DNA of 64,000 bases, from positions 1,152,237 to 1,216,236 of the forward strand of contig OZ244836.1 of NCBI GenBank assembly GCA_965220645.1. The letters run 5' to 3'. Below, one piece after another: positions 1-64,000 of the stretch (the stretch's first letter is position 1; every line of letters begins with the position of its first letter). The translations under genes were made by a program, and so were the position numbers. The notes under the pieces were generated by a model. The model searched no databases. It was not told where the DNA came from and worked only from the letters and a program-made list of their open reading frames with translations. This DNA is from Candidatus Aldehydirespirator sp. (GTDB taxonomy: Bacteria > Actinomycetota > Acidimicrobiia > Acidimicrobiales > Aldehydirespiratoraceae).

Positions 1-328
1 ACGCGACGACCCGTCGGTCGCCCACTACTTCGACCCCGACGCCGACATGAACGAGACGATCTTCTCGGACGGGTACGACGAGTTCCGGACCCGGGTGGAG
101 CGGGGCTTCGAGCATGTGATCAGCACCAAACGGTCGCGCACTGTGGCCGTGTACTGCCACGGCATGGTCACTGGTGTGTACCTGCAGATCCTGCTCGGTA
201 TCGACGACCCGCTGTCGCTGCTGGTCGACTACTGCGGCATCACCCGGGTAGTGGCGTCCAGCACCGGCCTGCGCACGGTGCGCTCCGTGAACGAGACCCA
301 CCACGTGCGTCACCTGCTGGAGCGCTGA
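1..328 (+). CDS. histidine phosphatase (phosphoglycerate mutase-like) family protein, C-terminal fragment cut by window start
   Basis: Frame 2 is open from nt 2 with no stop before the ATG at 47. The tail contains VYCHGMVTGV, which resembles the SHGG-type motif of histidine phosphatases. Confidence 0.5.
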   Translation, partial: RDDPSVAHYFDPDADMNETIFSDGYDEFRTRVERGFEHVISTKRSRTVAVYCHGMVTGVYLQILLGIDDPLSLLVDYCGITRVVASSTGLRTVRSVNETHHVRHLLER

Positions 329-333
329 AGGGC

Positions 334-1182
334 ATGTTCACGCTGGTGGTGATGGCCGCCGGCATCGGTCGCCGCTTCGGCGGTGACAAGCAGCTCGTCG
401 AGGTGGGGCCCGGCGGCGAGACCTTCCTTGACTACGCCATCGTCGGGGCCGTCCGAGCGGGCGCCTCCAGGGTGGTGCTCGTGGTGCGCTCCGAGATCGA
501 GCCCGCGCTACGCACCCATGTTGACGCCCGCCACCACGACCTGCAGCGCGACGGCGTCGAGTTCGCCTATGTCCGCCAGGACGCGCACGGCCCGCCCCGG
601 GTCAAACCGTGGGGAACTGCACAGGCGGTGCTGGTGGCCGAAGCCGAGGTACCCGGGCCGTTCGTGGTGTGCAACGCCGACGATTACTACGGCCCCTCCG
701 CGCTGCGCACCCTTGCGTCCGCTGCGGCTGAACTCGGCGACGACGAGGCCTGCTTGTGTGGATACGGCCTCGGGAGCACGCTCTCCGCGACGGGTGCCGT
801 CAGCCGCGGCGTCTGCCGGGTGTCCGACGGCCGCCTCGTCGCCATCGTCGAGCACCACGGCGTGGCCCGGCGCGCCGATGGGTCGATCGCGGCTGCCGAG
901 CCCTCTGCGGAACTCAGCGAGGAGACCATCGTGTCCATGAACCTGTGGGCCTTCCCGAAGGCGGCGTTCGAGTGGATCGGCAACAGCTTCGAGCGATTCC
1001 TGGCAGACCACCGAGACGACGCCGACTCCGAGTGCCTGCTGCCGACGATCGTCGCTGAGCGCATGGCCGAGCGATCGCTGTCCGTCAGGGTGGTATCCAC
1101 CACCGAGCCGTGGATAGGGGTAACCAACCCAGATGACCTGGAAGCGGCTCGTGCCGCACTAGCCGGCCGGGCCGGCCGCTGA
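334..1182 (+). CDS. nucleotidyltransferase (NTP_transferase fold) family protein
   Basis: N-terminal MAAGIGRRFGGDKQL glycine-rich loop typical of sugar-phosphate/MobA-like nucleotidyltransferases. Overlapping alternative-frame ORFs are Arg/Pro-rich artefacts. Confidence 0.6.
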   Translation: MFTLVVMAAGIGRRFGGDKQLVEVGPGGETFLDYAIVGAVRAGASRVVLVVRSEIEPALRTHVDARHHDLQRDGVEFAYVRQDAHGPPRVKPWGTAQAVLVAEAEVPGPFVVCNADDYYGPSALRTLASAAAELGDDEACLCGYGLGSTLSATGAVSRGVCRVSDGRLVAIVEHHGVARRADGSIAAAEPSAELSEETIVSMNLWAFPKAAFEWIGNSFERFLADHRDDADSECLLPTIVAERMAERSLSVRVVSTTEPWIGVTNPDDLEAARAALAGRAGR

Positions 1183-1308
1183 CCCGGAGGGAGCCACCTA
1201 ACCGGACCGCTTGACCGGGCGGCCAAGATTTGCCCCCTATTCATTCGACAGCGGCTCAATTCCGCGACAGGATGTCCCTCCCCAACCGGTCAACACAGGG
1301 AGAAGCGC

Positions 1309-1779
1309 ATGACAGCTGTGACCCTGACCGTCAACGGCACCGAACGGAGCCTCGACGTGGAGCCGCGCACCCTGCTGGTGCACGCGCTTCGCGACGACCT
1401 AGGGCTCACGGGCACGAACGTCGGCTGCGACTCCAGCAGCTGCGGTGCGTGCACGGTGCTGGTGGACGGCCAATCCGCCAAGTCCTGCACCATGTTCGCG
1501 GTGCAAGCCGACGGTGCCGACGTCACCACCATCGAGGGTGTCGCCGACGCCGACGGGACGCTGCACCCCATGCAGCAGGCGTTCCATGAGCACCACGCCC
1601 TGCAGTGCGGCTACTGCACTCCGGGCATGGTCATGGCCGCCATCTCGCTGGTGGAGGAGTACTCCGGCCTCGACGAGGGCGGCGTGCGCCACGGCCTGGA
1701 GGGCAACCTCTGCCGCTGCACCGGCTACCAGAACATCGTCGACGCCGTGCTCGCCGCGGCAGGCTCGGGAGGCGACTGA
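1309..1779 (+). CDS. coxS: [2Fe-2S]-binding small subunit of a xanthine dehydrogenase/CO dehydrogenase family molybdoenzyme
   Basis: Two cluster motifs are present: [12 protein letters not shown], and QCGYCTPGM ... CRCTGYQNI. Confidence 0.9.
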
Positions 1780-1780
1780 C

Positions 1781-4171
1781 ATGACCATCACCGAAGACGC
1801 TCCGGCCGGTCACGTCGGCTCCCGCCGGCTCCGCAAGGAGGATCCGGCTCTGCTCACCGGCGAGGCCAAGTTCATCGACGACCTCGCCCTGCCCGGCGCG
1901 ATCTGGGTGGGCGTGGTGCGCTCCACCGAGGCTCACGCCAACATCGTCGGCATCGACGGCTCGGCTGCGCTCGAGATCGACGGTGTCAACGAAGTGCTCA
2001 GCGGCGACGACCTGGCTCCGCTGTGGGGCGAGGGCGCCCTGCCGTGCGCCTGGCCGGTAACGCCCGACATGAAGAACCCGGCTCACTTGCCGGTGGCCCG
2101 GGGCACAGCCAAGTACGTGGGCGACGCAGTGGCGGTTGTCCTAGCCGACTCCCGCTACGCGGCAGCCGACGGCGCTGCGGCTGTCATCGTGGACTACGAG
2201 CCGCTGCCCGCGGTGGTCGAGATCGAGGACGCCGTCGCCGACGGTGCGCCGCTGGTCCACGCCGACCTCGAGTCCAACGAGTGCTACACGTGGGGGCTCT
2301 GGGGCGACAACGCCGCGGCCGTGGACGCCGCGTTCGCGGAGGCCGCCCATGTGGTGAGCGAGCGCTACCTGCAGCAGCGCCTCATTCCGGCGCCGATGGA
2401 GCCCCGAGGCTGCGCGGCGGTGCCGTCGCCGGCCGGCGGCGAGCTCACGCTGTACTCGTCCACCCAGATACCGCACATTCTCAAGGTGATGACCGCGGTC
2501 GTGCTCGGCATCGGTGAGAACAAGCTGCGGGTGGTGGCCCCGTCGGTGGGCGGCGGCTTCGGCTGCAAGCTCAACGTCTACGCCGAGGAGATCCTGTGCA
2601 GCGCTCTCGCGATGCAGCGGGGCGCTCCGGTGCGCTGGACCGAGGGCCGCACCGAGGGCGCCACCTCCACCATCCAGGGCCGGGGCCAGGTCCAGCACAT
2701 CGAGCTGGCCGCCGATGCTGACGGCAAGGTGCAGGCCGTGCGGGTGAAGCTGCTGGCCGACATGGGCGCCTACCTGCAGCTGGTCACGCCGGGCGTGCCG
2801 CTGCTGGGCGGGTTCCTGTACCACGGCTGCTACGACATCGGTCTCTACCTGTTCGAGTGCACGTCGGTGTTCACCAACCGCACGCCTACCGACGCCTACC
2901 GGGGTGCAGGCCGGCCCGAGGCCACCTACGCCATCGAGCGGGCCATGGACTCGATGGCCGTGGCCGTCGGGGTGTCACCCGAGGAGATCAGGGCCCGCAA
3001 CTTCATCCAGTCCGACGCCTTCCCCTACGAGTCGGCCGCGGGGCTGGTCTTCGACAGCGGCGACTACCAGGCCGTGCTCGACAAGGCGATCGCGCTGGCC
3101 GGGCTCTCCGGACGCCGGGCCGAGCAGGAGCAACGGCAGGCCGGGGGCTCCTCCAAGCGGATCGGAATCGGCTTCTCCAGCTATGTGGAGATGTGCGGTC
3201 TGGCCCCCAGCCGGGTGCTGGCGTCACTCGATTACGGCGCGGGCGGCTGGGAGGCGGCCACCGTGCGGATCTCGCCCACTTGCAAGGTGCAGGTGGTGAC
3301 CGGCTCCACGCCGCATGGCCAGGGCCATGAGACGTGCTGGTCGATGATCGTGGCCGACAAGCTCGGCGTCGATCCCGACGACGTCGAGGTCCTGCACTCC
3401 GACACCGCGGTCAGTCCCACCGGCCTGGACACCTACGGGTCTCGGTCGCTGGCTGTCGGCGGCACCGCGGTCTACATGGCCACCGAGAAGGTGATCGACA
3501 AGGCGCGGGCCATCGCCGCCCACCAGCTGGAGGCCAGCGAGGACGACCTGGAGTTCTCCGGCGGCACCTTCCGGGTTCGGGGCACGCCCGAGGCCGAGGT
3601 GCCGCTGGCCGGAATCGCCTTCGCGGCGTTCACTGCGCACGACCTGCCTGACGGGATGGAGCCCAACCTCGAGGCCCACGTCACCTACGACCCGCCCAAC
3701 TTCACGTTCCCCAACGGCACCCACATCGCCGTGGTGGAGGTCGACACCGACACCGGGAACGTGGACTTGATCGACTACGTGGCGGTGGATGACTGCGGCG
3801 TTCAGATCAACCCGCTGATCGTGGAGGGCCAGGTGCACGGGGGCATCCTGCAGGGCGCGGCCCAGGCGCTGTACGAGGACGCCGTCTACAACTCCGACGG
3901 CCAGCTGGTGTCGGCCAACCTGGCCGACTACCTGGTGCCGTCGGCGGCGGAGGCGCCCCGCTTCCGGCTCGACAGCCACGCCTCGCCCAGCCCCACCAAC
4001 CCGATGGGGGTCAAGGGAGTGGGTGAGGCCGGGACCATTGCGGCTGCCCCCGCGGTGATCAACGCCGTGGTGGACGCGCTGCGCGACCTGGGTGTGACCG
4101 ACGTGCCTATGCCGGCGTCGCCCCAGACCGTTTGGAGAGCCATTGCCGATGCCCAAGGAGGTGCGTCGTGA
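1781..4171 (+). CDS. coxL: molybdopterin-binding large subunit, form-II CoxL-like
   Basis: ATG 1781 lies 1 nt after the coxS stop. N-terminus reads RRLRKEDPALLTGEAKFIDD and the length is ~796 aa. The active-site loop reads AYRGAGR. Confidence 0.9.
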   Translation: MTITEDAPAGHVGSRRLRKEDPALLTGEAKFIDDLALPGAIWVGVVRSTEAHANIVGIDGSAALEIDGVNEVLSGDDLAPLWGEGALPCAWPVTPDMKNPAHLPVARGTAKYVGDAVAVVLADSRYAAADGAAAVIVDYEPLPAVVEIEDAVADGAPLVHADLESNECYTWGLWGDNAAAVDAAFAEAAHVVSERYLQQRLIPAPMEPRGCAAVPSPAGGELTLYSSTQIPHILKVMTAVVLGIGENKLRVVAPSVGGGFGCKLNVYAEEILCSALAMQRGAPVRWTEGRTEGATSTIQGRGQVQHIELAADADGKVQAVRVKLLADMGAYLQLVTPGVPLLGGFLYHGCYDIGLYLFECTSVFTNRTPTDAYRGAGRPEATYAIERAMDSMAVAVGVSPEEIRARNFIQSDAFPYESAAGLVFDSGDYQAVLDKAIALAGLSGRRAEQEQRQAGGSSKRIGIGFSSYVEMCGLAPSRVLASLDYGAGGWEAATVRISPTCKVQVVTGSTPHGQGHETCWSMIVADKLGVDPDDVEVLHSDTAVSPTGLDTYGSRSLAVGGTAVYMATEKVIDKARAIAAHQLEASEDDLEFSGGTFRVRGTPEAEVPLAGIAFAAFTAHDLPDGMEPNLEAHVTYDPPNFTFPNGTHIAVVEVDTDTGNVDLIDYVAVDDCGVQINPLIVEGQVHGGILQGAAQALYEDAVYNSDGQLVSANLADYLVPSAAEAPRFRLDSHASPSPTNPMGVKGVGEAGTIAAAPAVINAVVDALRDLGVTDVPMPASPQTVWRAIADAQGGAS

Positions 4172-4986
4172 TTCCCGCTGCTTTCGACTACGAGGTTGCC
4201 GAGTCCGCCGACCACGCGATTTCGTTGCTGGCCGAGCACGGCGACGACGCCAAGCTCCTGGCCGGGGGCCACAGCCTGATACCGATGATGCGGTACCGGC
4301 TGGCCACGCCGAGCGTTCTGGTGGACGTGGGCCGTCTCGACGACCTGCGCTACATCCGGGCCGGCAACGGCACGGTGTCGATCGGGGCGCTGACCCGCCA
4401 CAGCGAGCTGGAGCACTCGGCCGCGCTGGCCGCAGCCTGCCCGATGCTGGCCTCGGTGGCCGCGCTGGTGGGCGACCCGGCGGTGCGCCACCGGGGCACC
4501 CTCGGCGGCACCCTTGCCCACGCTGATCCGGCGTCGGATCTGCCGGCGGCCGTGCTGGCGCTGGGCGGCACGATCGTGGCCCAGGGGCCGGGAGGGTCGC
4601 GTGAGATCGCGGCCACGGACTTCTTCACCGGGTACTTCGAGTCGGTGCTGGCCGACGACGAGATGATCACCGAGGTGCGGGTCCCGTCCGGCGGAGGCGG
4701 CTGGAACTACCAGAAGTTCAACCGCCGGGCCCAGGACTGGGCCATCGTCGGGGTGGCCGTGGCCGACAGCGGCGCCGGTGTGAGCCTGGTCAACATGGGC
4801 TCCACGCCGGTTCGGGCCTCCGGAGTTGAGGCCGCGCTCGCGGGCGGCGCCTCAGCCGCCGACGCGGCCGCGGCAGCCGCCGACGGGCTCGACCCCCCCG
4901 ACGACCTCAACGCCGACGCCGACTACCGCAGCCACTTGGCCAGGGTGCTAACCGAGCGGGCCCTCAACGCCGCCGGAGTGGCATAA
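4168..4986 (+). CDS. coxM: FAD-binding medium subunit of the molybdoenzyme (CoxM-like)
   Basis: GTG 4168 overlaps the coxL stop (GTGA). Contains the LLAGGHSLIPMM FAD-binding motif. Confidence 0.85.
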   Translation: MIPAAFDYEVAESADHAISLLAEHGDDAKLLAGGHSLIPMMRYRLATPSVLVDVGRLDDLRYIRAGNGTVSIGALTRHSELEHSAALAAACPMLASVAALVGDPAVRHRGTLGGTLAHADPASDLPAAVLALGGTIVAQGPGGSREIAATDFFTGYFESVLADDEMITEVRVPSGGGGWNYQKFNRRAQDWAIVGVAVADSGAGVSLVNMGSTPVRASGVEAALAGGASAADAAAAAADGLDPPDDLNADADYRSHLARVLTERALNAAGVA

Positions 4987-5023
4987 GCGCTGATTGACGC
5001 CCCGCCGGCCGGGCGGTTTGGTC

Positions 5024-6037
5024 TCAGGCGCCGCCCTCGGGAATCGTGACGACGATCTTGCCGATGTGCTCGCCGGCCTGCTGTACCCGTTGTGCCTCGG
5101 CCAGCTCGGTCCAGTCGAGTGTGTGGCTGACATGGGGGCGCAGCCTTGAGTCCATGGCAGCAGCCAGGTCGCGCAGGGCGGCCACGCTGCCCACGGCGAT
5201 GCCTTGAAGCTTGATCTGACGGGTCATCACCGACGTCACCGGGACCTGCGCTGCGCCGAAGCCCGACAGCACCCCGATGACCGCGACGGTGCCGTCGATG
5301 CGGGCTGCCTTGACCGACTGGGCCAGGGTGTGCTCGCCGCCGAGGTCGATCACCAAGTCGGCGCCCCGGCCGCCGGTGATGTCGATGACGGTCTTGTGCC
5401 ACTCCGGGGTCGAGCGGTAGTTGATGAGATGGTCCGCGCCGAGGAAGCGGGCGGTCTCGAGCTTCGCGTCCGACGACGAGGTGATGATCACGGTGGCGCC
5501 GCTGGCTGCAGCCAACTGCACCGCGTAGAGCGACACCCCGCCGGTTCCCTGCGTGACCACCACGTCCCCGGGCTTGACGTCGCCTGCGCGTAGGGCGCTC
5601 CAAGCAGTGACGCCGGCACAAACGAGCGTGGCCGCCTCGCCGTCGCTGAGGTGGGCCGGCGCTGCGACCAGGGCGTTCGCCGGGCACACCATGTGCTGCT
5701 GGAGCCATCCGTCGCCGGTGTCGCCCGGCGTGACTCGCAACTTCTCCCGGGTCAGGGGCCCGTCGAGCCACAACGGATGGAACGCACCCAGCACCCGGTC
5801 GCCTACGGCCACGTCCCGCACATCGGACGCCACCGCCACAACCTCGCCGCAGCCGTCGGTCATGGGCACCCGGGGCCAGGGACCCCGGATCAGTCCCATC
5901 AGGTTGACCAGATCGTGGTAGTTCATGCTTGAGGCCCGCACCGCCACCACGGCTTGGCCGAGCCCGGGCTCGGGCACAGGGCGATTCTCGGGCCGGGGCG
6001 GCTCACCCGGGCCGTCCATCACCATGGCAATGCTCAT
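5024..6037 (-). CDS. NADPH:quinone oxidoreductase / zinc-independent MDR family oxidoreductase
   Basis: Contains VAVRASSMNYHDL, the GTGGVSLYAVQLAAASGA Rossmann motif, and a C-terminal GKIVVTI. The start is chosen at MSIAMVMDG (6037); ATG 6067 is also possible. Confidence 0.8.
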   Translation of the reverse strand: MSIAMVMDGPGEPPRPENRPVPEPGLGQAVVAVRASSMNYHDLVNLMGLIRGPWPRVPMTDGCGEVVAVASDVRDVAVGDRVLGAFHPLWLDGPLTREKLRVTPGDTGDGWLQQHMVCPANALVAAPAHLSDGEAATLVCAGVTAWSALRAGDVKPGDVVVTQGTGGVSLYAVQLAAASGATVIITSSSDAKLETARFLGADHLINYRSTPEWHKTVIDITGGRGADLVIDLGGEHTLAQSVKAARIDGTVAVIGVLSGFGAAQVPVTSVMTRQIKLQGIAVGSVAALRDLAAAMDSRLRPHVSHTLDWTELAEAQRVQQAGEHIGKIVVTIPEGGA

Positions 6038-6191
6038 GAGCAGAGATTGCCCACGGCGGGTTGCCAACGGTTCGCGTCTGTGCGTAACCGTTCGACCCTC
6101 ACCGGCAGCAGGCTACGGCACCCGAGGATGTACCTCGATCGGCGGCGGACGCGATAGTGCGATCGAGCGGGCGACGGGCAACACTGGCGGC

Positions 6192-7772
6192 ATGTCTCGA
6201 CTTCCTTCTGCCGTCACCCGCACCTCGGTGTCAGGGATGGTCTCGACCGTCGACCACCTGGCCACCGGCGTGGGGGTGGACCTGCTGCGAAGGGGCGGAT
6301 CAGCCGCGGACGCGGCGGTGGGGGCCAACGCGGTGCTGGCGGTTACGTCTCCCCACATGTGTGGGCCCGGTGGCGACGTGTGGGCGCTGGTGCACGACGG
6401 GGGAGAGGGCCCTCCGGTTGCGCTCGACGCAGCCGGGTTCGCGGGCTCGGGAGCCGATCCCGAGCGGCTGCGGGCGCAGGGTTGTGACGAAATGCCGCTG
6501 CACGGCGACGTCGCCTCGGTCACCGTGCCCGGCGCGGTGGACGGCTGGCTGGCCCTGCACTCCCGGTACGGGCGCCTGCCGCTGGCCGACGTCCTGGCCG
6601 AGGCCGTCCGCATCGCCGATGTCGGGTTCACGGCCTCGCCGCTGCTGGCCGAACGAGCCGGCGAGGTGTCCGGCGTGGACGGCAACACCGATGTCCCGGC
6701 CGGCCTGCAGGCCGGCGATGTGGTGCGGCGGCCGGGCACAGCCCGTGCGTTCAGGGCCATCATCGAGCGGGGCCGTGACGGTTTCTACGGCGGCGAATTT
6801 GGCGAGGGCCTCATCGCGCTCGGCGCCGGCGAGTACAGCGAGGACGACCTGGCCCGGCCGATCGCCCGCTGGGTGGAGCCGGTGCGGGCTGAGGCCTTTG
6901 GCCATGTGCTGTGGACGGTTCCGCCTACGTCTCAGGGCTACCTCACCTTGGCCGGTGCATGGATTGCCGGCGGTCTTGACTTGGGTGACTCCGACGACGG
7001 CCGCTGGGCCCATCTGCTGATCGAGGCGGCCTCACATGCTGCCCACGACCGGGTCGGGGTGCTGTACGACGGCGCCGACGGCCAGGCGCTGGTAGATCCG
7101 GCCCGGCTCGGTGCCCGGCGCGACGGAATCGACCCCGAACGGGCCTCCAACGTCGCCGCTCCCGCGGCCATGGGCGACACCACGTATCTGTGCGCGGTGG
7201 ACGGCGACGGCATGGGCGTGTCGCTCATCAACTCCAACGCCAACGGCTTCGGCGCGCTGCTGATGGCCGGCAGCACGGGGATCTTCCTGCACGACCGGGG
7301 CCTCGGCTTCAACTTGGTGCCCGGCCATCCGGCTGAGTACGGGCCGGGCCGCCGCCCGGCCCACACCCTGTCCCCGGCGCTGGTCGCCAACTCCGACGGC
7401 TCACTGCGCCAGGTGCTGGGCACGATGGGAGGCGACTCCCAGCCCCAGATCCTGTTGCAGCTTCTGGCCCGCACCCTGGGGCTCGGCCAGTCGCCGGGCG
7501 CGGCCATCCGCGCTCCCCGCTGGGTGCTCGGCCCCGACGACCACGACGCCGGCTTTGCCACGTGGCGCCCCGGCCAGGGTCGGCGGGTGCTTGTCGAGGA
7601 TTCCGCCACCGGCTGGCACGAGTCCCTAGCTGCCCGCGGCCACAAGACCGCCCTGCGCGAGGAGGCGCCCCACACCTTCGGCCACGCCCACCTCATCGAG
7701 GTCACCGAGCACGGCACCCTCGCGGGAGCCGCCGACCCCAGAGCCCAAATCGGAGTAGCCGCCGGCCTCTAG
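6192..7772 (+). CDS. ggt: gamma-glutamyltransferase family protein
   Basis: Starts MSRLPSAV... with MVSTVDHLATGVGVDLLRRGGSAADAAV. The nucleophile region reads GDTTYLCAVD. The ORF extension back to 5925 overlaps the oxidoreductase on the other strand. Confidence 0.85.
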   Translation: MSRLPSAVTRTSVSGMVSTVDHLATGVGVDLLRRGGSAADAAVGANAVLAVTSPHMCGPGGDVWALVHDGGEGPPVALDAAGFAGSGADPERLRAQGCDEMPLHGDVASVTVPGAVDGWLALHSRYGRLPLADVLAEAVRIADVGFTASPLLAERAGEVSGVDGNTDVPAGLQAGDVVRRPGTARAFRAIIERGRDGFYGGEFGEGLIALGAGEYSEDDLARPIARWVEPVRAEAFGHVLWTVPPTSQGYLTLAGAWIAGGLDLGDSDDGRWAHLLIEAASHAAHDRVGVLYDGADGQALVDPARLGARRDGIDPERASNVAAPAAMGDTTYLCAVDGDGMGVSLINSNANGFGALLMAGSTGIFLHDRGLGFNLVPGHPAEYGPGRRPAHTLSPALVANSDGSLRQVLGTMGGDSQPQILLQLLARTLGLGQSPGAAIRAPRWVLGPDDHDAGFATWRPGQGRRVLVEDSATGWHESLAARGHKTALREEAPHTFGHAHLIEVTEHGTLAGAADPRAQIGVAAGL

Positions 7773-8000
7773 CCCTCACCCATCAGGTCGGGATGTCGCT
7801 CGGCTGCACCACTTCGACCTCGACCGCCACATGGTCGGCTACGACGCTCCCGGCAACTTCCCACACTTCAGCCAAACCGCGGGCCTGACTGACGAGCATG
7901 TTGGCGGGAAGGCGGAACCCGCTGCCGGATGGAAGTCCTCTAGCCCAACAAGTCCACGCTGCATCTCTCCGGCGTCACACCCGTAGCGGCACTCCCTCTA

Positions 8001-8042
8001 CGATCCGAACCGACTCGACGATCCGAACCGACTCGACAATCC
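8001..8042. repeat. 18-bp tandem direct repeat (2 perfect units plus a 6-nt partial third) upstream of the ABC lipoprotein gene
   Basis: cgatccgaaccgactcga occurs at 8001..8018 and identically at 8019..8036, followed by caatcc. Confidence 0.9.
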
Positions 8043-8128
8043 TGCGGCACCGGGCTAGCTTTCGATCCCCATTTCAGAGTGGAACTGCAATGGGCTCAGC
8101 AACATGGCGAATTCCTGGAGGTAAGTCC

Positions 8129-9904
8129 ATGAGATACCCACAAAGACGCGGAATGAGGGCATTGTGGCTCTTGGTAGGCATCTTCGCCCTGATCGCGACA
8201 GCCTGTGGCGATGACGCGGATGAGCCTGTCGACGCAACGGCCGCAACCGCCGATGCCAGCACCGGCGATGCCGATGCCGACGATGCCGACGATGCCGACG
8301 ATGCCGACGATGCCGATGCCGACGATGCCGACGATACCGACGATGCCGATGCCGACGATGCCGACGATACCGACGATGCCGATGCCGATGCCGACGATAC
8401 CGACGATGCCGACACCGACGACGATGCCGATGCCGACACCGACGATGCCGTCCCCGGCGGCGAACTGGTCATCGCGCTAACGACGCAGCCGAACGCGATC
8501 GACGGCGCCAACGCTGCCGAGCGGAACGCGGGCAACGTGGCCAACCAGATCTTCGACCCGCTGGTGTGGATCAACGACGATCTGGAGTTCGAGCCCGCCC
8601 TCGCCGAGTCATGGACGGTGTCCGACGACGGCCGCGCGTACACGTTCAAGCTGCGCGAGGACGTGGTGTTCCACAACGGCGAGAAGTTCAACGCCGACGC
8701 CGTCGTCTTCTCTTGGGAGGTGCAGAAGCAGCCGGAGAACCAGTACTTCAACTACTACGAGCGGGCGTCGGAGGTGAACAAGATCGACGAGTACACCGTC
8801 GAGCTGGTCGCCCCGGAGCCCAACGCTCTCTTCCTCGGTCTCACCGGCGCCATCTGGTTCTTCGTTCCGCCTGAGTACTACAGCGAGGTCGGGCTGACGG
8901 GCTTCGGCCAGGCGCCTGTTGGTACGGGCCCCTTCATGTTCACCGAGTGGGTCCAAGGCGACCGCATCGTGTTGGACCGCAACCCGAACTATTGGCGCGA
9001 GGGCCATCCCAAGCTCGACCGGCTCGTCTTCCGGCCGATCACTGAGTCCTCCACCAGGGCTGCAGCCATACAGACCGGCGAGGTAGACATCGTGAACCGT
9101 CTCAGCCCCGACGAGGCCGCATCGCTAGAGGGCATAGACGGGGTCAACGTCATCGAGTACCCGACCAACCGCGTGTACTACATCGCGTTCAACAACCTCA
9201 CCTCTGGTGTGGGCCAGCCGACCGAGGATCCCGTAGTGCGCCAGGCTCTCAACCATGCCGTCGACGTCGAGGGCATCATCGGCGCCCTCTTCAACGGCAA
9301 GGGCGTCCGAGCAACCGGGCTGATGACGGCCGCCGACTTCGGTTACAACAGCGACCTGTCGCCCTATGCCTACGATCCCGACCGGGCGCGGGAACTGCTG
9401 GCCGAAGCCGGGTATCCCGACGGGTTCGACATCGATTTCGCTTGCCCGTCCGGCGCCTACACCAACTTCGAGCAGGTGTGCGAGGCCGTCAGGGCCCAGC
9501 TCGACGCAGTGGGCGTCAACGCGTCGCTCGAGGTCATGGACTCCGGGGCGTACTGGGACCTGGAGGCCGACAAGCAGCTTCCGCCGCTGTTCGGCGACAG
9601 TTGGTCGAATGCCAATCCCGAGGGCTGGGATCGCCTGCAGGGTGCCATGGGTGGAAATGCTGCGAGCTTTTCGGCATGGTCGGACCCGGTCGTTGACGAC
9701 CTGATGCTGCGGATACTGGCAACACCCGACGATGCGGCCCGTGCCGACCTGTACCGGCAGTTGCAACAGCACATGTACGACGACCCGCCGTTCATCTATC
9801 TGTACGTACCGTTCTCCTTCGAGGCAAGGAGCGATCGGGTCGTCAACTACAAGCCCCGCTCAGCCGAGGAGTACTGGCTCTGGTATCTGGAGAGCGCCGG
9901 ATGA
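8129..9904 (+). CDS. ABC transporter substrate-binding lipoprotein, family 5 (peptide/nickel, Dpp/Opp-like)
   Basis: GGAGGT lies 8 nt upstream of ATG 8129. Signal peptide with lipobox LIATAC. The mature body has family-5 SBP features (ELVIALTTQPN..., NPNYWREGHPKLD). Confidence 0.85.
   Translation: MRYPQRRGMRALWLLVGIFALIATACGDDADEPVDATAATADASTGDADADDADDADDADDADADDADDTDDADADDADDTDDADADADDTDDADTDDDADADTDDAVPGGELVIALTTQPNAIDGANAAERNAGNVANQIFDPLVWINDDLEFEPALAESWTVSDDGRAYTFKLREDVVFHNGEKFNADAVVFSWEVQKQPENQYFNYYERASEVNKIDEYTVELVAPEPNALFLGLTGAIWFFVPPEYYSEVGLTGFGQAPVGTGPFMFTEWVQGDRIVLDRNPNYWREGHPKLDRLVFRPITESSTRAAAIQTGEVDIVNRLSPDEAASLEGIDGVNVIEYPTNRVYYIAFNNLTSGVGQPTEDPVVRQALNHAVDVEGIIGALFNGKGVRATGLMTAADFGYNSDLSPYAYDPDRARELLAEAGYPDGFDIDFACPSGAYTNFEQVCEAVRAQLDAVGVNASLEVMDSGAYWDLEADKQLPPLFGDSWSNANPEGWDRLQGAMGGNAASFSAWSDPVVDDLMLRILATPDDAARADLYRQLQQHMYDDPPFIYLYVPFSFEARSDRVVNYKPRSAEEYWLWYLESAG
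8267..8449 (+). repeat. in-frame GAT/GCC/GAC/ACC microsatellite encoding a 61-residue Asp/Ala/Thr-only linker; includes a perfect 33-bp tandem duplication
   Basis: Consists of gatgccgac-type 9-bp units. The 33-bp unit gatgccgatgccgacgatgccgacgataccgac at 8309..8341 is repeated exactly at 8342..8374. Confidence 0.95.
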
Positions 9905-9933
9905 TCGCTGCTATCTCCTGATTCGAACGTCGA

Positions 9934-9970
9934 GCGGTGGGGCCGGGGCGCTGCGCTTCGGCCCCACCGC
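9934..9970 (+). terminator. strong GC hairpin between the SBP and permease genes (attenuator/mRNA-stabiliser type)
   Basis: Perfect 12-bp stem gcggtggggccg / cggccccaccgc with a 13-nt loop, 30 nt after the SBP stop. No U-tract follows. Confidence 0.55.
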
Positions 9971-10004
9971 CGCACCGAGGGCGAGTGAGCGAAGGGTGAG
10001 ATAG

Positions 10005-11039
10005 GTGCCGAGGTACCTGGCAGGTCGCATAGGCCAGTCGCTGGTGCTCGTGTTCGGCGTCATGGTGATCGTCTTCTCGATGCTGCGGGTGTCCGGCGAC
10101 CCGACCAACCTGCTCGTCCCCCGGGAAGCGACCCAGGCCCAGCGAGAAGCGGCGCGCCAGGCGCACGGCCTGGACAGGAGCGTTCCCGAACAGTTCGTCG
10201 ACTTCGTGGGCGACTCGGCTCGCCTCGACTTCGGCAACTCGCTTCGCTACAAGATCCCGGTGCGGGAGGTGATTCTCGACCGTCTGCCCGCCACGATCGA
10301 GCTGGGCGTGGCCGCGATGGCCTTCGCGGTCGCGATCGGAGTGCCGCTGGGAATCCTGGCGGGCGTCAAGGCAGGCCGCCGATGGGACGGCGCGGCGCGC
10401 GGGTTCGCGTTGCTGGGCCAGACGATTCCCAACTTCTGGCTGTCGCTGGTCTTCATCCTCGTGTTCGCGGTACAGCTCAGATGGTTGCCGTCGTTCGGGC
10501 GCAACACCCTGTCACTGTGGTTCGTGACGGTGCCCGACAAGTCCATCATCCTTCCGGCCGTCGCCCTCGGGCTGTTCCCGATGGCTCAGCTGCTGCGCTT
10601 CACCAGGTCGTCGGTGCTGGAGATCGTCAACGAGGAGTACGTGCGCATCGCTCGAAGCAAAGGCCTCAGGACGCCGCTCATCTACAGCCGCTACATCCTG
10701 CGCAACGCGCTCATCCCGCTCATCAGCGTCATGAGCCTGCAGGTCGGCGCTCTGCTGGGCGGCTCGCTGTACATCGAGGCCGTGTTTGCGTGGCCGGGCG
10801 CCGGAGGGCTGCTGGCCGAGGCGGTGACCAACCGCGACTTCCAGCTCGTGCAGGGCATAGCGTTCTTCGGCGCGCTGATCGTGATCCTGTTCTCGCTGCT
10901 CTCCGACGTTCTGTACACCGTCGCCGACCCCCGCATCAGAGTGGGAAGGCTGCGTCCAGCGGTGAGCAGCCCGCGCAGCGCGAGTCGGCACGATACGTCG
11001 GCGACGATCCCGAAGCCCCACGGAGAGGGGATCACATGA
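10005..11039 (+). CDS. ABC transporter permease (DppB/OppB-like)
   Basis: GTG start. Multiple TM segments, with an EAA-like region IARSKGLRTPLIYSRYILRNALIPLI. Confidence 0.85.
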   Translation: MPRYLAGRIGQSLVLVFGVMVIVFSMLRVSGDPTNLLVPREATQAQREAARQAHGLDRSVPEQFVDFVGDSARLDFGNSLRYKIPVREVILDRLPATIELGVAAMAFAVAIGVPLGILAGVKAGRRWDGAARGFALLGQTIPNFWLSLVFILVFAVQLRWLPSFGRNTLSLWFVTVPDKSIILPAVALGLFPMAQLLRFTRSSVLEIVNEEYVRIARSKGLRTPLIYSRYILRNALIPLISVMSLQVGALLGGSLYIEAVFAWPGAGGLLAEAVTNRDFQLVQGIAFFGALIVILFSLLSDVLYTVADPRIRVGRLRPAVSSPRSASRHDTSATIPKPHGEGIT

Positions 11040-11995
11040 CTGATCGCACCCCTCCCGAAAGCGCCGGTCGGCCCGGCGCGGAGGTCGACTCCGGCCTTCT
11101 GGTCGATGTCGAGAAGGACGTGCGCATCCGGGCTCGGATTCGCAGCGGCCTGCGACTGCTGCTGCGGTCCAAGGGCGGCACGGCCGGTGCGCTCGTGTTC
11201 GTCATGCTGGTCGTTCTGGCGGTGTTCGCTCCGTGGATCGCCCCCCACGATCCCCTCCAGCAGACTCTGGGTGACTCCAGGACCCCGCCGTTCTTCGCCG
11301 ACGGCGGCTCCACCGAATACCTGATCGGCACCGATGATCTCGGACGCGACATTCTCAGCCGGATCATCTTCGGAACCCGGGTCTCGCTCGGCGTGTCCCT
11401 CGGCGGCGTTGGCATCGCCATCACGCTGGGCATGACGATCGGCCTCATCGCCGGCTACCGGGGCGGCACTATCGACGCCGTGATCGTGGGGTTCATCAAC
11501 TTGGTCCTGTCGCTGCCCTATCTGCTGTTCGTGGTGTTCTTCGCCGCCGTCGTCGGACGGAGCCTTCTCAACGTGATCCTGATCTTCGGCTTCACGTCGA
11601 TCCCGGTGTTCGCCCGCGTCACGCGGGGCGAGGTCCTGAAACTGCGCGAGAGCACCTTCATCGAGGCGGCCCGAAACGTCGGCGTGCCCGAGGGCCAGAT
11701 CCTGCGGCTGCACCTGCTGCCCAACCTCGTCGGCCCCTTGGCCACGCTGGCCACCTTCGAGATATCGGCCATGATCCTCTACGAGGCCGGCCTCGGATTC
11801 CTCGGCCTCTCGGTCCCGCCCAGCACCCCTAGCTGGGGCAACATGATCAGCTCCGGTCGAGGGGTCCTCGCGATCCGTCCGTGGATCTCGCTGGCGCCCG
11901 GGTTCGCCATCGTGGTGGCCGGGCTCGGACTCAACCTGTTGGGCGACTGGTTGCGCGACGCGCTCGACCCCCGATCCAAGCGGGTGAAGCAGTGA
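11036..11995 (+). CDS. ABC transporter permease (DppC/OppC-like)
   Basis: ATG 11036 overlaps the upstream stop (ATGA). Contains the [16 protein letters not shown] motif and an EAA-like FIEAARNVGVPEGQILRLHLLPN. Confidence 0.85.
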   Translation: MTDRTPPESAGRPGAEVDSGLLVDVEKDVRIRARIRSGLRLLLRSKGGTAGALVFVMLVVLAVFAPWIAPHDPLQQTLGDSRTPPFFADGGSTEYLIGTDDLGRDILSRIIFGTRVSLGVSLGGVGIAITLGMTIGLIAGYRGGTIDAVIVGFINLVLSLPYLLFVVFFAAVVGRSLLNVILIFGFTSIPVFARVTRGEVLKLRESTFIEAARNVGVPEGQILRLHLLPNLVGPLATLATFEISAMILYEAGLGFLGLSVPPSTPSWGNMISSGRGVLAIRPWISLAPGFAIVVAGLGLNLLGDWLRDALDPRSKRVKQ

Positions 11996-12999
11996 ACACC
12001 GCACCACTGATCGAGGTGTGCGACCTCGAGGTGCGGTTCGAGATCCCCGAAGGAACGGTGCATGCCGTGAACGGCGTGACGTTCTCGGTCGCCAGAGGCG
12101 AGACGCTGGCTGTGGTGGGCGAGAGCGGAAGCGGCAAGACGGTGACGATGCTCGCCCTGCTGCGACTGCTCGCCGAACCGCCGGCTCGGATAGCCAGCGG
12201 CACAGCCACGCTCGAGACGGCCAGGGGAACGGTCGAACTCCTTGAGGAGTCGCAGCGCCGGCTGCGGCGGGTCCGGGGGGCCGAGATCGGGTTCATCGCC
12301 CAGGACCCCATGACCTCTCTCAACCCGACGGTGAGGATCTCCACGCAGCTCATCGATGTGATCCGCACCCATCTCGGCCTCTCCAGACGGCAGGCCCGGG
12401 CCCGCGCCATCGACCTGCTCAAGCGGGTGGGAATACCCGACGCGGAGAACCGCGTCGATGCCTACCCCCACGAGTTCTCGGGAGGCATGCGACAGCGTGT
12501 CATGATCGCGATCGCGGTGGCATGCAACCCCCAGCTCGTGATCGCCGACGAGCCGACCACGGCGCTCGACGTCACCGTTCAGGCCCAGATCGCCGAGCTG
12601 ATGAACGACCTGCGCGACGAGCTCGGGATGGCCCTGATCTGGATCACTCACGACCTCGGCGTGGTGGCCGGCCTGGCTGACCGGGTGGCGGTGATGTACG
12701 CCGGCCGGCTCGTGGAGATAACCGACGTGGCCGCCCTGTACGAGCGACCGCTGCACCCCTACACCATCGGGCTCCTGAACGCGCTTCCCAAGATGGGCGA
12801 CCGGGCCAGCCGCTTGACGAGCATTCCCGGCGTGCCGCCTGATCTCGCGGAGGCGCCGACTCACTGCTCGTTCGCGGCTCGCTGTCCACATGTGTTCGAC
12901 CGCTGCCTAAGCGAGGTGCCGCCGCTGATCGAGCCGGTTCCCGACCACCATGTCGCTTGCTTCTATGACGTCGAGGCGGCCGGGCCGAGGAATGACTGA
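11992..12999 (+). CDS. ABC transporter ATP-binding protein (DppD/OppD-like)
   Basis: GTG overlaps the upstream stop. Walker A GESGSGKT, signature FSGGMRQR, Walker B LVIADEPTTALD. Confidence 0.9.
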   Translation: MNTAPLIEVCDLEVRFEIPEGTVHAVNGVTFSVARGETLAVVGESGSGKTVTMLALLRLLAEPPARIASGTATLETARGTVELLEESQRRLRRVRGAEIGFIAQDPMTSLNPTVRISTQLIDVIRTHLGLSRRQARARAIDLLKRVGIPDAENRVDAYPHEFSGGMRQRVMIAIAVACNPQLVIADEPTTALDVTVQAQIAELMNDLRDELGMALIWITHDLGVVAGLADRVAVMYAGRLVEITDVAALYERPLHPYTIGLLNALPKMGDRASRLTSIPGVPPDLAEAPTHCSFAARCPHVFDRCLSEVPPLIEPVPDHHVACFYDVEAAGPRND

Positions 13000-14056
13000 C
13001 CACGCCATCGCGGAGTCGGCTCGGTCGGCCCAGCCCACCGACGGGTCGCCGTCTCCGGCCACTCCCGCGGGTTGCGGCGAGCCGGTGCTTCGGGTCGTGG
13101 ACATGACGAAGTACTTCCCCGGAAGGTCCCGCGACAGGCCCATCAAGGCGGTCGACGGCGTGAGCTTCGAGGTCTTCGCGGGCGAGACGCTCGGACTGGT
13201 CGGCGAGAGCGGCTGCGGCAAGTCCACCACCGGACGGGCGGTGCTCCAGCTCCATCGTCCATCCTCCGGTCGGGTCTGGCTCGGCGACATCGAGCTCACC
13301 GCCCTCGGCGAGAATGAGCTGCGCGGGCTCCGGCCGCGGATGCAGATGATCTTCCAGGACTCCTACTCATCGCTGAATCCGCGGCACACCGTGGGCCGCA
13401 TCGTCGGCGAGCCTATGAGGGTCCACACCGACATGACGGCCCGGCAGGTCACCGATCGAGTGATCGAGCTTCTCGATCTTGTGGGCCTACGGCCTGCTCA
13501 CCGAAGCCGCTACCCCCACGAGTTCTCCGGCGGTCAGCGCCAGCGCATCAACATCGCCCGGGCGCTGGCCCTCAGCCCCGACCTGATCGTGTGCGACGAG
13601 CCCATCTCCGCGCTGGACGTGTCGATCCAAGCCCAGGTGGTCAACCTGCTGGCCGATCTCCAGGACGAGTTCGGGATCGCCTACCTGTTCGTGGCCCACG
13701 ACCTATCGATGGTCGAGTACATCTCTGACCGGGTGGCGGTGATGTATCTGGGACACATCGTCGAGCTCGCGCCGACCAAGGCCCTGTTCACGGCGACGCT
13801 CCACCCCTACACGCAGGCCCTGCTGTCGGCGGTTCCGGTGCCGGACCCCGTGGCCGAGGCCGGCCGGACCCGCATTCCCGTGGTGGGGGAGGTCCCGAGT
13901 CCCGCATCGCCACCGCCGGGCTGCGTGTTCTCCACCCGCTGCCCGCTGGTTGTCGACCGCTGCCGTGCCGAAGTGCCCGTCCTGCGTGAGATCATGCCCA
14001 ACCATTGGGCTGCGTGTCACCTCGCGGATCTTGAGGGATCGTCGATCGTCGGCTAG
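12992..14056 (+). CDS. ABC transporter ATP-binding protein (DppF/OppF-like)
   Basis: ATG 12992 overlaps the upstream stop. Walker [10 protein letters not shown], signature FSGGQRQR, Walker [13 protein letters not shown]. Confidence 0.9.
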
Positions 14057-14070
14057 ATGCACAGAGGGAC

Positions 14071-14220
14071 GCCTGATGGGGTTCGTGACGCACAGCATCC
14101 ACTTCTCGCAGGGCAGGGAAGCCTGGTGGACTTCGTGACGCATAACGTTGGCTGCTGGCAAGGCGAGGAGGCCTGATGAGGTTCGTGACGTACAACATCC
14201 ACTACTCGCAGGGCAAGGAC
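14071..14220 (+). repeat. 3 x 50-bp tandem repeat; the third unit carries the real RBS-spacer, start codon and first 15 codons of the EEP gene
   Basis: The units are 14071..14120, 14121..14170 and 14171..14220. Unit 1 versus unit 3 is 44/50 identical and unit 2 versus unit 3 is 35/50 (hand alignment). Confidence 0.9.
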
Positions 14221-15039
14221 GACCTCTACAATCTTGAGAGGATCGCCAGCGCGGTCCGCGACGCCGACGTGATCGCGCTGCAGGAGGTCGTGCGGAACGT
14301 CGACTCGGTGCCCGACAGGGACCAGCCGGCCCGCCTGGGCGAGCTGCTTGACGAGCATCACTGGGTGTACGGGCCCAACGTCGATCTCGACGCAGCCCCG
14401 CGAGTTCCCGGTCGGCCCCGCGAGCATCGTCGCCTGCAGTTCGGGAACATGGTCCTTGCCCGCTGGCCCATCCTGTCGTGCCGGAACCTGCTGTTGCCGA
14501 GGGTTCGGCGCTTCGACGCCAACGGCACGCAGCACGGAGCGCTCGAAGCGATCATCGACGCTCCCTCCGGGCCTGTCCGGTGCTATTCGGTTCATCTGGA
14601 CGCTATGAACCATCGGCAGCGTCGAGCAGAGATCAAGTACCTGCTGCCGCTGCTGTTCCGGGTCCCCTTCGACGGGGCGTCGGTCACCGGGCCGGAATGG
14701 CTGGGTATGGCCGAGAGCCCCACGCCCGCGGAGTTCGTTCTCATGGGCGACTTCAACCTGACTCCCACATCGGGCGAGTACCCGCTCATCGTCGGTGAGG
14801 CCGACTACTACTACGGCCTCACTGTGGCTGGCGACCGGCTCGTGGACACCTGGACGGCCGCGGGCCACTCCGCCGACGAGGGGATCACCTGGTACGACGG
14901 CAGCCGAGGGTTCGAGCCCGGTTCGAGGCTCGACTACGGATTCGTGACGCCGGGTCTGGCGCCGAGGGTCCGGTCGGCATGGATCGACGACAAGGCGGTC
15001 GGCTCAGACCATCAGCCCGCCTGGTTCGAGCTCGATTAG
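14176..15039 (+). CDS. endonuclease/exonuclease/phosphatase (EEP) family protein
   Basis: N-terminal MRFVTYNIHYSQG, then IALQEV, and a C-terminal GSDHQPAWFEL, matching the DNase I-like EEP motifs. Confidence 0.75.
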   Translation: MRFVTYNIHYSQGKDDLYNLERIASAVRDADVIALQEVVRNVDSVPDRDQPARLGELLDEHHWVYGPNVDLDAAPRVPGRPREHRRLQFGNMVLARWPILSCRNLLLPRVRRFDANGTQHGALEAIIDAPSGPVRCYSVHLDAMNHRQRRAEIKYLLPLLFRVPFDGASVTGPEWLGMAESPTPAEFVLMGDFNLTPTSGEYPLIVGEADYYYGLTVAGDRLVDTWTAAGHSADEGITWYDGSRGFEPGSRLDYGFVTPGLAPRVRSAWIDDKAVGSDHQPAWFELD

Positions 15040-15130
15040 GTGTTCTCCACGCTCTAGCCGCCCCTCCGGGACACGCGCCGGATTACGCTGGCCGGCGTCA
15101 AGGGATCCGACAATGCAGGAGGTGTGAGCG

Positions 15131-16048
15131 GTGTTCGAGCGGTTCACCGACAGGGCCCGTCGCGTCGTGATTCTGGCCCAGGAAGAGGCGCGCCTCCTCA
15201 ACCACAACTACATAGGCACCGAGCACATCCTCTTGGGCCTCATCCACGAGCACGAGGGGGTGGCGGCCAAGGCGCTGGAATCCCTCGACATCAGCCTCGA
15301 GTCGGTGCGGGCACAGGTGGAGGAGATCATCGGCCGGGGTGGCATCACTCCGAGCGGTCACATCCCCTTCACTCCCAGGGCCAAGAAGGTCCTCGAGTTG
15401 AGCCTGCGCGAGTCGCTGCAGCTCGGCCACAATTACATCGGCACCGAGCACATCCTGCTCGGCCTCTTGCGCGAGGGCGAGGGTGTCGCTGCGCAAGTGC
15501 TGTTAGAGCTGGGCGCGGATCTGGACCGGGTGCGCGAGCAGGTTGTCCAGCTACTGGTGGCTCAAGGAGACGCGTCCTCGTCGGCCTCGGAGGGCGAGGC
15601 GGTGCCGGCAATGGGCGAGCCCTCGGCTAGCCGGTCACGCGTTCTGGCTTTCCGTAAGCGCGTCAACATCTCCAGCGGGGGGCCGTTGGAGGCGACGGTC
15701 GGCTACTCGCGGGCTGTCCGGGTTGGCGACCACGTGGTCGTAGCGGGCACGACGACGCTGCGACCGGACGGGGTCGACCATCCCGGTGACTGCTACCTGC
15801 AGACCCGGGCAGTGCTTCGGCTGATCGAGGACGCGCTCGGGCGTGTCGGTGCAACCCTCGGCGATGTGGTGCGGACGCGGGCGTTTCTCACCGACATCTC
15901 GAAGGCCGACGACTACGGGCGGGCTCACGGCGAGGTGTTCGGCGACATCCGTCCTGCGGCCACGCTGGTGGAGGTCTCGGCGCTGGTGCACCCCGACCTC
16001 GTAGTCGAGATCGAGGTCGACGCCATCGGTTCGCCCGACTGGGACTAA
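15131..16048 (+). CDS. Clp_N (double Clp R repeat) - RidA/YjgF fusion protein
   Basis: GGAGGTGTGAGCG precedes the GTG start. Residues 1-145 match the ClpC N-domain repeats ([13 protein letters not shown]...[12 protein letters not shown], twice). Residues ~180-300 have the RidA pattern ([18 protein letters not shown]...VRTRAFLTD...[11 protein letters not shown]...VVEIEVDA). Confidence 0.75.
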
Positions 16049-16096
16049 CAGCCGACTCGGGGGAGTGCCGGGTCGGGCTCCGGTAGGGTTTCCGCG

Positions 16097-17539
16097 ATGC
16101 GCGGCGTGATCTCGGCAGCGGGTTACGTGCCCTACCGCAGGCTCGACCGGTCCGAGATCGCCGCCTTCTTCGGCTCCGGCGGCGGCACGGGCACACGGGC
16201 GGTGGCGTCCTACGACGAGGACACCACCACCATGGGCCAAGCCGCCGCTGACCTGTCCCTTCGGTCCGCAGCTGTCGAGCCTGAGGCCGTATGGTTCGCC
16301 ACGTCGGCTCCGGCCTACTTGGAGAAGACCAACGCGGCTGCCATTCACGCGGCCCTGCGGCTCGATCCGGCCGTGGGCGCACTCGACTTCGGCGGCGCAG
16401 TCCGCTCCGGATTCGGCGCGCTGCGCACCGCGCTGGCCGGACGTGGCCCGACCCTGGTCGTGGCAGCAGACACCCGAGACGGCATGCCCGCCGGTGCTGA
16501 CGAGGCTGTTGCTGGCGATGGGGCCGCCGCAGTGCTGGTGGGTGACGACTCCGACGGGCCGGTGCTGGCCGAATACCTCGGCGGCGCGTCTCGCACGCTT
16601 GAAGTCACCGAGCGCTGGCGGACGCCGGGCAGCGACCGCTCGCGCGCTTGGGAGGAGCGCTTCGGCGCGCACGTCTTCGGCCCAGCTGCACTGGTGACAT
16701 GGCAGGCCGCGCTGATCGCCAGCGGGCTGGGCGACACCGCCGACATCGACCGCCTGGCAGTCACCGGTCTCAACAGCCGGGCCGTGGCTTCGGCCCTGAA
16801 GGCCATCGACGTCAAGGCGGGCAGCCTTGTAGATCCCCTCATCGCCATGGTGGGCAACACGGCAACCGCCCATCCGGCACTGCTGCTGTGCTCGGCCTTG
16901 GAGCACGCCGACCCGGGCGAGACCATCGCGGTGGTGGCGCTGGCCGACGGGGTGGAGGTGATCGTGCTGCGGGTCACGGAGGCCATAGCCGACCACCGCC
17001 CAGCCGAATCGATCGCGGCCCAGATCGCCGCGGGCGGGCCGCTCAGCTACGGCCGCTTCCTGGCTTGGCGCAACATGGTGACCGTGGAGCCTCCGAATCG
17101 GCCGACCCCGCCCCGACCGTCGTCGTCGGCTGCTCAACGCCGGACCGACTGGAAGTACGGGTTCACCGGCTCCCGTGACCGGTCCAGCGGCATGGTTCAC
17201 CTGCCCCCGGCCCGAGTGTCGGAGAAGGGCGGCGCGGCTGACGACATGGATCCTGCGCCCATGGCCCACGCCACCGGCACCGTCGCCAGCTTCACAGTGG
17301 ACCGGCTCGCCTACTCGCCCAGCCCGCCGACCGTGTTCGCGGTGGTCGATTTCGATGAAGGAGGCCGGACACCCCTGGAGCTCACCGATGTCGACGCCGA
17401 CGAGGTGCATGTCGGCATGCGTGTAGAGCCGACGTTCCGGCGGCTCTACACCGCCGACGAGATCCACAACTACTTCTGGAAGGCCCGACCGCTGAGGAAC
17501 GGCACCTCCGGCGGCGTACCACCGGGAGACAGCCGGTGA
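16097..17539 (+). CDS. HMG-CoA synthase-like thiolase-fold domain fused to a DUF35/OB-fold domain, apparently lacking the nucleophilic Cys
   Basis: N-terminal GYVPYRRLDRSEIA...SYDEDTTTMGQAAA is HMGCS-like. The C-terminal ~130 aa (GTVASFTVDRLAY...VGMRVEPTF) is DUF35-OB-like. There is only one Cys in 480 aa. Confidence 0.6.
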   Translation: MRGVISAAGYVPYRRLDRSEIAAFFGSGGGTGTRAVASYDEDTTTMGQAAADLSLRSAAVEPEAVWFATSAPAYLEKTNAAAIHAALRLDPAVGALDFGGAVRSGFGALRTALAGRGPTLVVAADTRDGMPAGADEAVAGDGAAAVLVGDDSDGPVLAEYLGGASRTLEVTERWRTPGSDRSRAWEERFGAHVFGPAALVTWQAALIASGLGDTADIDRLAVTGLNSRAVASALKAIDVKAGSLVDPLIAMVGNTATAHPALLLCSALEHADPGETIAVVALADGVEVIVLRVTEAIADHRPAESIAAQIAAGGPLSYGRFLAWRNMVTVEPPNRPTPPRPSSSAAQRRTDWKYGFTGSRDRSSGMVHLPPARVSEKGGAADDMDPAPMAHATGTVASFTVDRLAYSPSPPTVFAVVDFDEGGRTPLELTDVDADEVHVGMRVEPTFRRLYTADEIHNYFWKARPLRNGTSGGVPPGDSR

Positions 17540-18732
17540 GCTCGCACGGCATCACCGACCGGGTGGCCGTCATCGGCATGGGCTGCACCCCCTTCGCCGA
17601 GCACTGGGATGCATCCCTCGACGACCTGATCATCGACGCGGCCCACCTGGCCTACCGCTCGGCCGGCATCGCCCAGGACGACATCGACGCCTTCTGGTTC
17701 GGCACATCGCAGTCGGCCGCCTCCGGGCTGGCCATGGCCGGGCCCCTGAAGATCGGTGGCAAACCCGTCACGAGAGTCGAGAACTACTGCGCCACCGGCT
17801 CCGAGGCCCTGCGCCAAGCGTGCTACGCGGTGGCCTCCGGTGCCTACGACACGGCCATGGCCCTCGGGGCCGAGAAGGTCAAGGACGGCGGCTACCAGGG
17901 CCTCAACGCCTTCCCCATCCCAACCGACGGCACACAGCGCACGCTCACTGCCGCGGCCATGTTCAGCCTGATGTTGCCCGCCTACGCCGACCGCTACGGC
18001 GTCGATCCCGACAAGTTGCGCTACGCCGCGGCCCGGATCGCCTCCAAGAACCACCACAACGGGTCCCGCAACCCGCTGGCCCAGTTCCGCCGGGAGATGT
18101 CGGCCGACCGGATCTGCGAGATGCCCGCAGTGGCGGGGATGCTGTCGGTGTTCGACTGCGCCGGCGTAGCCGACGGGGCCGCGGCGGCCATCGTATGCCG
18201 AGCCGAGGATGCCGAGCGATGGTGCGCCGATCCGCTCTACGTGAAGGGGCTGTCCGTGGTGACCGGGACCGGGGCCGGGTCGCTCGACCCCGACTACGAC
18301 TACACCACGCTGCCGGAGTGCGCGCAGGCCGCCACCGATGCCTACGCCCAGGCTGGCATCACCGACCCCCGATCGCAGCTCGCGCTGGCCGAGGTGCACG
18401 ACTGCTTCACACCCACCGAGCTGGTGCTGATGGAGGATCTCGGGTTCTCGCCGCGAGGCACGGCCTGGCGCGACGTGCTCGACGGGACCTTCGACCTAGA
18501 CGGCGAGCTGCCTGTCAACGCAGACGGTGGACTCAAGTCCTTCGGCCACCCGGTGGGGGCCAGCGGGTTGCGGATGCTGTATGAGGTGTGGCTCCAGCTG
18601 AGGGGTGAGGCCCCGGCCGAGCGTCGCATCCCTCAGACAGGCCGCACCTTGGGCCTCACCCACAATCTGGGCGGCTATCCCGGCGAGATCGTGAGCTTCG
18701 TCGGAGTCTTCGGCACCACCAAGGAGCACTGA
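17536..18732 (+). CDS. thiolase-like protein (SCP-x/Ltp type acetyl-CoA acetyltransferase family)
   Basis: GTG overlaps the upstream stop. Contains VAVIGMGCTPF, the nucleophile context ENYCATGSEAL, plus GHPVGASGLR and HNLGG. Confidence 0.85.
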   Translation: MSSHGITDRVAVIGMGCTPFAEHWDASLDDLIIDAAHLAYRSAGIAQDDIDAFWFGTSQSAASGLAMAGPLKIGGKPVTRVENYCATGSEALRQACYAVASGAYDTAMALGAEKVKDGGYQGLNAFPIPTDGTQRTLTAAAMFSLMLPAYADRYGVDPDKLRYAAARIASKNHHNGSRNPLAQFRREMSADRICEMPAVAGMLSVFDCAGVADGAAAAIVCRAEDAERWCADPLYVKGLSVVTGTGAGSLDPDYDYTTLPECAQAATDAYAQAGITDPRSQLALAEVHDCFTPTELVLMEDLGFSPRGTAWRDVLDGTFDLDGELPVNADGGLKSFGHPVGASGLRMLYEVWLQLRGEAPAERRIPQTGRTLGLTHNLGGYPGEIVSFVGVFGTTKEH

Positions 18733-18733
18733 C

Positions 18734-21184
18734 ATGCCTGTTCGACCGCTCACCGGCATCCGGGTGATCGATCTCGCCGTGGACCGGGGCGAGCTGTGCG
18801 GGCGCCTGCTGAGCGATCTCGGCGCCGAGGTCATCAAGGTCGAACCGCCAGACGGTTCGCCCAGCCGCAGGTTGCCGCCCCTCGACCCCCTGACGCCGGA
18901 CCACTCGCTGTTCTTCACGATGCGCAACTGCGGCAAACGCAGCATCGTGCTCGATCTCGACGACGCTGAAGGCAAGGAGCGATTCGAGGCGCTGCTCGCC
19001 TCCGCCGATGTGCTCATCGACTCGTCGGAGCCGGGAGCGCACGCGGCTGTGGGCCGAGCCGAGTTGGACGCTGAAGTCCTAGCGGCCCGCCACCCTCACC
19101 TGGTGGTGGCGTCGGTAACCGCCTACGGCCGCACCGGCCCCTACGCCGGGCGCGACGTGCCCGGATCGGTCATCGACGCCACCTCGGGCATGTGCTGGAA
19201 GGCGGGTCTGCCCGAGCGCGAGCCGCTCATGCCTCCGGGCAACATCTCTGGCGACATTGCCGGACTGATGGCCGCCTTCGCGACCATCTGCGCCCTGATC
19301 CAGCGCCTGGGGCACGGCGCCGGGCAGCTCATCGACGTGTCGGCCAACGAGGCGGCCGCCCAGATCACCGACTGGTCGCTGTCCAACTCGTCCAAGAGCA
19401 TGGTCGCGGGCGTCGAGCCGATGGAGATCAGAGCCGGACCCGGTCCGGTGTACACGATCCTGGCCGCGGCCGACGGCTTCGTGCGGCTGGTTGTGCTCAG
19501 CCCCCGCCAGTGGCACGCCATCAGAGCCTGGCTGGGCGAGCCCGACTACCTGCAGGACCCCGAGTACGACGGGTTCATCGCCCGGTTCATGATCGCCGAC
19601 GCCGTGCTCAACCCGCTGTACGAGGAACTGTTCTCCACCATGACGATGGAGGAGGTGGCCGAGGAGGCCCAGCGCCGCGGCATCGTGGCCACTCCAATCC
19701 TCAGGCCGGGTGAAGTGATCACCAACGAGCACTTCGAGGCTCGGAAGACCTTCGACCGGGTGCCGCTGTCCACGGGAGGGTTGATGAGCCTGCCGTCGGG
19801 GTGGATGGAGATTGACGGCGAGCGGGTCGGTCCAACCGGGCGTCCGCCGCATCTCGGCGAGCACACCGACGAGGTGCTCGCCGCCCTCGACGCCGCGGCA
19901 TCGGCGGAGCCGGATGGCCCGGTCGCCTGGCCGCTGGCGCCGGAATCCGCCCCCGAGCCGGCCCTCCCGCTGGCCGGGGTCCGGGTCGGCGACTTCGGGC
20001 ATGGTGGCGTCGGGGTGGAGATCAGCCGGATGCTGGCCGAGTACGGCGCCGACGTGATCAAGATCGAGAGCCGCACCTACCCGGACTTCATCCGAGTGGT
20101 GCTGGGCGGGGAGATGTCGCCTTCCTTCGCCTCGTCTTCACGGTCCAAGCGGGGCCTCGGGATCAATGCCAAGACCGAGGAGGGTCGCCGGATGGTGCTC
20201 GACCTCGCCGCGGGCGCCGGAGGCGCGGCCCGCTTCGATGTGGTCGTGGAGAACGGCTCGACCGGCGTTATGGATGAACTCGGGCTGGGCTACCGCGACT
20301 TCTCGACGGCCAACCCCGATGTGGTGATGGTGTCAAGCCAGTTGATGGGCTCGTCCGGCCCGTGGTCGGCCTGGCGCGGCTACGGCCCCAACACCCAGGT
20401 GACCGGGGGAATGACTCACCTCTGGGACTATCCCGATGTCGACCGACCCTCCGGCTCGCAGTCGATCTTCCCCGACCACTGGGCCGGCCGAATGGGAGCG
20501 CTGGCCGCGGTGGCCGCCGTGCTGGGCCGCCGGCGGGGCGTGATGAGCGGGGGATGCCACGCCGAGGTGTGCCAGGTCGAGCAGGTAGTGGGGGTGATGG
20601 GCGATCTGCTGGCCCGCGAGTCGCTGCGAGCCGGCTCGGTGAAGCCGCAGGGCAACCGCCGGGACCGGGGGGCACCCTGGGGGTTCTTCGGATGCGAGGG
20701 GGAGGACCAGTGGGTGGCGATTTGCTGCCGCAGCGACGCCGAATGGGCCGCGCTGGCGGACCTGGCCGGAGTGGACGACCCGACGCTGGCCACCCTGGAG
20801 GCTCGCCGCGACCGCGAGGACGAAGTGGAGGAGGCCGTGTCGGCGTGGACCCGGACGCTGTCGAAGCACGCCGTCACCGAAGCCTGCCTGGCCGCAGGCG
20901 TGCCCGCCGGCCCGATGCTCACCTCCTCGCAGCAACTCCAGGATCCGCACCTCGCGGCCCGGGGCTACCTGGTGGAACTGGACCAGCCGCCCATCGGCGT
21001 CATGACCTTCGAGGGCCCGGCCTTCGCGGCCACCGGCATGGCCGACGCCGACATCCGTCCCGCCCCCGGTCTCGGTGAGCACACCCGGGAGGTCGTCGCC
21101 GAACTCGGCCTCGATGAGGCCGCCATTGACGACCTCATCGCCCGAGGGATCCTCGAGACGGCCCTTCCAGCTCCTGAAGACTGA
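18734..21184 (+). CDS. tandem-domain family III CoA-transferase (two CaiB/BaiF-like modules in one 816-aa polypeptide)
   Basis: Module 1 starts PLTGIRVIDLAVDRGELCGRLLSDLGAEVIKVEPPDG. Module 2 starts PLAGVRVGDFGHGGVGVEISRMLAEYGADVIKIESRTYPD at about residue 415. Confidence 0.8.
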   Translation: MPVRPLTGIRVIDLAVDRGELCGRLLSDLGAEVIKVEPPDGSPSRRLPPLDPLTPDHSLFFTMRNCGKRSIVLDLDDAEGKERFEALLASADVLIDSSEPGAHAAVGRAELDAEVLAARHPHLVVASVTAYGRTGPYAGRDVPGSVIDATSGMCWKAGLPEREPLMPPGNISGDIAGLMAAFATICALIQRLGHGAGQLIDVSANEAAAQITDWSLSNSSKSMVAGVEPMEIRAGPGPVYTILAAADGFVRLVVLSPRQWHAIRAWLGEPDYLQDPEYDGFIARFMIADAVLNPLYEELFSTMTMEEVAEEAQRRGIVATPILRPGEVITNEHFEARKTFDRVPLSTGGLMSLPSGWMEIDGERVGPTGRPPHLGEHTDEVLAALDAAASAEPDGPVAWPLAPESAPEPALPLAGVRVGDFGHGGVGVEISRMLAEYGADVIKIESRTYPDFIRVVLGGEMSPSFASSSRSKRGLGINAKTEEGRRMVLDLAAGAGGAARFDVVVENGSTGVMDELGLGYRDFSTANPDVVMVSSQLMGSSGPWSAWRGYGPNTQVTGGMTHLWDYPDVDRPSGSQSIFPDHWAGRMGALAAVAAVLGRRRGVMSGGCHAEVCQVEQVVGVMGDLLARESLRAGSVKPQGNRRDRGAPWGFFGCEGEDQWVAICCRSDAEWAALADLAGVDDPTLATLEARRDREDEVEEAVSAWTRTLSKHAVTEACLAAGVPAGPMLTSSQQLQDPHLAARGYLVELDQPPIGVMTFEGPAFAATGMADADIRPAPGLGEHTREVVAELGLDEAAIDDLIARGILETALPAPED

Positions 21185-21193
21185 TCGGAGGGC

Positions 21194-22504
<1,311 letters not shown>

Positions 22505-22573
22505 AGCCAATAGAATAAGGAGCGGTTGACTTATTTGACAGATAGTGAAGTAAAACTGAACTATTATGCTCAC
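22505..22573. promoter_or_regulatory. AT-rich divergent promoter/operator region between ino1 and the LysR gene
   Basis: This 69-nt stretch is far lower in G+C than its surroundings. It contains ttgact and ttgaca hexamers and tattat / (reverse strand) tattct -10-like hexamers. Confidence 0.4.
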
Positions 22574-23452
22574 ATGGCTACATCGCTACCGGATCTCTCC
22601 ATCCGACAGCTCGAATATCTGGTGGCGGTGGCCGACTGCGACACGTTCGCGCTGGCTGCCGAGCGGGTGGGGGTCAGCCCGTCGGCTCTCTCGCAGGGTC
22701 TGGCGGAGCTCGAGCGCCGCGTCGGGGTGCCGCTGTTCGACCGGGAGGGCCGGCGCCGGGTCCTGCGACCCGACACCAAGCCGGTCCTCGAGCACGCCCG
22801 CCAGGTGGTGGCCCTCACCGCCGACTTGACAGATTGGGCTCAACGCACCCGTTCCGGTGATCACGGACGTCTGCGCCTCGGCATGATCGACGCTTCCGCG
22901 GTGCAGCACCACGGCGAGGCGCTGCGACGCTTCCGGGCCGACCACCCCGGGTTGCGCATCCATCTGCGGGTGGGCCCATCGGGCGATCTGCTGCGCGAGC
23001 TAGTGGACGGATCTCTAGACCTGGCCGTGTGCGTGGAGCCCACGGAGCCGCCCCGAGGAGTGAGCACCGGAGTGTTGCTGACCGAGGATCTCGCGATCTA
23101 CGCACCCGACGGGCGCCGCCATCCCGGCCCCAGCGCGGGCTGGGGGCCTTGGGTGCTTTTTCCCCGCAACGCTCACACCCGCTCCGGGATCGAGGCAGCC
23201 TTGCGGCGGCGGGGCGCGCCGCTGGAGGTGGTGGCCGAGTCCCACCAGCCCGAAGTGCTGTGCGAGATGGTGAGGCTCGGTCTGGGCTGGTCGGTCCTGC
23301 CGGTGGCACAGGCCGAATGGGGCGAGCAGGCCCTTGTTCGGTGCGAGATCCTGGCCCGACGCCGGCTGGTGATCGCCCGCCGCGCCGGAGCGGCACCCCA
23401 CCCATCCGGGCTTCTCTTGGAACAGGCTCTGCGCTCGGCCACCGCAAATTGA
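22574..23452 (+). CDS. LysR family transcriptional regulator
   Basis: N-terminal wHTH IRQLEYLVAVADCDTFALAAERVGVSPSALSQGLAELERRVGVPLFDR, with a LysR substrate-binding C-terminal part. Confidence 0.85.
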   Translation: MATSLPDLSIRQLEYLVAVADCDTFALAAERVGVSPSALSQGLAELERRVGVPLFDREGRRRVLRPDTKPVLEHARQVVALTADLTDWAQRTRSGDHGRLRLGMIDASAVQHHGEALRRFRADHPGLRIHLRVGPSGDLLRELVDGSLDLAVCVEPTEPPRGVSTGVLLTEDLAIYAPDGRRHPGPSAGWGPWVLFPRNAHTRSGIEAALRRRGAPLEVVAESHQPEVLCEMVRLGLGWSVLPVAQAEWGEQALVRCEILARRRLVIARRAGAAPHPSGLLLEQALRSATAN

Positions 23453-23492
23453 CGTAGTTGTGCACCCTATGTGGGGACAACTACGTCAATTT
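23446..23492. repeat. perfect 16-bp inverted repeat (hairpin or palindromic operator) overlapping the LysR stop codon
   Basis: aaattgacgtagttgt (23446..23461) and acaactacgtcaattt (23477..23492) are separated by 15 nt. Confidence 0.85.
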
Positions 23493-23606
23493 CGAGCCGA
23501 TGGGGTGCGTCAGCCCCTCCGGCAAGGGAGGGCGGTAGGTTGACGCCGTTCACCCCCGGTCACGGAGGCGGAGCCGGATGAGCAGCACCGAGGAAGGGAT
23601 GTACCC

Positions 23607-24407
23607 ATGAACACCTATCCCGTGCGGGTCGGCAGCTGCCTTTTCACGATGGTCGACCCCGAACGGGGCCACGAGGTGGATTACAACCGCTGGTACGAGC
23701 GCGACCACTTCTACGCCGGGTGCCTGGTCGGTCCCTGGCTGTTCGCCGGACGCCGCTGGGTTGCTACCCGCGAACTCAAGGATCTGCGGTTCCCTGAGGA
23801 CTCGCCGCTGGCCGTGCCCACTGATGCCGGCTCGTACCTGGCCATCTACTGGGTTCACGAGGGCCGTCACCGCGAGCACTTCGCCTGGGCCATCGACCAG
23901 GTGGTGGAGCTCTACAAGCACGAGCGGGGCTTCAACAACCGGATCCACGCCCACACCGTCCTGCTGCACAAGCCGTGGTCGCACTACCGCGACGACGACC
24001 CTGTTCCGATCGAGCTGGCCCTCGACCACCCCTACCAGGGTCTGGCCGTGGTGGCGGTCGACCCCGCCGACGGCACCGACAACGACGGCCTGGACGCTCA
24101 CCTGCGGGCCGAGGCGCTGCCGGCGCTGATGGACGGCTCGACGGTGTCATCGGTGGTGTCGTGGAGCTACATCGACCCGGCCGGCGGCGAGACGGAGCGG
24201 GCCCCGATGGACCTGGGCACCCCGGCCGGGCCGGCCGAGCGCCAGATCCAGATGTTCTTCCTCGACGGCCACCCGGCCGACGCCTGGGACCGGTTCCGGG
24301 CCTACGCCGCCGGGCTGGCCGACGCCGGTGCGGGCGAGGTCGTGTTCGCGGCGCCGTTCCTGCCCACCATCGTCGGCACCGACACCTACACCGACCAGCT
24401 CTGGTAG
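23607..24407 (+). CDS. conserved hypothetical protein
   Basis: Long ORF with GC3 bias. The N-terminal LFTMVDPERGHEVDYNRWYERDHFYAG looks familiar from actinobacterial hypotheticals, but I cannot name a family. Confidence 0.5.
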   Translation: MNTYPVRVGSCLFTMVDPERGHEVDYNRWYERDHFYAGCLVGPWLFAGRRWVATRELKDLRFPEDSPLAVPTDAGSYLAIYWVHEGRHREHFAWAIDQVVELYKHERGFNNRIHAHTVLLHKPWSHYRDDDPVPIELALDHPYQGLAVVAVDPADGTDNDGLDAHLRAEALPALMDGSTVSSVVSWSYIDPAGGETERAPMDLGTPAGPAERQIQMFFLDGHPADAWDRFRAYAAGLADAGAGEVVFAAPFLPTIVGTDTYTDQLW

Positions 24408-24509
24408 ACCGGTCCATGGTGTGAACCGATCCTGGCCGGGCGCCAACGGCGTGTACCGCAGCAGGGTGCTAGGTGCGCGTCGGAGGTCGCAAACCAGAGG
24501 TCAGAGGTC

Positions 24510-26114
24510 GTGAACAAGAGACTGACCGCCGTTCCGGCGCTAGTGGTGATGGTCGTAGTAGCAGCCGCCGCCTGCTCGGGCGGGTCCAGCGGGTCAGAAC
24601 TCGTTGAATCGGGGGACCCCTACGAGAATGCGGAGATCCGCCCCTTCGATCCGTCGGTTGATGTGACCGGCGAACCGGGTGAGGTTGTCGAACAGGACTG
24701 TCCCGAGCACATGGCCGGAGCAGGCCTCCGGTGCGTGTGGGTCATAGTCCCCATCGATCGTGCCGATCCGGCCGCGGGGATCCTGGGTGTGAGCGTGGTG
24801 ATCCGCCCCGGCACCGGCGACGAGTCGCTCGCACCGCTCGCCGTGCTCCAGGGAGGCCCAGGCGGGGCCAGCAGCGACTTGGCCCTGGTGTTGCCGAGCC
24901 GCCCGTACGCGCAGGTTCTCATCGACCAGCGGGGCGTCGGCTTCGGCAGCTTCAACTCCTGGTGCCCTGAGCTGCTCAACGCGCTGGTGGCGATGGTCGA
25001 GGCGACCAGCGAGAAGGCCGACGCCATCGGCTCAGGGGCTGCCGGCCAATGCTCCGACCGCTTGAGGCAGGACCCAGGCTTTGCCAGCATCACCACCGCT
25101 GCCCACGCGGCCGATGTCGGTGATGTCATGGCCGCGCTCGGCCACGAGCGGTGGCTCCTCTACGGCGTGAGCTACGGGACCACGATCGGTCTGGAAGTGC
25201 TGAGAGACGTCCCGGCGGGGCTGGCCGGTGCGGTGCTCGACGGCCTGTATCCCGCGAACCTTGACGCTGACGCGGCGGTCGCGGAGGGTGCTGAGCGGGT
25301 GGTCCGCGAGTTCGACGCGGAGTGCAGTGACGACCCCGTCTGCTCGGCCATCCTGGCTGACGCCGCCGACGGGCAGACCACGACCATGGAGGTCCTGCTC
25401 GCGAAGCACATCGATCGCTTCAATGCAGACCCGGTGGTGGTGAACTTGTCCGCGGACGAGACGACCATAATGGAGCCGATCGACGCGTTGATCGACGGCG
25501 ACTCCGTGGCGGGGGCGGTGTTCCAGATGCTCTACAACGAGTTCACCGCGACTCTAGTCCCCAGAGTACTGGCGGGGCTGGAGCGACCGCCCGATGCTGA
25601 TCGGGTGGAGGAACTCGGCCTTGTCACCGTGCCCAAGCTGGTGGCCTTGATACGGGTCGAGTCGGCCTCCCAGCAGTTCCACTCCGGCGCTCCGTCGACG
25701 TTCGCAGCCGTGGCATGTGCCGAGGGTCTGCGGCACGCCTCGGGACCGCCCGCGGGAATCAGCGGCTTCGCCGCGGCGATTGTCGGGGAGGGACTGTCCA
25801 GGCAATGCGAGCCGTGGACGGTAGCAGAGTCCCCACTGCCGTTGGAGCCGGTGCAGAGCGATCTGCCGGTGCTGCTGATCTCCGGGTGGTTCGACCCGAT
25901 CACGCCTCCGAGCCTCGCCGAGGCAGCCGCGGAGTATCTGCCCCGCAGCACGCACATCGTGAGCCGCACCCGTGGCCACGGAATCTGGGTGTGGGGCTAC
26001 GACAGCTGCGTCGACCGGATCGTCGCAGACTTCCTGGCCGAGCCAGGCACCGAACTCGACACCGCCTGCGCCTTGGAGGACCGCCCGCTTCGCTGGCAGC
26101 CGCTTCCCGCCTAG
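24510..26114 (+). CDS. secreted alpha/beta hydrolase lipoprotein (tripeptidyl-aminopeptidase/S33-like)
   Basis: GTG start. Signal peptide plus lipobox AAAACSG. Nucleophile elbow GVSYGT and a C-terminal RTRGHGIW His region. Confidence 0.75.
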   Translation: MNKRLTAVPALVVMVVVAAAACSGGSSGSELVESGDPYENAEIRPFDPSVDVTGEPGEVVEQDCPEHMAGAGLRCVWVIVPIDRADPAAGILGVSVVIRPGTGDESLAPLAVLQGGPGGASSDLALVLPSRPYAQVLIDQRGVGFGSFNSWCPELLNALVAMVEATSEKADAIGSGAAGQCSDRLRQDPGFASITTAAHAADVGDVMAALGHERWLLYGVSYGTTIGLEVLRDVPAGLAGAVLDGLYPANLDADAAVAEGAERVVREFDAECSDDPVCSAILADAADGQTTTMEVLLAKHIDRFNADPVVVNLSADETTIMEPIDALIDGDSVAGAVFQMLYNEFTATLVPRVLAGLERPPDADRVEELGLVTVPKLVALIRVESASQQFHSGAPSTFAAVACAEGLRHASGPPAGISGFAAAIVGEGLSRQCEPWTVAESPLPLEPVQSDLPVLLISGWFDPITPPSLAEAAAEYLPRSTHIVSRTRGHGIWVWGYDSCVDRIVADFLAEPGTELDTACALEDRPLRWQPLPA

Positions 26115-26168
26115 ACGCTGCCGGCCCGCTTCGTTGGCAGCCGCTCCGTAGCGGTAGAGACTGGGGCC

Positions 26169-26960
26169 ATGATCCTCGAAGGACGAACCGTGCTAGTGGT
26201 GGGTGTCGGCCCCGGATTAGGCGCCAGCTGTGCCCGACTGGCGTTCCGGGACGGCGCCAACGTGGCCGTCATGGCCCGTAGCGCTGATCGCCTGGCCGAG
26301 GCGGCCGCCGAGCTCGACCCCACCGGTGACCGGGTGATCGCCTGCCCGGGCGACGTCACCAGCCAGGAGGACTGCACTGCCGCCGCCGACGCCGCCGCCG
26401 AGCGATTCGGGGCGCTTCACGCAGTGGTCAATGTGGCTGCCCTCGACACCCAGAAGGGAGCGTGGCACCGGACGACCGACGAGGACTGGAAACTCAACCT
26501 CACCGTCAACGTGCTCGGCGCGGTGCATGTGGTGCGGGCGGTTGAGCCCCACTTCGTAGCGGCCGGCGGGGGGTCGGTGGTGCAGATCGGATCGCAGGCG
26601 TCCATGAGGCCGGTGGCGGTGTTCCCCCAGAGCCCGTACGGGGCGGCCAAGTCGGCGCTGCTGTCGTTGGCGCGCGATCTAGCTGCGGAGTTGGGTCCGT
26701 CCGGGATCAGGGTCAACACGGTGGTTCCGAGCTGGATGTGGGGGCCCAACGTCAAGCTCTACTGCGAGTGGCAGGCCGGCACGAGGGGCATCACCGTCGA
26801 GGAGGTCAAGCACGAGATCGCCCAGGAGATGGCCCTGCGGGAGATGCCCACCGACTCCGATGTCGCCGAAGCGGTCGTGTTCCTGGCGTCGGAACGGGCT
26901 CGGATGATCACCGGCCAGACGCTCGTGGTCAACGCCGGGCACTTCTACCCGGTCGCCTGA
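26169..26960 (+). CDS. SDR family oxidoreductase
   Basis: Contains VVGVGPGLGAS (a TGxxxGxG-like motif), YGAAK catalytic Y-x3-K, and GQTLVVNAG near the C-terminus. Confidence 0.85.
   Translation: MILEGRTVLVVGVGPGLGASCARLAFRDGANVAVMARSADRLAEAAAELDPTGDRVIACPGDVTSQEDCTAAADAAAERFGALHAVVNVAALDTQKGAWHRTTDEDWKLNLTVNVLGAVHVVRAVEPHFVAAGGGSVVQIGSQASMRPVAVFPQSPYGAAKSALLSLARDLAAELGPSGIRVNTVVPSWMWGPNVKLYCEWQAGTRGITVEEVKHEIAQEMALREMPTDSDVAEAVVFLASERARMITGQTLVVNAGHFYPVA
26810..26960 (+). repeat. 151-bp direct repeat, copy 1 (functional 3-prime end of the SDR gene)
   Basis: Matches 28331..28481 with 3 mismatches, all at synonymous third codon positions. Confidence 0.95.
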
Positions 26961-27010
26961 CTGCACGACCCCCCAAGGTAAGCGCCATTCGGGCCGGGCC
27001 GACCAGCCGA

Positions 27011-27403
27011 CTATACGTCCACGATTCTGACGCTGGCACCCAGTGCTGCGAGCAGCGGCGCGATGTCGCTCCGGTCGGATGTGACGACACCGACATCCTC
27101 TAGGCGTGCAGCCTTTGCAGCCGTCACTGCGACCGATGCGTCGATGACATCGTCGGTGCCTGTCTGGCCGCAGAGAGCGCCGGCCTCCCGTGCGATCTGT
27201 CCGTCCAGCGGCACTTCATCGGACAGTTTGAGAGCCCGGGCCAATGGCGCCTGGCGAGGACCGCCCCTCCAGGCTTGGGCGACAGCTCCAGTCGGCACTT
27301 GCACGTCGCTGGGTCGGTCTGCGGTGTACAGCCTCGTCCACAGGTGCCGGTCTCCATGCTCGAGGGCGATCAGCGCGCCGGTGTCCAGCACGAAGGTCGT
27401 CAT
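27011..27403 (-). CDS. vapC: PIN-domain toxin (VapC-like)
   Basis: N-terminal MTTFVLDTGALIALE (first acidic residue), then DASVAV and TSD acidic residues. It overlaps the upstream small gene by 4 nt. Confidence 0.8.
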   Translation of the reverse strand: MTTFVLDTGALIALEHGDRHLWTRLYTADRPSDVQVPTGAVAQAWRGGPRQAPLARALKLSDEVPLDGQIAREAGALCGQTGTDDVIDASVAVTAAKAARLEDVGVVTSDRSDIAPLLAALGASVRIVDV

Positions 27404-27627
27404 CCGTACATGTCCTTGCGGGCTTGGGCGATCTCCTCCTCGGTGAAGGCACCATGCTCGGCTTGGTACTCATCGAACAGCTTCTTCCATTCGCGGCGCC
27501 GGGTCTCATCGTCGAGCGGATGGGCCGGCCTCGCACCGCTGGCATCGTCCGAGTCTTGGATGTTGCGGGCATCGTAGGCGGGGGATCCGGCTGTCACGAT
27601 TCTCCTTCCGTCATCAAGGCGTCGCAT
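27400..27627 (-). CDS. putative antitoxin (VapB-like) of the PIN toxin
   Basis: 75-aa ORF whose stop overlaps the vapC start (ATGA). I did not recognise a fold-specific motif. Confidence 0.5.
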   Translation of the reverse strand: MRRLDDGRRIVTAGSPAYDARNIQDSDDASGARPAHPLDDETRRREWKKLFDEYQAEHGAFTEEEIAQARKDMYG

Positions 27628-27852
27628 CTGGTTCTTGCGGGCAATCTAGCGTGTGATCATCAGCGGGACAACACTAACCAACATAGATATACACTAAAAT
27701 ACTGTCAGCTGCGAATGACACGGCAGCCATCGGCGCCGCGGCTTCCGAGGTGGTACGGGAAATAGAGTGTGACTGCAAGCGCCACCCACCGGCAAGGGCC
27801 GTCCGTGGGTCTGTTGGTGGCGTGGGCTCGACCCCAGAACAGGAGTAGCCGT

Positions 27853-28305
27853 ATGAGCCGCACCATGGAGGATGTTCGCCAGTTCGCAGGCGCCGACCAG
27901 GGCCTCGCAGTCGTGTCGTTCGGGCGTCCTGACCAGTCGGTTCACTCCTCGCTGGTCAACGCCGGGGTGATGGCCCACCCGGTGACCGGCGAGGAGGTGG
28001 TGGCGCTGGTCGTGCGGAGCAGCGCCGCGAAACTCCGTCATTGGCGCCGCACCCCGCGGGCCACCATCGTCTTCCGGTCGGGCTGGTCGTGGGTGGGCGT
28101 GGAAGGCGCCACGACGATCATCGGCCCCGACGATCGATTCGACGGCTTCGACCCGTCATCGGTTCCCCGGTTGCTTCGGGCCGTGTTCACCGCTGCTGGC
28201 GGCAGCCACCAGGACTGGGACGAGTACGACCGCGTGATGGTGGCCGAACGCCGGACCGCGGTCTTCATCCACCCCTCCCGCATCACCGGGGTCGGCCAAC
28301 CCTGA
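27853..28305 (+). CDS. PPOX-class (pyridoxamine 5-phosphate oxidase-like) probable F420-dependent protein
   Basis: AGGAG lies 7 nt upstream of ATG 27853. Contains QGLAVVSFGRPDQSVHSSLVNAGV ... RRTPRATIVF ... WVGVEG, typical of the actinobacterial PPOX class. Confidence 0.7.
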   Translation: MSRTMEDVRQFAGADQGLAVVSFGRPDQSVHSSLVNAGVMAHPVTGEEVVALVVRSSAAKLRHWRRTPRATIVFRSGWSWVGVEGATTIIGPDDRFDGFDPSSVPRLLRAVFTAAGGSHQDWDEYDRVMVAERRTAVFIHPSRITGVGQP

Positions 28306-28330
28306 ACCGGAATCACTCGAGGGTTGTGAC

Positions 28331-28481
28331 GCACGAGATCGCCCAGGAGATGGCCCTGCGGGAGATGCCTACCGACTCCGATGTCGCCGAAGCGGTCGTG
28401 TTCCTGGCGTCGGAGCGGGCCCGGATGATCACCGGCCAGACGCTCGTGGTCAACGCCGGGCACTTCTACCCGGTCGCCTGA
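28331..28481 (+). pseudogene. orphan duplicate of the SDR gene 3-prime end (last 49 codons plus stop), repeat copy 2
   Basis: Encodes HEIAQEMALREMPTDSDVAEAVVFLASERARMITGQTLVVNAGHFYPVA*, identical in protein to the SDR C-terminus. No upstream SDR body is present. Confidence 0.85.
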
Positions 28482-28514
28482 CCGAGCGACGGCGGGATCG
28501 GCCGTTAGAGAGGG

Positions 28515-28787
28515 CTAGAGGCTGAACACGGTGCCTACAGCAAGCAACAGGATCAGCGCCACCCAGAAGGCAGTGCCTATCCACCCGATGCTGTAGCCGA
28601 CCGCCGCCAAGCCGCGATGCGGGGCTCCCGACAGTGCCTTTTGTATTGCGGTACGGCCGAGGATCAACGCAAACGGGAACAAGACGGGGAGCGCCACGCC
28701 CAGGACAGCCAGGGCGCAGGCAAGGACGGCCTCACTGTTGCTGTCAGGAGGTGCTGCTTGCTCCGTTAGGTTGGCCACGGTGCGCAT
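28515..28787 (-). CDS. small membrane protein (DUF4190-like)
   Basis: 90 aa from MRTVANL with two hydrophobic segments and a LILGRTAIQK...GLAAVGYSIGWIG pattern. The longer ORF version overlaps ccmA and is rejected. Confidence 0.5.
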   Translation of the reverse strand: MRTVANLTEQAAPPDSNSEAVLACALAVLGVALPVLFPFALILGRTAIQKALSGAPHRGLAAVGYSIGWIGTAFWVALILLLAVGTVFSL

Positions 28788-28817
28788 CGTACTGCCCACG
28801 TCAACCCCGCCTCGATC

Positions 28818-29465
28818 GTGAGAGTCGTTCGGCTGCGCGATGCGGTCGTGCTGCTGGGGGGCTTTCCGGCGCTGGCCGGGGTCGACCTCTCCGTCGAGCG
28901 CGGCGAGGTAGTTCTCGTAAGGGGTCCCAATGGCGCGGGCAAGTCCACGCTGCTGCACCTTTGTGCCGGGCTGTTGCGCCTGTCGGAGGGTCAGGGCGAG
29001 GTGCTGGGCTGTGACCTGGGCGTTGACCGGGCTGCGGTGCGCCGCCGGGTGGGTCTGCTGGGCCACGACACCGCGCTCTACGGCGAGTTGACCGCAGCCG
29101 AGAACCTGCAGGTATGGGCCCGGGCTTCCAGAGTGGGCGAAGCCGACGTGGGTGGCGCGCTCGATCGCCTAGGGCTGCCTCCGCGGCTGCGCGACGTCCC
29201 CACCGACCGGCTGTCTGCGGGGCAGCGTCGCCGGGTGGCGCTGGCCGCGATCGTGGTACGCCGACCCGAGCTGTGGCTGCTTGACGAGCCCCACGCCGGG
29301 CTCGACTCCGACGGGCGCGAGATCGTGGACAGCATCGTGACGGCCGCGGCCGCGGCCGGTGCTGCCGTGGTGCTGGCCTCCCATGAGGCGGGACCGGCCG
29401 GTGGTCTCGCCACCCGCACTGTGGCGATGGCGGGCGGCACGCTGCCAGAGGGGCTGGGACCGTGA
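28818..29465 (+). CDS. ccmA: heme exporter ATP-binding protein CcmA
   Basis: GTG start. Walker A GPNGAGKST, signature LSAGQRRR, Walker B LWLLDEPHAGLD. It is followed by ccmB-H. Confidence 0.85.
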   Translation: MRVVRLRDAVVLLGGFPALAGVDLSVERGEVVLVRGPNGAGKSTLLHLCAGLLRLSEGQGEVLGCDLGVDRAAVRRRVGLLGHDTALYGELTAAENLQVWARASRVGEADVGGALDRLGLPPRLRDVPTDRLSAGQRRRVALAAIVVRRPELWLLDEPHAGLDSDGREIVDSIVTAAAAAGAAVVLASHEAGPAGGLATRTVAMAGGTLPEGLGP

Positions 29466-30157
29466 CCGTCTGGCGCGAGCTCAGCCTGTTCGCAGGCGAC
29501 GCCGGTTTGGTGGCCTCCAAGGACCTGCGCATCGAGTGGCGGGCCCGCACGACGCTGGGACAAGTCTTGCCCTTCGCGCTTCTGGTCCTGGTGCTGTTCG
29601 GCTTCGCCCTCGACGCCAACCGGCCCACGCTGCGGCTGGCCACACCAGGCCTGCTGTGGATGACCGTGCTGTTCGCGACCGTGGTGGCGGTGCAGCGGTC
29701 CGTGGCCGTGGAGTCCGCCGATGGAGCCCGCCGGGTGCTGCTCCTCAGCGGGATGGCCCCGGCGGCCGCGTTCGTAGGCAAGACCGCCGCGGTGGCGGTG
29801 CAATTGCTGGTCGTGGAGGCGCTGCTGTTACCGGGCGTGGTGCTGCTGTACGACGCGAGGATCGAGTCGATCCCTTTGGTGGCCGCAACGTGCGCGGCCG
29901 CGACGGTGGGTCTGGCCGCCGCCGGTAGCCTGCTCGGTGCTGTGGTAGCAGGAGTGCGAGCCCATCAGACGGTCCTGCCGATCCTGCTGCTCCCGGTGTC
30001 GGCGCCGGTGCTGATCGCGGCCACCCGGGCCTTTGCCGACGGGCTCGGCACGGTCGCGGTGGACGGGTGGTCCTGGGTGGGCCTGCTCGTCGGCTTCGCG
30101 GCGGTGAACGCTGTGCTGGGCGCGGTCGTCTACGGCCCGCTGCTGGAGGACGCATGA
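29462..30157 (+). CDS. ccmB: heme exporter membrane protein CcmB
   Basis: GTGA overlap with ccmA. Polytopic membrane protein of ~231 aa in the ccm position. Confidence 0.8.
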   Translation: MTVWRELSLFAGDAGLVASKDLRIEWRARTTLGQVLPFALLVLVLFGFALDANRPTLRLATPGLLWMTVLFATVVAVQRSVAVESADGARRVLLLSGMAPAAAFVGKTAAVAVQLLVVEALLLPGVVLLYDARIESIPLVAATCAAATVGLAAAGSLLGAVVAGVRAHQTVLPILLLPVSAPVLIAATRAFADGLGTVAVDGWSWVGLLVGFAAVNAVLGAVVYGPLLEDA

Positions 30158-30933
30158 CAGCCCCGGAGTCGTCGGCCACACCCTCCGAGCCGCGGATCGC
30201 CTCCTATCTCGGCGGTCCCGCTCGAACCGGGTCGCGCTTCACCCTGTGGCTCGGTGCGGCGACCCTGCTCGGCCTGGCCGGGGTGGCCGCGCTGGGGCTT
30301 CTGGCCGTCCCAGCCGACGATGTCCAGGGCGACGCGGTGCGCATCATCTTCGTGCACGTTCCCTCGGCAATAGGGGCCTACGCCGCCTTCGGGGTGACCG
30401 CGGTCGGCTCGGTGATGTGGCTGTGGCGCAGGTCGGTGTGGTGGGACGTCACCGCCCACGCCGGCGCGGAGGTCGGGGTCCTGCTGTGCGGGCTCATGCT
30501 GGTGACGGGAATGCTCTGGGGCCGCCCTACTTGGGGCACGTACTGGGAGTGGGGCGACGTGCGGCTGGTCACCACCCTCATCCTGTTCCTGGTGATGGTC
30601 GGCTACCTGTCGGTTCGAGCCCTCGGCGGCGACGCAGCCTCGGTGGCCACCCGAGCCGCGGTGGTGGGGCTGGTCGGTGGGGTGAACATCCCGATCGTGA
30701 ACCGGTCGGTGAACTGGTGGGCCAACCGCACCCTGCACCAGCAGTCGTCGCTCACCGACGGCAAGCTCGCGGACCTCACACTGTTCACCCTGTTCCTGGC
30801 GTTCGTCGTGGCTGCGATGGCCATCTGCTGGATGATGGTGCACCGCTTCCGCATCGGCTGGCTGGAGCGGCAGCTACAAGCCCGCGACGTTCGCGATGCG
30901 CTGGCGGCCCGGCGAGCCGAGGCGGGCCGATGA
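30154..30933 (+). CDS. ccmC: heme exporter/handling protein CcmC
   Basis: ATGA overlap with ccmB. Contains RIIFVHVPSA and the tryptophan-rich WGRPTWGTYWEWGDVRL (WWD-type) motif. Confidence 0.85.
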   Translation: MTAPESSATPSEPRIASYLGGPARTGSRFTLWLGAATLLGLAGVAALGLLAVPADDVQGDAVRIIFVHVPSAIGAYAAFGVTAVGSVMWLWRRSVWWDVTAHAGAEVGVLLCGLMLVTGMLWGRPTWGTYWEWGDVRLVTTLILFLVMVGYLSVRALGGDAASVATRAAVVGLVGGVNIPIVNRSVNWWANRTLHQQSSLTDGKLADLTLFTLFLAFVVAAMAICWMMVHRFRIGWLERQLQARDVRDALAARRAEAGR

Positions 30934-31067
30934 GCCAGGCCGGCTACGTGCTCGGTGCCTGGGGCGTCACGCTCGCCGCGATCGGCCTCTACGCGGCCAG
31001 CCTCATCGTGCGAGGCCGGCGGCTGGTGCACCGGTCACGAGCCGAGACCGGCGAGAACGGCGAGTGA
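30930..31067 (+). CDS. ccmD: small membrane protein CcmD
   Basis: ATGA overlap with ccmC. 45 aa with a single TM segment (YVLGAWGVTLAAIGLYAASLIV) followed by basic residues. Confidence 0.6.
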   Translation: MSQAGYVLGAWGVTLAAIGLYAASLIVRGRRLVHRSRAETGENGE

Positions 31068-31085
31068 CAGTCATGGACGACGGCG

Positions 31086-31690
31086 GTGGATGCCATGGAT
31101 GACGAGGTGAAGACAGCGGACGACACGTTGTCCGACACCGCGGGCCCGGAGCTGTCGCCGCTCACCCCGCGACCCGTTGGACCCCCCGCTCGGACTCGGC
31201 GCTGGATCGCGGCGTTGATAACCGTGGCCGTGATCGGAGGCGTTGCGCTGCTCGTGTCGAACCTGCTCGGTGACGCGGCGCTGTTCTTCTACAACGCCGA
31301 CGAGGCAGTCGAGCGGCGCGATGAACTGGCTGCCCAGCGCTTCCGTCTGCAGGGGACACCATTGGTCGAGCCGGTGCATGCCTACTGGGAAGACCGGCCG
31401 GTGCTGGCTTTCGCCGTCGGCTTCAACGGGGCAGTAGTGAATGTGGTCCACATCGGCGATCCGCCCGAGCTGTTCCAGGCCGGCGTGCCGGTGGTGCTCG
31501 AAGGGGCCTGGCAGCAAGGACCTGGCCCCGGCCCGGTGATCGCCGCAGACGGCTGGCACTTCGCATCGGACCGGATGCTGGTGAAGCACGACAACGACTA
31601 CCGCAACCGCGACGACTACGACGAGCGCATTGTCGAAGCCGACGAGGGCGTCTTTCGCTACCCTCCCCCGCTCCGGGAACCATCAGGACC

Positions 31691-31694
<4 letters not shown>
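31086..31694 (+). CDS. ccmE: heme chaperone CcmE
   Basis: N-terminal TM anchor, OB-like body (FRLQGTPL...VVLEGAW), and the heme-binding motif LVKHDNDY (H-x3-Y). Confidence 0.8.
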
Positions 31695-33720
<2,026 letters not shown>

Positions 33721-33724
<4 letters not shown>

Positions 33725-34272
33725 ACAGCGGTGGCCGCCATCGCCGCGCAGTCTGGATCGCGTTGCCGGTGGCCTTGGCGGCCGCCCTGCTGGTGGTGGT
33801 GCTGGCCACCCGGGACTCCGCGTTCGAGCGCAGCGCCTCCAGCCCGATCGTGGGTGGCCTCGCGCCCCCCATCGTCGGTGCAACCGCAACCGGCGAGTCC
33901 TTCGATCTCGACGACTGGCGCGGCCGCTGGGTGATCGTCAACTTCTTCCAGAGCACCTGCGTGCCCTGCATCATGGAGCACCCCGAACTCGTCGCCTTCG
34001 AAGAGCGCCACTCCGCAGCCGGCGACGCTCGGATCGTGTCGGTGGTGTTCGATGACAGCGTCGACAACGTGCGGAGATTCTTCGAGGTCAACGGGGGGGA
34101 CTGGCCCGTTGTCGTGGAGGGCGCCAGCGAGGCGACCATCGCCTACGGCGTTACCGGCGTGCCCGAGTCCTACCTCGTGGCCCCGTCGGGAGTGGTGGTG
34201 TGGAAGCAGCTCGGCGGGGTAACCGCCGACGGCATCGACGACGTGATCGCCCAGCTCAGCGCGGCACCGTGA
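33721..34272 (+). CDS. ccmG: thiol:disulfide oxidoreductase CcmG/DsbE (TlpA family)
   Basis: ATGA overlap with ccmF. TM anchor, thioredoxin motif STCVPC, and GVTGVPESYLV. Confidence 0.8.
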
Positions 34273-35645
34273 GTTGGCGTCATGCCAGCTGGATCGCGGC
34301 TGTCATGGTGGTCGCGGCGGCCTTCGTGTACGGCGCGCTGGACGAAGGCCCTCCCAAGACCAACGCCGACCGCGTCCACGCTTTGGCCGAGGACTTTGCC
34401 TGCCCGGTGTGCGCGGGCCAGTCGGTGGCCGAGAGCGACGTGCCGGTCGCCCGGGAGATCCGGCGGCAGATCGCGGTGTGGGTCGACGAGGGCCGCAGCG
34501 ACGCTTTCATCCGGGACCAGCTGGTAGCGGCCTACGACGTCGACATCGATTACAACCCGTCGGGATCCGGCATCACCAGCCTGGTGTGGATCCTCCCGCT
34601 GTTCGCCGGAGGCGGCATCGCGGCCGTGGTCGTGGTGATGCTGCGATCCGACCGCCGCCCGGGGCAAGCCGGGGCCGAGCCCTCGATGGCGACGCGGCGA
34701 CGCCGCTGGCGCAACGCGGTCGTGTGGACTGTCGCCGTCGCGGTGGTGGCCGGCGCGGCGGGGCTGCTGGTAGCCCGCTCGTCGGGCAGCCGCGGCACCG
34801 ACGGCTCAGTCACCGGCGAGATCCGCGTCACCACCCGCGAGCTGATCTTCGAGGCCCAGTCGCGGCTGGCCGACGGCGACATGGCCGGCGCCATCGACGC
34901 CTACGACGAAGCCCTCGAGCTTCAGCCCTCCAACGCGGAGGCGCTTACCTATCGGGGCTGGCTCACTTCCCGCCGCGGCGATCCGGCCGCTGCGGTCGAG
35001 TACCTCGACGACGCCATCGCGGTGGACCCCGCCTACCCGGACGCCCGGCTGTTCCGGGCCATTGTCGCCCTCGAGGAGGGTGACGGAGCCGGAGCGGCTC
35101 AGCAGCTGGCCGTCTTCGACGCCCTGGACCCGCCCCCGTATGCCGAGGAGTTGCTGGCCCAGGCACAAGTGCGCGAGCGGGTGGCCGCGGCCCGCGACGC
35201 CGCCGCGCTGCAGGCTGTGGAGGCTCTGGACGCCTTCGAGGAGCGTCCCGAGTTCAGCGACACCGCCTTGAGTGTGCCGGACGCACTCGCTGGCGCGGAG
35301 GCCTTGGCCGCCCGAGGCGATCTGCTCGAGGCCGTGCAGTTCCTCGACTGGGTGCTGGAGTCCCGCCCCGATGATCCCGACGTGCTGGCCGGCCGGGGCT
35401 GGTTGCTGGTTCGTAGCGGTGATCCCGAACTGCTCGCCCTCGGCGTCGAATACCTGGATCTAGCCCTGACTGCCGACCCGTCCAACCCCCGAGGACTGGT
35501 GTACCGGGCGTTTGCACGGTGGCAGCAGGGCTACACCCCGGCGGCCCGCGCCGATCTCGCCGCCTTCGATGAACTGGACTACCGGCCGCCAGACCTGGTT
35601 CGCCTGGTTGAGGCTCAGGGCCTGCGAGCCGCGATCAGCGGTTGA
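34269..35645 (+). CDS. ccmH: CcmH fused to a TPR (CcmI-like) domain
   Basis: GTGA overlap with ccmG. CPVC redox motif (EDFACPVCAGQSVAESD), a TM segment, and a C-terminal ~270 aa of TPR-like repeats. Confidence 0.75.
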   Translation: MSWRHASWIAAVMVVAAAFVYGALDEGPPKTNADRVHALAEDFACPVCAGQSVAESDVPVAREIRRQIAVWVDEGRSDAFIRDQLVAAYDVDIDYNPSGSGITSLVWILPLFAGGGIAAVVVVMLRSDRRPGQAGAEPSMATRRRRWRNAVVWTVAVAVVAGAAGLLVARSSGSRGTDGSVTGEIRVTTRELIFEAQSRLADGDMAGAIDAYDEALELQPSNAEALTYRGWLTSRRGDPAAAVEYLDDAIAVDPAYPDARLFRAIVALEEGDGAGAAQQLAVFDALDPPPYAEELLAQAQVRERVAAARDAAALQAVEALDAFEERPEFSDTALSVPDALAGAEALAARGDLLEAVQFLDWVLESRPDDPDVLAGRGWLLVRSGDPELLALGVEYLDLALTADPSNPRGLVYRAFARWQQGYTPAARADLAAFDELDYRPPDLVRLVEAQGLRAAISG

Positions 35646-36609
35646 GCCGGGTATAGCCGCCCTCGAGGAAGGCGACTGCGGCGGCGTAATGGTTGTCGGA
35701 GCCGGCCAGCGCCCCGTAGGGCAGCGACGCTCCGGCGAAGTTCTCCTCGTTCCAGAAGGGATCAGACCGGTCGACACCGCCCCAGGCGGCCACGTAGATG
35801 TAGGGCTCGTCGTGGGAGTGGTCGCCCGGAGAGAAGCCGTAGGTGGCCCTCTGGCCCGACTCGGCGTCGCCGGCGGCGATGGCGGGGTCGAAGTGCCCGG
35901 GCCATAGCTGCACCCGCTCGGGATCGAGCACCCCGGGCGAGAAGCGCAGCTCCTCCAGAGCGGCGGTGGCCAGCCCGAACCAGGCGCCCAGGAACCGGCC
36001 CACCTCAGCCCGCCCGTCGAGGGGGCGGTCGATGTCGCCCAGCTCGGGACTGTCGTGCTCGGCTGCGGTGGTGCCCGGAGCCACGCCCACGAACTCGCCG
36101 GCCTCGCGCAGGGTGACGATGGCCGTCGAGCGGGCGTGCCCGGCCTCCTGGACCACGAGGCGACCGTCGACCACCCTCACCTGCGTATCGTCGTCGAAGA
36201 ACGGCGTGCCGAAGCCGCCCCGCACGTACCGCAGCCCGAACTTGCCGTTGCACTGGTAGCGGGCCTCGGCCACCACCGAATAGGCGAGCCGGTGGAAGTC
36301 GAACAGCGACCGCGGGTAGTCCGGCGGCACGTCGGGAAGGCACCGGTGGGCGCCCAGCCATCGATCGGCGGCAAAGCCAGCCAGATCTGGGCGGGTGGAG
36401 ATGAGATCATCCCAGGTGAGGTCGGCGCCTGAGTGAGGCGCGACCACGGGACCGGCGCCCCGGCTCGCGGGATCGGCGGGGTCGTCGGCCCAGAACGGCG
36501 GATCGGCCACCGCAGGCGGGCTGGGTTCCAGCACCCGCACGTCGTAGCCGTCGCCAACGGCGGCAGCCGCCTCCGCGACGGGATCGTGGGCAAGGGCGTG
36601 ATCGATCAT
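35635..36609 (-). CDS. hypothetical protein
   Basis: 324-aa ORF with coding-like composition, convergent with ccmH. No motif recognised. Confidence 0.45.
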   Translation of the reverse strand: MIDHALAHDPVAEAAAAVGDGYDVRVLEPSPPAVADPPFWADDPADPASRGAGPVVAPHSGADLTWDDLISTRPDLAGFAADRWLGAHRCLPDVPPDYPRSLFDFHRLAYSVVAEARYQCNGKFGLRYVRGGFGTPFFDDDTQVRVVDGRLVVQEAGHARSTAIVTLREAGEFVGVAPGTTAAEHDSPELGDIDRPLDGRAEVGRFLGAWFGLATAALEELRFSPGVLDPERVQLWPGHFDPAIAAGDAESGQRATYGFSPGDHSHDEPYIYVAAWGGVDRSDPFWNEENFAGASLPYGALAGSDNHYAAAVAFLEGGYTRLNR

Positions 36610-36662
36610 GGTTCGGCCTCTTTGTAAGAGCAGAGTGTGTGCGACGTTAGGTTTCCCCCGAT

Positions 36663-38036
36663 ATGACCTGCAAGATGCAGTTTGTTTCAGCCAGAGCCCT
36701 GACCGTGTTGGCGGCCGCGGCCTTTGTCGTTGCGGCCCTCGGCTGTTCCGAATCGCCTTCCGGTGACGGCGACGCGCCCGTCACGGGTTCTCAGCCCCCA
36801 TCCTCCACCGGAGAAGCTGGCCCTGAGCAGACCGAATCCGCTGAATCCGACCGGGACGCGGCATCCGCGCCATCAGACAGCGAGGGCGAGGAGCCCGAGC
36901 CGGCTCCAGAGACGACCACTGCGGCGTCCGGCACTGGGGGCGACTCGTCGCCGGTGGTCATCGACTTCGAGCCGATCGCGTCCACGCCTCGCTCCGATGT
37001 GCCCAGCGCGCTGCGCGACCGCCGTCACCCCGACCATCCCGAGCCGCTCATCGACCTCTCGGAGATTCTGTCCGGGGGACCGCCGCCCGACGGGATCCCG
37101 CCCCTCGAGAACCCCGCCTTCGAGCCGGCCGGCGAGGTGGACTGGCTGCCGGGGGTGGAGCCGGTGCTGGCGCTGGAGATCAACGGCGACGCCCGGGCCT
37201 ACCCGCTGCGGATCATGACCTGGCACGAACTCGTGAACGGCACCGTCGGCGGGATCCCGGTCACCGTGTCGTACTGCCCGCTGTGCAACTCCGCAATCGC
37301 CTACGACCGGCGAGTGGGGGACCGCATCCTCGACTTCGGAACGTCGGGAGAGCTGCTGAACTCGTCGCTGTTGATGTACGATCGCCAGACCGAGAGCCTG
37401 TGGTCGCACTACACCGGTACCGCGGTGGCCGGCCATCTCACCGGTGCCGAGCTGGATCTGATCCCGGTGCAGACGGTGTCGTTCGAGTCGTTCCTGTCAG
37501 CCCACCCCGAGGGCCATGTTCTCAGCCTCGACACCGGCCACGCCCGCCGGTACGGGCAGAACCCCTACGAGTCCTACGACACCAGCAGCCAGCCATTCCT
37601 GTTCAGCGGCCCGTTCGACGACCGCCTCGAACCCATGACACGGGTGTTGGCGCTGCGGGCCGGTGACGAGGGGGCGGTGGTCCCGCTCGACGTTCTCGCT
37701 GAGCGCCGGGTCGTGCCTTTCTCGTTTGCCGGCCGCGAGTTGGTGGCGCTCTACGAGTCGGGCACGGCTAGCGCCCTTGACACCGGCGCGATCGCCGAGG
37801 GCCGGGACGTGGGCGCCACCGGCGTGTTCGTGCGCTCGCTCGACGGGCAGCCGCTGGACCTCTCGCTGGGCGCCGACGGCGGTTTCGTGGATGCAACCAC
37901 AGGGGTCGCCTACGACATCCTCGGCCGGCCGTCGGACGCGAGCGGCACCGGCGCGCTGGAGCCGGTCGAGCATCTCGACACGTTCTGGTTCGCGGCGGCC
38001 GCGTTCTACTCCGACGCCGAGATCATCGGGCAGTAG
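36663..38036 (+). CDS. DUF3179 domain-containing lipoprotein
   Basis: Signal peptide plus lipobox VAALGCS and a Pro/Ser/Glu-rich linker. Core reads DGIPPLENPAFEP...ARAYPLRIMTWHELVN...SYCPLCNS, typical of DUF3179. Confidence 0.7.
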   Translation: MTCKMQFVSARALTVLAAAAFVVAALGCSESPSGDGDAPVTGSQPPSSTGEAGPEQTESAESDRDAASAPSDSEGEEPEPAPETTTAASGTGGDSSPVVIDFEPIASTPRSDVPSALRDRRHPDHPEPLIDLSEILSGGPPPDGIPPLENPAFEPAGEVDWLPGVEPVLALEINGDARAYPLRIMTWHELVNGTVGGIPVTVSYCPLCNSAIAYDRRVGDRILDFGTSGELLNSSLLMYDRQTESLWSHYTGTAVAGHLTGAELDLIPVQTVSFESFLSAHPEGHVLSLDTGHARRYGQNPYESYDTSSQPFLFSGPFDDRLEPMTRVLALRAGDEGAVVPLDVLAERRVVPFSFAGRELVALYESGTASALDTGAIAEGRDVGATGVFVRSLDGQPLDLSLGADGGFVDATTGVAYDILGRPSDASGTGALEPVEHLDTFWFAAAAFYSDAEIIGQ

Positions 38037-38152
38037 ACGGCTGTGTTATCCGAGAATCAGGAGAGGTCTCGACCGGCAGCGCTTAGTCGGCTTGAATGAT
38101 GGTCCGCAAGTCGCCCGCGGCACCGCCGGCGGGGGAGAGGACGGGGATCGTT

Positions 38153-38734
38153 ATGTCCGACGCGCTCACCGAGACCTTCACCGTGGGTTGGACCGCCATG
38201 GCCGACGGCACGCGTGAGGACTACGTCCACCTCTCCAAGATCTTCTCGGGCCACGCCCGCGAGACGCTCGTGCCGCACCTGCTCTCAGTGATGAGGCTGC
38301 TCGAGGGTCCCACGCTCGGCTACCAGATCGACCGGGCCCGCCACTGCCGCCAGTCGGCCACCCGGGCGCTGCGCAACGGCGAGTCCGACGAGTTCGTGGT
38401 GGCCGCCCTGTTGCACGACATCGGCGATGTGCTCGCCCCCGACAACCACAGCGCGGTGGCGGCCGCCATCGTCGCCCCCTACGTCAGCTCCGAGACGGAG
38501 TGGGTGGTGCGCCACCACGGGCTGTTCCAGGGCTACTACTACTTTCATCACCTCGGCGGTGACCGCCATGCCCGGGAGCGTTGCGCGGAGTCGCCGCACT
38601 ACGACCGTTGCGTCGACTTCTGTGCCTCATACGACCAGAACTGCTTCGACCCCGACTACGACGATTTGCCCCTGGAGGAGTTCGTCCCGCTGCTCCACGA
38701 GGTGTTCTCCCGACCGCCGCAGTACACGGCCTGA
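38153..38734 (+). CDS. HD-domain protein (PhnZ/MIOX-like metal-dependent hydrolase/oxygenase superfamily)
   Basis: Contains RARHCRQSATRA ... VVAALLHDIGD ... VVRHHGLFQGYYYFHH. The start is taken at MSDALTE (38153); ATG 38096 is possible. Confidence 0.55.
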   Translation: MSDALTETFTVGWTAMADGTREDYVHLSKIFSGHARETLVPHLLSVMRLLEGPTLGYQIDRARHCRQSATRALRNGESDEFVVAALLHDIGDVLAPDNHSAVAAAIVAPYVSSETEWVVRHHGLFQGYYYFHHLGGDRHARERCAESPHYDRCVDFCASYDQNCFDPDYDDLPLEEFVPLLHEVFSRPPQYTA

Positions 38735-38770
38735 GTACGCGCTCGGCCTGAGTACGCGCTCGGCCTGAGA
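38728..38770. repeat. 17-bp tandem repeat (2.5 units) starting in the last codons and stop of the HD gene
   Basis: ggcctgagtacgcgctc occurs at 38728..38744 and 38745..38761, followed by ggcctgaga. Confidence 0.9.
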
Positions 38771-38781
38771 AGCTGGTTCCC

Positions 38782-39258
38782 TCAGGCTGCGCCGAAGGTG
38801 CGCGGGTGCCGGTAGGCGGCGCCGACGATACGACCGTCGCTCACGTCCAGCTCCCAGATCGACCCCTTCTTGCACCTTCCCAGATCTCCGATGTCCAGCG
38901 CGTACTGGGCCAGCACCCACAGCAGCCCGGGAATGACATCGCCGTGGCTGCACAGCACCGAGTCGCCCTCGGCGGAAGCCAGCGACCGCAGCAGATCGAA
39001 GGCGTCGCCGACGAACGATCCCTCGGCCAGCTCGTCAGAGATCTCGACGGGCAGCCCGAGCGCCCGACCCAGCGGCACGACGGTGTCCACGCAACGCACC
39101 GCCGCGCTCGACAGGATCCGCGTGACTGGGCGCGCGGCCAGCGCGGCACCGATGGCCTCGGCCTGCATCTGCCCGAACTCGTCTAGCGGCCGTTCGAAGT
39201 CGTCGCCCACCCAGGCCATCCGGTTGCCCGCGTCGGCATGGCGCACAAGGTGCAGCAT
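38782..39258 (-). CDS. histidine phosphatase family protein (SixA-like)
   Basis: N-terminal MLHLVRHADAG (RHG-type motif), then SSAAVRCVDT and CSHGDVI. Confidence 0.7.
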   Translation of the reverse strand: MLHLVRHADAGNRMAWVGDDFERPLDEFGQMQAEAIGAALAARPVTRILSSAAVRCVDTVVPLGRALGLPVEISDELAEGSFVGDAFDLLRSLASAEGDSVLCSHGDVIPGLLWVLAQYALDIGDLGRCKKGSIWELDVSDGRIVGAAYRHPRTFGAA

Positions 39259-39355
39259 CGATTAGCGCGCTAGGTGCCTGCGACGGCGGGCCCGACCCCG
39301 TCGCCGCTCGTTGCTGCACTGAGGTCCGTACTGGACACGCCGTTAGCCTACGTCC

Positions 39356-40495
39356 GTGGCCGTCACGGAAGCGGAGGTGATCGAGGCCCTCCGACCCGTG
39401 GAGGACCCCGAGTTGCACCGCAGCATCGTCGACCTCGGCATGTACAGGGGTTTCACGATCGACGGTGGCCATGCCGACGTGCGAATCGCGCTCACCGTGG
39501 CGGGCTGCCCGCTGCGCAGCGAGATCCAGCGCCGGGTGACCGACGCGCTGGTCGCACTCGACGGCGTGGCCGCGGTCACTCTCGACTTCACGGTGATGAC
39601 CGACGCCGAACGGGCCGAGCTGCGCGCCAATCTGCACGGCAATCCGGCCGCCACAGCTGGCTCTGCCCCCGCCCACGGCCACGCCGAGGGCCGGGCCATC
39701 CCGTTCGCCGAGCCCGGCAACGCCACCCGCACGCTGCTGATCGCCTCGGGCAAGGGCGGGGTGGGGAAATCATCGGTCACCGCCAACCTGGCCATCGCCC
39801 TCGCAGCCCGGGGCCACTCCACGGCAGTGGTGGACGCCGACGTGTGGGGCTTCTCGATACCGCGGATGCTGGGGGTCGACCGGGCCCCCGTGGTGATCGA
39901 CGACATGATCGTGCCGCCCGAGGTGCACGGAGTGCGCTGCATCTCGATGGGCTTCTTCGCCCAGGAGGACCAGCCGGTGATCTGGCGGGGGCCCATGCTG
40001 CACAAGGCCCTCGAGCAGTTCCTCACCGACGTGTTCTGGGACGATCCCGACTATCTGCTGGTCGACCTCCCGCCCGGCACCGGCGACATATCGCTGTCGC
40101 TGGCGCAGTTCCTGCCCCGGGCCGAGGCCTACGTGGTGACCACGCCCAACCCCGCGGCCCAGAGAGTGGCCCAGCGCTCGGCTTTCATGTTCGCCAAGGT
40201 GAACATCGCCGTGCGAGGCGTGATTGAGAACATGGCGTGGTTCACCGGCGACGACGGCAAGCGCTACCTGCTCTTCGGCTCAGGCGGCGGTGCGGAGCTT
40301 GCCCGGACACTCGACGTGGAACTCATAGGCCAGGTCCCGATGACCATCCCACTGCGTGAGGGCAGCGATCACGGTCGGCCCATAATGGCCGTGGACCCTG
40401 GTTCTGAGACATCGGGGGTCTTCGCCGCGATGGCGTCGTGGATCGAAGCCCACGGCCCCACCAAGCGAACCCACCCCGAACTGAAAATCGTCTGA
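39356..40495 (+). CDS. mrp: Mrp/NBP35 (ApbC) family Fe-S cluster carrier ATPase with an N-terminal DUF59 domain
   Basis: DUF59-like VEDPELHRSIVDLGM, deviant Walker A SGKGGVGKSS, and PPGTGD. Confidence 0.9.
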   Translation: MAVTEAEVIEALRPVEDPELHRSIVDLGMYRGFTIDGGHADVRIALTVAGCPLRSEIQRRVTDALVALDGVAAVTLDFTVMTDAERAELRANLHGNPAATAGSAPAHGHAEGRAIPFAEPGNATRTLLIASGKGGVGKSSVTANLAIALAARGHSTAVVDADVWGFSIPRMLGVDRAPVVIDDMIVPPEVHGVRCISMGFFAQEDQPVIWRGPMLHKALEQFLTDVFWDDPDYLLVDLPPGTGDISLSLAQFLPRAEAYVVTTPNPAAQRVAQRSAFMFAKVNIAVRGVIENMAWFTGDDGKRYLLFGSGGGAELARTLDVELIGQVPMTIPLREGSDHGRPIMAVDPGSETSGVFAAMASWIEAHGPTKRTHPELKIV

Positions 40496-40554
40496 GAAAC
40501 CCGGGGCCGGGCCAGGAACCGACAGCCACCGACGGCACAGCCAAGGAGAACAGA

Positions 40555-40782
40555 GTGGAGCTTCGCATCGGCATCGCCGACAACCCCCAGCCCATCACGG
40601 TGACCCTTCCCGATGAAGCCGACCGCGAGAACGTCAAGGCGTCGGTCGAGGCAGCACTGAACGGAGAGGTTCCGGTGCTGTGGCTGACCGATGACAAGGG
40701 CCGAGAGATAGCGGTGGCCGCGTCGCGGGTCACCCACGTCGAGATGGGCCCACCCGGCTCCAACCCGATCGGGTTCGGCTAA
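40555..40782 (+). CDS. DUF3107 domain-containing protein
   Basis: AAGGAG lies upstream of GTG 40555. The 75-aa VELRIGIADNPQPITV...VLWLTDDKGREIAV pattern is typical of the small actinobacterial DUF3107 proteins. Confidence 0.65.
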   Translation: MELRIGIADNPQPITVTLPDEADRENVKASVEAALNGEVPVLWLTDDKGREIAVAASRVTHVEMGPPGSNPIGFG

Positions 40783-40801
40783 GAGGCTGAGCGGACGGGC
40801 G

Positions 40802-42403
40802 ATGGTCGGTCTCGCGGAGCTGGCCCGAGCCGGGACCGCCCTCGACGAGCACTCCATCGATCATCTCCACCGGCTGGTGGGCTCGTGGGCACCGCTGGCC
40901 GACCTGTCCTTCGGGGACCTGCTGCTGTACGCCCCCTGTGTCGGCGGATTCGATCCGGCCACGGTGGACGTCCCTTCCGACCGGGCGGCAGGCGAGACCG
41001 CCGATGACGCCAACGGCGGCTTCGTGGTCTTGGCTCATGCTCGGGCCAACACCGGGCCCACGGTTCATGTGGTCGACCCGGTGGGCACCATCGTTCAGGG
41101 ACCGGCCTTGGCGTGGCTGCAGGCCGCGATGGATACCGGCGAGGCGGGCGAAGCAGAGGTGGCAGAGGTCGGTTCGCTGCCCGTCGTGGGCGATGACACG
41201 GTCGTGGAGGAGGCCGACAGCCTGCCGCTACGCGACCGCCGCCGCGTCGTGGACTATGTGCCCGTCCGGTGCGGCGACGCGCCCGTGGCGGTGCTCTCTC
41301 GTGAGGCGGCACCGGCCCCAATCCGCCACGAGAATCCGCTGGAGACCGCCTACCGCGGCCTCTACGCGCGTTTCGCGCGGATGATCGCGGAGGGCGCGTT
41401 CCCTTACGAGCGCATGGAGCGCGTGGGCGAGTTCCGCGAGCCGCGCGTGGGCGACGGGGTGCTGGTGCTGGACCGGGAGGGCCGGATCAGCTACGCCTCG
41501 CCCAACGCCCGCAGTGCTCTGCACCGGCTGGGCGTGATGCGCTCGGTTCCAGGCTCCAGCCTCGGTGACCTCGGACTCGACGACACGGTTGTGCGGCGTT
41601 CGTTCTGGCGGCGGCGCTCCACAGTGGCCGAGTTCACGGCCGGATCGATGATCGTGGTCGTGCTGCGCGCCTACCCCATGGTGGCCGACGACCGGATCAC
41701 CGGTGCGGTGGCCATGCTCCGCGACGTATCCGAGTTGCGCCATCACGACCGGTTGCTGCTGTCGAAGGATGCAACGATCCGCGAGATCCACCACCGGGTG
41801 AAGAACAACCTTCAGACGGTGAGCTCGCTGCTGCAGCTCCAGGCTCGCCGGCTCGGCAGCGCCGAGGCGAAGGCAGCTGTGGAGAGCTCGGTGCGCCGCG
41901 TCTCGTCGATCGCCATGGTGCATGAGCACCTGGCGCTCGACATCACCTCTGAAGTCAACTTCGACGAGATCGTGGGTCCGCTCGTGCATCTGGTCGAGGA
42001 GGGGCTGGCCCCGGTGGAGCGGCCGCTGAAGATTCGAGTGGAGGGGACTGTCGGCGAGATCGACGGAGAGACGGCGATGCCGCTGGCGGTGGTGCTGGTG
42101 GAACTGGTGCAAAACGCCTTCCAGCATGCTGCACCCCCCGCCGGTCCGGGGGAACTCGTCGAGGTGCGTCTGGCGCGCACCGCCACGACGCTGACCATGC
42201 GCATCACCGATGACGGTCCCGGCGTGGGTGAGGGTTTCTCGCTGGACCGTGATGCCGGGCTCGGCCTCACTATCGTGCGAACCTTCGTGGTGCACGACCT
42301 TGGCGGCTCGATCACCATCAAGGCGGCATCGGCCGACGCGCCCCGCGGCACGATGATCGAGGTCTCAGTGCCCCGCCGCCCCGGTCTAGTGCCGGTTGGC
42401 TAG
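40802..42403 (+). CDS. pdtaS: sensor histidine kinase, PdtaS-like (GAF/PAS - HisKA_2 - HATPase)
   Basis: HisKA_2 H-box EIHHRVKNNLQTVSSLLQLQ and ATPase N/G boxes (LVQNAFQHA, DDGPGV, GLGLTIV). There are no TM segments. Confidence 0.75.
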   Translation: MVGLAELARAGTALDEHSIDHLHRLVGSWAPLADLSFGDLLLYAPCVGGFDPATVDVPSDRAAGETADDANGGFVVLAHARANTGPTVHVVDPVGTIVQGPALAWLQAAMDTGEAGEAEVAEVGSLPVVGDDTVVEEADSLPLRDRRRVVDYVPVRCGDAPVAVLSREAAPAPIRHENPLETAYRGLYARFARMIAEGAFPYERMERVGEFREPRVGDGVLVLDREGRISYASPNARSALHRLGVMRSVPGSSLGDLGLDDTVVRRSFWRRRSTVAEFTAGSMIVVVLRAYPMVADDRITGAVAMLRDVSELRHHDRLLLSKDATIREIHHRVKNNLQTVSSLLQLQARRLGSAEAKAAVESSVRRVSSIAMVHEHLALDITSEVNFDEIVGPLVHLVEEGLAPVERPLKIRVEGTVGEIDGETAMPLAVVLVELVQNAFQHAAPPAGPGELVEVRLARTATTLTMRITDDGPGVGEGFSLDRDAGLGLTIVRTFVVHDLGGSITIKAASADAPRGTMIEVSVPRRPGLVPVG

Positions 42404-42427
42404 CGGCTGTCTCGAATTTGCCGACTT

Positions 42428-43801
42428 CTAGGGGCCGGCACGGCCCGATACGAGTCGACGAGCGATCTCATTGTGGCGGCGGACCAGAGCTTCGACGTCG
42501 ACGGTAAGGATCCTGCCATCTCTGACCACCTGGCGGCCGTTGATGATTGAAAGGTCCACGCGATCGACCGAACACAGCAGCAGCGCCGCGACTGGATCAT
42601 GGACCGCGCCGCCCGCCATGGCGACAGTGTGAAGATCGATTCCGATCACGTCCGCTGCCTTCCCGGCCTCGAGGGAGCCGAGCTCGTTGAGGCGACCGAG
42701 AATCGAGGCGCCGCCCAAGGTCGCAATGCGCAGCCCTGCTTCGACCCCGAGGCCTTCCGCGCCATGTATGGCCCGCTGCAACAGCACAGCAGTGCGAGCT
42801 TCAGCCAGCAAATGACCTGTGTCGTTGCTGGCCGAGCCGTCAACGCCTAGTCCGACCTTGACGCCCGTCTCCAACATGTCGCGCACGCGGCACACGCCGG
42901 ATCCGAGCCGCATGTTCGACGACGGACAGTGAGAGACTCCGGTGCCCGTCTCGGCCAACATCGCGACTTCGGCGTCGTTCAGGTGTACGGCATGTGCCCA
43001 CCAGACGTCGGGTCCGACCCAACCAACTTCCTCCATGTATTGGGCCGGACGCTGCCCGAATCGCTGGTTGCAGTACTCGATCTCGTCGAGCGTCTCTGCG
43101 ACGTGGGTGTGCAGGGTGACGTTGGGGTACGACCGGGCGAGCGCTGCCGATTCCCTCATGAGTTCCTTGGTGACGACGAACGGAGTGCATGGCGCGAGGC
43201 CGATGCGCACCATCGCGAGAGGCGACGGGTCGTGGTAGTTCTCGACGAGCCGGACACAGTCGTCGATGACCGCGTCCTCGTCCTCAACGAGGTTGTCGCC
43301 TACTAGCCCGCCATCGCTCTCGCCCATGGACATCGATCCTCGCGTGGCGTGCAGACGCAGGCCGATCTCCGACGCGGCCTCGATCTGAGCATCGAGCTTG
43401 ACGTCGTTCTTGAAGATGTAGTGGTGATCGCTGCTCGTTGTGCAGCCGGACAGCAAGAGTTCGGCCATCGAGGTCAACGAAGCGATCCTGACTGACTCGG
43501 TGTCGATATCGGAGTAGAGGGGCACAAGTCGCCGCAACCAGTCGAAAAGCCCGCAGTCCTGCGCTCCGGGCACGGCGCGGAACAAGGATTGGAAGAAGTG
43601 GTGGTGCGTGTTGATGAGGCCGGGGGCAAGGGCCCGCCCTCTCGCGTCGATGATCTCGTCCGCAGTGTTGGGCAGGTCCGGCGTGGGCCCCACTTGCTCG
43701 ATGACGTTGTCGCGGATGTAGATCCCACCGCCTGGAATCGTGGTCCCTAGCGGGTCCAGGGTGATAACGACATCAGCATCTTTGAGCAGCAGAGTAGACA
43801 T
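42428..43801 (-). CDS. amidohydrolase, 8-oxoguanine deaminase/chlorohydrolase-like
   Basis: Contains LLLKDADVVITLD, the metal motif LINTHHHFFQS, and later HTHVAE and HAVHL. Confidence 0.8.
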   Translation of the reverse strand: MSTLLLKDADVVITLDPLGTTIPGGGIYIRDNVIEQVGPTPDLPNTADEIIDARGRALAPGLINTHHHFFQSLFRAVPGAQDCGLFDWLRRLVPLYSDIDTESVRIASLTSMAELLLSGCTTSSDHHYIFKNDVKLDAQIEAASEIGLRLHATRGSMSMGESDGGLVGDNLVEDEDAVIDDCVRLVENYHDPSPLAMVRIGLAPCTPFVVTKELMRESAALARSYPNVTLHTHVAETLDEIEYCNQRFGQRPAQYMEEVGWVGPDVWWAHAVHLNDAEVAMLAETGTGVSHCPSSNMRLGSGVCRVRDMLETGVKVGLGVDGSASNDTGHLLAEARTAVLLQRAIHGAEGLGVEAGLRIATLGGASILGRLNELGSLEAGKAADVIGIDLHTVAMAGGAVHDPVAALLLCSVDRVDLSIINGRQVVRDGRILTVDVEALVRRHNEIARRLVSGRAGP

Positions 43802-43852
43802 GCCGTCAACCCGGCTCGGGGATCTGACCGGCCATCGATTCGTGCCTGGGAC

Positions 43853-44740
43853 TCAGTGGCCGGTGTGCGTTCGCTGAGGGGGCGCCTCGGGCCGTACGTT
43901 TCGGATGAGACCTTGAGGAACGGCGCCTGGCACGTGGTAGTCGTGCGATCGATACAAGCGACGGCCGTTCGCTGACAACCCGATGGTCTCGAGCAGCAGC
44001 AATGGTGCACCCGGCCTCAGGTTCAAGACTCTGGCGGTGTCATCGTCTGCGGATACGGCCGTCGGCAGGGCAAGCTCCCACGTAACGGGCTCGCCACGGA
44101 GCCGTTGGGCCAGAATCAGAATCGACTCCGCTGGATCGATCTCGCTGCTGTCGCCAGGGTGCAAAGGGAGCGTGTCGATCGCGACCCGGGCCGGGGTCGA
44201 GTCGGCGTCCCATCGCTTTGTGATCTTGATGGCCGGTGTGCCCTCGGGAACGTCGAATACGTCGGCGTCGGTGCCCGTGAGCTCGATGTCTTCGCAGCTC
44301 TCAAGATGCAGCGATGGAATGGCACCCGACGCCCTGATGACCTCGCTGAACTCGCCCTGCTCATCGAATCGTCCGGCGAGCTGCAGGGCGTCGCGATTGA
44401 CGATAGTTGCGGCTCCCTGGCGCCGGTAGACCACGCCCGTTGCCTCGAGCTTGGCGATTGCCTCACGCAACGCGGGCCTGGCTACCCCGAGCTGCTCGGC
44501 GATTCCAACCTCGCCACCTAGCGTGGCCGGGTCCTCGTCGTTGATGCTGTCGCGCCAGAGCGACAGCACGCGGTCCTCAAGGGGGAGCCGCTGCTTGTGG
44601 TGTGCCTTCTTCACGCCCAATGCCTGCCTCTTGATGATCTTGATCTTGCCGCAGCAGGGCAAACTACTGGTCGCCCGGTGCCCCTTGCGCCATCGTGTCG
44701 CCGCGCTATGAACGAGCCATCGATCAGGTCCTGCTGCCAA
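43853..44740 (-). CDS. GntR family transcriptional regulator (HutC/UTRA-like)
   Basis: wHTH region GGEVGIAEQLGVARPALREAIAKLEATGVVYRRQGAATIV. The true start is probably downstream of ATG 44740 (uncertain). Confidence 0.7.
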   Translation of the reverse strand: MAAGPDRWLVHSAATRWRKGHRATSSLPCCGKIKIIKRQALGVKKAHHKQRLPLEDRVLSLWRDSINDEDPATLGGEVGIAEQLGVARPALREAIAKLEATGVVYRRQGAATIVNRDALQLAGRFDEQGEFSEVIRASGAIPSLHLESCEDIELTGTDADVFDVPEGTPAIKITKRWDADSTPARVAIDTLPLHPGDSSEIDPAESILILAQRLRGEPVTWELALPTAVSADDDTARVLNLRPGAPLLLLETIGLSANGRRLYRSHDYHVPGAVPQGLIRNVRPEAPPQRTHTGH

Positions 44741-44756
44741 CTTACAACGGGCCGCA

Positions 44757-44769
44757 CTTGTCAGACAAG
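44757..44769. promoter_or_regulatory. candidate GntR operator palindrome in the divergent intergenic region
   Basis: cttgtc-a-gacaag has perfect 6-bp arms and fits the GntR-family GT-N-AC core. Confidence 0.4.
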
Positions 44770-44842
44770 TAATTGACAGTCCGGCCCGTGCGGCCTACGG
44801 TTGCCTTACAACTCTTGCAGACGTTTGGGGGGACGGAAGTAC

Positions 44843-45613
44843 ATGGCCGAAGCTCGATGGGCCGGGCGACACGAGGCTAAGGACAACCTCAGGCAGGAGG
44901 TCTGGTCCGCGCTCGAACTCAACTCCACTGGCGTTGGAGCCGTCCGCAGCCGCATCCCGAACTACGTGCGAGCCCACGAGGCGGCTGATCGGCTGGCGAC
45001 GCTGGAGATCTGGAAGCGAGCAGCCGTCGTCAAGTCGAACCCGGATCCCGCGCAGTCGCACGTCCGCCTTCGCGCCCTTCAGGACGGCAAGACCCTCTAT
45101 GCGCCGGTCCCGGAGCTCACCAAGTCGTTTCCCTTCGTGCGCCTCGATCCAGAGGATCTCCAGTCGCGGCGGATCTCGTTCGAGAACGTGATGTTCTCCG
45201 AGGGCGCCGTCGAGATCGGCATTCCGGTCGAATTCGACGAAATGGACCCGTTCGACCTCGTCGTAGTGGGCTGCGTTGCCGTGACCCGGGCGGGGGCACG
45301 CATGGGCAAGGGCGGAGGGTTCGCTGATCTGGAGCTGGGGATATTTCGCGACGCTGGCCTAGTCCGGCCCGACACGCCGATCGTGACCACCGTGCACGGC
45401 TCGCAAGTCGTTGACGACGGACGAGTAGCAATGGTTGGGCACGACACGCCGCTCGATTGGGTCATCACGCCGGATGAAGTGATCGAGACGCGCACTGTCT
45501 ACCCACGACCTGGTGGCGTCGATTGGCAATCCGTTCAAGCCGACCAACTCGCGGGGATCCCGTTCCTGGGCGATCTGCGCGCCCGGTTGGAGGGAGCCCA
45601 TGAGAGCACATGA
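44843..45613 (+). CDS. 5-formyltetrahydrofolate cyclo-ligase family protein
   Basis: Contains AKDNLRQEVWSAL and GARMGKGGGFADLE (the GxGGGYYD-type motif). It is longer than canonical MTHFS. Confidence 0.55.
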   Translation: MAEARWAGRHEAKDNLRQEVWSALELNSTGVGAVRSRIPNYVRAHEAADRLATLEIWKRAAVVKSNPDPAQSHVRLRALQDGKTLYAPVPELTKSFPFVRLDPEDLQSRRISFENVMFSEGAVEIGIPVEFDEMDPFDLVVVGCVAVTRAGARMGKGGGFADLELGIFRDAGLVRPDTPIVTTVHGSQVVDDGRVAMVGHDTPLDWVITPDEVIETRTVYPRPGGVDWQSVQADQLAGIPFLGDLRARLEGAHEST

Positions 45614-45697
45614 TCGCGGAGCGCGAAGTGCGCTCCCTGCGAGGGGCCGCCGTAACAAGCGGTCTGAGGACAAACGCCTTCTACAAGGGGGAACTCA

Positions 45698-46717
45698 ATG
45701 ATCAAGAAACGACTGCAACTCCTGACCGCAGTGCTGCTGGCGCTGGCGCTGTTGACGGCGGGTTGCTCAGGCGACACGGATGCGCCCTCGAGCGCAGATG
45801 ATGCGGGGCCCGCCCGCGTCGCCCTAGTGATGTCGGGATCCATCAATGATGGCGGCTGGAACCAGGGTGCTTACGAGGGGCTCGATGCCCTCACGAGCCA
45901 AGGCTTCGACACCTCGTTCACCGAGGACGTGGCGCAGGCCGACATACCGTCGACGGTCGAGGGCTATGCGCTCGACGGCTACGACCTCGTGATCGGCCAC
46001 GGCTTCGAGTTCGGTACGACGGTCTCGGAGTTGGCGCCGGAGTATCCCGACACGAACTTCTTCGCAACCACGTTCATACCCGATCCAGATGTTCCTCTGT
46101 CGTCCAACCTCACGTTCGTCGACGCCCAGTACTACACCATCTCCTACGCCGCCGGTGCCCTGGCTGCGCTTCAGTCGGAGTCCGGCGTAGTCGGAATCGT
46201 CGGTGGTGGGGACAACCCGACGCAGCAGACCATGCTCCTCGCCTTCAAGGCCGGAGCGACTGAGACCGTCAGCGGTGTGGAGGCATTGGACGTCCTGACC
46301 GGGAGCTATGACGATCCACAGCTCGGACGTGAAGCCGCCACGGCGATGATCGGCCAGGGCGCCGACGTGATCCTCCATATCGCGGACACGACCGGGCTCG
46401 GGGCTATCGAAGGGGCCACCGAGCAGGGCGTGGCAGTCATCGGGTTCTACCAGGACCAGACCCAGACGGCCCCGGACCTGATGCTCACCAGCTTCAGGAT
46501 GGAGCTAGCGGACATGGTTGAGTTCCTGGGTCAGAACGTGGGCAGCGCTGACTATCCCGCAGGAACGGAATGGGCTCCCTCTACCGAGTTCATGTGGACT
46601 TTCACATACGGTGGGGACGACTACAACGCGGACCTCATGTCCTCCGACGTGTGGGGCCAGTTCGAGAGCGTCTTCGAGGAGGTCAACTCGGGCGCGATCT
46701 CCGTCCCAACCCACTAA
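45698..46717 (+). CDS. BMP family ABC transporter substrate-binding lipoprotein (nucleoside/purine-type)
   Basis: Signal peptide plus lipobox LLTAGCSG. Contains GSINDGGWNQGAYEGL and GHGFEF, typical of Bmp/PnrA-like proteins. Confidence 0.8.
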   Translation: MIKKRLQLLTAVLLALALLTAGCSGDTDAPSSADDAGPARVALVMSGSINDGGWNQGAYEGLDALTSQGFDTSFTEDVAQADIPSTVEGYALDGYDLVIGHGFEFGTTVSELAPEYPDTNFFATTFIPDPDVPLSSNLTFVDAQYYTISYAAGALAALQSESGVVGIVGGGDNPTQQTMLLAFKAGATETVSGVEALDVLTGSYDDPQLGREAATAMIGQGADVILHIADTTGLGAIEGATEQGVAVIGFYQDQTQTAPDLMLTSFRMELADMVEFLGQNVGSADYPAGTEWAPSTEFMWTFTYGGDDYNADLMSSDVWGQFESVFEEVNSGAISVPTH

Positions 46718-46732
46718 GCAGAGACACAAGCG

Positions 46733-46772
46733 AGTACGGCAAGTCGTTGGCAATCCAACGGCTTGCCGTACT
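46733..46772 (+). terminator. long hairpin directly after the BMP SBP gene (attenuator/mRNA-stabiliser type)
   Basis: 18-bp stem agtacggcaagtcgttgg / ccaacggcttgccgtact with one G-U pair and a 4-nt loop caat. Confidence 0.6.
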
Positions 46773-46838
46773 TAGCTCCCCGCGTGTGGTCGAATACTCC
46801 CGTGCCGCGAGGATGAAGCGAGGGAGTGGACAACCGGA

Positions 46839-48353
46839 ATGAGGGTGGAGCTCCGAGGCATCACGAAGATCTTTCCCGGCGTCGTCGCGAACAACTCTGT
46901 CGACTTCACTGTCGAGACCGGGGAGGTTCATGCGCTCCTCGGTGAGAACGGCGCCGGCAAGAGCACCCTCATGAACGTCCTCTACGGTCTCGTGCAACGC
47001 GACGCCGGGACGGTCGACATCGACGGCGCATCTGTCGAGATTCGTAGACCCTCCGACGCGATCGCGCTCGGAATCGGGATGGTCCATCAGGACTTCCTGC
47101 TGATCCCGAGGATGACCGTCCTCGACAACGTCCTCGTCGGGGTGAGGTCGGGGCCTGGTGCGGGGCCGTACGGCGCGCTGGACCGCGACAACGCCCGGGA
47201 GCAGCTGAGGGTTCTGTCGAGTGAGTACGGGCTGGGTGTCAACCCGGAGTCCCGCGTGGCGGACCTCTCGGTCGGTGAGCAGCAGCGCGTCGAGATTCTC
47301 AAGCTTCTGTTCCGCGAGGCTCAACTGCTGATCCTCGACGAGCCGACTTCGGTGCTGGGACCGGTCGAGTCTGCGGGTCTGTTCGAGGTCATCAACCGTC
47401 TGCGCGATCACGGCGAGAGCATTGTCCTCATCACTCACAAGCTCAAGGAGGTTCTGACCCATACGGACAACGTCACGGTGATGCGCGCCGGCCGGAACGT
47501 CGCCACGAAGAGGACATCATCGACGACGGCCCGCGAGCTTGCGGAGTTGATGGTGGGAGAGAGCGAGCTGGACGAACTCCGGAGCGAGCGGAGCGCGCCG
47601 CCTGAGGAGCGCCCGGCTGTGCGGGTGGACCATGTAGACCTCACCGACGCCGCGGGCGTCGCCAGGCTCGCCGACGTGTCCCTGGAGGTCAGGCAGGGGG
47701 AGATCTTCGGCATCGCAGGCGTCAACGGCAACGGCCAGAGCGAGCTCGCCGAAGTCATTGTCGGGCTCCAGAGGCAGACCGGCGGCAACGTACAACTGGA
47801 CGGAGAGGCGATCGACCGTCATTCCGTGTCGATGCGACGCCACGCCGGTGTGCGCTACGTGCCTGCTGACCGGCGAGGCGTCGGATCCATCGAGGCGCTG
47901 TCTATCACGGAGAACATCATCCTCGGGTCATGCGGCCGGTTCAGCAGACACGGGTTCGTGCAGCGACGGGACGCAGCTCGAGAGGCCGAGGATCTCATCG
48001 ACCGATTCGAGGTGCTCACGCCCTCGACCGAGTGCCCAGCGGGCAACCTGTCGGGCGGCAACCTCCAGAAGATGATCCTCGCCCGAGAACTCGAGGGGGG
48101 CGCGCGGTTGCTGGTCGTTGAGCAGCCGACTAGGGGGCTCGATGTCAAGGCCACCGTTCGAGTGCGCCAGACGCTCCTCGACTGCCGTGACGCCGGGATC
48201 GCCGTGTTGCTGATATCAGTCGACCTCGACGAGTTGCTGGAGCTCTCGGACCGCATCGGCGTCATGTTCGACGGCCGCGTGATCGCAGTCGTCGTCAATG
48301 ATGATGTCGATGTCGGCGATCTCGGACTCCTGATGGCCGGCGTGGAGTCATGA
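46839..48353 (+). CDS. ABC transporter ATP-binding protein with duplicated ATPase domains
   Basis: Walker A GENGAGKST and a degenerate second P-loop GVNGNGQSE, signatures LSVGEQQR and LSGGNLQK, Walker B LLILDEPT and LLVVEQPT. Confidence 0.9.
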   Translation: MRVELRGITKIFPGVVANNSVDFTVETGEVHALLGENGAGKSTLMNVLYGLVQRDAGTVDIDGASVEIRRPSDAIALGIGMVHQDFLLIPRMTVLDNVLVGVRSGPGAGPYGALDRDNAREQLRVLSSEYGLGVNPESRVADLSVGEQQRVEILKLLFREAQLLILDEPTSVLGPVESAGLFEVINRLRDHGESIVLITHKLKEVLTHTDNVTVMRAGRNVATKRTSSTTARELAELMVGESELDELRSERSAPPEERPAVRVDHVDLTDAAGVARLADVSLEVRQGEIFGIAGVNGNGQSELAEVIVGLQRQTGGNVQLDGEAIDRHSVSMRRHAGVRYVPADRRGVGSIEALSITENIILGSCGRFSRHGFVQRRDAAREAEDLIDRFEVLTPSTECPAGNLSGGNLQKMILARELEGGARLLVVEQPTRGLDVKATVRVRQTLLDCRDAGIAVLLISVDLDELLELSDRIGVMFDGRVIAVVVNDDVDVGDLGLLMAGVES

Positions 48354-49576
48354 GTCGACAAGACGCTCCGCCACTGATCGAACGCCGTCTGGTTCCGATC
48401 GGTGGGCCGGGATTCGGAATCGCCATCGCGCTCGCCGCCATGGCCACCGGCCTGCTGCTCGGAGGGTTGCTGTTCATCCCTTTCGACAGCTCGCCGGTCG
48501 ATGGGTACTCGACGCTGTTCCGGGAGGGGTTCGGCACTAGCCGCGGGCTTGGCGACACCCTTGTGCGGGCGGCACCCCTGATCTTCATCGGTCTGGGCAC
48601 GATCGTCACCTGGCGGGCCGGCTTCTTCTTTCTGGGCTTCCAGGGATGCCTGCTGATGGGGGCTACCGGTGCGGCGCTCGTTGCTCTCCCAGCTGCCGAC
48701 GGGCGACCGCTGGATTGGGCGCCGACCGCCGTGTTGATCCCGCTGACGCTGGTTGCCGCCGCGGTGACCGCGGGCGTCTGGAGCGGGATCGTCGGCTACC
48801 TCAAGGCCCGTCACGACGGCAACGAAGTGCTGCTGTCGCTGATGATGAACTTCGTTGCCGCCTTCCTGCTGAACTATCTGGTGAGCGGGCCCATGCGGGC
48901 CAAGGGAGCGCTTCCACAGACCGAGCGGCTGGACGAGTCCGCCCACCTGCCGCTGCTCCTCGGCCCGTCGAACAATCTCCACTTCGGCGTGATCGTCGCG
49001 GTCCTCCTCGTCGGCGTCATCGCCGGCGTCTTCCACCTGACGGCGCTCGGGTTCGACCTGAGTGCCATGGGCCACAACCCCAGAGCGGCCCACTACGGCG
49101 GGATAGACATCGCCAAGAGAACAATTCAGGCCTCTGTGCTCGGCGGTGCTCTCGCCGGCCTCGCGGGATGGTCGCAGGTGCTCGGCGTCCAGTACCGACT
49201 GCTCGACGGCCTCGACACGACCACGGGATTCGAGGGGATCGTGGCGGCGCTGCTAGGAGGGTTGGCGCCGATCGGAACGGCGGTGGCGTCATTCCTGCTG
49301 GGTGGCCTGTCGGTTGGAGCTCAGGTCATGCAGCGCCGGTCGGGGATTCCCGCGTCGATGGCTCAAGTGATCCAGGGCCTGATCGTTCTCGCCATTCTCG
49401 CCAGCGGGCCGCTGCGCTATTACAAGTTCAACCTGCGAGCCGTGTTGGGGGCAGGCCCGATCGGTCCCCGCGACGATGGCCCAGGCGGGCCGCCGGCCAC
49501 GCCCCCTGCACCGGCTGACTCGGCCGCTGAACCGGCGGAGCGCCCAACCCCGACGACGCCAGGACCGGGGGTGTGA
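48350..49576 (+). CDS. ABC transporter permease
   Basis: ATGA overlap with the ATPase gene. Polytopic protein with a Pro/Ala-rich C-terminal tail. Confidence 0.8.
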   Translation: MSRQDAPPLIERRLVPIGGPGFGIAIALAAMATGLLLGGLLFIPFDSSPVDGYSTLFREGFGTSRGLGDTLVRAAPLIFIGLGTIVTWRAGFFFLGFQGCLLMGATGAALVALPAADGRPLDWAPTAVLIPLTLVAAAVTAGVWSGIVGYLKARHDGNEVLLSLMMNFVAAFLLNYLVSGPMRAKGALPQTERLDESAHLPLLLGPSNNLHFGVIVAVLLVGVIAGVFHLTALGFDLSAMGHNPRAAHYGGIDIAKRTIQASVLGGALAGLAGWSQVLGVQYRLLDGLDTTTGFEGIVAALLGGLAPIGTAVASFLLGGLSVGAQVMQRRSGIPASMAQVIQGLIVLAILASGPLRYYKFNLRAVLGAGPIGPRDDGPGGPPATPPAPADSAAEPAERPTPTTPGPGV

Positions 49577-50524
49577 GTGGACGTACTTGACAACACGCTC
49601 CTCTCCGAAGTGTTCGTGGTCACCTGGATGGCGGGTGCCATCCGTCTCGCCGCGCCCGTGCTGATGGCCGCGTTGGGGGAGACCATCGGCGAAGTGTGTG
49701 GAGTGCTCAACGTCGGTATCGAGGGCACGATGCTCGTCGGCGCTCTTGCCGCGTTCGTTGCTGCCAACGAGACAGGCAGTCCCGTGTTCGCGCTCGTGAT
49801 GTCCGTGGGAGCGGGCCTGGCCGTCAGTCTCTTCCTCGCCTGGATGTATGTCACGGTCCAGGCGAGCCAAGTGGTCGTTGGGGTGGTGTTCAATGCGGCC
49901 GCCCTGGCCGCTGCGAGCTACACGTTCCGGGCGATCTACGGCAGCTCGCCCGGCATCTTGACTGTGTCGGGCTTCCGATCGATCGAGATCCCGCTTCTTC
50001 ACAAGATCCCCATACTCGGAGGCTCCGTGTTCACCCAGTCGCCGCTCACCTACGTCACCCTCGCCCTTGTCCTGGGTGTGTGGGTCATGCTGTACCGCAC
50101 CCGGCTGGGACTGTCCCTCCAAGCCGTCGGTGACCATCCGAAGATGGCTGACGCCGCGGGTCTCTCGGTTACGAGGCTTCGCTATCTGGGCGTTCTGGCC
50201 TCTGGAGCGTTCTCCGGATGTGCGGGCGGGTTCCTGCTGTTGACCGCCGCGCACACCTACCGCGACACGATCATCTCCGGCAAGGGGTTCATCGCCCTGG
50301 CGATTGTGATCTTCGGTGCTTGGAACCCGGCACGGGCGCTGTGGGCAGCTCTGATCTTCGGAGCTGCCGACGCCATGCAGGTGTCGTTGCAGGCGGCCGG
50401 TTACTCGTTCGTGCCTCAACTCATGTTCGCGCTGCCCTACTTGCTGACGATCGTCGCGGTCTCAGGACTCTTCAAGCGGCGTACCCAGCCGAATGCCCTT
50501 CTCCTGCCATACCGTCGCTCGTGA
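49577..50524 (+). CDS. ABC transporter permease
   Basis: GTG immediately follows the upstream stop. Polytopic membrane protein. Confidence 0.8.
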   Translation: MDVLDNTLLSEVFVVTWMAGAIRLAAPVLMAALGETIGEVCGVLNVGIEGTMLVGALAAFVAANETGSPVFALVMSVGAGLAVSLFLAWMYVTVQASQVVVGVVFNAAALAAASYTFRAIYGSSPGILTVSGFRSIEIPLLHKIPILGGSVFTQSPLTYVTLALVLGVWVMLYRTRLGLSLQAVGDHPKMADAAGLSVTRLRYLGVLASGAFSGCAGGFLLLTAAHTYRDTIISGKGFIALAIVIFGAWNPARALWAALIFGAADAMQVSLQAAGYSFVPQLMFALPYLLTIVAVSGLFKRRTQPNALLLPYRRS

Positions 50525-50545
50525 AAATCTTGACAGCCATCAGGG

Positions 50546-52210
50546 CTAGGCGCTGCGTACCTGGGCGGCGTCGGCGAGGCCGAGTTCGGCGATTGATTGC
50601 TCGCGCATCTTGAACTTCTGGACCTTGCCGGTGATGGTCATGGGGAAGGTGTCGGTGAACTTGAAGTAGCGAGGGACCTTGAAGTGGGCGATGGTTCCCC
50701 GGCAGAAGTCCTTGATGTCCTCCCCGGTGGTCTTGGCGCCGTCGCGCAGCTGGATCCAGGCCATGACCTCCTCGCCGTAGCGACTGTCGGGCACGCCGAT
50801 CACCTGCACGTCGACGATGTCGGGGTGGGTGTAGAGGAACTCCTCGATCTCGCGGGGGTAGACGTTCTCGCCACCCCGGATGATCATGTCCTTGATTCTT
50901 CCGACGATGTTGACATAGCCCTCGTCGTCCATGACCGCGAGGTCGCCGGTGTGCATCCAGCCGTCTGAGTCGATGGCCTCGACGGTGCGGGCCTCGTCGT
51001 TCCAGTAGCCCAGCATCACCGAATAGCCGCGAGTGAGAAACTCGCCGCTGGTGCCGCGGGGCACGGTCTCGCCGGTGGCGGGGTCGACGATGCGGATCTC
51101 GACGTGGGGGTGCACCCGACCCACCGTGGTGACGCGCTTCTCCAGTGGGTCGTCGGCTGATGTCTGGGTGGACACCGGAGACGTCTCAGTCATGCCGTAG
51201 GCGATGGTCACCTCGCTCATGTTCATCCGGTCCACCACCTGGCGCATCACCTCGATGGGGCACGGTGAGCCGGCCATGATCCCGGTGCGCAGCGACGACA
51301 AGTCATAGCTGGACAGGTCGGGCTCGCCGAGTTCGGCGATGAACATCGTGGGGACCCCGTACAGGCTGGTGCAGCGCTCGGCCGCGACAGCCCCCAGCGT
51401 GGCCGCGGCGTCGAAACCCGCGGCGGGGATCACCATGGCCGACCCGTGGGTGGTGCAGGCCAGGTTGGCCAGCACCATCCCGAAGCAGTGATAGAACGGC
51501 ACCGGGATGCACACCCGGTCAAGTTCTGTGTACCGGCAGGCCTCCCCAATGAACAGGCCGTTGTTCAAGATGTTGCGATGGCTCAACGTGGCGCCCTTGG
51601 GGAAGCCGGTGGTGCCGCTGGTGTACTGGATGTTGATGGCGTCGTCGGGCTCGAGTTGAGCGCTGCGTTGATCGAGTTGAGCCTGCGACACCGTCTCGGC
51701 CGCCTCCAGCAGCTCTTTCCAGTCGGCGGTGTGCAGGTACACCACCCGCTCGGCCGGCACCCGGTCCCAGACCTCATCGATCATCGAGCGGTAGTCGCTG
51801 ATCAGGAAGGCCTCCACGGCCACCAAGACCGAGATCTGTGACTGCTTGAGCACGTACTCGAGCTCCGAGGAGCGGTAGGCCGGATTGATCGTGACCAGGA
51901 TCGCTCCGATGCGGGCGGTGGCGTATTGCACCAGCACCCACTCCGCGTAGTTGATGCTCCAGATCCCCACGCGGTCGCCCTTGGCCACCCCGATGGCCAT
52001 CAACCCCCGGGCGACCCGATCGACCTCGTCGGCGAACTCGGCGTACGTATAGCGCAAACCCTGCTCAACGGAGACCAACGCATCTCGCTCGCCATGCGCC
52101 GCGACGGTTCTCGCCAGGTTCCGGGGGATCGTCTCGTCCAGCAGCGGCACCGAAGTCGGTCCCTTAGCGGCTGACATCGTCGTCACAGGGCCTCCTGCGC
52201 GATAGTTCAC
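50546..52210 (-). CDS. AMP-binding acyl-CoA synthetase (fatty-acyl-CoA ligase-like)
   Basis: AMP motif [18 protein letters not shown], plus GYGMTETS-like [20 protein letters not shown] and GKVQKFK. The start may be M12 (52177). Confidence 0.85.
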
Positions 52211-52228
52211 CCTTCAGCACCCATAACG

Positions 52229-53335
52229 CTACGCCCAGCAGACTCGCTGACCGGTGAGCGGCGCGGCCTCGCCGCCGTTGAGGAGCCTCAGCCTGTCGGC
52301 GTCAACTCCGCCGAGCATCTCAGCAACCGAGGACCATGACGCCCCCTCGGGAGGCTCGACGCATTCCGCAAGATCCACGCTACGTTCCGCAGGCGATCCG
52401 GCAGTGAGCGCCGAGTTGATGTGGCGGGCGATCTCTTCGACGAGCGTGATGCCGGCGGTCTCGGTGGGGTTGTTGTCCGTCATCACCGTCATGGCGTAGG
52501 AGCCGCCCCAGGGGTCGCGGACCACTCCGGTGGTGCCCAGCCGCCACCCCGCGCCCGACATCGGGTAGAAGCCGTTCTTGAGCGCAGCCTCGTATCCGTT
52601 CGGGAGCCCGACGGTCACGCCCCAGCTCTGTGCCGGACTCACACCCGACATCCATTCCCATGCTTCCTGCACTGAGCCCTCATTGAGTGGTCCTCCGCCG
52701 ACAAGCAGCTGTTCCACCAGGCGTGTCCGATCCTCCGCGGTGGACAGCGTCCTGCCGTACCACGCGGTGTGGCTCGTGCCGACGATCCCGAAGCGCGTGT
52801 CCAGTTCCTCCATCCCGGCCGCGCTGCCGATCTCCAGGTAGAGCCTCGAGGTGGGCGGCCGGTTGTGGCTGTAGTGCATCATCAACTCGACGTCGGCGGC
52901 CTCGCGCTGGCTGAGTTGGCGGCCTTCCTCCTGGGCGGCGAGCAGTACGCCGGCCAGGACCTGGGCCTTGATGACGCTCGCGGTCGTGATCTCCAGGTCA
53001 CCGTTGAGCTTGTACCAGCAGCCCGTGCGGTGGTCATGGACGGCTGCTGTGAACCGGGCGCCGGGGTGAGCCTCCTCGATCTCGTCGATGAACGGCTTGT
53101 CGAACAGCCAGCTGCAACGACCGAGGGGTATGTAGTGAGGCGGCAGGAAGTTGCCGAGCTTGGGCAGGTCGGACCGGTCTCCGGACTCGGAGCCGCTTAC
53201 GGGCACAGGGCGCGCGTCGGCGACAGAGAGCGCGACGGTCCAAGTCATCACCAGCGCGGCCAGGACCGCGGCGGCCGCGCGCCGGGTGGGGATCCGTCTC
53301 GAATCGGACTCTTGTCGGGTAACGGGCATGTTCAT
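52229..53335 (-). CDS. secreted serine hydrolase, class A beta-lactamase-like
   Basis: Signal peptide, an S-x-x-K candidate ASVIK, and an SHN loop. A canonical KTG was not seen (LGTTG instead). Confidence 0.55.
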   Translation of the reverse strand: MNMPVTRQESDSRRIPTRRAAAAVLAALVMTWTVALSVADARPVPVSGSESGDRSDLPKLGNFLPPHYIPLGRCSWLFDKPFIDEIEEAHPGARFTAAVHDHRTGCWYKLNGDLEITTASVIKAQVLAGVLLAAQEEGRQLSQREAADVELMMHYSHNRPPTSRLYLEIGSAAGMEELDTRFGIVGTSHTAWYGRTLSTAEDRTRLVEQLLVGGGPLNEGSVQEAWEWMSGVSPAQSWGVTVGLPNGYEAALKNGFYPMSGAGWRLGTTGVVRDPWGGSYAMTVMTDNNPTETAGITLVEEIARHINSALTAGSPAERSVDLAECVEPPEGASWSSVAEMLGGVDADRLRLLNGGEAAPLTGQRVCWA

Positions 53336-53421
53336 TGGCAGGGCTGGCCGAGCCTAGGCAGTGCACAACCGCTGTGCCCGTGGGATTCCTGCCGGCAGGA
53401 AGTCTGTGCGAGACTGCCGGG

Positions 53422-54105
53422 GTGGCAGCGGTGATCGCGCATCGGGGCGCTAGCCAGGCCGCGCCCGAGAACACGGTGGAGGCCTTCCGGTTGGCTCGAG
53501 AATTCGGCGCCGACTGGGTGGAGCTCGATGTGCGCCGCACCACCGACGGCGTGGCCGTGGTCCACCATGACGCCCATCTGGCCGATGGGCGGCGGATCGG
53601 CCACCTCCACGCCGACGAACTGCCCGGCTACGTGCCCAGCCTGGCCGAGGCCTTGGAGGCCTGCGAGGGCATGGGAGTGCACCTCGAGATCAAGAACCTG
53701 CCCGATGATCCCGACTACGACAGCCAGAACCTCGTCGCCGACGCGGTGGCTGGTCTCATCGCTGCCTACCTCGGCCCCGAGCGGGCTGTGGTGTCGTCGT
53801 TCAACGTTGACGCGGCGGATGCGGTGCGGGCCGTCGATCCCGCTATCCGCACCGCGCTGATCTGCGGGATCGTGGCGCCCGCGCAGGCGGTGGCCCGGGC
53901 CGGCGCCCATGACATGGTGGCCGTGCATCCCTTCGACGCCATGTGCGACGCAGCATTCGTGCGCCGGGCCCACGACGCCGGACTCGCCGTGAACGTGTGG
54001 ACCATCAACGTCCGCGAGCGCATGTCGGAGCTGCTGACCATGGGCGTGGACGGCCTGATCACCGATGTGCCCGACCTGGCTCGTGCCCTAGTGGACGCGG
54101 CCTGA
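53422..54105 (+). CDS. glycerophosphodiester phosphodiesterase
   Basis: Contains VIAHRGASQAAPENT and ELDVRRTTDG. The start is uncertain: GTG 53422 is chosen, because ATG 53335 would abut the divergent gene start. Confidence 0.75.
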   Translation: MAAVIAHRGASQAAPENTVEAFRLAREFGADWVELDVRRTTDGVAVVHHDAHLADGRRIGHLHADELPGYVPSLAEALEACEGMGVHLEIKNLPDDPDYDSQNLVADAVAGLIAAYLGPERAVVSSFNVDAADAVRAVDPAIRTALICGIVAPAQAVARAGAHDMVAVHPFDAMCDAAFVRRAHDAGLAVNVWTINVRERMSELLTMGVDGLITDVPDLARALVDAA

Positions 54106-54131
54106 CCCGCCGCGTTGCGCAATCAGCAATA

Positions 54132-55043
54132 TCAGGGCAGGACCAGGCGCAGGGTTTCGGGTGCCCAGCGGATCCTGAGACGGGGCGCTACGCCGAGGTA
54201 GTCCCCGTCGGCTTGATATCCGACGGGCGGATCAGCGGTCACGGTCAGATCCCTCAGTCCCTCGTTCACCCTTGCGCCGGGCAACCCTCGCACGTCGCCC
54301 GAGCGCAGGGCCTTCAGCGCCACCGGCAGCAGCCGGTGTAGCGACAGGCTGGGCAGGGTCACTGCGACCAGGGGCTCGGCCAGTCCGAGGCCGGGCACGA
54401 GGTCGAAGCTGCGGCTGCCCAGGTAGGTGTAGGGGTTGAGGTTGAGCACGATCGTCAACAGGCCTTCGGCCAGCGTCTCGCCCTCGGCATCGTGCACCTG
54501 CATGGGTGGGCGGCGCCGGTTCGGCCTGTGCAACCAGGTGGTCACCGCGGCATAGATGAACAGGGGATGCCCGGCCCAGCGCTTGAGCGGGCCGCGGCTC
54601 TCGACCTTCTCCACCACCGCCGCGTCGAATCCGATGCCGCAGTGGAACAGGAAGTAGCGCCCGTCAACGACCCCGAGTCCGATCCTGGCGATGGCGCCCC
54701 GGTCGAGGGCGTCGAGGAGCTGGCCGGCGGCTTCTATCGGGTCGTCGGGCAGGCCGATGATGCGGGCGAACACGTTGGTGCTTCCTCCCGGCAGGGCTGC
54801 CAGGGCGGTGTCGGTGCCGGCCAGGCCGTTGGCGGCCTCATTGAGCGTGCCGTCCCCGCCCAGCACCACGACGACATCGATGCCGTCGGAGGCGGCCGAC
54901 CGGGCCAGCCGCGTGGCGTGGCCGCGCCGGACGGTCTCGGCCAGCGTCACCTCATGGTCGGCCGACAGCGCCTTCTGGATCACCACCCGGCGCCGCCCGG
55001 TCACCGACGAGGCGGCCGAGTTCACCAGTAGCAGCACTCGCAT
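54132..55043 (-). CDS. diacylglycerol kinase family lipid kinase (YegS/DagK-like)
   Basis: Starts MRVLLLVNSAASS and contains VVVLGGDGTLNEAANGL. The start at 55043 was confirmed as ATG on the reverse strand. Confidence 0.8.
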   Translation of the reverse strand: MRVLLLVNSAASSVTGRRRVVIQKALSADHEVTLAETVRRGHATRLARSAASDGIDVVVVLGGDGTLNEAANGLAGTDTALAALPGGSTNVFARIIGLPDDPIEAAGQLLDALDRGAIARIGLGVVDGRYFLFHCGIGFDAAVVEKVESRGPLKRWAGHPLFIYAAVTTWLHRPNRRRPPMQVHDAEGETLAEGLLTIVLNLNPYTYLGSRSFDLVPGLGLAEPLVAVTLPSLSLHRLLPVALKALRSGDVRGLPGARVNEGLRDLTVTADPPVGYQADGDYLGVAPRLRIRWAPETLRLVLP

Positions 55044-55190
55044 TCGCCCAGTCTGTCTGCTCGCGGGCCCGGCGCGCCTAGAGACCGATCCGCGAGGCCA
55101 CTGAACAGCGCGGTACAAGCGAGGAAGAAGGCGACGATTTGTCGGCGAGCGAGGTTCGATTCCGGCCGTGCGCTGGCACACTTGGCGCCC

Positions 55191-55970
55191 ATGAAGGTTG
55201 TCGTTTGCGTGAAGCAGATCCCCGATCCCGCCGATCCCGGCGCGCTGGACCCCGAGACTAGGACGCTGCGGCGCGACGTGAAGCTAATCCTCGACGAATC
55301 CGACTCCTACGGGGTGGAGATGGCCCTGCAGCTGGTGGACACCGCCGGCGAGGGCTCCGTGCACCTGGTCTCCATGGTGCCCAACGCCGAGGTGAGCGGC
55401 CTGCGCACCGCCCTGGCCATGGGCGCCGACTCGGCCACGCTCATCAGTGACGAGGCGCTGGCCGGCTCCGACGCCCTGGGCACGTCCCGCGTGCTCGCTG
55501 CGGCCATCGAGAGGACCGAGCCCGATCTGGTGCTGGCCGCCACGGAGTCCAGCGACGGCTACACCGGCGTCGTGCCCGCCCAGCTGGCCGAGCTGCTCGG
55601 CCTGCCCTCGGTGACGTTCGCCAAGGAGATTGCCGTTGACGGCGACGCGGCCACGGTTCGCCGCCAGACCGAGGCCGGTGCCGACGTTGTCGAGTGCCCG
55701 TTGCCCGCAGTGGTGTCGGTGACGGCCGGAGTGGTCGAGCCCCGGTACCCGTCGTTCCGGGGGATCATGCAGGCCAAGAACAAGCCGGTCGACCAGCTGA
55801 AGATCGCTGATCTGGGCATCGCCCCCGAGCGCGTGGGCTGGGCTGGAGCGGGCCAGGAGATCACTGATGTCGCCGAGGCTCCCGAGCGGGCCGCGGGCGA
55901 GGTCGTGGTGGACGAGGGCGACGCCCACGAACGCATCGTCGCCTTCCTCGACGAACTCAAGGTGATATAG
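55191..55970 (+). CDS. etfB: electron transfer flavoprotein beta subunit
   Basis: Starts MKVVVCVKQIPD; typical EtfB length and position upstream of etfA. Confidence 0.9.
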   Translation: MKVVVCVKQIPDPADPGALDPETRTLRRDVKLILDESDSYGVEMALQLVDTAGEGSVHLVSMVPNAEVSGLRTALAMGADSATLISDEALAGSDALGTSRVLAAAIERTEPDLVLAATESSDGYTGVVPAQLAELLGLPSVTFAKEIAVDGDAATVRRQTEAGADVVECPLPAVVSVTAGVVEPRYPSFRGIMQAKNKPVDQLKIADLGIAPERVGWAGAGQEITDVAEAPERAAGEVVVDEGDAHERIVAFLDELKVI

Positions 55971-55981
55971 GAGGCCCAGCC

Positions 55982-56953
55982 ATGACACTTGACAAGATCT
56001 GGGTGTTCTGTGAGGCCGGCGACGACGGCGTGGCCACGATCACGCTCGAGATGCTGGCCAAGGCCCGGGAGGTGGCCGGCACCGTTGAGGTGTTCTGCGG
56101 GGGAGACGGCGCGGCTTGCGCGGCCGAGCTCGGCGACCACGGGGTCACCGCGGTGTACGCCACCGGCGATCTCGACGGGCGCATGAAGGGCGTGTCGGTC
56201 GCCTCGGCGGTGGCCGCAGCCATCTCCGACGGCAGTGTGGCCGCGCCTGACGCCTTCCTGCTGGGCACCACCTACGACGGACGCGACGTGGCCGCCCGGT
56301 TGTCGGTGAAGCTGGACGTCAGCGTGCTGTCGAATGTCGTCGACCTCCGCCTCGACTCCGACCGCCTGGTGGGCGTCGAGCCGGTGTTCGGCGGGACGCT
56401 GAACGTGACCTCGCGGTTCACCGACGGCGGCCCCGACATCTGGCTGGTCCGCCCGAAGTCATTCGAGCCGTCGCCGGTCGGCGGTTCGCCCGCGGAGGTC
56501 GTGGACCTGCCCGTTCCCGAGTTGGGCGCGGCCGGAGGCGCGGTGGTCCGGGACCGCTTCACCGAGGAGTCCGAGGGCCCCAAGCTCGACGAGGCCGCCA
56601 TCGTGGTCTCCGGCGGACGGGGGCTTGGCTCGGCGGACGCGTACTCCATGATCGAGGGCCTGGCCAAGCAGCTAGGGGCCGCACCGGGAGCCAGCCGGGC
56701 CATCGTCGATGCGGGTTGGGTGCCCTACAGCTACCAGGTCGGCCAAACCGGCAAGGTGGTCAAGCCCACCGTCTACATCGCCTGCGGCATCTCGGGCGCC
56801 ACCCAGCACTTGGTGGGCATGAAGGGGTCCAAGAACATCATCGCCATCAACAAGGACTCCGAGGCCCCGATCTTCGCGGTGGCCGATCTCGGAATCGTGG
56901 GCGATGTGCACAAGGTGCTGCCCAAGCTCACCGAGGCTCTGGAAGGCCGCTAG
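55982..56953 (+). CDS. etfA: electron transfer flavoprotein alpha subunit
   Basis: C-terminal FAD-binding region [39 protein letters not shown]. Confidence 0.9.
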
Positions 56954-57005
56954 GCCCGCCCGAGGTCTTTGGGCTCGCCAAGCCTCCGGAAGCGATTCTC
57001 GGGGC

Positions 57006-57767
57006 CTAGACCAGCGGCCAGGGCCAGCGATGGCCGTGGCCGTCGGAGGGGAACCGGCCCGCAGCCACCAACGCCTCGATTCGGGCCAGGGTGGCGTCTC
57101 CCTCCTGAGCGGTGAGGGTCACGGCCAGCGGCTCGGGCAAGCCGGTGCCCAGCAGAGCCTGCAGGTCCCGGTTCATGTCGTCGGGCAATTCTTCACCGGC
57201 GAAGTCCCAGATCACGGTGCGCAGCTTGAACTGGGCATGGAACGAGAGGCCGTTGTCGATGGCCCAGATGGTGCCGTCGGTTCCGAGCAGGCAGTGGCCC
57301 GACTTGCGGTCGGTGTTGTTGATCACGATGTCGAGCGCGCAGATGCGCTCGAGTTGGGGCCTGAGCCGCTCGTGTTCCACCAGCGTGAAGTAGTGCTCCT
57401 CGAAGTGTGCGGGCATGAACAGCTGCAGCGACCCCTCGTCGAAGGGCAGGTCCTCGCGCACCACGGTGGGGGGCACCACATCCCACCGGAGTGCGGCGTC
57501 GACCTGGAAGGCGCCAGCCTCGCGGTGGGCCAGGCCCGGGGGGAAGTCCCACAGCGGCCGCTCGCCCCGCAGTGGCTTGTAGACGGCCTGGGCGTCGAGT
57601 CCCTCGTGGGTCACGTCCACCAGGAAGGTCGCATTGGAGCTGTAGGGCATCCGTCCCCTGAGCTCTACGTCGCCGCCGGCCAGCAAGGCCAGGGCACGGC
57701 CGGTCTCGATGGGGGGGCGGTCCCGGATGGGGGACTGGCGCGCCGTGTCGTCGGTGCCGGCCGCCAT
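57006..57767 (-). CDS. SCO1664 family protein (PI3/4-kinase-like fold)
   Basis: Contains YSSNATFLV, VYKPLRGERPLWDFP and NNTDRKSGHCL...AIDNGLSFH, as I recall for TIGR03843-type proteins. Confidence 0.7.
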   Translation of the reverse strand: MAAGTDDTARQSPIRDRPPIETGRALALLAGGDVELRGRMPYSSNATFLVDVTHEGLDAQAVYKPLRGERPLWDFPPGLAHREAGAFQVDAALRWDVVPPTVVREDLPFDEGSLQLFMPAHFEEHYFTLVEHERLRPQLERICALDIVINNTDRKSGHCLLGTDGTIWAIDNGLSFHAQFKLRTVIWDFAGEELPDDMNRDLQALLGTGLPEPLAVTLTAQEGDATLARIEALVAAGRFPSDGHGHRWPWPLV

Positions 57768-57897
57768 GGCTAGCAGGCCGGTGAGGCCAGCTTCGGATTG
57801 GTGCTCAGTTGTGGCACAGGCATGTCTCGCGAGTCTGGCTCATAAAGCGGGATCGGCGGCATCATCTTCGTGAATTGCAGCATCTTCGGCGAGACAC

Positions 57898-58386
57898 CTA
57901 GTTGTGGCACGGGCACCAGTCTCCGTTGAACGGCTCCAACGGGCGCAGGCAATAGGGGCATGGAGGTCGGCCGGCGGCAACCACGGCACGGGCCCGACTC
58001 ACCAGCGCCCTGACCTGGGGGCGGGTCAGGGCGAACCGAGCCGAGGCTCCCGTGTCGTCGGAATCCTCGACCAGCTCCTCGGCCACGAGGATCACCCGGC
58101 CCTCCTCCTGGTTGTAGGCGATTCCCAAGGCGCCGATCGTCCATGCCTCCACCACGGGCTCGCGCATGTCAAGGTCGCCGGGAGGGTCTGGTTCCTCGGC
58201 TTCGGGCAGTTCTCGCAGCACCCGCTCCAGGTACTCGGCCAGTGCGGCCGCTTGGCGCTTCTCGAACTTGAGCGACACCAGTTCGCCCCCGGCCAGGCAC
58301 TGAAGGTAGAAGACCCGCTCGCCCTTGGGACCGAGCGTGCCCACGGTGAGCATCTCGACCTCCTCGAAGTGGAACGACTCGCTCAT
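57898..58386 (-). CDS. DUF3090 domain-containing protein
   Basis: Contains FHFEEVEMLTVGTLGPKGERVFYLQ and the C-terminal Cys cluster CPYCLRPLEPFNGDWCPCHN. Confidence 0.7.
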   Translation of the reverse strand: MSESFHFEEVEMLTVGTLGPKGERVFYLQCLAGGELVSLKFEKRQAAALAEYLERVLRELPEAEEPDPPGDLDMREPVVEAWTIGALGIAYNQEEGRVILVAEELVEDSDDTGASARFALTRPQVRALVSRARAVVAAGRPPCPYCLRPLEPFNGDWCPCHN

Positions 58387-58405
58387 CGACGCTGGTGGCT
58401 CGCGC

Positions 58406-59086
58406 TCACGACGGGCGTAGCGAAGTCAGGTCGTCACCGGTGTTGTTCACCGTGAGGAGCATCGGACCGGCGGGGTGGTAGGCGATGGCGGTGACCGAGC
58501 ACGGCGAGATCACGATCCGCTGGAACAGGTCTAACGGCGTGCCGGCCGCGGCCGCGGCGACCGCCTTGATCACGTCGGCGTGGGACACGGCCACCACGGT
58601 CTCGCCGGCGTGGCGGGCACAGATGGCGGCCACCGCGTCGAGGGCGCGGGCTTGCATCTCGGCGAACGACTCCCCGCCGGGGAAGCGGAACCCGCTGGGA
58701 TGGCGCTGCACCGTGGTCCACTCCTTGCGCCGGCTCAGGTTCTTGAGCTTGCGCCCCGTCCACCGGCCGAAGTCGCACTCGATGAGCCCCGGGCTCCGTC
58801 GTACCCGCAGCCTGCAGGCCCGGGCGATGGGTGTGGCCGTCTCGACGGTGCGCTCCATCGGCGAGGCATAGACCGCCTTGACCCGGTCGAGCCCGGCCAG
58901 CCGCTCGGCCACCCGGCGAGCCTGTTCGGCACCCTCGGGCGCCAGGTGGAGCCCGGGAGCCCGGCCCGGAAGCACCGATCCCGTGGTCGGCGTCTGCCCG
59001 TGGCGCACGAACAGCACGACGGCGACGGCCTCGGCGCCGTCCTTGGGAGCGGTCTCGGCCGAACTGGGTGCGGAACTGGTGGCCAT
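58406..59086 (-). CDS. histidine phosphatase family protein (MSMEG_4193-type putative phosphomutase)
   Basis: Contains LFVRHGQT (RHG motif) and VAVSHADVI. The start is taken at MATSS (59086); upstream in-frame Met codons would run into the neighbouring cassette leader. Confidence 0.7.
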   Translation of the reverse strand: MATSSAPSSAETAPKDGAEAVAVVLFVRHGQTPTTGSVLPGRAPGLHLAPEGAEQARRVAERLAGLDRVKAVYASPMERTVETATPIARACRLRVRRSPGLIECDFGRWTGRKLKNLSRRKEWTTVQRHPSGFRFPGGESFAEMQARALDAVAAICARHAGETVVAVSHADVIKAVAAAAAGTPLDLFQRIVISPCSVTAIAYHPAGPMLLTVNNTGDDLTSLRPS

Positions 59087-59110
59087 GGTGCTTGTCAACG
59101 TAGCCTGATC

Positions 59111-59123
59111 GTCCGTGGAGTCC
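59111..59123. repeat. 13-bp direct repeat, left copy, bordering the PHP-ATPase cassette
   Basis: gtccgtggagtcc is identical to 63197..63209. Confidence 0.9.
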
Positions 59124-62100
59124 GCCGAGCAGCTCGAAGTCCTGAGGGTGAGACCGGTCATCGTGCCTGCTTCTCGCTCGCCGGCTCCGCACCGAAAGCT
59201 AGGATTCCGCGGGCCACCGACAGCCGAGAAGGGGCCATGAGCGCCGACGACGTCATTGCCGATGCCTTGAACCTCGGATCCGGTGCGCGTTTCATGCGTT
59301 GTGCGCTGCAAGTGAACCCGTCCCACTACCTCGGCACCTTCCAAGGCGACGAACAGGAGGACAGCGCAGCGGAGTACACGCGTGCGGTGGTGGACAAGGC
59401 TCAGGAAGTCGGTGTGTCAGTCCTAGCAATCACTGATCACAACAGCGTGCGTGACGTCTCCCGCTTCAGGACCGCCGCTCAAGGCACCGGCATCACGATC
59501 CTGCCCGGATTTGAGTTGGAGTCAACCGAGGGAATACATGTCCTGTGCGTTTACTCGCCAGACATGGCGGACCAGCAGTTGGAGAGACTTCTTGGCGAGT
59601 TCGGAGTACGAGATACTCAACCTTCGTCTACTCAATGCGCTCATGACTTCGTGACGGTCCTAGGCATGGTCCGAGAGCAGGGTGGCATCGCCGTAGCTGC
59701 TCATTCGACTGGCAAGAAGGGCCTGTTCAAGGTGCTGAGTGGTCAGGCCCGCATAAGGGCGTGGCAGTGCCCGGACCTGCTTGCTGTACAGATCCCTGGC
59801 TCGATCTCACAACTGCCTGAGGACAGTCGCCAGATTCTTGAGGATCGAAACCCCGACTACAGGCGCAGCTTCGCCGCAAGCGACAGGCAGGCAGTGGCAG
59901 CACTCAACGCCAAGGATGTGACCAAGCCCGAGGATCTAGACCACGCTTCAGCCACCTGCTGGATCAAGATGTCGGGAGATGTCACTGTCGAAGGCCTCCG
60001 ACAGGCGTTCCTTGACCCGGACTCGAGGATTCGCCTCAACAGTGATCCCGATCCCGAGGAACACTCGGAATTGGTGGCACTCGCGTGGGAGGGCGGAGGC
60101 TTCCTGGACGGCGCTGCAATACACCTCAATCAGAACTTGAATGTCATGATTGGGGGCCGCGGCACCGGGAAATCCACCGTAGTGGAGAGCCTCAGGTATG
60201 TGCTGGGACTGGAGCCGAAGGGCGCTGAAGCACTCAAGACCCACCAAGAAATCGTACGGCAGGTGATTCGGCCGGGAACGAAGTTGTCGCTACTTGTGCG
60301 CTGCTGTCGGCCGGCCGAGTTGGAATACAGGATTGAGCGCACGGTTCCCAACCCGCCGGTCGTCCGAGACCAGGACGGAAGGGTGCTTGAGCTTCTGCCA
60401 GCCGACATCCTGCCGAGGATCGAGGTCTATGGCCAGCATGAGATATCAGAGTTGACGAATAGGGAGGACCAGCTCACGTCTCTGCTGCATCGCTTCATAA
60501 GGCCGGATGAGTCGCTGAACCAACGGAAAGCGGAGGTCCGCCGCGAACTCAAGAAGACTCGGCTGGCCATCCTGCAAGCTAGCTCCGAACTTGACGACAT
60601 CGATGAGCGGCTGGCGGATCTGCCCAGACTTGAGCAGACCCTCGAACGCTTCCAGGAGGCCGGCCTTGAGGACCGTCTGCGTGATCAGAGCCTGCTCGTG
60701 CGCGAAGAGCGCATTCTGGCCGCTGTTCCCGAACGCGTGCAGGTGTTCCGCGAGGCATTGGAGACGCTCCGCCGAGAGTTGCCGGTCGACGCGACGTTCG
60801 TATCCGAGGAGGCCCTCGAGGACCTGCCGGGCGCCAGCATCCTCAGCCGTGCCAGCGAGGTGCTGGAGCAACTGAGTCGCGATCTGGAGGAGGTGGCACG
60901 ACGGCTTGGGGCAGCCCTAGAGCAAGCGGACGAGGGAATCGAGGACGTTCGCGCCCGCTGGTTGGAGCGCAAGCGCCAAGTCGACGCCGAGTACGAATCG
61001 ATCCTGCGCCAATTGCAAAAGTCCGCTGTTGATGGAGAGGAGTTCATCCGACTGCGGCGTGACATCGAGAACTTGCAGCCTCTTTCTAAGCGGCGGGCCT
61101 TGCTGGAGCGTCTCGTCGAGGAGCACATGAATCGCCGGCGTCAACTCCTGGTCGAATGGGAAGATGTCAAGGCCGAAGAGTTCCGGGGCCTCAGTCGGGC
61201 TGCAGACAGGGTCAGCACGGCGTTGAAGGATCGAGTACACGTCGACGTCTACAGCGCTGGTGATCGCAAGCCGCTCTTCGATCTCTTCACCAAAGAGATC
61301 GGAGGCCGCCTCTCAGAGACCGTCGCGATACTGGAGCGAGTCGAGGACATGTCACTACCGGAGTTAGTTGACGCGTGCCGGAAGGACACCGACAGCGTCA
61401 AGAAGAAGTATGGCCTGCCGTCCAAGCAGGCGGAGCGTTTGGCAGGGGCCTCTGCGAGCACCCTGATGCAGATCGAGGAGCTTGAGTTGTCTTCGACGAC
61501 GGATCTCAAGCTAAACACGGCCGCAGCAGGCGAGCGGCCGGATTGGAACGCGCTCAAACAGCTGTCCAAGGGACAGAAGGCGACTGCTGTGCTCCTCCTG
61601 CTGCTGCTGGAGTCTGACGCCCCCCTAGTGATCGACCAGCCGGAGGATGACCTTGACAACCGTTTCATTACCGAGGGAGTTGTGCCTCGGATCCGCGAGG
61701 AGAAGCGTCGTCGGCAGTTCGTATTCTCGACCCACAACGCCAATATTCCGGTCTTGGGTGATGCTGAGTTGATACTGGGACTACACGCCTCAGGCGAAGC
61801 CTTCGGTGGAAGGGCATTCATCTCGTCCGAGCACATGGGCTCGATCGACTCACCGTCTGTGAGGGCACTGGTAGAGGAGGTCTTGGAGGGCGGCAAGACT
61901 GCCTTCGAGACTCGACGCCGCAAATACGGATTCTGAGGCTGCTCGTGATCCGACCGCCCCAGCCCGTCGCCTGTCAATGAACCGCACCGATCTGGTCGCG
62001 GCAATAGCCGGAGGCGAGAACTCGCGAGTTGAGTTCAAACGTGACGACATCAAACCCGTAGAGCTCGCCGAGCGCATGGCAGGATTGCTGAATCTTGAGG

Positions 62101-63196
62101 GTGGCCACCTACTGCTAGGCGTCGAGGACGATGGCACGGTGTCGGGTCTCGCTCGCAGTCCCGGCAAGGCCGAAGAGTGGGTGATGCAGGCTGCCAGGGA
62201 CAACCTGCAGCCAGCTGCGATACCCGTCTGGCAGGAGCTGGAGTGGGCGCCGGGGAGGCGGGTGGGAGTGGTGACCCTTCCGCCGAACGCCCCCGACAAG
62301 CCTTACAAGGCCAGGAGGGGGAACCACTGGGTAACAAAGGTGCGGGTCGGCACCATCACGCGGGACGCGACCCGAGAGGAGGAGCAGCGGCTCTATCAGC
62401 AGTCCGGGGGCCTCCGCTACGGCCTCAAACCGGTCACCGGATCTGGGCTCCACGACCTGGACCATCGTCGCCTGCGGGACTATTTTGCCCGCATTCGAGG
62501 GGACACCAGCGTGCCGACGCCGGGTTCGGACGAGTGGGGGCGACTGCTCTGCAACCTGGAGCTTGCTATCGAGGCGGCCGGGCATACTTCCGCCACGATT
62601 GACGGAATGCTGCTGTTTGGTTCCAACTCCGGGAAGTTCGTGCCGCAGTCGGGTATCCGGGCTATCTGCTACCAAGGGCTGGAGCCAGACTACGGGGCAC
62701 GCTCCGACGAGGATCTCAAGGGGCCGTTGGTTCCGCTCGGCACATCGGACGGCTCGATCGCCGAGACCGGGGTTGTGGACAGGGCAGTGGACTTTGTGCG
62801 CCGCAACTCCGGCGTCTCGTCCCGATTGGAGGGCGCCCGGAGGATTGACCGTCCCGACTACCCTGAGGACGCCATTCGTGAAGTAGTTGTGAACGCGCTT
62901 GCGCATCGCGATTACAGCATTGAAGGTACCGACGCGATGCTGTCCATCTTTTCGGACCGTCTTGAGATCCAGAGCCCGGGCAGGCTGCCCAACACGATCA
63001 CGGTGGAGGGGATGCGGTCGGGCGCTCGCTACGCCAGGAACCAGACTCTGGTGAACATCATGCGCGACTATGGCTACGTCGACGCCCGCGGCATGGGAAT
63101 CCGTAACAAGGTCATACCGAGCATGGCGGCACACAACGGCACCGAGCCTGAGTTCGTTGAGGACGACTATCGCTTTCTTGTCCGACTTTGGAAGTA
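59124..63196. mobile_element. putative horizontally acquired two-gene islet (candidate defence cassette) between 13-bp direct repeats
   Basis: G+C is visibly lower than in the flanks. The islet interrupts core genes and is flanked by a perfect 13-mer. No recombinase gene is present. Confidence 0.4.
59237..61936 (+). CDS. PHP-domain phosphoesterase fused to an SMC/RecN/SbcC-like coiled-coil ABC-type ATPase (PplA-like)
   Basis: PHP motifs are AITDHNS, GFELES, GIHVLCVY and AVAAHSTG. ATPase motifs are Walker A GGRGTGKST (60152..60178), Q-loop VYGQHE, signature-like LSKGQKATAV, Walker B LVIDQPEDDLD (61622..61657) and H-loop FSTHNANI. About 270 aa of heptad-rich insert separates the ATPase halves. 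Confidence 0.8.
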   Translation: MSADDVIADALNLGSGARFMRCALQVNPSHYLGTFQGDEQEDSAAEYTRAVVDKAQEVGVSVLAITDHNSVRDVSRFRTAAQGTGITILPGFELESTEGIHVLCVYSPDMADQQLERLLGEFGVRDTQPSSTQCAHDFVTVLGMVREQGGIAVAAHSTGKKGLFKVLSGQARIRAWQCPDLLAVQIPGSISQLPEDSRQILEDRNPDYRRSFAASDRQAVAALNAKDVTKPEDLDHASATCWIKMSGDVTVEGLRQAFLDPDSRIRLNSDPDPEEHSELVALAWEGGGFLDGAAIHLNQNLNVMIGGRGTGKSTVVESLRYVLGLEPKGAEALKTHQEIVRQVIRPGTKLSLLVRCCRPAELEYRIERTVPNPPVVRDQDGRVLELLPADILPRIEVYGQHEISELTNREDQLTSLLHRFIRPDESLNQRKAEVRRELKKTRLAILQASSELDDIDERLADLPRLEQTLERFQEAGLEDRLRDQSLLVREERILAAVPERVQVFREALETLRRELPVDATFVSEEALEDLPGASILSRASEVLEQLSRDLEEVARRLGAALEQADEGIEDVRARWLERKRQVDAEYESILRQLQKSAVDGEEFIRLRRDIENLQPLSKRRALLERLVEEHMNRRRQLLVEWEDVKAEEFRGLSRAADRVSTALKDRVHVDVYSAGDRKPLFDLFTKEIGGRLSETVAILERVEDMSLPELVDACRKDTDSVKKKYGLPSKQAERLAGASASTLMQIEELELSSTTDLKLNTAAAGERPDWNALKQLSKGQKATAVLLLLLLESDAPLVIDQPEDDLDNRFITEGVVPRIREEKRRRQFVFSTHNANIPVLGDAELILGLHASGEAFGGRAFISSEHMGSIDSPSVRALVEEVLEGGKTAFETRRRKYGF

Positions 63197-63197
63197 G
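61977..63197 (+). CDS. AlbA_2 (Schlafen-like divergent AAA) + HATPase_c_4 domain protein (COG2865 architecture)
   Basis: N-terminal ENSRVEFKRDD...LLNLEGGHLLLGVEDDGTVSGL. C-terminal EDAIREVVVNALAHRDYS...LEIQSPGRLPNTIT...RYARNQTLVNIM. Confidence 0.8.
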   Translation: MNRTDLVAAIAGGENSRVEFKRDDIKPVELAERMAGLLNLEGGHLLLGVEDDGTVSGLARSPGKAEEWVMQAARDNLQPAAIPVWQELEWAPGRRVGVVTLPPNAPDKPYKARRGNHWVTKVRVGTITRDATREEEQRLYQQSGGLRYGLKPVTGSGLHDLDHRRLRDYFARIRGDTSVPTPGSDEWGRLLCNLELAIEAAGHTSATIDGMLLFGSNSGKFVPQSGIRAICYQGLEPDYGARSDEDLKGPLVPLGTSDGSIAETGVVDRAVDFVRRNSGVSSRLEGARRIDRPDYPEDAIREVVVNALAHRDYSIEGTDAMLSIFSDRLEIQSPGRLPNTITVEGMRSGARYARNQTLVNIMRDYGYVDARGMGIRNKVIPSMAAHNGTEPEFVEDDYRFLVRLWK

Positions 63198-63209
63198 TCC
63201 GTGGAGTCC
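63197..63209. repeat. 13-bp direct repeat, right copy; contains the udgB GTG start
   Basis: gtccgtggagtcc is identical to 59111..59123. Its first base is the last base of the upstream stop codon. Confidence 0.9.
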
Positions 63210-63881
63210 CCCGGCTCGCGCCGCATCCTTGCCGAGATTGCCTCGGAGGTGACCGCGTGCCGGGCCTGCCCCCGGTTGGTGGATTGGCGCGAGCAGGTCG
63301 GGCGCACCAAGCGGGCCGCCTACCGTGACGAGGAGTATTGGGCCCGCGGCGTCCCCGGCTTCGGCGATCCCGACGCCCACCTGGTGGTGGTGGGGCTGGC
63401 GCCCGCGGCCCACGGGGCCAACCGCACCGGCCGGATGTTCACCGGCGACCGCTCGGGGGACTGGCTGTACCGGGCCTTGCACCGCGCCGGCTACGCCAAC
63501 CAGGCTCGCTCCGCCCACCGAGGCGACGGGCTGACCCTGGCCGGCGCGTGGATTACCGCGCCAGTGAAGTGCGCTCCTCCGGACAACAAGCCGTCGCCGG
63601 CCGAGCGTGATCGCTGCATGCCGTTCATGCGGCGCGAGCTGGAGGCGCTCAAGGCGCTCCGGGTGGTGGTCGTGCTCGGCGGCTTCGCCCACCAGGTGGT
63701 GTGGCGCGAGCTGGGCTCGGGGTCTCGCCCCCGCTTCGCTCACGGTGCCGAGGCCCCCCTGCCCGGCGACCGGACGCTGCTGTGCAGCTACCACCCCAGC
63801 CAGCAGAACACCTTCACCGGCCGCCTCACCGAGCCCATGCTCGACGCCGTGTTCGCCCGGGCCAGAGAACTGGGCGGCTAA
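63201..63881 (+). CDS. udgB: uracil-DNA glycosylase, family 5 (UdgB-like), Fe-S type
   Basis: Contains CRACPRL (Fe-S Cys), motif [23 protein letters not shown] (GLAPA rather than the family-4 GEAPG), and motif B SYHPSQQN. Confidence 0.8.
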
Positions 63882-63907
63882 CACCAGCCGATAGCCTCGG
63901 ATCCGCT

Positions 63908-64000
63908 ATGAGCATGCGCCGTCGTACTGTGTGGGTTCTTGCCGCGGCTGTGGTGCTGGTGGTGGCGGGATGCGGCAGCAGTGCCGACCCCGACACGTGG
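63908..64000 (+). CDS. lipoprotein, N-terminal fragment cut by window end
   Basis: ATG 63908 opens MSMRRRTVWVLAAAVVLVVAGCGSSADPDTW, a signal peptide with lipobox VAGC. The frame is still open at nt 64000. Confidence 0.4.
   Translation, partial: MSMRRRTVWVLAAAVVLVVAGCGSSADPDTW

Follow-up and report, generated by a model that had tools for sequence, protein, structure and literature searches.

Insertions that lack mobility genes and are flanked by target duplications of 30-400 bp, often across start or stop codons, were described by Furuta et al. 2010 (PMC2853133). The rearrangement, known as insertion with long target duplication (Nobusato et al. 2000, as cited in PMC2853133), is a published class without an established mechanism (PMC2853133). 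Experiments have demonstrated homology-facilitated illegitimate recombination during E. coli conjugation and in bacteria capable of natural transformation (PMC3240628; de Vries & Wackernagel 2002, Prudhomme et al. 2002 and Meier & Wackernagel 2003, as cited in PMC5361080 and PMC3240628). Kirchberger et al. 2017 proposed it for displaced orphan genes, in a displacement model covering orphan T6SS immunity, Rhs and CDI 3' ends (PMC5361080).

Islands, ICEs, AICEs and prophages that integrate into the 3' ends of tRNA or protein genes are flanked by attL/attR repeats at the target 3' end, and the target gene stays intact through an incoming replacement end; both traits have a counterpart in the locus described here. 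In actinomycete integrating elements, att identities of ~100 bp are possible.

The locus lies in a window of 64,000 nt, the whole stretch of DNA that was analysed; all coordinates are positions within it, and its genome is coded G000 in the comparisons. The comparison set contained 36 congeneric Candidatus Aldehydirespirator genomes from sponge symbionts and four metagenome contigs. The host lineage consists of uncultured sponge-associated MAGs. The features of the interval between an SDR gene and ccmA are listed in Table 1. The SDR gene is single-copy and syntenic in 30 or more congeneric genomes, while ccmA forms the conserved right flank and is followed by ccmB in all relatives.

Table 1. 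Features of the SDR-ccmA interval and mismatches between the two repeat copies (positions within the window).
Feature	Position	Strand	Evidence or remark
SDR gene, intact, 263 aa	26169..26960	+	Pfam adh_short_C2 E 2e-49; NCBIfam PRK07890 278 bits, exceeds cut-off
Copy 1 (c1): 3' end of the working SDR gene, from the third base of codon 214 through codon 263 to the stop	26810..26960	+	
Spacer, SDR stop to vapC stop; left edge of the variable vapBC segment	26961..27010		26% aligned identity to G025
VapC-like PIN-fold toxin, 130 aa	27011..27403	-	Predicted fold; Pfam PIN below threshold
Antitoxin-like partner, probably 65 aa from GTG 27597	27400..27597	-	ORF open to 27627
Divergent control region, vapB/PPOX	27598..27852		AT-rich core 27660-27710
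PPOX-class oxidoreductase, Rv1155-like, probably F420-dependent, 150 aa	27853..28305	+	TIGR03618 E 2e-19
Native PPOX-downstream spacer up to the putative illegitimate joint	28306..28330		Microhomology patch 28309-28322
Copy 2 (c2): orphan SDR 3' end, 1,521 nt downstream	28331..28481	+	Out of frame with PPOX
Native SDR-downstream spacer remnant	28482..28514		Match to G018, G036, G026
Small DUF4190-like membrane protein, 92 aa	28515..28793	-	Pfam DUF4190 E 1.5e-4, below threshold
ccmA, first gene of the cytochrome c maturation operon	28818..29465	+	Pfam ABC_tran E 1e-26
Mismatch 1, copy 1 / copy 2	26849 / 28370		CCC / CCT, Pro227
Mismatch 2, copy 1 / copy 2	26894 / 28415		GAA / GAG, Glu242
Mismatch 3, copy 1 / copy 2	26900 / 28421		GCT / GCC, Ala244

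An earlier sequence-only reading had claimed that the last 151 bp of the SDR gene are duplicated with three mismatches, all of them synonymous, and this was borne out. The copies are identical at 148 of 151 positions with a period of 1,521 nt, and each of the three mismatches affects a third codon position without changing the SDR amino acid. The left edge is at 26810 in copy 1, and on the right one base beyond the TGA still matches (26961 = 28482 = C) and none further, so that repeats of 151/152 nt finish at the SDR stop codon, one of them completing the target gene. The 151-bp sequence occurs twice in the whole genome (3,586,714 bp), both times at the SDR locus, and the next-ranking matches are paralogous SDR genes with 76-82% identity. 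The same repeat pair and the same left joint were found in G025, another species that was assembled independently. The repeat is confirmed to be neither a chance similarity nor an assembly artefact. The 1,370 bp between the copies contain only the vapC, vapB and PPOX genes; the PIN toxin, small partner, AT-rich stretch and PPOX gene previously placed there were as claimed, with the details refined below.

Direct comparison of the SDR-ccmA interval revealed at least seven layouts among the 36 genomes and four contigs, namely SDR-ccmA, SDR-DUF4190-ccmA, SDR-PPOX-ccmA, SDR-vapBC-PPOX-ccmA, SDR-vapBC-ccmA, SDR-PPOX-remnant-ccmA and the layout of the window itself. Judged from these layouts, the interval is a hotspot in the genus. 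The joint observed in the window is common to G025 only, among the comparison set. The uninterrupted one-copy SDR locus without vapBC and PPOX that had been anticipated in relatives was observed in G023, which has the layout SDR-DUF4190-ccmA with one SDR end. In the ccmA+B tree G023 is sister to G000 and G025, the two carriers, and relative to this empty site the segment was inserted. G025 excepted, every congener, G023 included, has just one SDR end, with a 27-nt remnant in G009c16. In G009c16/mgL066 this remnant lies behind PPOX at a joint that differs from that of G000/G025, and both the SDR tree and the PPOX tree place G000/G025 with G009c16/mgL066, apart from G023. The DUF4190-like gene is confined to G000, G025 and G023, one clade in the ccmA+B tree, and by this distribution it is a marker of the recipient haplotype.

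The two copies differ in their surroundings. Copy 1 runs on without break into the inserted DNA on its right, so that it is in effect a "replacement end", as the sequence-only reading had proposed, while copy 2 retains a native flank context: on its right, CCGAGCGACGGCGGG matches CCGGGCGACGGCGAG, which was found after the single SDR stop in G018, G036 and G026.

The PPOX gene matches TIGR03618 over the full profile length with 70.0 bits (cut-off 79.05, not reached) and PDB Rv1155 with E 4e-10 over residues 50-146; by these matches its membership in the PPOX superfamily is clear, and the assignment of subfamily and cofactor is weaker. The gene is found directly upstream of ccmA in G005, G008, G009c17, G011, G020 and G028, with or without SDR, and by DNA spacing in G007. 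The 27 nt that follow it share 20 positions with the PPOX-ccmA spacer of G002, a genome without a second SDR end. PPOX and this 27-nt spacer adjoin ccmA genus-wide, with and without SDR, vapBC or the repeat. They are native ccmA neighbours in many species and therefore not the cargo of an island.

The remaining insert resembles type II VapBC modules such as M. tuberculosis VapBC15 (PDB 4chg) and Shigella VapBC (PDB 3tnd), with which it shares a putative toxin of ~130 aa with a PIN fold and conserved Asp residues, a small gene just before it with its stop codon overlapping the start of the toxin gene, AT-rich promoter DNA upstream, and a patchy, allelic distribution discordant with the species tree. 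According to the predicted structure, the 130-aa protein has a PIN fold of VapC type. Unlike in those modules, its Pfam PIN match is under threshold (E 0.024); a profile of nine homologues matches VapC 5k8j (E 0.015), the AlphaFold model (pLDDT 73) aligns with VapC PIN toxin structures at TM 0.66-0.71, and all 23 top Foldseek matches of the model are VapC/PIN-domain structures. D7, D85/D88 and D110 are invariant across the nine vapC homologues, and the usual second acidic position, Glu in many VapCs, aligns by eye with an invariant Gln (Q43).

The partner gene is located upstream of vapC, and its stop overlaps the vapC start (ATGA). Its homologues begin at a Met equivalent to GTG 27597, with a GGAAGGAG Shine-Dalgarno motif 5-6 nt upstream, and GTG 27597 is the more likely start, giving a predicted protein of 65 aa rather than 75 aa. 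The partner had no Pfam, NCBIfam, PHROG or PDB match and none to RHH, AbrB or Phd; in contrast to known VapBC antitoxins it lacks a recognisable DNA-binding domain. Its position and its coupling to vapC suggest a role as antitoxin. The AT-rich core of the control region has 39% G+C vs 68% in the window, with a promoter-like CTGACA-17-TATGTT on the minus strand (27708-27680), and the last ~73 nt of the control region (27780-27852) are 98% identical to G025 and part of the PPOX block. G000 and G025 carry different vapBC alleles, and the nearest vapC allele (92% nt) is that of G009c17, a genome from a distant clade. Five further genomes or contigs have vapBC between SDR and PPOX with a single SDR end.

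Comparison of G000 and G025 revealed a mosaic of divergence. In the SDR gene the 4-fold-site value is 0.36 over codons 1-97 but only 0.11-0.07 over codons 98-263, a probable sign of a recombination breakpoint near 26460; the sharp change fits a crossover in SDR, and later exchange could also give it. The values are 0.11 for PPOX, 0.55 for vapBC and 0.26-0.33 for ccmA, ccmB and upX. A low-divergence block thus extends from ~26460 in SDR to the stop codon of copy 2 (28481), and 4-fold-site divergence is roughly threefold higher on either side of it.

The repeat copies themselves were seen to co-vary within each genome. At columns 52 and 55 both G000 copies have T and C and both G025 copies have C and G, and no site groups the copies by type (c1 vs c2) across G000/G025. 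This pattern, resting on two informative sites, indicates probable gene conversion between copy 1 and copy 2. Outgroup comparison identified 26894 A and 26900 T, missing from nearly all relatives, as derived states of copy 1, and 28370 T as the one change of copy 2's own. The sequence-only reading had taken the synonymous-only divergence as a sign of two separate coding histories; this did not hold, as the working gene acquired two of the three changes and the orphan one, and the copies co-vary. Between G000 and G025, copy 2 differs at 4/151 positions, fewer than the neutral expectation from adjacent 4-fold sites (P 2.5e-4 to 0.02), and the orphan-specific substitutions, one in G000 and one in G025, are both at third codon positions, with a chance of ~1/9.

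We consider the repeat to be a recombination scar of the "insertion with long target duplication" type that arose without a site-specific recombinase, with a probability of about 0.6. The order of events that we infer starts from a recipient chromosome with SDR, DUF4190 and ccmA, the layout that G023 retains, and from incoming DNA of a lineage with SDR-PPOX-ccmA, in which vapBC may have been present or absent. At the left end the incoming DNA would have entered by homologous recombination in SDR. Its right end, 27 nt past the PPOX stop, would have had no homologous partner and would have been linked to SDR codon 214/215 by an illegitimate joint at an imperfect microhomology patch. The incoming SDR end would thereby have become the end of the working gene (copy 1), while the resident end would have been displaced 1.5 kb downstream as a non-functional orphan (copy 2). 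The vapBC module would later have been swapped by homologous recombination via the conserved flanks, and gene conversion would have held copy 2 near-identical to copy 1; only synonymous differences would be seen because gene conversion acted together with purifying selection on copy 1. The toxin-antitoxin pair may guard the repeat-flanked segment against deletion by recombination between copy 1 and copy 2.

The microhomology consists of GGAATCAC--TCGAGG vs SDR 26787-26802 GGCATCACCGTCGAGG (13/16), collinear with the joint and 8 nt 5' of it; on composition alone the patch has p 0.16, and its significance rests on its position at the joint. No donor with an exactly matching sequence was found among the genomes compared. 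One-ended recombination of a linear fragment and Campbell-type insertion of a circularised fragment would both fit equally. The scar event may be older, may have taken place without vapBC or may have occurred twice, because the remnant in G009c16/mgL066 has a different joint.

As in the class of Furuta et al. 2010, the insert is shorter than 20 kb and lacks a mobility gene, the repeats exceed 30 bp and occur once at the empty site of a related genome (G023), the repeats cover a stop codon and leave the neighbouring gene intact, and part of the cargo is a module of addiction type. The published cargo is restriction-modification, whereas here it is a VapBC-like pair and a PPOX gene that sister lineages carry natively at this locus. 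The rearrangement is of the same type, but outside the restriction-modification set. The comparative series obtained here points to one joint in a homologous gene, the other at a microhomology patch, and later homogenisation of the repeats.

With homology-facilitated illegitimate recombination the locus would share a conserved upstream gene as the probable anchor and a non-homologous end that would have been joined illegitimately, and with the displacement model of Kirchberger et al. 2017 a resident downstream part that is retained and shifted downstream as an orphan. The experimental systems are not Acidimicrobiia, and the experiments usually delete recipient DNA, whereas here 151 bp are duplicated because the joint falls inside the anchor gene. 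In Rhs/T6SS arrays the orphan is a different toxin tip or immunity protein; here it is a near-identical, apparently useless gene end.

The sequence-only reading had instead regarded the segment as the remnant of an island or satellite inserted site-specifically into the SDR 3' end, with the copies as attL and attR and the integrase lost or acting in trans. Direct repeats whose end coincides with the target gene's stop codon, as in 3'-end-integrating elements, an existing empty site and ~20 tyrosine recombinases encoded elsewhere in the genome would all suit such an origin, but we consider it very unlikely. No recombinase was found in the segment or in its syntenic core-gene flanks in either carrier (G000, G025), and no transposase or integrase in the insert, which agrees with the statement that no integrase is left; of the genome's 22 PF00589 tyrosine-recombinase matches, none lies within 390 kb. 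The supposed island also lacks an integrase and an excisionase. Its cargo is not foreign, since PPOX and its spacer are native beside ccmA and vapBC occurs at the same place without the repeat. Nor is the repeat bounded by a conserved element end, its left edge falling in the native PPOX-ccmA spacer at the microhomology patch. The expectation that the 151-bp sequence would lie beside recombinases elsewhere failed, as the genome has no further copy and no recombinase-bearing or other element uses the site in the 36 congeneric genomes and four metagenome contigs. An origin of copy 2 as the leftover of a second complete SDR paralogue between PPOX and DUF4190 has a close to negligible chance. SDR paralogues are common in the genome, but upstream of 28331 there are only PPOX and its native spacer, nothing SDR-like, and the degraded paralogue that would have spoken against the original claim left no remnant there. 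In addition, two adjacent SDR genes were found at this place in 0 congeneric genomes, and copy 2 is 98% identical to the adjacent gene vs <=82% for true paralogues. Selection on copy 2 as coding sequence, for instance as a 51-codon ORF from GTG 28326 encoding an SDR C-terminal segment, would account for its intact frame in G000 and G025, for the third-position location of 4/4 interspecies differences, for copy-specific changes that are both synonymous-equivalent and for a divergence below that of adjacent 4-fold sites; a GAGGG motif also precedes the GTG. However, copy 1 varies in parallel at two of the four sites, which conversion accounts for, and the remaining two give p ~0.11. The motif is only 2 nt from the GTG and occurs natively in the PPOX spacer of G002, where there is no copy 2, the analogous orphan at a ThDP-enzyme locus has a stop and four replacements, and the G009c16 copy has shrunk to 27 nt. 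Coding selection is thus improbable, with a slim chance at best. The SDR repeat would then be a scar left at a hypervariable spot by ordinary recombination, and not the trace of an integrase-borne island.

A different use of the repeat, which we regard as rather unlikely, is that it works as a recombinase-free attachment device, with RecA alone moving copy 1, cargo and copy 2 between lineages. This could proceed by a double crossover, in which the SDR body and copy 2 pair with the SDR gene and SDR end of a recipient, or by recombination of the two copies with each other, which would release a circle for Campbell re-insertion; cells losing the segment would be killed by the toxin-antitoxin pair, and the layout of G000/G025 would reflect spread and not descent alone. 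In its favour, the low-divergence block ends exactly at the copy 2 stop codon, the SDR and PPOX genes group with those of G009c16/mgL066, which carry an SDR-end remnant behind PPOX, in discordance with the ccmA/B tree, and homogenised copies are expected from repeated exchange between copy 1 and copy 2. But G000 and G025 are sisters in the ccmA/B tree, and therefore vertical descent of one scar suffices; the high divergence of vapBC in the middle of the block means that the block was not moved recently as one piece; and a junction pattern search of the metagenome collection detected no further carriers.

A second case in G000 bears on both the recombination scar and its possible mobility. Behind a Phd/YefM-VapC (PIN) pair lies a 286-nt orphan of the end of a ThDP-enzyme gene, which retains its native downstream flank and is decaying, with one stop and four amino-acid changes, while the gene-attached copy is nearest to that of G017, a distant species with the same left junction, as spread of the segment would predict. 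This locus suggests a recurrent integrase-free route in G000. As a tentative generalisation, duplicated gene ends may serve as recombinase-free attachment sites, by which cargo, typically a toxin-antitoxin pair, travels with the 3' end of a conserved gene. If so, the gene body and the orphan end would be two homology arms for the same gene in naive relatives, the addiction module would select against repeat-mediated deletion, and two or more active examples would exist in G000, at SDR/vapBC+PPOX and at the ThDP-enzyme gene/Phd-VapC; the design would also seem recurrent in vapC loci of Acidobacteria and Actinomycetota. Among 79 loci with a related vapC, a gene 3' end duplicated around the module was found in at least two more (L140 and L133), a raw count uncorrected for background.

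The 3' end of the short-chain dehydrogenase/reductase (SDR) gene was found twice in the window, as direct repeats at 26810-26960 within the working gene (copy 1) and at 28331-28481 as an orphan end (copy 2). The repeats are identical at 148/151 positions, lie 1,521 nt apart and enclose vapBC (a PIN toxin gene and its partner) and a gene for a small PPOX-class oxidoreductase, confirming the duplication described by the sequence-only reading. Identity starts at 26810, on the third position of SDR codon 214, and breaks after the TGA and one further base. The three mismatches, 26849/28370 (CCC/CCT), 26894/28415 (GAA/GAG) and 26900/28421 (GCT/GCC), proved to be third-position changes, synonymous in the SDR frame, as had been claimed. 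No further copies occur in the genome (3.59 Mb, 2 contigs), where the next-best matches are SDR paralogues (76-82%). Another small gene-end duplication adjoins the SDR gene: a 22-nt stretch ending the hydrolase gene (GCCCGCTTCGCTGGCAGCCGCT), at 26083-26104, recurs 41 nt downstream, at 26124-26145, with one mismatch.

Features in and around the duplicated SDR end, in window coordinates
Feature	Position	Strand	Basis
upX, conserved hypothetical gene (our label)	23607-24407		
alpha/beta hydrolase	24510-26114	+	
SDR	26169-26960	+	
PIN-fold protein	27011-27403	-	profile and predicted fold
Partner of PIN protein, probably 65 aa	27400-27597	-	start of homologues
AT-rich core of control region, 39% G+C	27660-27710		
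Rv1155-like PPOX-class gene	27853-28305	+	
Orphan SDR end (copy 2)	28331-28481	+	
DUF4190-like gene	28515-28793	-	
ccm operon	28818 onward	+	

Candidatus Aldehydirespirator is, by record titles, a sponge-associated lineage of Acidimicrobiia. Congeneric species genomes (n = 36) were searched with the 3.9-kb region and 20 loci were compared, while a metagenome scan with the conserved SDR-end pattern gave four additional contigs. The interval between SDR and ccmA consists of a ~90-nt spacer in G036, G026, G018, G003 and G017, DUF4190 in G023, tightly packed PPOX in G008, G011 and G028, vapBC-PPOX with a single SDR end in G002, G009c17, G012, L065 and L068, and vapBC in L067 (G, congeneric genomes or their contigs; L, fetched loci or contigs). 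PPOX followed by a 27-nt SDR-end remnant and native spacer was found in G009c16 and in the metagenome contig L066, and the order SDR-vapBC-PPOX-(151-nt SDR end)-DUF4190-ccmA in this genome (G000) and G025. PPOX also directly precedes ccmA in G005 and G020, and by DNA spacing in G007, with SDR elsewhere, indicating that PPOX is a native neighbour of ccmA. The layouts thus show that vapBC has been gained or lost on its own and that the 151-bp duplication is rare, and the surroundings of SDR-ccmA are a recombination hotspot.

Several loci of the genus have individual arrangements. In G035 (L043, ~4319-7437), PPOX lacks its normal C-terminus and is fused in frame to ~80 residues resembling RCC1/BNR-type repeats, with ~2.6 kb of other DNA before ccmA and a remnant of a G025-type vapC 3' end between SDR and PPOX. 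In G021 (L044, 11619-12593), nearly all of SDR is deleted, and a 61-nt piece (codons 209-229) remains between vapC and a truncated orthologue of upX, so that vapBC outlasted the gene in front of it. An additional solitary vapB-like gene between SDR and the complete vapBC pair of G012 (L042, 4817-5686) suggests that toxin-antitoxin modules were stacked, or in part deleted, at one site. A vapC gene 75% identical to that of the window, the same level as the G025 allele, was found on a 2.8-kb contig binned as Acidobacteriota (L074, Bryobacterales MAG contig JAKZVK010000546.1), which is either a mis-binned Aldehydirespirator fragment or a cross-phylum transfer.

An uninterrupted locus, sought among the relatives, was found in G023, which has a single SDR end and represents the empty-site state because it is sister to G000 and G025 in the ccmA+B tree. 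On the right flank of copy 2, CCGAGCGACGGCGGG corresponds to the spacer found after the lone SDR stop of the "empty" genomes, and the 27 nt separating the PPOX stop from copy 2 agree at 20/27 positions with the PPOX-ccmA spacer of G002, a genome without the duplication. Copy 2 is thus the end of the resident gene, in its native setting on the right-hand side; the added piece runs from copy 1 through PPOX and the 27 nt. The "replacement end" anatomy proposed earlier was therefore right, with copy 2 keeping the native right flank and copy 1 continuous with the added piece. A patch of the spacer at 28309-28322 (GGAATCAC--TCGAGG), close to the joint on its 5' side, matches SDR 26787-26802 (GGCATCACCGTCGAGG) at 13/16 positions, collinear with the crossover, a similarity that is not significant by composition alone (p 0.16); its position is as would be expected of a microhomology-assisted illegitimate joint. 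The joint in G025 is exactly identical, indicating that both genomes share one event. Two candidate traces of SDR ends were rejected: a decayed copy upstream of PPOX, as a possible footprint of vapBC insertion (shuffled local alignments in five genomes, p 0.33-0.66), and remains of heavily deleted ends in the PPOX-ccmA spacers of G002 and G012 (by-eye matches, p 0.81 and 0.35).

The mechanism first proposed, an integrase-type island or a satellite, was not supported. The absence of an integrase was borne out, none of the three insert genes being a recombinase; all 22 PF00589 matches in the genome lie at distances above 390 kb, the flanks are core genes syntenic in all relatives, and no other element was found at the SDR-ccmA site in the 36 congeneric genomes and four metagenome contigs. 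An att-like sequence was sought in the genome, which has only the two copies, and in the metagenome collection, where the exact joint (PPOX spacer plus SDR codon 215) gave 0 matches; none of the four metagenome contigs with the conserved SDR end carries two copies.

Between G000 and G025, divergence at 4-fold sites was 0.36 in SDR codons 1-97, 0.11 in codons 98-214, 0.07 in codons 215-263 (copy 1) and 0.11 in PPOX; the values were 0.55 in vapC, 0.33 in ccmA, 0.26 in ccmB and 0.31 in upX. The drop within SDR places a breakpoint near 26460, and the block of SDR 3' end, PPOX and copy 2 is younger than its flanks. In the SDR and PPOX trees both genomes group with G009c16 and L066 instead of G023, which in the SDR tree falls with the distant G003 and G017. 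Their vapBC alleles differ, that of G000 being 92% identical to the allele of the distant G009c17 and that of G025 grouping with L067; they were probably swapped later through the conserved flanks.

Differences between the copies were polarised with 14 outgroup SDR ends. The A at 26894 and the T at 26900 are derived in copy 1, the working gene, which retains only synonymous changes; the T at 28370 is the only copy-2-specific change. In G000, T and C stand at columns 52 and 55 of both copies, and in G025, C and G, the G025 states being shared by most relatives at column 52 and by all at column 55. At no site do the first copies of the two genomes group together. Such within-genome covariation is characteristic of gene conversion, or of recurrent exchange, between the repeats. 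Two independent coding histories, as first suggested, are thus not needed. Copy 2 differs between the two genomes at 4/151 positions, versus 10-17 expected under neutrality from adjacent 4-fold sites (P 0.02 to 2.5e-4). Selection on a translated orphan would agree with the copy-2-specific changes, one per species and both third-position (p about 0.11), but it is very improbable; the analogous orphan at a ThDP-enzyme locus of the same genome decays freely. As a practical warning, purely synonymous differences that separate a gene end from an orphan copy are no proof of two coding histories, because polarised changes together with gene conversion can explain the pattern.

The ThDP-enzyme locus was found in a genome-wide repeat scan, ~1.78 Mb beyond the window end (contig C1, 2996052-2996337 and 2997294-2997579; 286 nt, 93.7% identity). 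Here a 588-aa ThDP-enzyme-like gene (named by eye from sequence) has its 3' end repeated, up to one base after the stop codon, as at SDR, on both sides of genes for a Phd/YefM antitoxin (Pfam E 1e-10) and a PIN toxin (E 3e-12), which have an AT-rich promoter. The orphan kept its native downstream flank and gained a premature stop and four replacements. Nearest to the gene-attached copy is G017 (14 differences versus 19-23 for others), in which the first ~25 nt behind the stop are shared, followed by different cargo and a vapC fragment; at this locus the gene end was demonstrably supplied by the incoming DNA. In a third pair (C1, 2152364-2153486 and 2157604-2158726; 1,123 nt, 97%, 5,240 nt apart), of the same architecture with cargo other than toxin-antitoxin genes, a large A2M-like gene has its 3' end duplicated around E1 alpha/beta-like dehydrogenase genes (names by eye). 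A 488-nt pair (C1, 1229897 and 1232734) consists of duplicated small lipoprotein-like ORFs in lower-G+C DNA and is no gene-end duplication. Flanking repeats were also scanned at 79 vapC-related loci, for which no enrichment is claimed. The last 62 or more nt of an FtsX-like permease gene (by eye) are exact on both sides of vapBC in a Solibacteraceae MAG (L140, 1-1503), and a small membrane-protein gene end is duplicated around 3.7 kb including vapBC in an Actinomycetota MAG (L133, 2247-6281). The repeats at L084 and L097 were rejected, being a tRNA att site and a second vapB paralogue, respectively.

How small toxin-antitoxin modules and segments of one to three genes enter genomes without transposase or integrase is poorly understood. 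The SDR locus adds a well-resolved case to a known class of rearrangement whose mechanism is unexplained and for which Kobayashi's group coined the name "insertion with long target duplication", with repeats over 30 bp, without mobility genes, that often span start or stop codons (PMC2853133). Those cases, described 25 years ago and still lacking a mechanism, concern restriction-modification genes, whereas here the cargo includes a toxin-antitoxin pair; our literature searches for long target duplications at toxin-antitoxin modules gave only papers citing the restriction-modification work. The most economical explanation combines a homologous joint with an illegitimate one, as in homology-facilitated illegitimate recombination, which Kirchberger et al. 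likewise proposed to account for orphan genes displaced within T6SS clusters (PMC5361080). An equivalent route would be for a circularised fragment to enter by Campbell insertion, and both yield an insertion with long target duplication. RecA-mediated deletion would threaten an insert flanked by repeats; an addiction module inside would counter-select its loss, and for this reason survivors may often carry toxin-antitoxin pairs.

In one genus, the loci form an unusually complete natural series of empty site, layouts of the donor type, a decayed remnant and two genomes that carry one and the same joint, showing the probable homologous joint and the one at the microhomology patch, later swapping of toxin-antitoxin alleles and homogenisation of the repeats. 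A bolder reading is that the structure, once formed, could spread by RecA alone, having two homology arms to one conserved gene, which if true would make duplicated gene ends a general RecA-only vehicle for gene cassettes. The young block of G000 and G025 ends exactly at the copy 2 stop codon, the SDR and PPOX trees are discordant with the ccmA/B tree, the ThDP locus has a donor-like gene end, and L140 and L133 add gene-end duplications around related vapC genes in other phyla. Against this, the ccmA/B tree places G000 and G025 as sisters, and vapBC within the block is old; such spread is rather unlikely.

With respect to the genes of the insert, the predicted pair of a PIN toxin and a partner was retained, but the partner is probably 65 aa long and not 75: homologues begin at a Met equivalent to the GTG at 27597, which lies behind GGAAGGAG and is the probable start. 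The PIN protein matched Pfam PIN at E 0.024, below threshold, and a profile of nine homologues matched VapC 5k8j at E 0.015; its predicted fold resembles VapC structures (TM 0.66-0.71). Searches of Pfam, NCBIfam, PHROGs and PDB profiles gave nothing meaningful on an antitoxin identity of the partner, and no Rfam family was found at E <= 1 in 26000-29500. A read-through fusion of PPOX with copy 2 was ruled out by their different frames, and a long ORF at 28041-28481 was attributed to an overlapping-frame artefact of high G+C. The vapB-PPOX control region contains a minus-strand promoter-like site. Both SDR copies also carry an antisense promoter-like match, TTGACC-17-GATCAT (26904-26932 and 28425-28453, minus strand), which is probably a chance consensus match.

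Follow-up and report, generated by a model that had tools for sequence, protein, structure and literature searches.

In the 64,000-nt window of Candidatus Aldehydirespirator sp. that was analysed here, a trlF-trlG gene pair separates a phosphomutase gene from udgB and is bracketed by two copies of the 13-mer GTCCGTGGAGTCC, which in our view are likely to be the remnant of a target duplication formed when trlFG inserted at the start of udgB independently of a recombinase. A module of ~4.06 kb with its own promoter would have entered between the divergent phosphomutase/udgB promoter and the udgB start codon, without an integrase or transposase of its own, and the duplication would once have covered at least 23 bp (GTGGAGTCCCCCGGCCAGCGCCT, the first ~8 codons of udgB, perhaps with a few bases upstream), udgB having stayed intact because its start was duplicated. 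The locus comprises the following features (positions refer to the window):

58406-59086, reverse strand: phosphomutase gene of the left flank, MSMEG_4193 family (TIGR03848, 220.8 bits, cut-off 203.85).
59087-59110, no strand: 24-nt spacer between phosphomutase and repeat, caacgtagcctgatc, highly conserved across 38 genomes.
59111-59123 (to 59127 at 16/17), forward strand: left repeat copy, an orphan udgB start region (GTG GAG TCC).
59115-59240, forward strand: upstream ORF of 41 codons, starting with the GTG of the left copy and overlapping the trlF start codon (ATGA).
59124-59236, forward strand: cassette leader, with a -10-like TAGGAT (59200-59205) and the ribosome-binding site GAAGGGG before the trlF ATG.
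59237-61936, forward strand: trlF (ORF1), 899 aa, N-terminal PHP phosphoesterase and SMC/Rad50-like ABC ATPase with split head.
61977-63197, forward strand: trlG-type partner (ORF2), 406 aa, Schlafen AlbA_2 (PF04326) and HATPase_c_4 (PF13749).
63197-63209, forward strand: right repeat copy; the trlG stop TAG is completed by its first G, and its GTG (63201) is the udgB start.
63201-63881, forward strand: udgB, the target gene, uracil-DNA glycosylase superfamily (Pfam UDG, 1e-27; GLAPAAHG motif).

The 13-mer lies on the forward strand at both junctions and an exact count found no further copy in the 3,586,714-bp genome, these two copies comparing with ~0.29 expected from base composition; the probability that two 200-nt windows share an exact 13-mer by chance is ~0.003. 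By itself GTGGAGTCC occurs 66 times in the genome. Beyond the 13-mer the identity extends to 16 of 17 bases (59111-59127 versus 63197-63213). The left copy starts 24 nt from the phosphomutase start (CAT on the forward strand, 59084-59086), and the right copy takes in the last base of the trlG stop (63195-63197) together with the complete udgB GTG (63201-63203). A sequence-only reading of the locus had already given both positions, the 24-nt distance and the double role of the right copy, all of which are confirmed, and the 13-mer turned out to be unique to the two junctions and not common in the genome. Overlapping -10-like hexamers are found in the spacer, TAGCCT on the forward strand (59101-59106, ending 8 nt ahead of the GTG) and TACGTT on the reverse strand, and the spacer is a putative compact divergent promoter of leaderless or short-leader genes; a scan of the locus for E. 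coli-type promoters gave no match.

Between the repeat copies lie 4,073 bp (59124-63196) consisting of a 113-nt leader, ORF1 (59237-61936), a 40-nt spacer and ORF2 (61977-63197), thus two genes and 153 non-coding nt. As these two genes fill the insert no recombinase fits inside, and the content of exactly two genes with no integrase or transposase stands as first described. No recombinase gene was found beside the insert either, where the flanking genes are phosphomutase, a DUF3090 gene and udgB; the insert has no terminal inverted repeats and the genome contains just one copy of the cassette. The G+C content is 61.55% in the insert, 69.4% in the left 4 kb, 72.7% in the right flank and 68.0% in the genome, which places the insert within the lowest 1.5% of genomic 4-kb windows (SD 2.26%), and the G+C drops and rises at the positions of the repeats. 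GC3 amounts to 0.71 in trlF and 0.77 in trlG versus 0.90 in phosphomutase, 0.91 in udgB and 0.93 in rpoB, and a low GC3 is common to the cassette in all occupied species. The computed profile thus differs sharply from the flanks, as had been surmised from four hand counts of 60-nt lines (31/60 and 38/60 inside, 40/60 and 45/60 outside), every one of which is exact. The G+C dip is a mark of foreign origin and not of recency, because the insert or its wreck occupies the site in 14 of 38 species of the genus.

The leader holds a putative cassette promoter, judged from its -10-like element, which reads TACAAT in the G003, G047 and G053 lineages. The stop of the upstream ORF overlaps the trlF start in six genomes (that of the window, G021, G003, G015, G024 and G046), where the overlap is kept across four leader lengths of 40, 41, 46 and 87 codons, and is absent in G020 and G044; with a rough post-hoc p of ~0.02 this conservation is suggestive only. 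No terminator-like site was found on the forward strand between trlF and udgB, and udgB is now probably co-transcribed with the cassette.

The ORF1 product matches the TrlF family model NF045780 with 523.5 bits (cut-off 350) over residues 16-898 of 899, and its Pfam matches are PHP, SMC_N, AAA_23 and AAA_21. Although Ppl is its best PADLOC match (1.7e-40), we rejected an assignment as Ppl because the protein reaches 188 bits versus an equivalog cut-off of 1000 (NF042955). In ~60 of 75 loci, which come from many phyla, trlF is followed immediately by a trlG-type gene, and such genes also adjoin annotated TrlF genes on plasmids. Proteins of the trlG type are often misnamed as RecG-like helicase or labelled 'RNA-binding domain-containing protein'. 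By domain architecture and position, ORF2 is assigned as TrlG-type and the insert as a TrlF-TrlG pair, in agreement with the description of the TRL operon trlR-trlF-trlG from Photorhabdus laumondii (Hapeshi et al. 2020, PMC7554251). The distribution within the genus is patchy in Photorhabdus as well as here (PMC7554251), but the small trlR-like regulator gene found upstream in Photorhabdus is absent here, and the host genome is a MAG from an uncultured actinobacterium. In one other locus (L055) an HTH_37 gene precedes trlF. The sole phenotype tested for TRL is a restriction of growth at 36 degrees C (PMC7554251).

Its homology to Ppl and its defence-island context make trlFG a putative anti-phage-type module. 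Ppl reportedly is a single-gene anti-phage protein with PHP and ATPase parts, said to go back to Gao et al. in 2020 and called 'Gao_Ppl' in DefenseFinder; it shares with TrlF the combination of PHP and split ABC/SMC-like ATPase but has no conserved partner gene, which trlF does have. From its motif we take the target gene udgB, a gene of DNA repair, to belong to uracil-DNA glycosylase family 5.

The comparison covered 38 Candidatus Aldehydirespirator species (Acidimicrobiales MAGs). In 24 congeneric species the phosphomutase start is followed, as predicted, by 24 nt, a single copy of the repeat and udgB (CAT-24 nt-(g/a)nnnGTGGAGTCC..udgB), a clean site with no scar, and phosphomutase adjoins udgB in all of these relatives. 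The site is occupied in the other 14 species, nine of them with the full cassette and five with decayed forms. Compared with udgB, the left copy of the relatives is identical at 23 of 23 nt in G015, 22 of 23 in G054, 18 in G044 and 16 in G003. Since relatives keep a longer repeat, the original duplication appears to have been at least 23 bp long (perhaps ~29) over the first ~8 codons of udgB, and the 13-mer appears to be its surviving core. The distance from the GTG to the leader motif GACCGG is 37 nt in the window and likewise in G054, which together with the longer repeats suggests a single ancestral junction with a left copy that later decayed. In G047, G053 and G013 the left copies have decayed freely. 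G013 diverges most among the occupied species; it shows no repeat and has a spacer of 250 bp between trlG and udgB, so that it may represent a second, independent insertion at the udgB site. In the window and G021 both copies have GTCC as the 4 nt ahead of the GTG, and in G024 both have GCCT, so that the tetranucleotide agrees within each of these genomes but differs between them; this pattern is not expected if one ancient duplication had simply decayed, and it hints at conversion or re-insertion.

The insertion is old and common to many species, not recent. All cassette copies of the genus form one clade versus outgroups (support 100/100). The trlF and trlG trees reject the clades that rpoB defines (AU p 1e-5 to 1e-79), while the phosphomutase and udgB trees agree with rpoB. 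Furthermore, the first 50-100 nt of udgB in G047 are of donor-clade type and the remainder is of its own clade, indicating a recombination breakpoint. Occupancy of the site requires at least 11 state changes on the rpoB tree, and a model with a single gain ~16 clean losses. Comparison across the genus shows an apparent single entry of the cassette, at the udgB site (with G013 as a possible exception), descent with the species in some clades, and repeated decay by internal deletion as well as repeated clean loss. The conflict of the cassette trees with rpoB and the flanks, together with the breakpoint inside udgB, indicates that the cassette was later exchanged between species by homologous recombination, the crossovers falling within or close to the flanks, and lost many times.

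Duplications also flank trlFG at other sites and in other phyla, where they stem from the ends of housekeeping genes that are unrelated to one another. In L080 the pair is flanked by an exact 75-nt duplicate of the glgC 3' end, and a related species with the same glgC site (L097) has a duplication of 81-90 nt at 88-90% identity; relatives in the Latescibacterota carry a contiguous empty glgC site with a single copy. A 256-nt duplication (80% identity) is found in L088. These three loci score 110-194 bits versus at most 46.8 bits in 174 mismatched control flank pairs; the 57-nt duplication of L086 (77% identity, 35 bits) is the weakest case and lies below this control maximum. The repeats at these sites (57-256 bp; glgC, PD40-protein and MR_MLE 3' ends) are unrelated in sequence, and no conserved end sequences were found among the different trlFG insertions. 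L041, L050, L082 and L055, which may reflect dispersed repeats or duplicated regulator genes, were left out of the count.

Insertion with long target duplication, the class of Furuta, Nobusato and Kobayashi, is known for restriction-modification systems (2000, Gene 259:99; Furuta, Abe & Kobayashi 2010, NAR 38:2428, PMC2853133). Furuta et al. observed that such repeats frequently extend across the start or stop of translation, so that the target gene stays intact (PMC2853133). The trlFG insertions match this class, with the biochemical mechanism being inferred: a small, complete defence-type unit (here 4,073 bp, <20 kb) carries no integrase or transposase, its direct repeats correspond to the one copy that relatives have at the empty site and are unique in the genome (two copies in 3.59 Mb) instead of dispersed, they span the start (udgB) or the stop (glgC in L080) of an intact target, and their length varies from site to site. 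In contrast, the cargo is TrlF-TrlG and not restriction-modification, and the event at udgB is ancient and spread over many species whereas the known cases are polymorphisms between strains. The operational threshold of >30 bp by which Furuta et al. separate the class from att sites (PMC2853133) is surpassed by trlFG elsewhere (75, 81-90 and 256 bp) but not at the udgB site with its 13 bp (16/17) and 23 bp in relatives.

Mechanistically, we favour the view that a linear or circular trlFG fragment was joined at a broken target without a recombinase. A staggered break may have been filled in, or homology-facilitated illegitimate recombination may have taken place, in which one end would be anchored in the neighbouring gene and the other would join the same gene of the recipient a few codons from its start. 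Afterwards the right copy would have been held constant as the udgB start and the left copy would have drifted past 13 nt, its first 13 nt being kept probably because they lie within the shared promoter/start region.

A Campbell-type event, in which a trlFG circle carrying a short udgB 5' end recombines into the udgB start by host homologous recombination and leaves by the reverse reaction, would agree with the site-dependent repeat length (13-256 bp), with repeats that always lie at gene ends beside the cassette, with the identical copies of L080 and with the frequent clean losses. We nevertheless regard it as unlikely: RecA-dependent recombination usually needs a minimum homology at or above 13-23 bp, so that the repeat is too short or borderline, the model does not account for the target sequence on the first circle, and the breakpoint in G047 is better explained by a double-crossover replacement with a linear fragment. 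The initial proposal of a target-site duplication or an att pair around an acquired insert stands for the insert and the duplication, but an att pair is less likely because the cassette family has unrelated duplications of very different length elsewhere. As attL/attR the repeats would belong to a CIME-like, cis-mobilisable cassette with the core GTGGAGTCC(CCCGG) and a recombinase supplied by another genomic locus or by a helper element. All 14 occupied species use one and the same site, 13-23 bp is a typical length for an att core, the 24 empty sites are clean with at least 11 gains or losses on the species tree, and the cassette phylogeny conflicts with that tree while the flanks are congruent. 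Moreover, att-type elements (tyrosine integrases at tRNA or gene 3'/5' ends; CIMEs) likewise show a short core that is identical between the two junctions and present a single time at the empty site, and the duplicated segment restores the target gene. We still consider this reading quite unlikely, as a recombinase is lacking in and beside the insert, the core is not common to the trlFG family, in which duplicated lengths vary 20-fold and neither core nor ends are conserved between phyla, the left copies decay freely, and donor-type sequence in G047 reaches into udgB past any core, as expected from homologous recombination.

Classical transposition, with the 13-mer as the transposase-made target-site duplication of a non-autonomous transposon, would account for direct repeats exactly at the insert boundaries and one copy at the empty site. 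It is very improbable and close to refuted, given the missing terminal inverted repeats and transposase, the single-copy cassette and duplications whose lengths, from 13-23 bp up to 256 bp depending on the site, go far beyond the fixed 2-14 bp that transposases are known to produce (PMC2853133). The abundance of GTGGAGTCC alone might suggest a plain homologous replacement with a coincidental 13-mer or one reflecting start-codon context only. This has hardly any probability left: the full 13-mer occurs only at the two junctions, and the longer repeats of the relatives and the empty sites with exactly one copy refute it.

Besides the favoured recombinase-independent insertion, trlFG might be a self-propagating selfish cassette, an improbable reading in which the break used for insertion would be generated or processed by the PHP-nuclease/SMC-like ATPase of the cassette itself and the captured udgB start would be reused. 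Restriction-modification systems have reportedly been proposed by Kobayashi as selfish units. Break-making with duplications of variable length would thereby allow trlFG to invade gene ends in distant phyla without an integrase, and, if this holds true, the leaderless udgB GTG together with its promoter would drive the cassette via a translationally coupled upstream ORF.

The 13-bp direct repeat described by the sequence-only reading, GTCCGTGGAGTCC, is indeed present at 59111–59123 and 63197–63209, and the 3,586,714-bp assembly contains just these two copies, with about 0.29 copies expected in the genome from base composition. If one mismatch is allowed the repeat reaches 17 nt. The geometry that had been proposed around it, with two genes alone in the insert, a phosphomutase start close to the left copy and the start of udgB inside the right one, was found to be exact:

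Features of the occupied site in the window
59084–59086, − strand: start codon of the phosphomutase gene (CAT on the + strand), 24 nt left of the left copy
59111–59123: left copy of the repeat
59124–63196: the 4,073 bp between the copies, with two genes
Between left copy and ORF1: cassette leader, 113 nt
59237–61936, + strand: ORF1 (trlF)
Between ORF1 and ORF2: spacer, 40 nt
61977–63197, + strand: ORF2 (trlG), stop codon TAG at 63195–63197, its G being the first base of the right copy
63197–63209: right copy of the repeat
63201–63203, + strand: GTG start codon of udgB, within the right copy

The G+C dip proposed along with the repeats was also borne out, and the four hand counts behind it are all exact. 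The insert has 61.55% G+C compared with 69.4% in the left 4 kb, 72.7% in the right flank and 68.0% in the genome; it belongs to the lowest 1.5% of the genome's 4-kb windows and the steps in G+C fall at the repeats. GC3 is 0.71 and 0.77 in the two cassette genes versus 0.90–0.93 in the phosphomutase gene, udgB and rpoB. As this deficit is seen in every occupied species of the genus, the low composition marks foreign origin but not recent arrival: the GC3 anomaly has outlasted the radiation of the genus, and low G+C at this locus should not be equated with recency. Beyond the window, the genome (C1) has 31 regions with a 4-kb G+C of 63% or less (lowest 52.7%), for example 1840001–1851074, 3233501–3242074 and 1676001–1684074, which are likely to be additional horizontally acquired islands.

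ORF1 scores above the curated cut-off of the NCBIfam TrlF family over its full length (523.5 versus 350 bits) and matches the Pfam families PHP, SMC_N/AAA_23 and AAA_21; its top match in the defence library is Ppl, yet it lies far under the Ppl equivalog cut-off. ORF2 is a Schlafen AlbA_2 plus HATPase_c_4 protein according to Pfam. The left flanking gene encodes an MSMEG_4193-family phosphomutase and the right one a UDG-superfamily protein with the motif GLAPAAHG, which from this motif we take to be family 5 (UdgB). Of 75 loci drawn from many phyla, about 60 have an ORF2 homologue directly 3' of trlF; such homologues also adjoin annotated TrlF genes on plasmids, of which 33 out of 53 are conjugative. 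TrlF is named after the temperature restriction locus trlR-trlF-trlG of Photorhabdus laumondii, where TrlF is called a ‘histidinol phosphatase’ and TrlG carries the misnomer ‘RecG-like’ (PMC7554251). This paper was the only one found in the literature on ‘TrlF’, and a search on Ppl and PHP gave nothing mechanistic. Sequence searches of the PDB matched TrlF to ABC-F ATPases alone and TrlG to a single uncharacterised protein (3lmm), and gave no informative relative for either. Relatives of trlF at 55–67% identity (loci L034–L101) are concentrated in MAGs of sponge-associated lineages, namely Poribacteria, Entotheonella, Latescibacterota, Poriferihabitaceae and Palauibacter irciniicola, which suggests that the TrlFG module circulates within the sponge-associated community.

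The site was compared across the 39 species genomes of Candidatus Aldehydirespirator in our collection, all of them MAGs and many of the close relatives coming from sponge metagenomes.

State of the phosphomutase–udgB site in the genus
Clean empty site, 24 genomes: G002, G004–G012, G014, G016–G019, G022, G023, G041–G043, G048–G051
Full cassette, 9 genomes: G000 (window genome), G021, G046, G020, G047, G053, G003, G044, G013
Decayed cassette, 5 genomes: G015 (trlF codons 1–241 fused to trlG 17–406), G024 (few N-terminal trlF codons, trlF 815–852, trlG 325–406), G045 (trlF 1–331 plus trlG tail), G052 (trlG only), G054 (54-codon trlF relic plus trlG)
Not assignable, 1 genome: G001 (no udgB match)

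The 24 empty sites have the structure that had been predicted for an unoccupied locus, that is CAT, about 24 nt (caacgtagcctgatc...), a single nnnnGTGGAGTCC and udgB, free of any scar. The five decayed forms are all unlike one another. One genome, G048, carries two differing empty-site alleles on two contigs (L109, L108) at a contamination estimate of 7%, and probably represents two strains binned together.

The junctions differ in how much of the repeat is still visible.

Repeat at the cassette junctions
G015: GTGGAGTCCCCCGGCCAGCGCCT, 23/23
G054: 22/23
G044: 18 nt
G003: 16 nt
G020, G046: 13–14 nt
Window, G021: 13 nt
G047, G053: left copy degenerate
G013: no repeat visible, trlG–udgB gap of 250 nt

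The distance from the GTG of the left copy to a shared leader motif (GACCGG...CGTCGTGCC) is 37 nt in the window and in G054 alike, so these junctions are homologous, and they appear to descend from one event with the left copy having drifted since. The duplicated segment is the first ~8 codons of udgB, and in the right copy it is under coding constraint. Beside the first 13 nt of the left copy, the 24-nt spacer is almost invariant across the genus and carries overlapping −10-like hexamers (TAGCCT, 8 nt upstream of the GTG, and on the opposite strand TACGTT), which points to a compact divergent promoter; these 13 nt would survive because this promoter adjoins them. Such promoter statements are based on conserved TANNNT hexamers only, as a scan for E. 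coli-type promoters, a consensus unsuited to Acidimicrobiia, found nothing. The 4 nt before the GTG are alike in both copies within a genome (window 59107–59114 and 63193–63200; G024, locus L027) and differ between genomes: the window and G021 share GTCC, and G024 has GCCT. Independent decay of the copies does not predict this match; one copy may have been converted by the other, or a re-insertion may have taken place.

Relative to outgroups from other phyla, the trlF and trlG copies of the genus group as a single clade (support 100/100), which indicates a single entry into the genus. In the rpoB tree the occupied genomes are scattered over every major clade. Some cassette groupings agree with rpoB (G013 with G052; G003 with G015 and G054) and others conflict with it (G046 with G047; G044 with G020 for trlG); forcing rpoB clades onto the cassette trees was rejected (AU p 1e-5 to 1e-79), and the phosphomutase and udgB trees agree with rpoB. 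Descent of the cassette is thus partly vertical and partly by horizontal exchange between species. In G047 the first 50–100 nt of udgB show diagnostic bases of the G046 clade while the remainder and the entire left flank belong to its own clade, a pattern that marks homologous recombination, the crossover having fallen just within udgB. The trlF of G044 sits on a long branch with a GC3 of 0.56. This gene (L106, reverse strand) is only 71% identical to that of the window, the neighbouring trlG being 90% identical, and at 18 nt the left repeat looks fresh; the cassette appears to be a chimera with trlF and leader replaced from a more distant source. Parsimony requires at least 11 state changes at the site, and a history with a single gain about 16 scar-free losses. 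Clean loss can proceed by deletion between the repeats or by replacement with an incoming empty allele. The genus provides an unusually legible record of the aftermath, with vertical descent, homologous replacement with a mapped breakpoint, five decay intermediates and many scar-free losses.

At 58 loci the 800-nt flanks on either side of the gene pair were compared with each other, with 174 mismatched pairs as control (maximum 46.8 bits, 95th percentile 25.7).

Flanking repeats at other sites, accepted as gene-end duplications
L080, Latescibacterota: 75 nt, 100%, 144 bits; last 70 nt and stop of glgC
L097, species related to that of L080, same site: 81–90 nt, 88–90%, 110 bits; same glgC end
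L088, Latescibacterota: 256 nt, 80%, 194 bits; 3' end of a PD40-repeat gene
L086, Gemmatimonas: 57 nt, 77%, 35 bits; 3' end of an MR_MLE gene (weakest accepted case, scoring under the control maximum)

The cassette of L080 is placed between the glgC stop and the terminator. A search with the joined flanks of the glgC site found three genomes contiguous across the junction, with one copy of the 75-nt segment and without trlF or trlG, and further relatives in which the site is occupied. The spacing from repeat to repeat is 4.08–4.6 kb in all cases, compared to 4,086 bp at the udgB site. TrlFG, a Ppl relative, thus bears the signature at no fewer than four unrelated gene ends in Actinomycetota, Latescibacterota and Gemmatimonadota, and empty sites in relatives are confirmed for two of them. 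Four further repeats were not counted: that of L041 is a tandem REP-like unit, those of L050 and L082 lie 370–650 nt away from the genes and may be dispersed repeats, and that of L055 lies within an HTH_37 gene, perhaps a trlR-like regulator that was duplicated as part of a stacked cassette. At this last locus (Ca. Multivorans; 5411–5962, 9932–10361) the HTH_37 gene stands ahead of trlF as a candidate TrlR-like regulator, and a 77-nt piece of it, 92% identical, recurs just after trlG, which could be a relic of a stacked cassette rather than a target duplication.

Taken together, a unit without recombinase (two genes, leader and spacer) or inverted repeats, none of the latter being found at the cassette ends, has duplicated its target at a gene end; the length of the duplication varies, the target sequences are unrelated across sites, and later homologous exchange, decay and loss followed. 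We regard a recombinase-independent, target-duplicating insertion as the probable reading. The primary event would be a joining at a broken target, either with a staggered break filled in or by homology-facilitated illegitimate recombination, where a fragment anchored in the neighbouring gene would join with its other end a few codons inside the recipient's copy of that gene; in the latter case a gene-end duplication of variable length arises automatically. Integration of a circle carrying target homology in the manner of Campbell seems unlikely to us, and a site-specific recombinase acting in trans a little more so; among independent insertions no conserved end sequences were found. Transposition and chance are very improbable even jointly; the probability that two 200-nt windows have any exact 13-mer in common by chance is about 0.003.

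The preferred recombinase-independent insertion resembles the class with long target duplications known for restriction-modification systems, where the repeats frequently cover a translation start or stop, so that the target remains intact, and where double-strand breakage is suspected (Furuta et al. 2010, PMC2853133). The udgB locus agrees with this class in all but length (13–23 bp versus a threshold of >30 bp), a threshold that other sites of the TrlFG cassette do reach.

An upstream ORF (59115–59240) begins at the GTG of the left copy and traverses the leader, and in six of eight lineages (window; L033, L031, L079, L027, L026) its stop codon shares bases with the trlF start (ATGA, GTGA or TGATG) over four leader lengths of 40, 41, 46 and 87 codons. 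Through it, cassette translation may be coupled to the leaderless start captured from udgB, a suggestive side observation. The 41-codon ORF was rejected as the main expression route of trlF, since it is broken in G020 and G044 and a separate −10-like box is present in the leader. In G021 (L033, about 5770–5900) the leader contains between left repeat and trlF a G+C-rich insertion of ~130 nt that is absent from the window, and the ORF stays open throughout. At the other end, we infer that udgB of occupied genomes lost its own promoter after the insertion, and it probably depends on read-through from the cassette, as no terminator-like site was found on the + strand between trlF and udgB and the trlG stop lies 3 nt ahead of the udgB GTG. 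This bears on the annotation of occupied genomes. In G020 (L028, 8741–10639) the trlG stop is lost (TAG to TCG), leaving trlG in frame with udgB in a single open frame of 634–639 codons (...RLWKSVVESPGRR...), possibly a TrlG–UdgB fusion or else merely tolerated read-through.

In summary, the TrlF–TrlG pair was already known and named, and the insertion class had been described for restriction-modification systems; new is the recurrent insertion in this mode by a module that does not belong to those systems. Recombinase-free transfer of small defence modules from genome to genome is poorly understood, and the signature of TrlFG suggests a general route of defence-gene mobility, possibly tied to DNA breakage.

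Follow-up and report, generated by a model that had tools for sequence, protein, structure and literature searches.

A foreign TrlF–TrlG gene cassette between two core genes of Candidatus Aldehydirespirator sp. as a candidate abortive-infection-type defence module

Two adjacent genes in a 64,000-nucleotide stretch of Candidatus Aldehydirespirator sp. DNA (contig OZ244836.1; hereafter the window) raise the question of whether they form an anti-phage defence system, and whether such a pairing has been described before. An earlier note had proposed an undescribed system comprising ORF1 (899 aa, 59237–61936) and ORF2 (406 aa, 61977–63197), lying 40 nt apart on the same strand; we confirmed these coordinates, and every motif it quoted is present.

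Direct comparison of the locus revealed an empty site in four close relatives, in which the two flanking genes are directly adjacent, so the block interrupts core genes. Its G+C content is 0.58–0.65 over 59250–63000 vs 0.67–0.74 in the flanks, bearing out the claim of a lower-G+C block at this position. Relative to the empty sites, the insert measures 4,086 bp and is flanked by a 17-bp direct repeat. The region 59128–63196 is a horizontally acquired, integrase-less two-gene cassette (4.1 kb) positioned between two core genes, with the following features at its borders:

58406–59086, minus strand: left flank, core gene for a putative phosphomutase of the MSMEG_4193 family (His_Phos_1; Pfam and source-contig gene call)
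59111–59127, no strand: left copy of the 17-bp direct repeat, GTCCGTGGAGTCCGCCG (repeat family D11)
59128–59236, plus strand: 109-bp cassette leader preceding TrlF, absent from the empty sites (sequence)
63197–63213, no strand: right copy of the 17-bp direct repeat, GTCCGTGGAGTCCCCCG (sequence and empty-site comparison)
63201–63881, plus strand: right flank, core gene of the uracil-DNA glycosylase (UDG) family (PF03167; gene call)

The left repeat copy is a duplicate of the UDG start region and delimits the insert on its left side: its sequence is single-copy in empty sites L087 and L089, and homology to the empty site ends directly after it. The first base of the right copy is also the last of the TrlG stop codon, and the copy includes the UDG GTG start (63201), such that the UDG gene now begins 3 nt past the TrlG stop. 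In the window, the cassette appears to share an operon with UDG. On the left, the true start of the phosphomutase is probably the ATG at about 59086 (226-aa form) rather than that of the longer ORF, as homologues bearing the same NCBI name are 226 aa in length and the CAT start is conserved in the empty-site alignment. The leader contains a putative SD (GAGAAGGGG) together with the end of a 41-codon remnant ORF (59115–59240), whose TGA overlaps the TrlF ATG; this ORF is not conserved in L002 and is therefore probably not functional.

ORF1 comprises the following parts:

59237–61936, plus strand: ORF1, TrlF-family protein (899 aa) combining an N-terminal PHP phosphoesterase with an SMC/Rad50-like ABC ATPase (NCBIfam, Pfam, AF2/Foldseek)
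59282–60046, plus strand: PHP-like phosphoesterase domain, aa ~16–270 (Pfam PHP, structure alignment, fold match, conservation)
60068–60496, plus strand: N-lobe of the ATPase head, aa ~278–420, with Walker A GGRGTGKST (K312) and Q-loop GQHE (Q400) (Pfam, alignments, AF2)
60509–61222, plus strand: long antiparallel helices or coiled-coil arm, aa ~425–662 (AF2; SMC, Rad50 and JetC fold matches)
61235–61933, plus strand: helical insert and C-lobe of the ATPase head, aa ~667–899 (Pfam AAA_21, invariant columns)

The mechanical ORF reaches upstream to a GTG at 58580, but the identical 899-aa gene call on the source contig and the alignment of homologues from residue 1 place the start at the ATG at 59237. 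ORF1, which has more than 4,000 homologues, matched the NCBIfam model NF045780 ('TrlF family AAA-like ATPase') over its full length (523.5 bits, cutoff 350); judged by sequence, it is a full-length equivalog of this curated family. Against the Ppl model NF042955 it scored 188 bits (cutoff 1000), and PADLOC gave only a partial match to Ppl, in keeping with the earlier view that ORF1 is not simply the single-gene Ppl system. By contrast, the assertion that no described system pairs such genes did not hold, since NCBI curates the TrlF model that ORF1 passes and the trlF–trlG pair was described in 2020 as part of the 'temperature restriction locus' trlR-trlF-trlG of Photorhabdus, an insect pathogen, after which the family is named (Hapeshi 2020).

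Pfam supported the domain calls made for ORF1, with marginal passes for PHP (28.2 bits vs a gathering threshold of 26.4, residues 48–97 only) and AAA_23 (27.1 vs 27), and a clearer one for AAA_21 (38.2 vs 27, aa 774–837); SMC_N scored 33.7, under the threshold of 40. The AF2 model is good (pLDDT 80), with long helices at 425–662 between the ATPase halves (425–459, 462–474, 477–514, 533–594 and 600–662). Foldseek matched the ATPase part to SMC, JetC, MukB, Rad50, RecN, RecF and LmuB heads, and the PHP part to the RNase AM, EndoQ and Pol III-alpha PHP folds. We assessed conservation in alignments of close homologues (18 and 52 sequences) and in an alignment of 71 pairs from different species. 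The Walker A, Q-loop, signature (LSKGQKA, 776–782), Walker B (DQPEDDLD, 800–807) and H-loop (THNANIPV, 832–839) motifs are invariant or nearly so in close homologues and at least 80–95 % conserved across the 71 pairs, as are T66/H68, G91-F92-E93, H101 and A154-A155-H156 of the PHP domain. Conserved PHP motifs comprise CALQVNP (22–28), TDH68, GFE93, H101, AAH156 and NAxD227, and motifs II–III align with 3e0f, 7ug9 and 2yb1. In the 71-pair and structure alignments, the canonical N-terminal HxH motif is not recognisable, with the invariant CALQVNP in its place, rendering nuclease activity uncertain.

ORF2 is made up as follows:

61977–63197, plus strand: ORF2, TrlG-type 'Schlatpase' (406 aa) in which a Schlafen/AlbA_2 nuclease is joined to a GHKL ATPase (Pfam, fold search)
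62016–62330, plus strand: Schlafen/AlbA_2 nuclease domain, aa 14–118 (PF04326, SLFN_AlbA_2, 46.5 bits)
62772–63188, plus strand: GHKL (HATPase_c_4) ATPase domain, aa ~266–404 (PF13749, 75 bits; conservation; fold matches)

Both domains passed Pfam, as had been predicted, and the protein terminates at the GHKL domain, with no HTH detected in the Pfam scan, matching the reported lack of a wHTH. The Schlafen catalytic motif (defined in PMC13056530) is present as E14-x4-E19-x-K21 with an acidic cluster (E50-D51-D52), conserved at 80–95 % or more in 71 homologues. The GHKL domain retains an N-box (R301-E302...N306...H310-R311-D312-Y313), SPGRLPN and GMG; the roles of the E and N residues are known from the homologous GHKL domain of RzAgo (bioRxiv 10.64898/2026.05.29.728809). 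The ORF2 model, of no more than moderate confidence (pLDDT 66), matched 3lmm/2kyy, the nuclease domains of human SLFN5/11/12/13/14, the SAMD9 tRNase and GHKL kinases. On a V. parahaemolyticus BREX plasmid, TrlF is followed by a protein with which ORF2 shares 42 % identity along the full length.

Within ORF1's clade, the two genes form an obligate module. In 74/77 species genomes with room for it, a TrlG homologue immediately follows TrlF on the same strand, usually after about 9 nt (2–19 nt in 65/74 loci), and the two proteins co-evolve (mirror-tree r = 0.68 vs a permutation maximum of 0.23, 71 pairs), which argues against ORF2 being a passenger. On a viral contig, the pairing recurs even at identities of 24 % and 26 %. 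Distribution is patchy: occupied and empty sites differ among close relatives with otherwise syntenic genomes, and the pair is found in 46/5,426 E. coli genomes. Across phyla, identity of 63 % is seen. Pairs are carried on conjugative plasmids and ICEs, and PGAP already annotates them in E. coli, Citrobacter and Vibrio. TrlF-family genes occur on 233 plasmids (153 conjugative), where solo genes dominate and only about 4/233 have a TrlG neighbour.

A defence-gene context is seen in relatives but not in the window, where no defence island surrounds the cassette and the neighbours are housekeeping genes. Homologous pairs sit within BREX-1 between pglX and pglZ, between hsdS and hsdR (type I R-M), beside BREX-1 in E. 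coli ET896 and, at locus L094, beside AbiEii, and 17/80 loci (raw count) fall within DrmD-like helicase/DUF1156/DUF499 clusters; a raw survey found the immediate neighbours in other genomes to be mostly housekeeping too.

Taking domain content and distribution together, we consider it fairly probable that the TrlF–TrlG cassette protects against phages or other invading DNA, as a defence module of the abortive-infection type. TrlF, a putative dimerising SMC/Rad50-like ABC ATPase with a coiled-coil arm and a PHP domain, would sense DNA and nucleotide state, and its non-canonical PHP site would probably act, if catalytic, as a nuclease on foreign DNA ends. Phage infection may be the natural trigger, upon which TrlF would signal to TrlG. 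TrlG, combining a predicted metal-dependent Schlafen (Ex4ExK) RNase with a GHKL ATPase, would act as the effector that arrests growth: nucleotide-dependent oligomerisation would activate it, and it would cut RNA, possibly tRNA, to stop translation.

The two genes might instead be autonomous single-gene systems that co-travel with no functional crosstalk, one a PHP-ATPase exonuclease resembling Ppl, the other a Schlafen-GHKL 'Schlatpase' that carries its own nucleotide switch. Ppl acts as a one-gene system (PMC12904381), Schlatpases mostly stand alone (bioRxiv 10.64898/2026.05.29.728809) and plasmid TrlF-family genes are mostly solo. In addition, relative L092 retains TrlG without TrlF at this very site, and the 30+ Photorhabdus suppressors all map to trlG, with none in the twice-larger trlF (Hapeshi 2020), suggesting that TrlF may not be needed for TrlG activity. 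However, the linkage in ORF1's clade, with its fixed order and short spacer, is far above loose defence-island clustering, the distance matrices correlate, both genes were inserted as a single unit, and two Slfn-HisKinase proteins, each alone in E. coli, gave no protection in the sole available test (PMC13056530). We therefore regard autonomy as unlikely.

We give similarly little credence to a stress- or temperature-responsive growth brake, or selfish addiction-type module, that halts replication or translation, as proposed for Photorhabdus. Temperature restriction is the sole known phenotype of TrlF–TrlG: a shift from 28–30 °C to 36–37 °C induces the operon, the resulting arrest requires trlG, and loss of trlG function abolishes it and permits growth at 36 °C (Hapeshi 2020). 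The housekeeping surroundings and apparent operon with UDG in the window also fit such a role. Yet the patchy occurrence, in close relatives as in E. coli, together with carriage on conjugative plasmids and ICEs and embedding in BREX, type I R-M and DUF1156 loci, is typical of defence rather than of a physiological regulator, and heat-triggered arrest would be expected from auto-activation of an abortive-infection effector. A DNA-repair machine, in which a fused SbcCD or Mre11-Rad50 analogue (PHP nuclease plus SMC-like ATPase) works with an AlbA_2 DNA/RNA-binding accessory or regulator, seems very improbable, despite the Rad50, RecN, RecF, SMC, EndoQ and Pol III PHP fold matches, the PGAP GO term 'double-strand break repair' (IEA) on TrlF and the adjoining UDG gene. 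A sporadic, plasmid-borne, low-G+C and restriction-operon-nested distribution is abnormal for repair genes, TrlG retains the Schlafen RNase catalytic motif without an HTH, and the UDG gene adjoins the cassette only by chance of where it inserted, since UDG is present in the empty sites and the pair is not.

With respect to known systems, the gene pair itself is known, and what would be new is its putative anti-phage role. Hapeshi 2020, in which V. parahaemolyticus is the closest relative named for the locus, did not treat trl as defence or invoke phage, and in the literature searched we found neither phage-challenge data for any TrlF–TrlG pair nor a proposal of an anti-phage role. Photorhabdus trlG shares with ORF2 the AlbA_2 and HATPase_c_4 architecture and the position after TrlF (Hapeshi 2020). 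Bacterial Schlafens are Mn-dependent anti-phage tRNases (PMC13056530), and the active tetramer of SLFN-pAgo is assembled through ATP binding to its homologous GHKL domain (bioRxiv 10.64898/2026.05.29.728809). TrlF, in turn, is a paralogue of the anti-phage protein Ppl, an NTP-inhibited 3′–5′ ssDNA exonuclease (PMC12904381).

The two same-strand ORFs of the earlier note were recovered at their positions, the second beginning 40 nt after the first:

59237-61936, + strand, ORF1 (TrlF), 899 aa
61977-63197, + strand, ORF2 (TrlG), 406 aa

The mechanical reading frame of ORF1 reaches upstream to 58580; ATG 59237 is taken as the true start because the gene call on the source contig, a 3.6-Mb ENA metagenome contig, is the identical 899-aa protein and the alignment with homologues begins at residue 1. 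The four domains first read in the pair (PHP, ATPase, AlbA_2 and HATPase_c_4) were borne out by Pfam, and the motifs quoted for them were all found and, in homologue alignments, are invariant or nearly so in the family. It is very nearly certain that the pair is a TrlF-TrlG module.

ORF1 matches the NCBIfam model NF045780 'TrlF family AAA-like ATPase' end-to-end (523.5 bits, curated cutoff 350; residues 16-898 against profile positions 2-944 of 944) and has the architecture of that family, an N-terminal PHP-type domain followed by a split ABC/SMC-type ATPase with intact Walker A/B, Q-loop, signature and H-loop. The Pfam PHP match is a marginal pass covering residues 48-97 only (28.2 bits, gathering threshold 26.4), AAA_21 and AAA_23 score above threshold, and SMC_N falls under it. 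The AlphaFold2 model is good (mean pLDDT 80) and predicts an α/β N-domain, an ATPase head whose halves are separated by long helices spanning ~240 residues (425-662), and a helical insert. Foldseek analysis of this predicted model returned the heads of JetC, Smc, MukB, Rad50, RecN, RecF and LmuB and, for the PHP fold, RNase AM, BAD_1165, EndoQ and Pol III α, while a sequence search of the PDB returned neither a Ppl nor a TrlF structure, ORF1 matching generic ABC signature regions only.

Among 71 pairs, the conserved TrlF motifs are Walker A GGRGxGKST, Q-loop GQHE, signature LSxGQKA, Walker B DQPEDDLD and H-loop THNANIPV, together with the PHP residues TDH68, GFE93, H101, AAH156 and NAxD227. 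PHP motifs II and III align with those of solved PHP enzymes (3e0f, 7ug9 and 2yb1). Motif I (HxH) is non-canonical throughout the TrlF clade, an invariant CALQVNP standing in place of the canonical N-terminal HxH; catalysis by the PHP domain is therefore plausible but not assured.

The earlier note had allowed that ORF1 might simply be a full match to the single-gene anti-phage protein Ppl (Gao et al. 2020). The NCBIfam NF042955 and PADLOC Ppl HMMs do match both ends of ORF1 (E values 2e-55 and 1.7e-40); however, NF042955, whose cutoff is 1000, reaches 188.1 bits split over two stretches, and the PADLOC Ppl match (PDLC02208) is partial at 137 bits. Since the TrlF model passes while the Ppl scores stay far under cutoff, ORF1 is a paralogue of Ppl and not Ppl itself. 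The Spaf_1101 family model likewise returned 170 bits (cutoff 475).

In ORF2, Pfam detected SLFN_AlbA_2 (PF04326; 46.5 bits, gathering threshold 25.3) and HATPase_c_4 (PF13749; 75 bits) and no HTH, as expected from the initial description of a protein without a wHTH. The predicted model is moderate (pLDDT 66); fold searches matched it to the bacterial AlbA_2 proteins 3lmm and 2kyy, and also to the nuclease domains of human SLFN5/11/12/13/14, the SAMD9 tRNase and GHKL kinase domains, 3lmm being the sole match in a PDB sequence search. Human and bacterial Schlafens share a catalytic motif, Ex4(E/D)xK (PMC13056530), which ORF2 carries as E14-x4-E19-x-K21 (E14-NSRV-E19-F-K21) and which is conserved in 71 homologues. 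Also conserved across the 71 pairs are LLGVEDD, the GHKL N-box RE302xxxN306xxHRDY, SPGRLPN and GMG. The invariant E302 and N306 are the Mg/ATP-binding E...N box of the GHKL domain, and from the motif we infer that they correspond to E314 and N318 of RzAgo (bioRxiv 10.64898/2026.05.29.728809). At the sequence level, ORF2 is a member of the pSlfn/Schlatpase group. PADLOC pAgo models match it over exactly the AlbA_2 and GHKL region, and PADLOC v2.0.0 offers no model for TrlG other than these pAgo-fusion models.

The earlier note knew of no described system that pairs the two proteins. This has been overtaken: the pairing was described in 2020 as trlF-trlG, although never as a defence system (PMC7554251). 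In Photorhabdus laumondii, the 'temperature restriction locus' (TRL) trlR-trlF-trlG halts growth at 36 °C (Hapeshi et al. 2020, bioRxiv 10.1101/2020.06.02.129163 = PMC7554251). Temperature tolerance arose independently in more than 30 mutants, every one of them altered in trlG by SNPs, stop codons or an IS66 insertion (PMC7554251); trlF is twice the size of trlG, yet suppressors were recovered in trlG only, and the growth-arresting component is, genetically, TrlG (PMC7554251). TrlG, earlier mis-annotated as 'recG', comprises AlbA_2 (14-128) and HATPase_c_4 (298-365); TrlF is encoded by the large gene upstream of it, which carried the annotation 'histidinol phosphatase'; and the operon is induced on temperature up-shift and sporadic in Proteobacteria, with Vibrio parahaemolyticus named as the closest TrlG relative (PMC7554251). 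The word 'phage' is absent from that paper. In the literature searched, we found no proposal or test of TrlF-TrlG, or of a Schlafen with a PHP protein, as a defence system, and only Hapeshi et al. came up for TrlF/TrlG.

The pair in the window resembles TRL in that ORF1 passes the model named after TrlF, ORF2 has the published TrlG architecture at a similar size (~400 aa), on the same strand and directly downstream of trlF, and the distribution of both is sporadic in a manner suggestive of horizontal transfer. Likeness to TrlG was judged from the published description, and sequence identities were taken from the V. parahaemolyticus pair, located on a plasmid where PGAP annotates TrlF followed by an 'RNA-binding domain-containing protein'; this pair is collinear and full-length with ours (ORF1, 31 % identity; ORF2, 42 % identity, E value 1e-102). 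The two loci differ in host, an actinobacterium of an uncultured Acidimicrobiia MAG lineage as against a gammaproteobacterium, and in trlR, a putative transcription factor of ~79 aa that is missing upstream of ORF1, where the 109 bp of cassette sequence holds a non-conserved 41-codon remnant ORF and no trlR-like gene was found. No small upstream ORF is conserved among the 80 loci described below. In Escherichia coli ET896, a 62-aa hypothetical ORF lies just upstream of TrlF (L095:7742-7930) and may be a TrlR counterpart. The locus in the window is the trlF-trlG core of the TRL operon without trlR.

TrlF and TrlG each have thousands of homologues, and many contigs are common to both lists of top matches. 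A pattern scan of one genome per species found a relative in at least 521 species, and linkage was assessed in the best 80 loci among them (50-87 % identity). These 80 come from Acidimicrobiia, Chloroflexota, Latescibacterota, Binatia, Nitrospirota, Gemmatimonadota, Acidobacteriota, Verrucomicrobiota, Planctomycetota, Myxococcota, Bdellovibrionota, Desulfobacterota, Alpha-, Beta- and Gammaproteobacteria and one ANME-1 archaeon (locus L076). Co-occurrence beyond chance, on which the idea of a pair depended, is evident: an ORF2 homologue lies directly downstream on the same strand in 74 of the 77 loci with sufficient downstream sequence, with a spacer of 2-19 nt in 65 of the 74 (mode 9). Of the three exceptions, L041 has a 2.3-kb gap and a partial gene, L066 has a divergent gene of AlbA_2 type with 23 % identity, and L081 has no such gene. 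Viewed from ORF2, three of four sampled close relatives have TrlF directly upstream, and TrlG stands alone in the fourth, the Acidimicrobiia locus L092. The pairwise-identity matrices of TrlF and TrlG are correlated (r = 0.68; maximum of 500 label permutations, 0.23; 71 pairs), indicating that the two are inherited and diverge as one unit. With a near-obligate downstream partner in its clade, ORF1 does not have the single-gene status of Ppl. Outside the clade, TrlF-family genes occur on plasmids (233 records, 153 conjugative; 27-38 % identity) with a TrlG neighbour in only ~4; because such distant genes are mostly solo, the pairing is specific to the clade. Phage and viral collections yielded distant relatives only (23-29 % identity), and one viral contig carries a distant pair (24 % and 26 % identity for TrlF and TrlG, respectively). 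The pair is carried by ~0.8 % of complete E. coli genomes.

Some loci have a second TrlG-like gene beside the TrlF-adjacent one (L006 and L012, with two ORF2-like genes each, and L039). Many of the closest homologues come from sponge symbionts (Ca. Poriferisodalis, Ca. Poriferisocius) and other uncultured MAGs (e.g. loci L009, L018, L020, L041 and L054), and in the genomes sampled the family seems particularly frequent in communities that are dense or rich in symbionts.

The observation that the pair forms a lower-G+C block interrupting core genes held up well. G+C content is 0.58-0.65 across the pair versus 0.67-0.74 on either side, and four relatives (L087-L090) have an unoccupied site. The left neighbour is an actinobacterial MSMEG_4193-family phosphomutase, which is 84-88 % identical in these relatives, all on Mb-scale contigs; there, the phosphomutase and uracil-DNA glycosylase (UDG) genes are adjacent, divergent and 28-225 bp apart, with the surrounding gene order otherwise kept. 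The aligned empty-site junction (e.g. L087:6940-7045) reads …CAACGTAGCCTGATC-GTCCGTGGAGTCCCCCG-GCTCGCGCC… with a single copy of a 17-mer, which is duplicated in the window:

59111-59127 and 63197-63213, 17-bp direct repeat at both insert ends, 16/17 bases identical

The insert is 4,086 bp, and the flanking repeat duplicates the UDG start codon region, the right copy starting at the final base of the TrlG stop codon and including the UDG GTG start. It contains a 109-bp leader, TrlF, 40 nt and TrlG, and nothing else; a recombinase is absent from the 4,086 bp. The same site is occupied by the pair in L002 (Ca. Aldehydirespirator sp., TrlF 87 % identical) and in L091. When other loci were scanned, flanking direct repeats above the control maximum (14) were found in L008 (54 bp), L039 (18 bp) and L015 (16 bp; compare L007); in L008, one copy precedes TrlF by ~237 nt and falls within the 3′ end of the neighbouring helicase gene, and the other follows TrlG by ~41 nt. 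There are hints, then, that the cassette generally inserts with a target duplication of variable length. The comparison of empty and occupied sites provides a clean natural example of a defence-type cassette set between two core genes and capturing their promoter region.

Variants at this site merit description. In L002, the TAG stop of TrlG is TCG (L002:11930-12060), so TrlG runs in frame into the UDG gene, either as a natural fusion or through an assembly error. In L092, which belongs to a related Acidimicrobiia genome, the phosphomutase/UDG site holds a solitary TrlG (L092:4450-6221; 73 % identical to ORF2), with no TrlF remnant found there; a segment of ~37 bp (CTGACAACTGGCTGCGATCCATGCCAAGGGTCGGCCC) is tandemly duplicated upstream of this TrlG. 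L091 was considered as a truncated TrlF in a decay series and rejected: translation gives an intact 894-codon gene with a GTG start, and the 557-aa gene call is therefore an artefact. Only L092 is truly TrlG-only at this site.

At the left junction, the phosphomutase is drawn too long at its 5′ end, reaching into the insert junction, both by its longest ORF (58406-59344, - strand) and by the 251-aa gene call; its relatives are 226 aa, with a conserved start at ATG ~59086. A leader ORF (59115-59240) whose TGA overlaps the TrlF ATG was considered as a translational-coupling leader and rejected as a functional peptide because the orthologous region of L002 stops earlier and in a different frame. 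Scans for sigma-70 promoters and terminators returned nothing above chance. In the empty-site relatives, the few kb beyond UDG hold a DDE transposase, a PIN/PhdYeFM toxin-antitoxin pair and AAA_14/DUF4143 genes (L087:885-2207 and L088:1694-2331; AAA_14-DUF4143 in L088 and L090). As the region beyond UDG is itself variable, the neighbourhood is a local hotspot for accessory genes.

Elsewhere, the pair recurs in restriction-type surroundings. By an uncontrolled count, 17 of the 80 loci place it, on the same strand, within a cluster of a DrmD-like SNF2 helicase, a DUF1156 methyltransferase and a DUF499 ATPase, the latter two belonging to NCBIfam 'anti-phage-associated' models whose scores here are under cutoff:

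Loci with the helicase/DUF1156/DUF499 cluster: L007, L008, L012, L014, L015, L022, L025, L028, L033, L034, L039, L066, L070, L073, L078, L079 (and L043)

The position of the pair varies (after the helicase, after DUF1156 or after DUF499), and TrlF-TrlG behaves like an exchangeable accessory module of this restriction-like system. On V. parahaemolyticus pLH80-1 (NZ_CP068629.1, 3981-7894), it lies inside a BREX-1 operon between pglX and pglZ; on the Citrobacter IncC plasmid pCFR-0b27 (NZ_CP026233.1, 189353-193266), it lies between hsdS and hsdR of a type I R-M system; in E. coli ET896 (NZ_CP100883.1, ~4179295-4183440), it adjoins a BREX-1 system; and in one further relative (L094), it adjoins AbiEii. 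A solo TrlF follows brxL in an SXT-like ICE of E. coli cq9. The other direct neighbours, in an HMM scan of 125, include a few R-M/defence genes and many housekeeping genes, and the neighbours in the window are housekeeping genes. For reference, ~0.13-0.19 defence genes lie within ±10 kb of ribosomal genes, versus 1.9 for bacterial Schlafens (PMC13056530).

We consider it reasonably probable that the TrlF-TrlG module is a defence system, and its anti-phage role is a well-supported hypothesis. Functional coupling of the two proteins we infer from genomic linkage only. The specific sensor/effector mechanism is more doubtful: in the model we prefer, TrlF may be an SMC-like, Ppl-like sensor/nuclease for foreign DNA or nucleotide state and TrlG an RNase effector that arrests translation, in which case the heat-induced arrest of Photorhabdus could be auto-activation or over-expression of the TrlG effector. 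An alternative arrangement, in which TrlF sequesters a toxic TrlG as its antitoxin in the manner of PARIS, is disfavoured by L092, which keeps an intact TrlG without TrlF. The lack of trlF suppressors and this solitary TrlG argue against an obligatory antitoxin role for TrlF, and against a strict need for TrlF if TrlG is to be toxic.

Returning to TrlF as sensor, we tentatively offer a joint reading, possible rather than probable, of a widespread two-component abortive-infection system in which the SMC-like PHP sensor would license a Schlafen-GHKL tRNase. TrlF would respond to the ends of foreign DNA, to nucleotide depletion or to a restriction system in the same cell being inhibited; temperature restriction in Photorhabdus would be auto-immunity; and the system, with relatives in at least 521 species that span a dozen phyla and include one archaeon, would spread as an integrase-less cassette whose insertion duplicates the target (17 bp in the window, 54 bp in L008) and often falls within BREX, type I R-M or DUF1156 operons. 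Were this reading true, it would be the first Schlafen effector controlled by a separately encoded SMC-type sensor. If it acts in defence, the pair would enlarge the set of widely distributed systems, being carried by hundreds of species, by conjugative plasmids and by ~0.8 % of complete E. coli genomes, and it would unite Ppl-type PHP-ATPases with Schlafen tRNases, each recently shown in immunity and the latter homologous to the human SLFN and SAMD9 antiviral effectors. It would also explain the control of Slfn-GHKL, the commonest yet phenotype-less class of bacterial Schlafen, and give a mechanistic reason why some Photorhabdus fail to grow at human body temperature. The practical value is modest, because the gene pair and its families are already named and the window adds a member and its context, not a principle.

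Among known systems, Ppl shares with ORF1 an N-terminal PHP domain, an ABC/SMC-like ATPase and a length of ~880-900 aa. E. coli Ppl is a 3′-5′ ssDNA exonuclease that is inhibited by NTPs on its PHP and NTPase domains and activated by nucleotide depletion plus 3′-OH ends (PMC12904381), and a shared mechanism, an NTP-gated nuclease sensing DNA ends, is plausible; Ppl, however, acts alone, whereas the ORF1 clade has a Schlafen-GHKL partner. ORF2, with its Ex4(E/D)xK AlbA_2 nuclease fused to a PF13749 GHKL ('HisKinase') domain, has the commonest pSlfn architecture (34 %; PMC13056530; bioRxiv 10.64898/2026.05.29.728809), and 'Schlatpase' is the name given to this AlbA_2-GHKL unit (bioRxiv 10.64898/2026.05.29.728809). 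Abortive-type phage defence is conferred by bacterial Schlafens, which act as Mn-dependent tRNases, while Slfn-HisKinase proteins tested alone gave no defence (PMC13056530); in SLFN-pAgo, ATP bound by the PF13749 GHKL domain leads to tetramerisation and an active Schlafen nuclease (bioRxiv 10.64898/2026.05.29.728809). The validated members carry a fused sensor (Ig-like, DUF262 or pAgo core), a part that ORF2 lacks; if there is a sensor, that role would have to fall to TrlF, the product of a separate gene.

Lamassu and Wadjet offer, as a concept, an SMC-like DNA sensor coupled to a nuclease, and JetC, Smc and LmuB are the best structural matches to the predicted ATPase and coiled coil of ORF1. 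By contrast, LmuB HMM matches are weak, reaching no more than 33 bits, the arm of ORF1 measures ~240 aa and is far shorter than theirs, its nuclease is part of the same chain, and its partner is a protein of RNase type; kleisin, LmuA/LmuC and JetA/B/D partners are absent at the window locus, the neighbours of which are phosphomutase and UDG. The abortive systems PARIS (AriA/AriB) and the R-M-embedded anticodon nucleases PrrC and RloC pair or fuse an ABC/Rad50-like ATPase with a tRNA-cutting effector, the role proposed here for TrlG, and the ORF1 C-lobe matches AAA_21/AriA models, although at 32-38 bits only. By sequence, the pair did not fall into any of these families. No Toprim domain was detected in ORF1 or ORF2 by Pfam, which sets the pair outside PARIS/OLD; the TrlG effector has a Schlafen fold rather than a Toprim or PrrC ACNase domain, and the TrlF ATPase, unlike those of PARIS, PrrC and RloC, carries its own predicted PHP nuclease domain. 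PARIS, Lamassu and Wadjet are analogies only. In the prr locus, prrC sits between hsdS and hsdR, as does the homologous pair of the Citrobacter plasmid, and the repeated nesting of the pair in restriction-type operons suggests that it may have a guard role like that of PrrC.
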